Positions 1-18,845 are shown, numbered from the stretch's first letter. The stretch: DNA of 18,845 nt from an uncultured bacterium (GCA_965612865.1 CBFDTJ010000024.1:1-18845), one strand, 5' to 3'. Program-made: numbers and translations. The notes: a model not told the origin generated them from the letters alone.

Positions 1-3
1 TTT

Positions 4-69
4 CAAGCAGAAGACGGCATACGAGATCATGCCTAGTCTCGTGGGCTCGGAGATGTGTATAAGAGACAG
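4..69 (+). other. Illumina Nextera i7 adapter (sequencing artefact)
   Basis: CAAGCAGAAGACGGCATACGAGAT (P7, 4-27), 8-nt index CATGCCTA (28-35, which I recall as N706), GTCTCGTGGGCTCGG (36-50) and Tn5 mosaic end AGATGTGTATAAGAGACAG (51-69). Its reverse strand gives the spurious peptide CLLYTSPSPRD* at the end of ORF 33..884. Confidence 0.99.
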
Positions 70-884
70 TTTATGTATATGTCATTTGGAATCTTTATAT
101 TTACCCCATGAACCCCTAATTCTTTAAGTGTTCTTCCCACAGATAGAGCAGAGAGGAGTGGAAGAGCGTATATAGATTTAAAAGGTTTTTCCGTTAGTGA
201 AAACCATAAACCTCCTCTGTTAGAGACCCATAAACTCCCCTTCCTTCCTCTTCCTTCGGTCTGAATGGAGCTTACCACTAAAGTATTCTTAGAAAAGTTC
301 TTTTTCAAAAACTTCTGTGTTGAAGGAAGAATCTCAAATAAGAATAGATTGTAGGGAATGTTTATAAGGTTAAGATTAAACTCTGAGAAGACATCTCTTT
401 TAAAGGAAAAATCTTCAATTTTTTTAACATCTTTCGAGGATTTAACAGTAAATAACTCACATACCTTCTTTCCTCTTTCAGGATCAATAAATTCCCCCTC
501 TACTTCAAGAAGTGGTACTATAACAAAATTTCTATCTCTGTATTCTTTATGTGGAATTTTTAAATCCTCTTCCTTAAGAATAACATCTTCATAGAATATA
601 ATATCCACATCTATCTCTCTTGGTCCCCATCTGAATCTTTCTCTTCTCCCCATCTCTTTCTCCACCTTCTTTATAAAGAAAAGAAGGTTTCTTGGATTAA
701 GACCTGTTTCTCCAGAGACTACCACATTGAAAAATTTGTTCTGCTTCCTGTATCCCCATGGCTCTGTTTCGTAAAGAGATGAAACTTTTTCTATATGAAT
801 CTTCTCCCTTAGTTTTGAAATGGTTTTTATAATTGTTTTTCTTCTATCTCCAATATTGCTTCCAAGAGAGAGAACAACTTTCAT
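70..884 (-). CDS. folK: FolK (HPPK) fused in frame to a biotin--protein ligase (BirA/BPL) catalytic domain; 3' end missing because the contig runs into adapter
   Basis: The N-terminal ~145 aa have HPPK motifs SLGSNIGDR, SSLYETEPWG, RWGPREIDVDII, IPH and RNFVIVPL. The C-terminal part has BPL motifs ST(Q), QTEGRGRKGSLW, GLWFS and IKIPNDIYIN. No stop lies between them. ATGA overlap with the upstream gene. Confidence 0.88.
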
Positions 885-1678
885 TCTTTACTCTTCAATG
901 TAAAAAGCGTTATCTCTGGGGGACACATGAATCTGATGGGAAAAACTGAAAGTCCTATACCTCTATTTACATAGAGCTTTCCCCATTTCGTTTCATACAT
1001 TCCCCTTATGTAATTTGTTTCTGTGGGAGCCCAGAAAGGTTTAACGAAAGGAATGTTTACCTGTCCACCGTGAGTATGACCACAGATGATAAGATCAAAT
1101 TTCTCATCCTTAAGATGATTTACAATGCACGGTGCGTGAGAAAGAAGTATTGTAAATTTCTTTTTGTTTAGTCCCATTGTTGCTTTTCTTATATCATCAT
1201 GTCCGGTGTATGAATCGCTCACACCAACGATGTTTATAAAATCTCCGTTTTTAAAGTAGAACCTATTGTCGTTTATTAAGACCTCAATTCCAGCACTTTT
1301 AAGTGTGGTTATAAGGGGATCAATATCTCCTGCCCAATAGTCCCAGTTTCCAAGCACTGCATAAGCTTTTACCTTCAACTCTTTTACAAACTCTTTAACC
1401 TCTGAAAGTTTATTCAATTTCTCATAGAAATCCCCGGTTAAGAAGATGACATCTGGTTTTAGAGCTTTAATGAGAAAAAGTGCTTCCTTTTCCCTTACAC
1501 CAAAATTTTTTATGTGCAGGTCCGAAATCTCAAGAATTTTTATCTCCCCCATATCCTTTGAAATCTTTTCTGACTCAATGATTATCCTCGTTACAGTTAT
1601 TATGTTCGGTTCAATAATAAATATGTATACAAGGAAAAGGGAGATTAAAATTATAAACCACTTTAAAAATTTCTTCAT
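881..1678 (-). CDS. Membrane-anchored calcineurin-like metallophosphoesterase (YkuE/YaeI-like)
   Basis: N-terminal hydrophobic helix followed by IEP; motifs SDLH, TGDF, GNWD, LLSHAP, GHTHGGQ, VNRGIG and PIRFMCPPEI. Confidence 0.92.
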   Translation of the reverse strand: MKKFLKWFIILISLFLVYIFIIEPNIITVTRIIIESEKISKDMGEIKILEISDLHIKNFGVREKEALFLIKALKPDVIFLTGDFYEKLNKLSEVKEFVKELKVKAYAVLGNWDYWAGDIDPLITTLKSAGIEVLINDNRFYFKNGDFINIVGVSDSYTGHDDIRKATMGLNKKKFTILLSHAPCIVNHLKDEKFDLIICGHTHGGQVNIPFVKPFWAPTETNYIRGMYETKWGKLYVNRGIGLSVFPIRFMCPPEITLFTLKSKE

Positions 1679-2097
1679 AGATTTAAAAGAGGAAGTCCGT
1701 CTGAAATCTTTCTTTTTATCTTTGCGTTGGATATAAGAATTGCCATTTCTATAAATGTATGCACTTCTCCGTCAACAAGATGTCCACCAACTGCTTTTTT
1801 GTCTTTATCTCCAAGATAGACATGAATATGATATGGCTTCTCTTCTCCTTTAAGAATAAATCCGCTGAAGCCAAGAAGCTCAAAGGGGCCGGAAAAGAAG
1901 GAATTTTCATACTTTACTGTCTCTCCGTCATACAATCCATAACCTATCTCAACATTTTTAATCATTCCCAGTGCAGTTAAAATCACCCCTGTTTCTTCCA
2001 TTCTTGGGTCTTCAATAAGCTTTATCATGGATTCTGAGATTTTTTCTCCCTTTTCAAACACTGCAAAAAGTATATCTCCTTCCTTTTTTATTCGCAT
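1675..2097 (-). CDS. PPC-domain (DUF296) protein
   Basis: About 140 aa with the family motifs FELLGFSG, HIHVYLGD and VGGHL; overlaps and abuts its neighbours in the operon. Confidence 0.88.
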   Translation of the reverse strand: MRIKKEGDILFAVFEKGEKISESMIKLIEDPRMEETGVILTALGMIKNVEIGYGLYDGETVKYENSFFSGPFELLGFSGFILKGEEKPYHIHVYLGDKDKKAVGGHLVDGEVHTFIEMAILISNAKIKRKISDGLPLLNL

Positions 2098-2979
2098 TCA
2101 AACCTCCCTTAATACGAGTTTTCTTTCAAAGTTAATCCCCTCCTGGAGGGATATAGAGAGAGCCTTCTTTATACTATCTATGTAGTCACTACCACTATCA
2201 AGAAAGTATGAAATTGCACCTATAAACCTGTCTCTAAAACCGTCTCTATCATTTCCATTAAATTTTTCAGGAGAAAGAAGGTGATAGACTTTCTCCTCAA
2301 AGTTGAAGAGAACACTTCCCTTTTCAAAGTTAACTATGATAATTTCAGGTTTTGGTCCTTTTACTGTTTTTATCCTTCTTGCTGGAGAAACGAGAGATGA
2401 ACCACAGATTTTATCAAAATCTGGTTTATCAACCCTTGCAATGGTTGGACTCCCTTTTATACCTTCAATAAGCGGTTCTCCCTCTGCATCAAGTATTGTA
2501 ATTTTGCCGGCATCCTTTGCAATGGTAATAAGTCTAAAGTATATATTTTCAGGAACTCCAGAAGGTATACTTCCAGAAAGAAGCACCACATCAAAATCCT
2601 TTACAATTTCTTTAAACTTATCTACAAATCCTTTTGTGTCAATGGGAGAGAGAAGCGGTCCGACCTCAGACACATCAGTTCTTAAGCCTTTTTCGTCAAA
2701 TATCTTTATTGAAATTCTACTTTCCTCTTCTGTTACATAAAAATCTGTGTCAATACCTTCTCTTTTGAGTTCCTCTTCTATATACTCACCAGTCTTTCCC
2801 CCTATTATCCCCGTTATGAGAACTTCTCCTCCTATCTTTTTAATAAATCTTGCTGCGTTTATTCCCCTTCCACCTGAACTTTCCCTTGTTATTTCAATCT
2901 TGTTCATCTTTCCAACTTGAAACCTCTTAACTCTTCCAATCTTTTCAATTTTTGGATTCAGGGAAACAGATAAAATCAT
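2098..2979 (-). CDS. 1-phosphofructokinase/LacC-like PfkB-family protein with degenerate ATP-binding motifs
   Basis: [47 protein letters not shown] and ILDAEG match the FruK/LacC subfamily. The C-terminal GAGD signature appears as GFRD. Confidence 0.82.
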
Positions 2980-4970
2980 TTCTTCTCCTTTCTTTTAAGA
3001 AGTTTTTCCAGTTCAAAAATCTTATCTCTAATTCGCGCAGCCTCTTCAAAATCAAGAATTTCAGCCTTAAGATACATCTCCTCCTCAAGTTCCATGATAA
3101 GATAAATAATCTCCTCGCGAGAGAGATTCTCCCAAGACTCCTCAATCTCTTCTTTTCCTTTGTAAGGAAGATCTATCAAGTCCTTTAGCGCCTTTCTAAT
3201 GGTCTCAGGTTTTATACCATGTTTTTTATTATACTCCATTTGAACTTTTCTTCTCCTGTTAGTTTCATCTATCGCTTTCTTCATGGACTCTGTTACATTA
3301 TCAGCATACATTATAACCTTCCCGCTCACATTCCTCGCAGCTCTTCCTATGGTCTGAATCAAGGATACGAAAGATCTTAAAAATCCTTCTTTATCTGCAT
3401 CAAGTATTGCAACGAGGGAAACCTCTGGAAGATCAAGTCCCTCCCTCAATAGATTTATTCCTACGAGGCAATCAAACTCTCCTGCTCTCAGTTCCCTTAA
3501 AATTTCTGCCCTCTTTATGGTGTCAATATCTGAATGAAGATACTTTACCTTAAGACCCTTTTCTATGAGATACTCTGTCAAATCCTCTGCCATTCTCTTT
3601 GTTAGTGTTGTAACAAGCACCCTTTCGTTTCTTTCAACCCTTTTATTTATCTCATTAATTAAATCGTTAATCTGGTTTTCAGTTGGTCTTACTTCCACCT
3701 CGGGATCCACAAGACCTGTTGGTCTTATGAGTTGTTCCACCACCTGTTCTGAAACGGAAAGCTCATAATCTGATGGGGTTGCTGAAACAAAGATAACCTG
3801 ATTTACCCTCTCAAGGAATTCGTCAAACTTAAGAGGTCTATTGTCAAGGGCAGAAGGGAGCCTGAATCCATATTCAACAAGGGTCTCCTTTCTTGATCTA
3901 TCTCCAAGATACATTCCCCTGACCTGAGGAACTGTAATGTGTGATTCGTCAATAAATGTTATGTAATCTTCAGGAAAGTAGTCAAGAATTGTGTAGGGTG
4001 GCTCTCCCGGCTTTCTTCCAGAGAAGTGCCTTGTGTAATTCTCAATCCCCTTACAGTATCCAGTTTCAAGAAGCATCTCAATATCAAAATTTGTCCTCTG
4101 AAGGAGCCTTTCTGCTTCAAGATACTTACCCTTTCTTTTGAAATACTCAACCCTCTCTTTAAGTTCTCTTCTTATACTTTTAACAGCTCTTTTAATTCTT
4201 TCCTCTGTAGTTAAAAATTGTTTTGCAGGAAAGAAGACAAAGGATTCTTTTTCCTCTATTTTTGTCCCAAGGAGTGGATCAATTAGACTTATGCTTTCCA
4301 CCTCGTCTCCAAAAAATTCAATCCTTACTGCCACATCCATCTCTGTTGGAAAGACATCCACTGTATCTCCTCTCACCCTTATTCTTCCTCTTGAAAAATC
4401 TATATCATTTCTTTCGTATTGAAGGACAATCAAATCTCTTACAAAGGATCTTCTATCCACTCTATCTCCAACTTTTATAGTTATAAGTCCCTTTAAAAAT
4501 TCTGTGGGATCGTCCCATCCGTATATACATGAGACAGAGGAGACAACTATAACATCCCTCCTCTCCATCAAACTCCTTAAGGTTTTGTGTCTTAACTTAA
4601 CTATGTCTTCGTTTATATCGGCATCCTTTTCAATGTAGAGGTCAGATTGTGGGACATAGGCCTCTGGCTGATAGTAATCATAATAACTTACGAAGTATTC
4701 CACTGCGTTGTGTGGGAAGAGATCTCTAAATTCAGAGTAAAGCTGTGCTGCAAGAGTTTTGTTGTGGGAAAGAACAAGTGTTGGTCTGTTGACTCTTGCA
4801 ATAACCTGAGCCATTGTATATGTTTTTCCTGAACCTGTAACACCAAGAAGAGTTTGAAATCTAAGCCCTTTTTTTATTCCTTTAACGAGTTTTTCAATTG
4901 CTTGAGGCTGGTCTCCCTTTGGTTCATAATCAGAGACCAGTATAAATTTATCCCTTTCTTTTAATCTCAC
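2976..4970 (-). CDS. uvrB: Excinuclease ABC subunit B
   Basis: [82 protein letters not shown] and a C-terminal UVR coil (FEEAARIRD). GTG start. Confidence 0.99.
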
Positions 4971-4976
4971 ACTTTA

Positions 4977-4982
4977 ATTTTA
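4977..4982 (-). promoter_or_regulatory. Putative -10 box for a leaderless uvrB transcript
   Basis: TAAAAT lies 6 nt upstream of the GTG start and there is no Shine-Dalgarno. The region is very AT-rich, so a chance match is possible. Confidence 0.45.
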
Positions 4983-5024
4983 TATTAAATAATTAAATTT
5001 TAAAGAATTTTTAACGGGCTTCAC

Positions 5025-5054
5025 TTGACAAAATTATTATATATTTTATATAAT
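5025..5054 (+). promoter_or_regulatory. Consensus sigma70-type promoter for paralogues A and B
   Basis: TTGACA (5025-5030), 18-bp spacer, TATAAT (5049-5054); GAGGTG Shine-Dalgarno just before ATG 5091. Confidence 0.8.
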
Positions 5055-5090
5055 TAGTTCAACAAACTAACAGAGGGTAAGAGGTGAAGT

Positions 5091-6422
5091 ATGAGAAGGT
5101 TTAAGTTAATTCTTTTTATTTCTTTGTTAGTTTTAGCCACATCATTTTTAAGTATTGGAGTATCCAACAACTCCATAAAACCAGCCTATGGACTCTCAGG
5201 ATGGAGTGGTTATTACTTTGTAGAGATTGATAATAGTAAACCAGGTTCAACAGCACTTACAGATTACCAGATCAAAATAGTTATTGATTCATCTCATACA
5301 GATTTCTGGGATAAAGTTCAACCTTATGCAAAGGATGTAAGATTCACAGAAGAAGATGGAGAAACGCTTCTTCCTTACTGGATAGAGAAGTGGGATTATG
5401 CAAACAGAAAAGCAACTATATGGGTTAAAGTTCCAAATATTCCTGTGGGAATTAAATACATATATATGTGGTATGGAAATTCATCTGCCACAGGAAATGG
5501 TTGGCATACAAACCCAGACAATCCAACATCAGGATGGTGGGCTGGAGATGGAGATAACACCTTCATCTTCTTTGATGACTTTGAGGGAGTAAACATTAAC
5601 ACAGAGAAATGGAAAGAGAAAAGCTGGAGCTGGGCAGAGGTTGGTGTGGGAAATGGTAAACTTCGTGTCTTAATACTGCGGCGTCACTTCTCTTTTGCTG
5701 GTATTGAATCTAAGCAAGCAATTGATGAAATAGATATCGTTTGGGAAACACGATATGAAATACCAAGTGCAAATTATGAGGATGCAAGAATTAGACTTCG
5801 TTTAGAGGATGTAAATTTACATGGTGATTATGGTATCTTTGGTTCTAATTCTTGTGAATATTTTTGGAAAGTAAATACAGGGGTTAAGCCTACTCTTGAC
5901 AAATGGATGAAGTCTATTCAAACACTTTATTCAAATGGTAGCAAATTTAAATGGGAAACATTTAAAGAGGATGGAACTCCAGAACTCACATCAGATATAG
6001 CAAATTCTTCAGTAACATCTGGATCAGACAAGAAAATCTATTTAAGATGTGGAGATGCTACACCGTATAACGACTATGATGGCAAGATGTATGTTGACTA
6101 TGTATTTGTCCGTAAATATGCGAGCAAAGAACCAAAAATTTCTATATTAACATCCTTAATTCAAGGTACAGACAGAAGAGAAGGATACTTTGAGTTCTTT
6201 GTGAATAGAGAGAATGAAACATGGCTACTCAGAATACCAGATAAAGGATACACCACAGGATGGATGCCTTTTAACAGACTCAGAGATGCAGGAAGTTTTA
6301 TGTCTGGTTATTATGCAGATAGGAGATACCATCTTCTCTTTGATTGGTATCCATCAGGGAGATGCCACCTTATATTCAATGATAGGAGGCAAGGAATAAG
6401 TATTAAGTATGGAGGAAGATGA
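5091..6422 (+). CDS. Secreted DUF2341-like protein with shared 88-aa C-terminal domain (paralogue A)
   Basis: Signal peptide MRRFKLILFISLLVLATSFLSIG...AYG. DUF2341-type pattern DVRFTEEDGETLLPYWIEKWD...ATIWVKVP...IYMWYGN, then FIFFDDFEG...VDYVFVRKY. The C-terminal domain is shared with B and C. Confidence 0.85.
   Translation: MRRFKLILFISLLVLATSFLSIGVSNNSIKPAYGLSGWSGYYFVEIDNSKPGSTALTDYQIKIVIDSSHTDFWDKVQPYAKDVRFTEEDGETLLPYWIEKWDYANRKATIWVKVPNIPVGIKYIYMWYGNSSATGNGWHTNPDNPTSGWWAGDGDNTFIFFDDFEGVNINTEKWKEKSWSWAEVGVGNGKLRVLILRRHFSFAGIESKQAIDEIDIVWETRYEIPSANYEDARIRLRLEDVNLHGDYGIFGSNSCEYFWKVNTGVKPTLDKWMKSIQTLYSNGSKFKWETFKEDGTPELTSDIANSSVTSGSDKKIYLRCGDATPYNDYDGKMYVDYVFVRKYASKEPKISILTSLIQGTDRREGYFEFFVNRENETWLLRIPDKGYTTGWMPFNRLRDAGSFMSGYYADRRYHLLFDWYPSGRCHLIFNDRRQGISIKYGGR
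5355..5400. repeat. 46-bp exact block, inverted copy at 17480-17525; 25 bp of it also occurs directly at 6738-6762
   Basis: gatggagaaacgcttcttccttactggatagagaagtgggattatg is identical to the reverse complement of 17480-17525. Confidence 0.95.
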
Positions 6423-6463
6423 GCTGAGAGAATTCTATATTGCTAAGAAAAAGGAAGGGAGAA

Positions 6464-9400
6464 ATGAAGAGAATTGTTTGTTCTTTAATCTTTATTTCTC
6501 TAATCTTTTCAATGCTTGTATTTTCTCCAAAGCATGTAAAGTCTTCTGATCCCTGGTATGATTTAAATTATAAGCACAGAATAAAGGTTACTCTAAAGTT
6601 TAAGGGCAATTTTTATTGGACTGGAAATAATCCAATAAAAATTGAATTGACAGGGTACAATGTCCCTTCTTTTTGGCAATTTGTTCAATCGGATGCAAGA
6701 GATATAGTGGTTACAGATGAAGATGGCGATGAACTCTCTTACTGGATAGAGAAGTGGGATTACAGTGGCAAAGACGCAGTAATATGGATAAATTTTTACT
6801 ATCCTGGTATGTTAGGTATATGGTCAGATAGTAATATAGCTTACATATACTATGGAAACGATTCTGCAACAGGAAGTGGATGGCATACAGATCCAGATGG
6901 TGGAGGATGGTTTGCTGGAAATGGAGATGGAACTTTTGACTTCTTTGATGATTTCGAAGGTAGTGATATAGATACAGGAAAGTGGGACAAGGATTGTAGT
7001 GATGAGAGCAGCGGGGGGTTAACGCAGGAGGATGGGGTTGTAGAGTTAATTGTGTATCCTATATATCCACTAGGGACAACTGGTCATTCAGGTATGGATT
7101 CGAAATATTACGCTGGCCACGAACAGTTTTGCTGGGAGACAAGGTTTAAACTCATAAGAGATGACTATCTCTATGCCTATAGGAACATAATAAATGTGCT
7201 TGGAGATTTTGACATTGATGGAGATGGTGATATTGACGATAATGACGAATATGGCTATCGTGGCAAAAGCTCTCCTATCTTTGGTACCTTATGGTATTAC
7301 TGGGGAGATTACACAGATAAAGAGATAGAAAGAAATAAATGGTTTAAAGACATACAATTCTGTGATATGGTTAATAACCACAACACATTTAAATGGTCTG
7401 TATACAAAGATGTGAATGGTCCACTGGATTTTGAAAGAACAGCTTCTATAAAGAATGGAAATGTTGATGGAAAGATAAGGTTCTTTACTGGCAAGAGTGG
7501 TACTAACCTTACTCTTGCTGGACATTTAGTTGTTGACTATGTCTTTTCATATAAACCACCTTCTTATCCTCTCGACTTTATCATTTTTAGAGAGGAAAAC
7601 CTTGTAGACCTCTCTGTCTCAACATCTTCAAATCCAAGCAACCTTATATACAATGGAGGAAATGTTGAATTCAAAGCAACTGTCTCTAATAATTCTGAAG
7701 CTGATACATCAAATGTTACAGTGAAGTGTTATCTTCCTTCAAATTGTGAGGTTCAATCAATCAGTGTATCATCAGGTTCATATACCTATGATTCCAACAC
7801 TATAACATGGACTATACCTACTCTCTCATCAAACAGCAATGAAACTCTAACAGTGGAAGAGAAGGCAACATCTCCAGGTGATGCAACATTTAAAGCTACC
7901 ATAGAGAACTTTGATGATCATGATACAGATACCTCAAACAACTCCTCCTCCACAACTATACCTGTGTATCCAGCAGCAAATGTTTCAGCTTCAAAGGAAG
8001 CTCCAGAAGAAGTGATAGCTGGATCTACAATTACTTACACCATAAATGCTTACAACTCAGGACCAGATCCTGCGGAGAATGTTAGGATTATGGATGATCT
8101 GCCCCCAGAAACTTTTGGTCCCATATATGGAATCTACTCTGAAGATGGAGGGCAGACATGGGAATACATACCGGATGGATGGACTGGAAACTTCACATTC
8201 CCAGACCCTCTTCCACCAGGTGCTACCTTTAAAGTAAGGATAGTGAGGACAGTGGATCCAGCAGTAGAGGAAGGTAAATACATAACAAATTATGCAGAAG
8301 TTACATCTACCACAAAGAAATCTGATGGAACATCAAATTATTTTCAAACACCGACTGTTTACACTAAGGTGGTAACTCAGGCTCTCTTAGAGATAGAAAA
8401 GACTGATTCTCCAGATCCAGTAGTTGCTGGGGAGACCCTCACATATACCATAACAATAACAAACAATGGACCAAGTTATGCAAGGAATGTAACACTTACA
8501 GACAATATACCAGATGAGATAGAGAATCCTCAGTTTAGATACAGAATCTCCTCCAATGGAGGAAATACATGGGGTGATTGGAGCGATTGGAGTTCATGGA
8601 GTAGTCCATACAACTTAGGAACACTTCCCAATGGAGAGAAGTTTGAGGTGGAGATAAGGGGGACAGTGGATCCTTCTACTCCTGATAATTCAACCATAAC
8701 AAATACTGCTTCTGTGTCATCAGATGCAGAGGATCTAAATACTTACAACAACACTGATACTGAGAATACTACTGTAAAAACTAAAGCAGACCTCCTATCA
8801 ATAAAGATAGATGATACAGATCCAGTGGTTGCAGGTGAGGTTCTTACATACACAATAACTATAACAAACAATGGACCAAGTTATGCAAGGAATGTAACAC
8901 TTACAGACAATATACCAGATGAGATAGAGAATCCTGAGTTTAGATATAGAATCTCATCCAACGGAGGAACAACTTGGGGTGATTGGAGTGATTGGAGTTC
9001 ATGGAGTGGTTCCTACAACTTAGGAACACTTCCCAATGGAGAGAAGTTTGAAGTGGAGATAAGGGGGACTGTGGATCCTTCAACCTTAGAAGGAAGTGTT
9101 ATAACAAATACTGCTTCTGTGTCATCAGATACAGAGGATCCAGATGAGGGTAATAATACTGATACAGAGGATACGGGGGTAATAACAAGGGCAGATCTTT
9201 CAATAACAAAGACTCTAGCTAAGGATACCAATCTTGTTGAGACAGAGATAGAGTATACAATAGAGGTTAAGAATAATGGACCAAGTTATGCAAGGAATGT
9301 AAGGGTGATGGATGAGATACCAGAGGGATTACTGTTTGTTTCATACACATCAACAAAGGGAGTATACAATCCAAATACAGGAGTATGGAGTATAGGAGAT

Positions 9401-9823
9401 ATGAGTGATGATGAGGTGGAGACATTAAAGATAACATTAAAGGTTATGGATTACAATCCAATAATAAATGAGGCAGAGGTTGTATCAGATACCACTGATC
9501 CTGATACAACAAATAATACTGCAGTATCTGATAAGGTGGTGGATGTAGAGGATCCATTGATAAAGGGAACAGTACCAAGGGAAGGATACTTTGAATTCTT
9601 TGTTGATAGAGAGGGAAAGAAGTGGTTACTAAGGATACCTGATAGAGGATACACTACAGGATGGATACCATTTGTCAGGTTAAGGGATACAGAAAACTTT
9701 ATGACAGGATACTATTCTGATAGAAGGTATTACCTTAAATTTAACTGGTATTCATCTGGGAGATGTAGTCTTATCTTTAATGACAGAAGGGAGGGGATAG
9801 GTATTAAGTATGGGGGAAGGTAG
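6464..9823 (+). CDS. Large secreted surface protein: DUF2341-like domain, variable domain, five DUF11-type repeats and the shared C-terminal domain (paralogue B)
   Basis: ATG 6464 is preferred over TTG 6440 because it follows the purine-rich AAGGAAGGGAG and opens a signal peptide (MKRIVCSLIFISLIFSMLVFS). DUF2341-like LSYWIEKWD...YIYYGN. Repeats of the type DLSITK...G...TYTITITNNGPS.A.NV...D.IP...ITNTASV. Confidence 0.88.
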   Translation: MKRIVCSLIFISLIFSMLVFSPKHVKSSDPWYDLNYKHRIKVTLKFKGNFYWTGNNPIKIELTGYNVPSFWQFVQSDARDIVVTDEDGDELSYWIEKWDYSGKDAVIWINFYYPGMLGIWSDSNIAYIYYGNDSATGSGWHTDPDGGGWFAGNGDGTFDFFDDFEGSDIDTGKWDKDCSDESSGGLTQEDGVVELIVYPIYPLGTTGHSGMDSKYYAGHEQFCWETRFKLIRDDYLYAYRNIINVLGDFDIDGDGDIDDNDEYGYRGKSSPIFGTLWYYWGDYTDKEIERNKWFKDIQFCDMVNNHNTFKWSVYKDVNGPLDFERTASIKNGNVDGKIRFFTGKSGTNLTLAGHLVVDYVFSYKPPSYPLDFIIFREENLVDLSVSTSSNPSNLIYNGGNVEFKATVSNNSEADTSNVTVKCYLPSNCEVQSISVSSGSYTYDSNTITWTIPTLSSNSNETLTVEEKATSPGDATFKATIENFDDHDTDTSNNSSSTTIPVYPAANVSASKEAPEEVIAGSTITYTINAYNSGPDPAENVRIMDDLPPETFGPIYGIYSEDGGQTWEYIPDGWTGNFTFPDPLPPGATFKVRIVRTVDPAVEEGKYITNYAEVTSTTKKSDGTSNYFQTPTVYTKVVTQALLEIEKTDSPDPVVAGETLTYTITITNNGPSYARNVTLTDNIPDEIENPQFRYRISSNGGNTWGDWSDWSSWSSPYNLGTLPNGEKFEVEIRGTVDPSTPDNSTITNTASVSSDAEDLNTYNNTDTENTTVKTKADLLSIKIDDTDPVVAGEVLTYTITITNNGPSYARNVTLTDNIPDEIENPEFRYRISSNGGTTWGDWSDWSSWSGSYNLGTLPNGEKFEVEIRGTVDPSTLEGSVITNTASVSSDTEDPDEGNNTDTEDTGVITRADLSITKTLAKDTNLVETEIEYTIEVKNNGPSYARNVRVMDEIPEGLLFVSYTSTKGVYNPNTGVWSIGDMSDDEVETLKITLKVMDYNPIINEAEVVSDTTDPDTTNNTAVSDKVVDVEDPLIKGTVPREGYFEFFVDREGKKWLLRIPDRGYTTGWIPFVRLRDTENFMTGYYSDRRYYLKFNWYSSGRCSLIFNDRREGIGIKYGGR
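7976..9190 (+). repeat. Three tandem 405-bp (135-aa) DUF11-type units, flanked by shorter related units at ~7604-7969 and 9191-~9550
   Basis: Units start at 7976, 8381 and 8786, and the next at 9191, an exact 405-bp period. 8456-8725 and 8861-9130 are highly similar at DNA level. aatggaccaagttatgcaaggaatgtaa occurs three times. Confidence 0.93.
9622..9692. repeat. 71-bp block with inverted copy at 16520-16590 (2 mismatches, including a 39-bp exact run)
   Basis: gtggttactaaggatacctgatagaggatacactacagg... in the C-terminal domain of B matches the reverse complement of 16520-16590 in C. Confidence 0.93.
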
Positions 9824-9831
9824 GAAATAAA

Positions 9832-11187
9832 TTAAAATAAATTGTCTTTGAAGCCAAGGGATTCAAGAAGGAGTTTTTTTGCACCTGCGGGATAAAGGTT
9901 TGAGATAGTGCCCATTGCGGAAAAGATGTAGTATTTATCTATAAGAATCTTTGGATTCTCGGGAAGAAGGAGTCTTTCGTTTTCAGTATTTTTAAACAGC
10001 CTTTTTAAAAAGGTTTTCATTGATGGAATATGGGTAAAAACTCCCCCTGTGCCAACCACCCATTTAACATTCCTCAAATCCTTTCCAAAAATTGCCTTTA
10101 TCTTTCCTGTGGGAGTATAAAGATACCTTACCTCCCCCACATGTCTTAAGAGAGCGGTTTTTACACAAACCTCTGCAAGCTTCTTTGTCAAATTAACTTC
10201 ACTCCTCTTCTCTGGAATTGGAGAAAGATGTTTGAATTTCTTTTCTATCTCTTCTCTGTTTAAAGGGTCTATCTCATCAAGCACATTCTTTGCAGAAACA
10301 TAAACACCAAGATCTCCCTCCACAGTTCTTTTGGCTATAGGTTCTGGATATATAACCACAGAATCCTTATCTTTTTTACCCTTTGTAACAGAGTGAACGT
10401 CAGTTGTTGCTCCTCCAACATCAAACCCCATGATATCTCCTATTTCCTTGTAGAGAAGCATAAAGGAATTCATCACAGCCCCTGGAGTTGGTATTATATC
10501 CCCTTCAACCCAATTCCTTATTTCTTCCATTCCTGGAGCATGGATTATATGTTCTTCAAAAACTCCCTGAATTACCTTTCTTACAGGCTCAATATTTAAC
10601 TTGTCAATTTCAGGATAAACATTTTCAGTTATGTATATTTTAAAACCTTTACTCTTAAATATATCCTTAACTATATCTCTTACTGCACGATTCCCTGCAA
10701 ATACAACAGGGGGTTTAATGGAAATGGTGGATAATCTTTTTGCATTTTCAACAACAATTCTATCCTCTCCAAAATCAACGCCCCCTGATAGAAGGATTAT
10801 GTTTGGTTTTATCTCCTCAATTTTTTTTAAGTCATATGGAGTTATAAGTCCTGCAGTTATAAGTTTAACAATGGCTCCTGCACCAAGAGCTGCTTCTTTT
10901 GCTGCCTTTGCAGTCATCTCAAGCACAAGCCCATGAACTGTCATCTTAAGACCGCCTGCAGCAGAGGAATTTCCAAAGAGATGTGTCCATGTAAGTTTAT
11001 CTGCACCAAGTTTATTTTTTAGGTCGTCTATAGCTCTCTCAAGCCCTTTTGTGACATCCCCCTCATCAACTGTAGTTTTTGCTATGCCCTTTCCTAAATA
11101 TCTTGGATTTTTCTCCTTTAGAGAGGAGAAAGCAGATACCTTTGTAATAGTTGAGCCTATCTCAACAACCAGTGTATGAACTCTCAC
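9832..11187 (-). CDS. GlmL/MutL(glutamate mutase)-family protein; probable reactivase of a B12-dependent mutase, ornithine-degradation-related type
   Basis: LVVEIGSTITK, SSAAGGLKMTVHGLV, AAKEAALGAGA, GGVDFGE, ENVYP, HIIHAPGM, PTPGAV, DVGGATTDVHSV, KRTVEGDLG and VGTGG; ASKHA-type ATPase motifs. Confidence 0.85.
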   Translation of the reverse strand: MRVHTLVVEIGSTITKVSAFSSLKEKNPRYLGKGIAKTTVDEGDVTKGLERAIDDLKNKLGADKLTWTHLFGNSSAAGGLKMTVHGLVLEMTAKAAKEAALGAGAIVKLITAGLITPYDLKKIEEIKPNIILLSGGVDFGEDRIVVENAKRLSTISIKPPVVFAGNRAVRDIVKDIFKSKGFKIYITENVYPEIDKLNIEPVRKVIQGVFEEHIIHAPGMEEIRNWVEGDIIPTPGAVMNSFMLLYKEIGDIMGFDVGGATTDVHSVTKGKKDKDSVVIYPEPIAKRTVEGDLGVYVSAKNVLDEIDPLNREEIEKKFKHLSPIPEKRSEVNLTKKLAEVCVKTALLRHVGEVRYLYTPTGKIKAIFGKDLRNVKWVVGTGGVFTHIPSMKTFLKRLFKNTENERLLLPENPKILIDKYYIFSAMGTISNLYPAGAKKLLLESLGFKDNLF

Positions 11188-11195
11188 TAAAAGGA

Positions 11196-11204
11196 ATTAT
11201 AACA
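11196..11204 (-). promoter_or_regulatory. Extended -10 promoter (TGnTATAAT) immediately upstream of the GlmL-like gene
   Basis: The minus strand reads TG-T-TATAAT-tcctttta-GTG within a 23-bp intergenic gap, with no Shine-Dalgarno. Confidence 0.65.
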
Positions 11205-11210
11205 CAAGAG

Positions 11211-11990
11211 TTAAACTTCGCCTGGTGCAAACCTGCAGTTACAATGCCTTTCCTCTGGGATTAGTTTAACTACCTCAATTATTATCTTCTTCAGTATCTC
11301 ACTCTTTTCGTCCATGAGTCTCTTCACTTCTTCATGGGTTATCATTTCATCTGTTATTCCTGCAGCAAAGTTGGTTACTATCCCGATAGAGGCATAACAC
11401 AAGCCCAGTTCTCTAGCAAGGGTAACTTCAGGAACACCAGTCATACCAACAATATCACCACCAAGAATCTGAAGCATCTTTATTTCTGCTCTTGATTCAT
11501 ATCTTGGTCCATTCATGGCAACATATGTTCCTTTAAAGTGGAACCTTACCCCTTCTTTCTCTATAACATTCTTTATAACCTCTCTCATCTCCGAACAGTA
11601 TGGATCTGTCATATCTGTATGAACAACCTTCCCCACGGAATCAAAGAATGTAAAGTCTCTATCGTGTGTAAAATCAAGAAATTGATCTATTATCACAAAA
11701 TCACCTGGCTTCATATCCTTGTTGAGAGAACCTGAGGCAGATGTCGCAAGTATTCTTTCAACACCAACTTCCTTCATAGCCCAGATGTTTGCTCTGTAGG
11801 GAATAAGGTGAGGTGGAATTGTATGGGTTTTTCCGTGCCTTGGCACAAAAATAACTTCCCTATCACCAATCTCTCCGATACTAACCTCAACACTTCCAAA
11901 TGGGGTTATTATCTCTTTTTTCTCCTTATCTTTCACACCGGGTAAATCATAAAATCCACTCCCTCCAATTACACCAAATTTCTTTCCCAT
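11211..11990 (-). CDS. mtnP: MTAP/PNP-family nucleoside phosphorylase, probably of the methylthioinosine/6-oxopurine type
   Basis: GVIGGSGFY, TPFG, PRHGKTHTIPPH..YRANIWA, DQFLDFT, GPRYESRAE, VGMTGVPE..LARE, VTNFAAG and a C-terminal CNC; GGAGGAG Shine-Dalgarno. Confidence 0.88.
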   Translation of the reverse strand: MGKKFGVIGGSGFYDLPGVKDKEKKEIITPFGSVEVSIGEIGDREVIFVPRHGKTHTIPPHLIPYRANIWAMKEVGVERILATSASGSLNKDMKPGDFVIIDQFLDFTHDRDFTFFDSVGKVVHTDMTDPYCSEMREVIKNVIEKEGVRFHFKGTYVAMNGPRYESRAEIKMLQILGGDIVGMTGVPEVTLARELGLCYASIGIVTNFAAGITDEMITHEEVKRLMDEKSEILKKIIIEVVKLIPEERHCNCRFAPGEV

Positions 11991-12637
11991 AACTCCTCCT
12001 TTACTCTCTTTGAAATTTTATCAGCAATTCTTATTGGCTCTGGAATTCTATACTTTATACAGAGAGATAACACTATATCTTTAGATTTTTCTATGTCTAT
12101 CATATTCCCGGGAGAAACGAAAAGAGGTCTTACTTTATCCTTTGTTCTTAGCACCACTCCAATTTTCTCTCTCTTATTAAATAAATATGTGAAGCTCCCC
12201 TTCTTCTCTTCAGGTTCAACAAATTTCCCGAAGAGATGGCTTTTTGCAACGCCAATTGTCGGTTTTTCAATAAGAATTCCTATATATGTGGCAAGACCAA
12301 GTTCTCTTGGATGTGCTATTCCCTGCCCATCCACAAGAACCACATCAATCTCTTTTAAATCAAAATGTTTTTTTATCGTCTTTACCGCATAGGGACCCTC
12401 TCTAAATGAAAGAAAAGTTGGAATGTATGGAAATGTAACCTTTTCTTTTTCTACAACAACATCCTTAACTTTTTTTTCTAAAGCATCATACTTTACTACA
12501 ACTGTGTATTGTAAATCTCTTTTATATGAAACATCCACACCAAGAACAGTGTTTACCCTGCCTATATTTCCAGAGAGAACTATTCTTTTCCTTAAATTCT
12601 TTTGAATTTTAATAAACTTTTTTAGAGTTTTATTCAT
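11969..12637 (-). CDS. nfi: Endonuclease V
   Basis: GVDVSY, FPYIPTFLSFRE, VDGQGIAHPR..GLA, PTIGVAKS, PLFVSPG and YRIPEPIRIAD. Start placed at ATG 12637 (MNKTL), which overlaps the upstream stop, rather than at 12679. Confidence 0.95.
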   Translation of the reverse strand: MNKTLKKFIKIQKNLRKRIVLSGNIGRVNTVLGVDVSYKRDLQYTVVVKYDALEKKVKDVVVEKEKVTFPYIPTFLSFREGPYAVKTIKKHFDLKEIDVVLVDGQGIAHPRELGLATYIGILIEKPTIGVAKSHLFGKFVEPEEKKGSFTYLFNKREKIGVVLRTKDKVRPLFVSPGNMIDIEKSKDIVLSLCIKYRIPEPIRIADKISKRVKEELWERNLV

Positions 12638-13436
12638 TATCGTAATAAAACCAGATTGAATAATGGGTCTTTCTTCCAAGTCTATCCACAGCGTAAAAAT
12701 CTATATACTCTTTTCTTATTTTAAGAGTGGCATTGTCAATGACAAAAAAACCAAAAAAATTAAAATCCTTCTTTACCTGTTTAAAGGATATGTTTGAAAA
12801 GTATGTGGTGGAACCGGTATATTTAAGGGTCAATCTTAAAGGATAATCTTTTATAAACAATACAGAATCGTTTATAAGTTTTATGACATAAGGAAGATAC
12901 TGCTCTTCTTCAGAAGGAAACGGCTTACCATTGTATCTAAACTCGTTATTTTTAAATTCAATAGAAACTTCACTCTTAAGCTCATCACTTTCTACAATTA
13001 TTTTCCCTTCGTCAAGAAAAAACTTGGCAGTAAAATTTATGCTCCCTGCAGGAAATGAACCATAGACAACAGTCTTAAATTTCCTTTTTTCTGGTAAATC
13101 CCTGCTTATGGATTCCACAATTTTTGACATTCCTTCTTTGAAACTTAGAAGCTTAAAAGTAACCTCTCTTTGTATCTTAAGATCTATTTTTCTCTTTACA
13201 CTAAAGAATCCAGGTTTTTCTACTTTAACAATGTACTCTTTGGGTTGAAGTTTGAAAGTTACCCATCCATCTTTACCTGTTTCTCCTTCCTCATATGACA
13301 GAATACTTACCCATGCTCCCTGAACAGGATTTCCTTTTGTATCAAGAACGATAACCTTTAAAGTTCTACTAACACTACATGAAATAGACGAGAAGAGTAT
13401 TATAAAGAGGATTGATATTAAAATAAACTTTCTCAC
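12630..13436 (-). CDS. Putative lipoprotein with N-terminal carboxypeptidase-regulatory/PEGA-like beta-sandwich
   Basis: MRK, hydrophobic stretch, SISC lipobox-like; V.D.KGNPVQGA.V...TGKDG.V.F.L....Y.V.VEKPGF pattern; GTGA overlap with rsfS. Confidence 0.7.
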   Translation of the reverse strand: MRKFILISILFIILFSSISCSVSRTLKVIVLDTKGNPVQGAWVSILSYEEGETGKDGWVTFKLQPKEYIVKVEKPGFFSVKRKIDLKIQREVTFKLLSFKEGMSKIVESISRDLPEKRKFKTVVYGSFPAGSINFTAKFFLDEGKIIVESDELKSEVSIEFKNNEFRYNGKPFPSEEEQYLPYVIKLINDSVLFIKDYPLRLTLKYTGSTTYFSNISFKQVKKDFNFFGFFVIDNATLKIRKEYIDFYAVDRLGRKTHYSIWFYYDNE

Positions 13437-13792
13437 TTCTTCCCAAACTCCACTCTTTTAGCCTCTATCCAGAGATCCTCAAGGTTGTAGTATTCCCTCT
13501 TCTCTGGAAGAAATATATGAACAAGAAAATCGCCATAATCCATAACAATCCATGAACCTTTCTCATACCCCTCAACAGAGAGAGGGAGTGTCTTTTCATT
13601 CTTTTTTAATTTTATGTAAATTTCGTCGCTTATTGCCCTTGCCTGAATGTCAGTTTCAGCAGAGCAAATAAATACATAATCAAAAAGGGGAGTTATTTTT
13701 CTTACATCAAGACATACAATATCCTCCCCTTTCTTGTCGACAATTGCATTAAAAGTTTTTTCTAAAATTGGATCAATTTTCTCTCCTCCCAC
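13433..13792 (-). CDS. rsfS: Ribosome silencing factor
   Basis: DKKGEDIVCLDV, DYVFICS, VEG, WIVMDYGDFLVHIF and REYYNLEDLW; AAGGAGG before the GTG. Confidence 0.97.
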   Translation of the reverse strand: MGGEKIDPILEKTFNAIVDKKGEDIVCLDVRKITPLFDYVFICSAETDIQARAISDEIYIKLKKNEKTLPLSVEGYEKGSWIVMDYGDFLVHIFLPEKREYYNLEDLWIEAKRVEFGKK

Positions 13793-14415
13793 GGATCATC
13801 CTCCTTGTATAAATTGTGTTTTTTGATATACTCCTCCACCTCTTCAGGAACAAGGTATTTTATTGGAAGACCCTCCTTGATCCTATTCCTTATCTCTGTG
13901 GAGGAGATGGAAAGAGCAGGAACCCTCATGATTATGACTCTCTCATCACACTTATTACAAATTTTCTTTAACTTTTCCTTGAGTCTTTTAAGATTGTATC
14001 CAGGTCTTGTTGCAGCAATAAAACAGCACATGGTTAGAAGCTCTCTTGGTTTCTTCCATGTGAGGATGCTTAAAACAGAATCGGCGCCGGTAATAAAATA
14101 GATGTTGTAGCTCTCCTCTGGATAAATTTTTCTAAATTCCTTTATGGTGTCATAGGTATAGGACTTCTTAAAATGGTCTATTTCGATCCTTGAAACAAAA
14201 AAATGTGGATTTGAAGCTGTGGCAAGAAGCGTCATGGCAAATCTTCTCTCTGGATCTATAAGGTGTGTGGGTTTTTTGTAGCCTGGAACACCAACAGGTA
14301 CAAAGATCACTCTCTCCAGCGAAAATCTCACCCTTGCCTCCTCAGCAACAACAAGGTGGCCTATGTGTATGGGATTGAAAGAACCTCCAATTATTCCTAT
14401 TGATTTCTTACTCAT
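13762..14415 (-). CDS. nadD: Nicotinate-nucleotide adenylyltransferase
   Basis: GGSFNPIHIGH, SYTYDT, FITGADS, ISSTEIRNR and YLVP..V..YI...LY. Confidence 0.97.
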   Translation of the reverse strand: MSKKSIGIIGGSFNPIHIGHLVVAEEARVRFSLERVIFVPVGVPGYKKPTHLIDPERRFAMTLLATASNPHFFVSRIEIDHFKKSYTYDTIKEFRKIYPEESYNIYFITGADSVLSILTWKKPRELLTMCCFIAATRPGYNLKRLKEKLKKICNKCDERVIIMRVPALSISSTEIRNRIKEGLPIKYLVPEEVEEYIKKHNLYKEDDPWEERKLIQF

Positions 14416-15703
14416 GATATCTAAACCTTATACCTTCTATTATAACAAGATCTCCTTCTTTCACTCCAAGTTTTCTCAGTTCCTCCTCCACACCAAACCT
14501 TTTAAATATCTTTTGCACTCTCTCTACACCAAATGGAGATGAAAGATCTACGCCTTTAATAAGTCTTCCAAGCTCCTCTCCATAAACATAAAATGTCTCT
14601 CCAATCTTTTTAACTTCAATCTTTCTTTTATCTTTGTCCACTCTTAAAACATACCTTCTCTTTGGTCTTACAACCTTTTCCTTCTCTGGTAATTTTATCT
14701 TTCCTATTTCTTTTTTGAGTTCACTGATTCCTTCGCCTCTGATAGCAGACATTTTAACAACTGGAAATCCCTGTTTATAAAAGTAATTTTCTGCCTCTTC
14801 AAGATTTTTCACAGGGAGGTCGATTTTATTTAAAACAATTACCTTTTGCTTCTCAAGAATTTCAGGATTAAACTCCTTAATCTCATTTACAAGATTCTTA
14901 TACTGAGTTAATGCATCCATGGGTGAGGTTTCCGAAACATCGAGAACAAATATCAAAAAATAAGTCCTCTGAATATGCCTTAAAAATGTGAGCCCGAGCC
15001 CCTTTCCCTCATGTGCTCCATCTATAAGCCCGGGAAGATCAACAATTCTTAATGACTTCTTATCGTCAATTCTTACCTCACCAATAACAGGAGTAAGAGT
15101 TGTGAAGGGATACGATGCTATCTTGGGTTTTGCATTGCTTATCTTGGATAGAATTGTGGATTTCCCAACATTGGGATATCCAACAAGTCCCCCTTCAGCT
15201 ATAATTCTTAATTCAAGTATAAGCCTTCTCTCTTCCCCCTCCTCTCCCAGAGTTCTTATACGGGGAGCTCTGTTTTCAGGAGTAGCAAAGGAAGCATTCC
15301 CTTTTCCACCCTCGCCTCCTCTTGCAATAACAAGTTCCTCTCCCGGTTCCACAAGTTCTCCAAGAAGCTCACCTGTCTCTTTATCCCAGACAAGAACTCC
15401 TGGTGGAACATCAACAATCAGATCCTCTCCGTCTTTACCGGTTTTATTGCTTCCCTCACCATGTCTTCCATTCTCTGCTTTAAATATGTTCTTAAATCTA
15501 AAATTCGTGAGTGTATCAAGTTGTGGATTAACTTTTAGTATGACATCTCCCCCTTTGCCACCATCACCACCTGAAGGACCCCCGTATGGAACATACTTTT
15601 CTCTTCTGAAGGCTATTATACCGTCCCCCCCTTTTCCACCCTTGACAAAAATTTCTGCTAAATCAAAGGAATACTTTTTATTGAATTTCTTTTGGAATGA
15701 CAC
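14408..15703 (-). CDS. obgE: GTPase Obg/CgtA with C-terminal OCT (DUF1967-like) domain
   Basis: [52 protein letters not shown] and C-terminal [17 protein letters not shown]. The exact start is uncertain. Confidence 0.97.
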
Positions 15704-15941
15704 TTACCCTCTTTCTTCCCTTTCCAAAGGTCTCGAACTTTACAACTCCATAGATCTTTGAAAAGATTGTATAATCGTTACCAAGGCCAGTGTTTTTTCC
15801 TGGTTTTATTCTTGAACCACGCTGTCTTACAATTATTGACCCTGGTTTAACAATTTGACCATCAAAGGCCTTCACACCAAGATATTTTGGGTTGGAATCT
15901 CTTCCGTTTTTTGACTTTCCACCACTCTTTTTATGAGCCAT
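15678..15941 (-). CDS. rpmA: 50S ribosomal protein L27
   Basis: [20 protein letters not shown] and GSIIVRQRG. Confidence 0.99.
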
Positions 15942-15943
15942 AA

Positions 15944-16261
15944 CTAACCTCCTAATTCAATCTTCTCAATCTTTACAACAGTTTTTCTCTGTCTATGACC
16001 CAGCATTCTCTTATGGGTTGTCTTTGCATGATATGTAAATACTTTAATCTTTCTCTCCTTCATCTGTTTTAAAACCTTACCAAGAACCTTTGCTCCCTCA
16101 ACATAGGGAGTGCCAACAACTTCTTCGTTCTCTTTCTTTAAAAGAAGGACTTTATCAAAGACAACCTCACTTCCCTCATCATATGGAAGTTTCTCCACCT
16201 TTAATGTATCGCCTTCTTTAACAAGATACTGCTTTCCACCTGCCTCTATAATTGCAAACAC
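15944..16261 (-). CDS. rplU: 50S ribosomal protein L21
   Basis: [21 protein letters not shown] and GHRQ. Start placed at GTG 16261, which follows AAGGAGGT, rather than ATG 16276. Confidence 0.97.
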
Positions 16262-16298
16262 CTTAACCTCCTTCATGTCTATAGTTCAACATCTTATT

Positions 16299-16326
16299 AT
16301 TCTACAATAAGTTTACCATAAATCAA
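16299..16326 (-). promoter_or_regulatory. Putative sigma70 promoter of the rplU operon
   Basis: TTGATT (16326-16321), 16-bp spacer, TAGAAT (16304-16299). Confidence 0.5.
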
Positions 16327-16388
16327 GAGGATATCTGAATTTCCAACCCATAATGAATTTATGTGTTTCTGAGTTTATTTAACTTACC

Positions 16389-17780
16389 TCACCTCCCCCC
16401 AAACTTAATATTTACCCCCTCTCTCCTATCATTAAAGAGAAGACTACATCTCCCAGATGAATACCAGTCAAAGGTAAGGTGGTATCTCCTATCTGCATAG
16501 TATCCAGACATGAAGTTTCCTGTATCCCTTAACCTGTCAAATGGTATCCAACCTGTAGTGTATCCTCTATCAGGTATCCTTAGTAACCACCTCCTTCCCT
16601 CTCTATCTACAAAGAACTCAAAGTATCCTGTTCTTGTTGCTGTTCCCTTTATTAATGGAATCATCTCAACACTTATCTCTGGTTCTACATCGGCATATTT
16701 CCTTACAAAGGTATAATCAACTTCAGTTTTCCCTTTATAATAGAATGCCAGTCCCCCACCATTCTCCCCCACCACAATAACAAGCTTTCTATTCGATCCA
16801 AGGGAAGTTGATGTAGAAGTATCCACCTCAGTTTGACCATCTTCTTCTCTAACAACTTTTATTTCAAATTTTGTTCCATTAGAGAATAAAGTTTGTGTCA
16901 TTTTGAGCCATTTATCTATAGAATCTGAATAAAAAGGTCCGTTGGGATATTGATACTTAATATGTGATATTGGATTCTCAGTTTTATCTTTTTCCATTAT
17001 AAAGTAATCTCCAACTCCAATATTTTCTATTTTGTGTCTGATTCTGTTTATTCCATTAGGGTAAGAAGAGATTTCTCCAGTATACTTAGGGAAAGGATGT
17101 ACCTTGGTTTCAATTTCCCAGATAAATTCGTTATACTCATCAAAGTTTCTTTTTGATTTTATATAAGCATAACCTCTATCATTTAAGTAACTACTGGAAG
17201 ATAAAGAGATTCTACCATTTGAAACATCTATCCTTCCTATACCTCCTATAAATCCAATTCCCTTATCCCACTTACCTGTATTAACACTTCCTCCCTCAAA
17301 ATCATCAAAGAAGATGAAGGTACTATCTCCATCTCCTGCCCACCATCCTGATGTCGGATTGTCTGGATCTGTATGCCATCCAATTCCTGAGATAGAAGGA
17401 TTTCCATAGTACATATATATGTATTTAATTCCCACAGGAATGTCCGGTACTTTAACCCATATTGTTGCCTTCCTATTCTCATAATCCCACTTCTCTATCC
17501 AGTAAGGAAGAAGCGTTTCTCCATCATCTTCTGTGAATCTTACAACTCTTGCATCAGGTTGAACATTATTCCAGAAATCTGTGAGAGTTGGATCCATTTC
17601 AACCTTTATCTGGTAATCTGTGAGTGCTGTTGAATCTACCTTATTATTATCAATCTTTACAAAGTAATAACCACTCCATCCTGAAAGCCCATATGCTGAT
17701 TTTATAGACTTGTTATATACTCCAAGACCTAAAGATATAGATAGAAACACCATAAGAAGAATTAAAATAATCCTTCTCAT
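16389..17780 (-). CDS. Secreted DUF2341-like protein with shared 88-aa C-terminal domain (paralogue C)
   Basis: Signal peptide MRRIILILLMVFLSISLGLG...AYG. The N-terminal block is 110/135 aa identical to A by hand count, and the C-terminal domain is shared with A and B. Confidence 0.85.
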   Translation of the reverse strand: MRRIILILLMVFLSISLGLGVYNKSIKSAYGLSGWSGYYFVKIDNNKVDSTALTDYQIKVEMDPTLTDFWNNVQPDARVVRFTEDDGETLLPYWIEKWDYENRKATIWVKVPDIPVGIKYIYMYYGNPSISGIGWHTDPDNPTSGWWAGDGDSTFIFFDDFEGGSVNTGKWDKGIGFIGGIGRIDVSNGRISLSSSSYLNDRGYAYIKSKRNFDEYNEFIWEIETKVHPFPKYTGEISSYPNGINRIRHKIENIGVGDYFIMEKDKTENPISHIKYQYPNGPFYSDSIDKWLKMTQTLFSNGTKFEIKVVREEDGQTEVDTSTSTSLGSNRKLVIVVGENGGGLAFYYKGKTEVDYTFVRKYADVEPEISVEMIPLIKGTATRTGYFEFFVDREGRRWLLRIPDRGYTTGWIPFDRLRDTGNFMSGYYADRRYHLTFDWYSSGRCSLLFNDRREGVNIKFGGR

Positions 17781-17814
17781 ACTACACCTCTAAGCCTTTT
17801 TTATTCTTGTTAAA

Positions 17815-17843
17815 AAAATACATCAAAATGACAATTTTGTCAA
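17815..17843 (-). promoter_or_regulatory. Putative sigma70 promoter of paralogue C, overlapped by a palindrome
   Basis: TTGACA (17843-17838), 17-bp spacer, TATTTT (17820-17815). The dyad TGACAA-n2-TTGTCA lies at 17829-17842. Confidence 0.6.
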
Positions 17844-17968
17844 GAGTCAAAGCCGTATGCTGCATTTGATTATTTTCACCAACAGGTTAGTGATCTCTCC
17901 TCTATTTTTATAAATTACAATAATCTCTTTAAACTAATTTGATATTCTTTTACAGCACAAAAATATTA

Positions 17969-18845
17969 TCAGGAAATTGAGTTTTTAAATTTCATGGGAA
18001 GGAGCACCCGGGGAATAAAAGTAAAAGAGGGGTAAAGATATACTCTTCCAGATGGTGCCATTCTACCTGTGAGTTCATCTCTTACAGGAGATATATGAAT
18101 GGTTATTGTGTGATTCTCTGTCGTTCCAGCCCACCTTTCGTTAAAAAGGTCATAAACTGGAACACCTTCTTTAATATAGGGTGAATTCAAAGATAAACTC
18201 ACCTCATTCTGCCACTCCCAAACAGCAACAAAACCGTTGGTGTAGTATCTTATATAACCTCCATCTATATTTTCATATCCATCCCCAAGAGGCTTACCGA
18301 GATCATAAAAATAAATTTTGTTCTCTTCCAGGGAGTTATCAAAAGGAACTTCAGTGTAGGATATAAAGTTATAAAGTTTTGATAAAGCATATCCAAAAAA
18401 TATTGCATTCTTTGGTATTTTGGGTTTATAAACAGTTATTTCATCCCTCTTTTCCAGGGGAATGAATTCCGGTGCTGCATAGTTCATACAGATAAAATTT
18501 TTAAAGGGTTCTTCAAATTTAGCCCTTAAAGAGTTAAGAAAATCAAGGTAGTAAAGCGTATCTTTAAGAGAACCAGTCATAATACTCTCACTCACAGGAT
18601 AGTATATGGTCTGTGGAACCTCAACAAAGCCCATTCCTTCAACATAAAGGACTTTTCCGAAATAGCCATAATCTGTTCCATAGCTCTCTGTCATATCATA
18701 ATCAACCCATCTAAGTACATTGTTTTTATTTCTAAACCCTTGATTGGTAACAATGATCATATCATCGGTTCTTTCTCTTAAAGTTTGGTAGAATTCGCCC
18801 ACTGAATCAGGATATGTTTTATCCGGGTGTCTTATGTTAAAAGTC
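17969..18845 (-). CDS. Partial CDS (5' end outside the window); possible GH114/PelA-like endo-alpha-1,4-polygalactosaminidase-type glycoside hydrolase
   Basis: The frame is open from the window edge (TFNIRHPDKTYPDSVGEF...), so GTG 18802 is probably internal. LRER..DMIIVTNQGF....VDYDMTESY resembles TIM-barrel strands of that family. The product call is tentative. Confidence 0.5.
   Translation of the reverse strand, partial: TFNIRHPDKTYPDSVGEFYQTLRERTDDMIIVTNQGFRNKNNVLRWVDYDMTESYGTDYGYFGKVLYVEGMGFVEVPQTIYYPVSESIMTGSLKDTLYYLDFLNSLRAKFEEPFKNFICMNYAAPEFIPLEKRDEITVYKPKIPKNAIFFGYALSKLYNFISYTEVPFDNSLEENKIYFYDLGKPLGDGYENIDGGYIRYYTNGFVAVWEWQNEVSLSLNSPYIKEGVPVYDLFNERWAGTTENHTITIHISPVRDELTGRMAPSGRVYLYPSFTFIPRVLLPMKFKNSIS

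What the first reader, a model, noticed from the sequence alone, without database searches (positions are those of the whole stretch)
5091..17780. Three secreted proteins share an unassigned, highly conserved 88-aa C-terminal domain ending K-[YF]-G-G-R: candidate new sorting/anchoring module
Seen: the last 88 aa of A (6156-6419), B (9557-9820) and C (16392-16655) align without gaps. By hand count B/C is 72/88, A/C 67/88 and A/B 66/88, with 62 positions invariant (GYFEFFV, WLLRIPD.GYTTGW.PF.RLRD, GYY.DRRY, F.WY.SGRC, FNDRR.G..IK[YF]GGR). It stays at the extreme C-terminus whether it follows the core directly (A, C) or five extra repeats (B). All three have N-terminal signal peptides. It has no transmembrane helix, LPXTG, PEP-CTERM or SLH pattern that I can recognise; it is aromatic- and Arg-rich with one invariant Cys. 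Inference: it acts like a portable tail on variable cargo, analogous in role to a T9SS CTD or a cell-envelope/S-layer binding domain, and may mark an undescribed export or surface-attachment pathway.
Basis: partly seen in the sequence, partly recalled or inferred. Interest (0 to 1): 0.85.

Follow-up and report, generated by a model that had tools for sequence, protein, structure and literature searches.

The report
Swappable barrel tail on exported proteins
Many unrelated proteins with export-type signal sequences in one group of little-studied bacteria (Caldisericia) end in the same uncatalogued, positively charged 85-residue domain, predicted to be a small beta-barrel, which sits where relatives carry other tail domains and likely holds the proteins on the cell surface rather than marking a new secretion pathway.

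Summary
Observation confirmed: the three 88-aa tails align without gaps (66, 67, 72 of 88; 62 invariant). The genome, a Caldiserica MAG, has six copies on five genes, one gene with a tandem pair. Elsewhere the tail ends DUF2341, DUF11, beta-helix, several propeller, PHP-like and S8 peptidase proteins; it lies within 6 aa of the C-terminus in 56 of 57 proteins. No Pfam, NCBIfam, PHROG or PDB sequence match. Two AlphaFold models (pLDDT 90, 95) give an all-beta fold resembling small 8-stranded barrels (best Z 7.2 and 8.2, not family-level). It is basic on acidic cargo and under purifying selection. Orthologous cargo in other genomes ends in CuAO_N or other domains instead. The Cys and K-[YF]-GGR are not conserved. 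Omp85 and sortase were not found, and the tail occurs in only 5 of 93 phylum genomes, so a dedicated export pathway is unlikely. Best reading: a new, lineage-restricted, non-covalent surface-retention domain; ligand untested. The scan had not noted this sequence before.

The parts
5091..6422 (+). Gene A, 443 aa: signal-like N-terminus, DUF2341 core, one tail
   Evidence: PF10102 at aa 81-176, E 5.6e-25
6156..6419 (+). Tail domain of A (88 aa)
6464..9823 (+). Gene B, 1119 aa from the ATG at 6464 (1127 aa from the TTG at 6440): signal-like N-terminus, DUF2341 core, five DUF11 repeats, one tail
   Evidence: PF10102; PF01345 five stretches; TIGR01451
7607..9526 (+). DUF11 repeat stalk of B (approximate bounds); about 81% identical in DNA to the repeats of the tail gene on contig C74
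9557..9820 (+). Tail domain of B (88 aa); 87% DNA identity to the tail of C over 269 nt
16389..17780 (-). Gene C, 463 aa: signal-like N-terminus, DUF2341 core, one tail
   Evidence: PF10102 at aa 80-172, E 4.4e-24
16392..16655 (-). Tail domain of C (88 aa); AlphaFold model pLDDT 89.9, all-beta

Best explanation
The tail is an uncatalogued, basic, aromatic domain of about 85 residues that ends many unrelated proteins with signal-like N-termini, is predicted to fold as a small 8-stranded beta-barrel, and likely holds these proteins non-covalently on the cell envelope after ordinary Sec export. Shown: the sequence family, its terminal position, the unrelated cargo, the charge contrast, purifying selection, recent DNA exchange, and replacement by other terminal domains on orthologous cargo. 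Predicted: the barrel fold. Inferred: Sec export across a single membrane; binding of conserved Arg/Lys and aromatic residues to an acidic wall polymer or the surface layer; the long DUF11 or InlB-type repeats acting as stalks that lift the cargo outward; recombination moving the tail onto new cargo so that surface proteins vary between strains.
For: Position: within 6 aa of the C-terminus in 56 of 57 proteins; 39 of 57 pass a simple signal-peptide heuristic, and the other 18 start inside cargo or inside the hydrophobic stretch, as fragments or mis-called starts would. Cargo: DUF2341, LamG, DUF11, beta-helix, RCC1, PQQ-type and BNR propellers, PHP-like/CARDB/OB-fold, S8 peptidase; one supported clade of 31 tails (96/95) carries 8 cargo classes, and a DUF2341/LamG protein and a PQQ propeller have identical tails. 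Slot equivalence: of 17 genomes with the S8 cargo, 2 end in this tail, 4 in CuAO_N, 6 in an unassigned domain, 1 in a Kre9-like pair, 1 in nothing, 3 ends not seen; the PHP-like cargo ends in this tail in G003 and G006, CuAO_N in G013 and G039, other domains in G028 and G088. CuAO_N is reported on wall hydrolases, a surfaceome and an S-layer-like protein (passages of PMC4137172, PMC3582634, 10.64898/2026.09.23.753664). Charge: tail pI 9.1-10.2 against cargo pI 4.1-5.1 in 17 of 17 genes; selection: A/B pS 0.79, pN 0.14. Six basic columns are 86-100% Lys/Arg. Envelope: Omp85 0 of 5 genomes (7 of 14 controls ring), sortase 0 of 5 (3 of 14 controls), SLH 5 of 5 and pyruvyl-transferase 5 of 5. A tandem pair in the C74 gene and two database proteins fits avidity.
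Against: No binding, localisation or expression data. The wall-binding role of CuAO_N is itself an annotation-level inference in the passages I read, and the two other replacement domains have no known function, so slot equivalence shows a shared place, not a shared ligand. Some orthologues have no terminal module at all (S8 in G014, PHP-like in G050). Many CuAO_N tails in this genome are acidic, so a basic charge is not needed in that slot. The fold matches are lipocalin-like, adhesin and outer-membrane barrels, none a known wall-binding domain. The domain is missing from both same-genus genomes (96% and 91% complete). Whether Caldisericia lack an outer membrane is disputed in print (PMC7203096 passages treat them as having one), and a few small contigs of this MAG carry outer-membrane-receptor-like genes that composition could not clearly assign.
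Confidence: 0.55

Rival explanations
1. The tail docks onto one protein receptor, dockerin-style, most plausibly the giant (2,200-2,400 aa) CuAO_N-tailed S-layer-like protein whose gene it often flanks.
For: Tail genes directly flank the giant gene in G000 (C5), G006, G008 and metagenome locus L056. Within the family, the giant's central region was found in G000, G006, G008 (all tail-positive) and not in G001, G002, G004, G005 (all tail-negative). Tails are near-identical within a lineage and about 50% identical between lineages, as co-evolving partners would be.
Against: G007 has the C-terminal part of the giant gene but no tail match and no tail gene downstream; G003 has four tail matches but no match to two regions of the giant; 26 of 26 genomes of three other families match the giant, most with many matches, and only 1 of them has a tail. 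Most tail genes lie at other sites. Surface genes cluster anyway.
Confidence: 0.2
2. The tail is an outward-facing ligand, adhesion or self-association domain: it oligomerises the cargo or sticks it to matrix, minerals or partner cells rather than to its own wall.
For: Structural neighbours include the Pab87 C-terminal barrel (Z 6.6, rmsd 2.9, 74 aligned), described as crucial for octamer formation (PMC2651629 passages), and surface adhesins or ligand-binding barrels (Tp0751 Z 7.2; NHBA Z 6.7). A tandem pair exists.
Against: All Z values are in the range the tool calls a common arrangement, with 1-20% identity. The variable, adhesin-like parts are the N-terminal cargo; the tail is the constant part at the end of a repeat stalk, the usual place of an anchor.
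Confidence: 0.15
3. The tail is the recognition signal of a dedicated export or processing pathway (first reader's T9SS-like idea, or a T11SS-like barrel signal for crossing an outer layer).
For: Strictly terminal position on signal-peptide proteins. C-terminal 8-stranded barrels direct cargo to T11SS/Slam (10.1101/2024.09.26.615229 passages), and such barrels are among the fold matches (NHBA, TbpB, HpuA, HphA; Z 5.0-6.7).
Against: Omp85 not found in 5 of 5 genomes; no conserved terminal motif or Cys; only 1-6 matches per genome and 5 of 93 genomes; the same cargo is made with other tails or none in relatives; no conserved transporter or protease gene next to tail genes in the loci read.
Confidence: 0.07
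4. The tail has no special role and looks conserved only because of recent duplication and gene conversion.
For: Recent exchange is real: B/C pS 0.28 with cores only 35-39% identical; pS 0.0-0.13 between several tails on unrelated cargo in the sister genus.
Against: A/B, A/C5 and B/C74 have near-saturated synonymous sites (pS 0.75-0.79) with pN 0.14-0.26; very divergent S8-linked copies keep the pattern; both models fold with high confidence.
Confidence: 0.03

Closest known systems
Copper amine oxidase N-terminal ('stalk') domain, PF07833, used as a C-terminal tail
   Same: Occupies the same terminal slot on the same S8 and PHP-like cargo in other Caldisericota; is also shared letter for letter between different cargo in one genome (G013: L071 and L115 ends); 28 matches in this genome.
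   Different: No sequence match; about 85 aa rather than 108; far rarer and confined mostly to one family.
Non-covalent wall-binding modules of monoderms (SLH, WxL, GW/SH3-8, CWB2, SLAP; PMC5817068 passages)
   Same: Small terminal domain on exported proteins with varied cargo, no membrane helix, no sortase motif.
   Different: No match to any of their Pfam models; predicted small beta-barrel; binding untested.
T11SS/Slam cargo C-terminal 8-stranded barrels (TbpB, NHBA, HpuA, hemophilin)
   Same: C-terminal 8-stranded barrel behind a variable N-terminal part; fold matches at Z 5.0-6.7.
   Different: 1-10% identity; smaller; Omp85 not found in the host; cargo N-termini do not look like lipoproteins by eye.
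Pab87 C-terminal lipocalin-like barrel (PDB 2qmi) and PDB 5hal, 8t0b
   Same: Small antiparallel barrels; Z 5.6-8.2, rmsd 2.9-3.5.
   Different: No sequence-level link; Pab87's barrel is tied to one peptidase, this tail to many cargo types.
T9SS C-terminal domain (PF18962/TIGR04183, accessions recalled)
   Same: About 80-90 aa, extreme C-terminus, signal-peptide proteins with unrelated cargo.
   Different: No Pfam or NCBIfam match; top fold matches are barrels; Omp85 not found; few copies per genome.

Membership tests
T9SS CTD | Match to T9SS CTD profile models | tested here: not met
   No Pfam hit better than E 0.12 for 21 tails; no NCBIfam hit better than E 0.11 for 34 tails
T9SS CTD | Ig-like beta-sandwich fold (recalled) | tested here: inconclusive
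   Listed matches are barrels, but an unlisted family is not excluded by that tool
T9SS CTD | Outer membrane with beta-barrel assembly machinery | tested here: not met
   PF01103 not found in 5 of 5 genomes (85-100% complete); 7 of 14 controls ring
T11SS/Slam cargo | [quoted passage not shown] | tested here: met
   Eight strands in the second model, pLDDT 94.9; barrel matches over 75-89 of 90 residues, Z up to 8.2; predicted only
T11SS/Slam cargo | Cognate Slam (DUF560) outer-membrane protein | tested here: inconclusive
   PF04575 0 of 5 genomes, but 0 of 14 controls rang
T11SS/Slam cargo | Outer membrane (Omp85/BamA) | tested here: not met
LPXTG / sortase substrates | Motif, membrane helix and basic end; sortase gene | tested here: not met
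   Highest 17-residue hydropathy 1.54 in 57 tails; PF04203 0 of 5 genomes, 3 of 14 controls ring
PEP-CTERM / GlyGly-CTERM | Short motif followed by a transmembrane helix and basic cluster (recalled) | tested here: not met
   No hydrophobic helix; the GG lies in the last four residues and is not conserved
CuAO_N (PF07833) tail | Profile match | tested here: not met
   the same scan finds true CuAO_N tails at E about 1e-33 to 1e-40
CuAO_N (PF07833) tail | Terminal slot on exported envelope proteins | tested here: met
SLH / WxL / GW / CWB2 / SLAP / dockerin | Profile match | tested here: not met
   SLH and dockerin are found on other proteins of this genome
Non-covalent cell-wall-binding domains (as a kind) | Binds a wall polymer or surface layer | not testable with these tools
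   Needs a binding assay
Pab87-type oligomerising barrel | Self-association | not tested
   The complex-prediction queue was full; no job ran

The most novel reading that the evidence does not exclude
The barrel tail is a plug for one proteinaceous socket, the giant S-layer-like protein encoded beside it, forming an undescribed lineage-specific display system in which swappable enzymes and adhesins snap onto or pass through the outer layer of a single-membrane bacterium using a T11SS-like barrel tag.
Probability: 0.15. Interest if true: 0.75.

Novelty: new member of a known kind. Interest (0 to 1): 0.45.

Why it matters
Caldisericota envelopes are barely studied and their one- or two-membrane status is argued in print. 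A defined, small, well-folding tail that is exchangeable with CuAO_N gives a direct handle for asking what holds proteins on these cells, and by comparison what the widespread but untested CuAO_N tail does. It would add a beta-barrel to the list of surface-retention folds. Its narrow range limits the general impact.

Tried and rejected
Family and sequence libraries: Pfam, NCBIfam, PHROGs and PDB sequences gave nothing significant; ESM Atlas gave only scores of 0.83 or less for one tail and no usable hit for another. Foldseek against PDB and viral models: no match at E <= 0.001. No T9SS CTD or wall-binding domain was among the listed VIA-align rows, which does not exclude them. Cys modification and a K-[YF]-GGR signal: rejected as not conserved. 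Missing-strand (donor-strand) docking, a lead from earlier notes: the second model has eight confident strands and matches whole barrels, so I see no obvious gap, but I had no coordinates to check closure. A tail-like end on the PHP-like protein of G015: HHalign probability 36% over 29 columns, no reciprocal hits, left unassigned and not counted. Four weak matches at E 0.011-0.017 (short, two with stops) were not counted. Slam search uninformative because no control rang. Homodimer prediction: the queue was full and no job ran. Source names for ten database proteins could not be looked up (database switched off), so the taxa of most metagenomic members, including P0010 labelled Ca. Calescamantes, stay unchecked. 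No RNA holder was listed. The scan of 185,579 species genomes used one narrow peptide pattern and returned 2 loci, so it would miss divergent copies. Literature searches showed no description of this domain, but a nameless domain is hard to search for; no supplements were opened.

Full report
Observation. The three stretches translate to 88 aa and align without gaps with 66, 67 and 72 identities and 62 invariant positions. A, B and C all carry DUF2341; B has five DUF11 repeats before the tail. A 99%-identical copy of C is named 'Caldiserica bacterium' by its source. The genome has six copies on five genes: A, B, C, a 1221-aa DUF2341/DUF11 protein on contig C74 with two copies in tandem, and a 529-aa beta-helix protein on C5; the next best profile hit has E 0.27. 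So unrelated cargo already exists in this genome.

The family. phmmer over 1.84 billion representatives gave 24 hits; profile searches gave 45 and 47 proteins, 57 distinct proteins in all. The domain ends within 6 aa of the C-terminus in 56 of 57; 39 of 57 pass a hydropathy-plus-basic-residue heuristic for a signal peptide; the other 18 begin inside cargo or inside the hydrophobic stretch, and for one (P0016) the fetched locus shows a signal-like start upstream. Cargo includes DUF2341, LamG, DUF11, beta-helix, RCC1, PQQ-type and BNR propellers, a PHP-like/CARDB/OB-fold protein ('PHP-like' is my reading of its motifs, not a Pfam call) and S8 peptidases. In a tree of 54 of the 57 tails (three fragments without cargo left out; 80 columns; bootstrap not settled), one supported clade of 31 carries eight cargo classes, with identical tails on a DUF2341/LamG protein and a PQQ propeller; but S8 and DUF2341 tails also form their own clades, so some copies have stayed with one cargo for long. 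The Cys column is Tyr 25, Cys 7, Phe 3 of 35 and sits in a hydrophobic alternation; the last residues are the final beta-strand; K-[YF]-GGR ends 1 of 57.

Range. The profile finds 5 of 93 phylum genomes: G000, G003, G006, G008 in the own family (4 of 9) and G069, whose tail is 93% identical to G003's and may be transferred or mis-binned. Both same-genus genomes lack it, and in G001 the neighbour glmL lies directly next to an uppP-like gene (my label), a clean absence at that site. Tail genes sit at variable sites: a related metagenome contig has a different tail gene beside glmL (L037); four loci between a glycerol-kinase-like and a pyruvate-oxidoreductase-like gene (my labels) carry different cargo with the same tail; one contig in run X4 joins position 6420 to 9825, a form without B. 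Many copies lie at contig ends, so absence in fragmented genomes is weak evidence.

Selection and exchange. Over 61 core codons A/B has pS 0.79 and pN 0.14, A/C 0.66 and 0.11: purifying selection. B/C has pS 0.28 and 87% DNA identity limited to the tail, and sister-genus tails on unrelated cargo have pS 0.0-0.22: recent exchange. The tail is basic (pI 9.1-10.2) and the cargo acidic (4.1-5.1) in 17 of 17 genes examined.

Structure. No library match. AlphaFold2 gave pLDDT 89.9 for C's tail (first ten residues uncertain) and 94.9 with eight strands for a sister-genus tail. Foldseek found nothing at E <= 0.001. VIA-align listed small 8-stranded barrels: Tp0751 Z 7.2 (rmsd 3.8, 80 aligned), 8t0b Z 8.2 (3.4, 86), 5hal Z 7.6 (3.4, 86), Pab87 Z 6.6 (2.9, 74), NHBA Z 6.7 (3.5, 84), OmpW Z 7.4 (3.0, 87). 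These are tied and at the level the tool calls a common arrangement: they give the fold class, not the family or function.

What it replaces. Of 17 genomes matching the S8 cargo, 2 end in this tail (a divergent form that finds the G000 tails reciprocally at E 2.5e-5), 4 in CuAO_N, 6 in an unassigned domain, 1 in a Kre9-like pair, 1 in nothing, and 3 ends were outside the fetched loci. Of the nine genomes with strong matches to the PHP-like cargo, G003 and G006 end in the tail, G008 has a broken gene with a broken tail, G013 and G039 end in CuAO_N, G028 in a Kre9-like pair, G088 in an unassigned domain, G050 in no terminal module and G015 in a weakly tail-like end. The tail therefore belongs to a set of exchangeable terminal modules. 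This genome also uses CuAO_N (28 matches), SLH (8) and dockerin (3 over the cut-off) on other proteins, and no tail protein carries CuAO_N or SLH.

Envelope context. Omp85 and sortase were not found in five genomes each while controls rang; SLH and a pyruvyl-transferase were found in five of five. A preprint lists Caldiserica among lineages that kept SLH/CsaB after outer-membrane loss (10.1101/2021.05.31.446380, passages); PMC7203096 (passages) treats the class as having an outer membrane, possibly without LPS. A few small contigs of this MAG encode outer-membrane-receptor-like proteins by eye; composition did not clearly mark them as foreign.

Mechanism. Most likely (0.55) the proteins leave by Sec, fold outside, and the basic aromatic barrel holds them on an acidic wall polymer or the surface layer, with repeat stalks lifting the cargo; recombination moves the tail between genes. 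Export route, ligand and stalk role are inferred. Docking on the giant S-layer-like protein (0.2; 'S-layer-like' is my label) is suggested by flanking in four loci and by co-occurrence in 7 of 9 family genomes, but G003, G007 and three other families break the pattern. Oligomerisation or outward adhesion (0.15) rests on weak fold matches. A dedicated export signal (0.07) has the T11SS barrel analogy but no machinery was found.

Known and new. It works like the non-covalent terminal surface modules of monoderms (PMC5817068, passages) and fills the slot of CuAO_N, whose presence on wall hydrolases and surface proteins I read in passages of PMC4137172, PMC3582634, PMC3413522 and 10.64898/2026.09.23.753664. 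It is a member of none of these families. Keyword searches showed no description; I read passages only and no supplements. Earlier notes of this scan hold no look-alike sequence but several analogous tails in other lineages. Verdict: a real, uncatalogued, lineage-restricted domain of a familiar kind; interest 0.45.

Noticed in passing
G000 C25:7585-3920, C2:32681-30987, C33:2986-227, C48:6612-4354, C3:10387-13479: Five exported proteins end in a dockerin-like paired EF-hand, some after a cohesin-like stretch; three pass the Dockerin_1 cut-off.
   Followed up: partly
G000 C5:33773-26670 (L192:671-7774): Giant 2,367-aa CuAO_N-tailed protein of a family that is single-copy in some genomes of this family, multi-copy in three other families and not found in the remaining three; no named family covers most of it.
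   Followed up: partly
L074, L108-L112, L121 C-termini: An unassigned C-terminal domain with paired G-W-N-type motifs ends S8 and PHP-like cargo in other Caldisericota; no Pfam hit for the three tested.
   Followed up: no
L072 and L118 C-termini: Tandem near-identical Kre9-like domains end the same cargo in G028 and G017.
   Followed up: no
L070:1267-1560 (G015): A weakly tail-like C-terminus on the PHP-like protein, followed by a paralogue ending in CuAO_N.
   Followed up: partly
window 33-884: FolK-like protein fused to a biotin-ligase-like start (read by eye); the frame ends in sequencing-adapter read-through at the contig end, as do several other contigs.
   Followed up: no
G000 C59, C64, C91: Small contigs with TonB-receptor-like, barrel-like and FlgD/T9SS-like ends by eye in a genome without Omp85; possible contamination, composition not decisive.
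   Followed up: partly
G000 C11:6318-7066: The pyruvyl-transferase (CsaB-like) match is in two open frames in this genome and in one in four relatives.
   Followed up: no
G008 C3:231619-232704: The PHP-like tail gene next to the giant gene is broken by several stops and frameshifts.
   Followed up: partly
window 17969-18802: 277-aa ORF with no Pfam or NCBIfam match, cut by the contig end, upstream of gene C.
   Followed up: no
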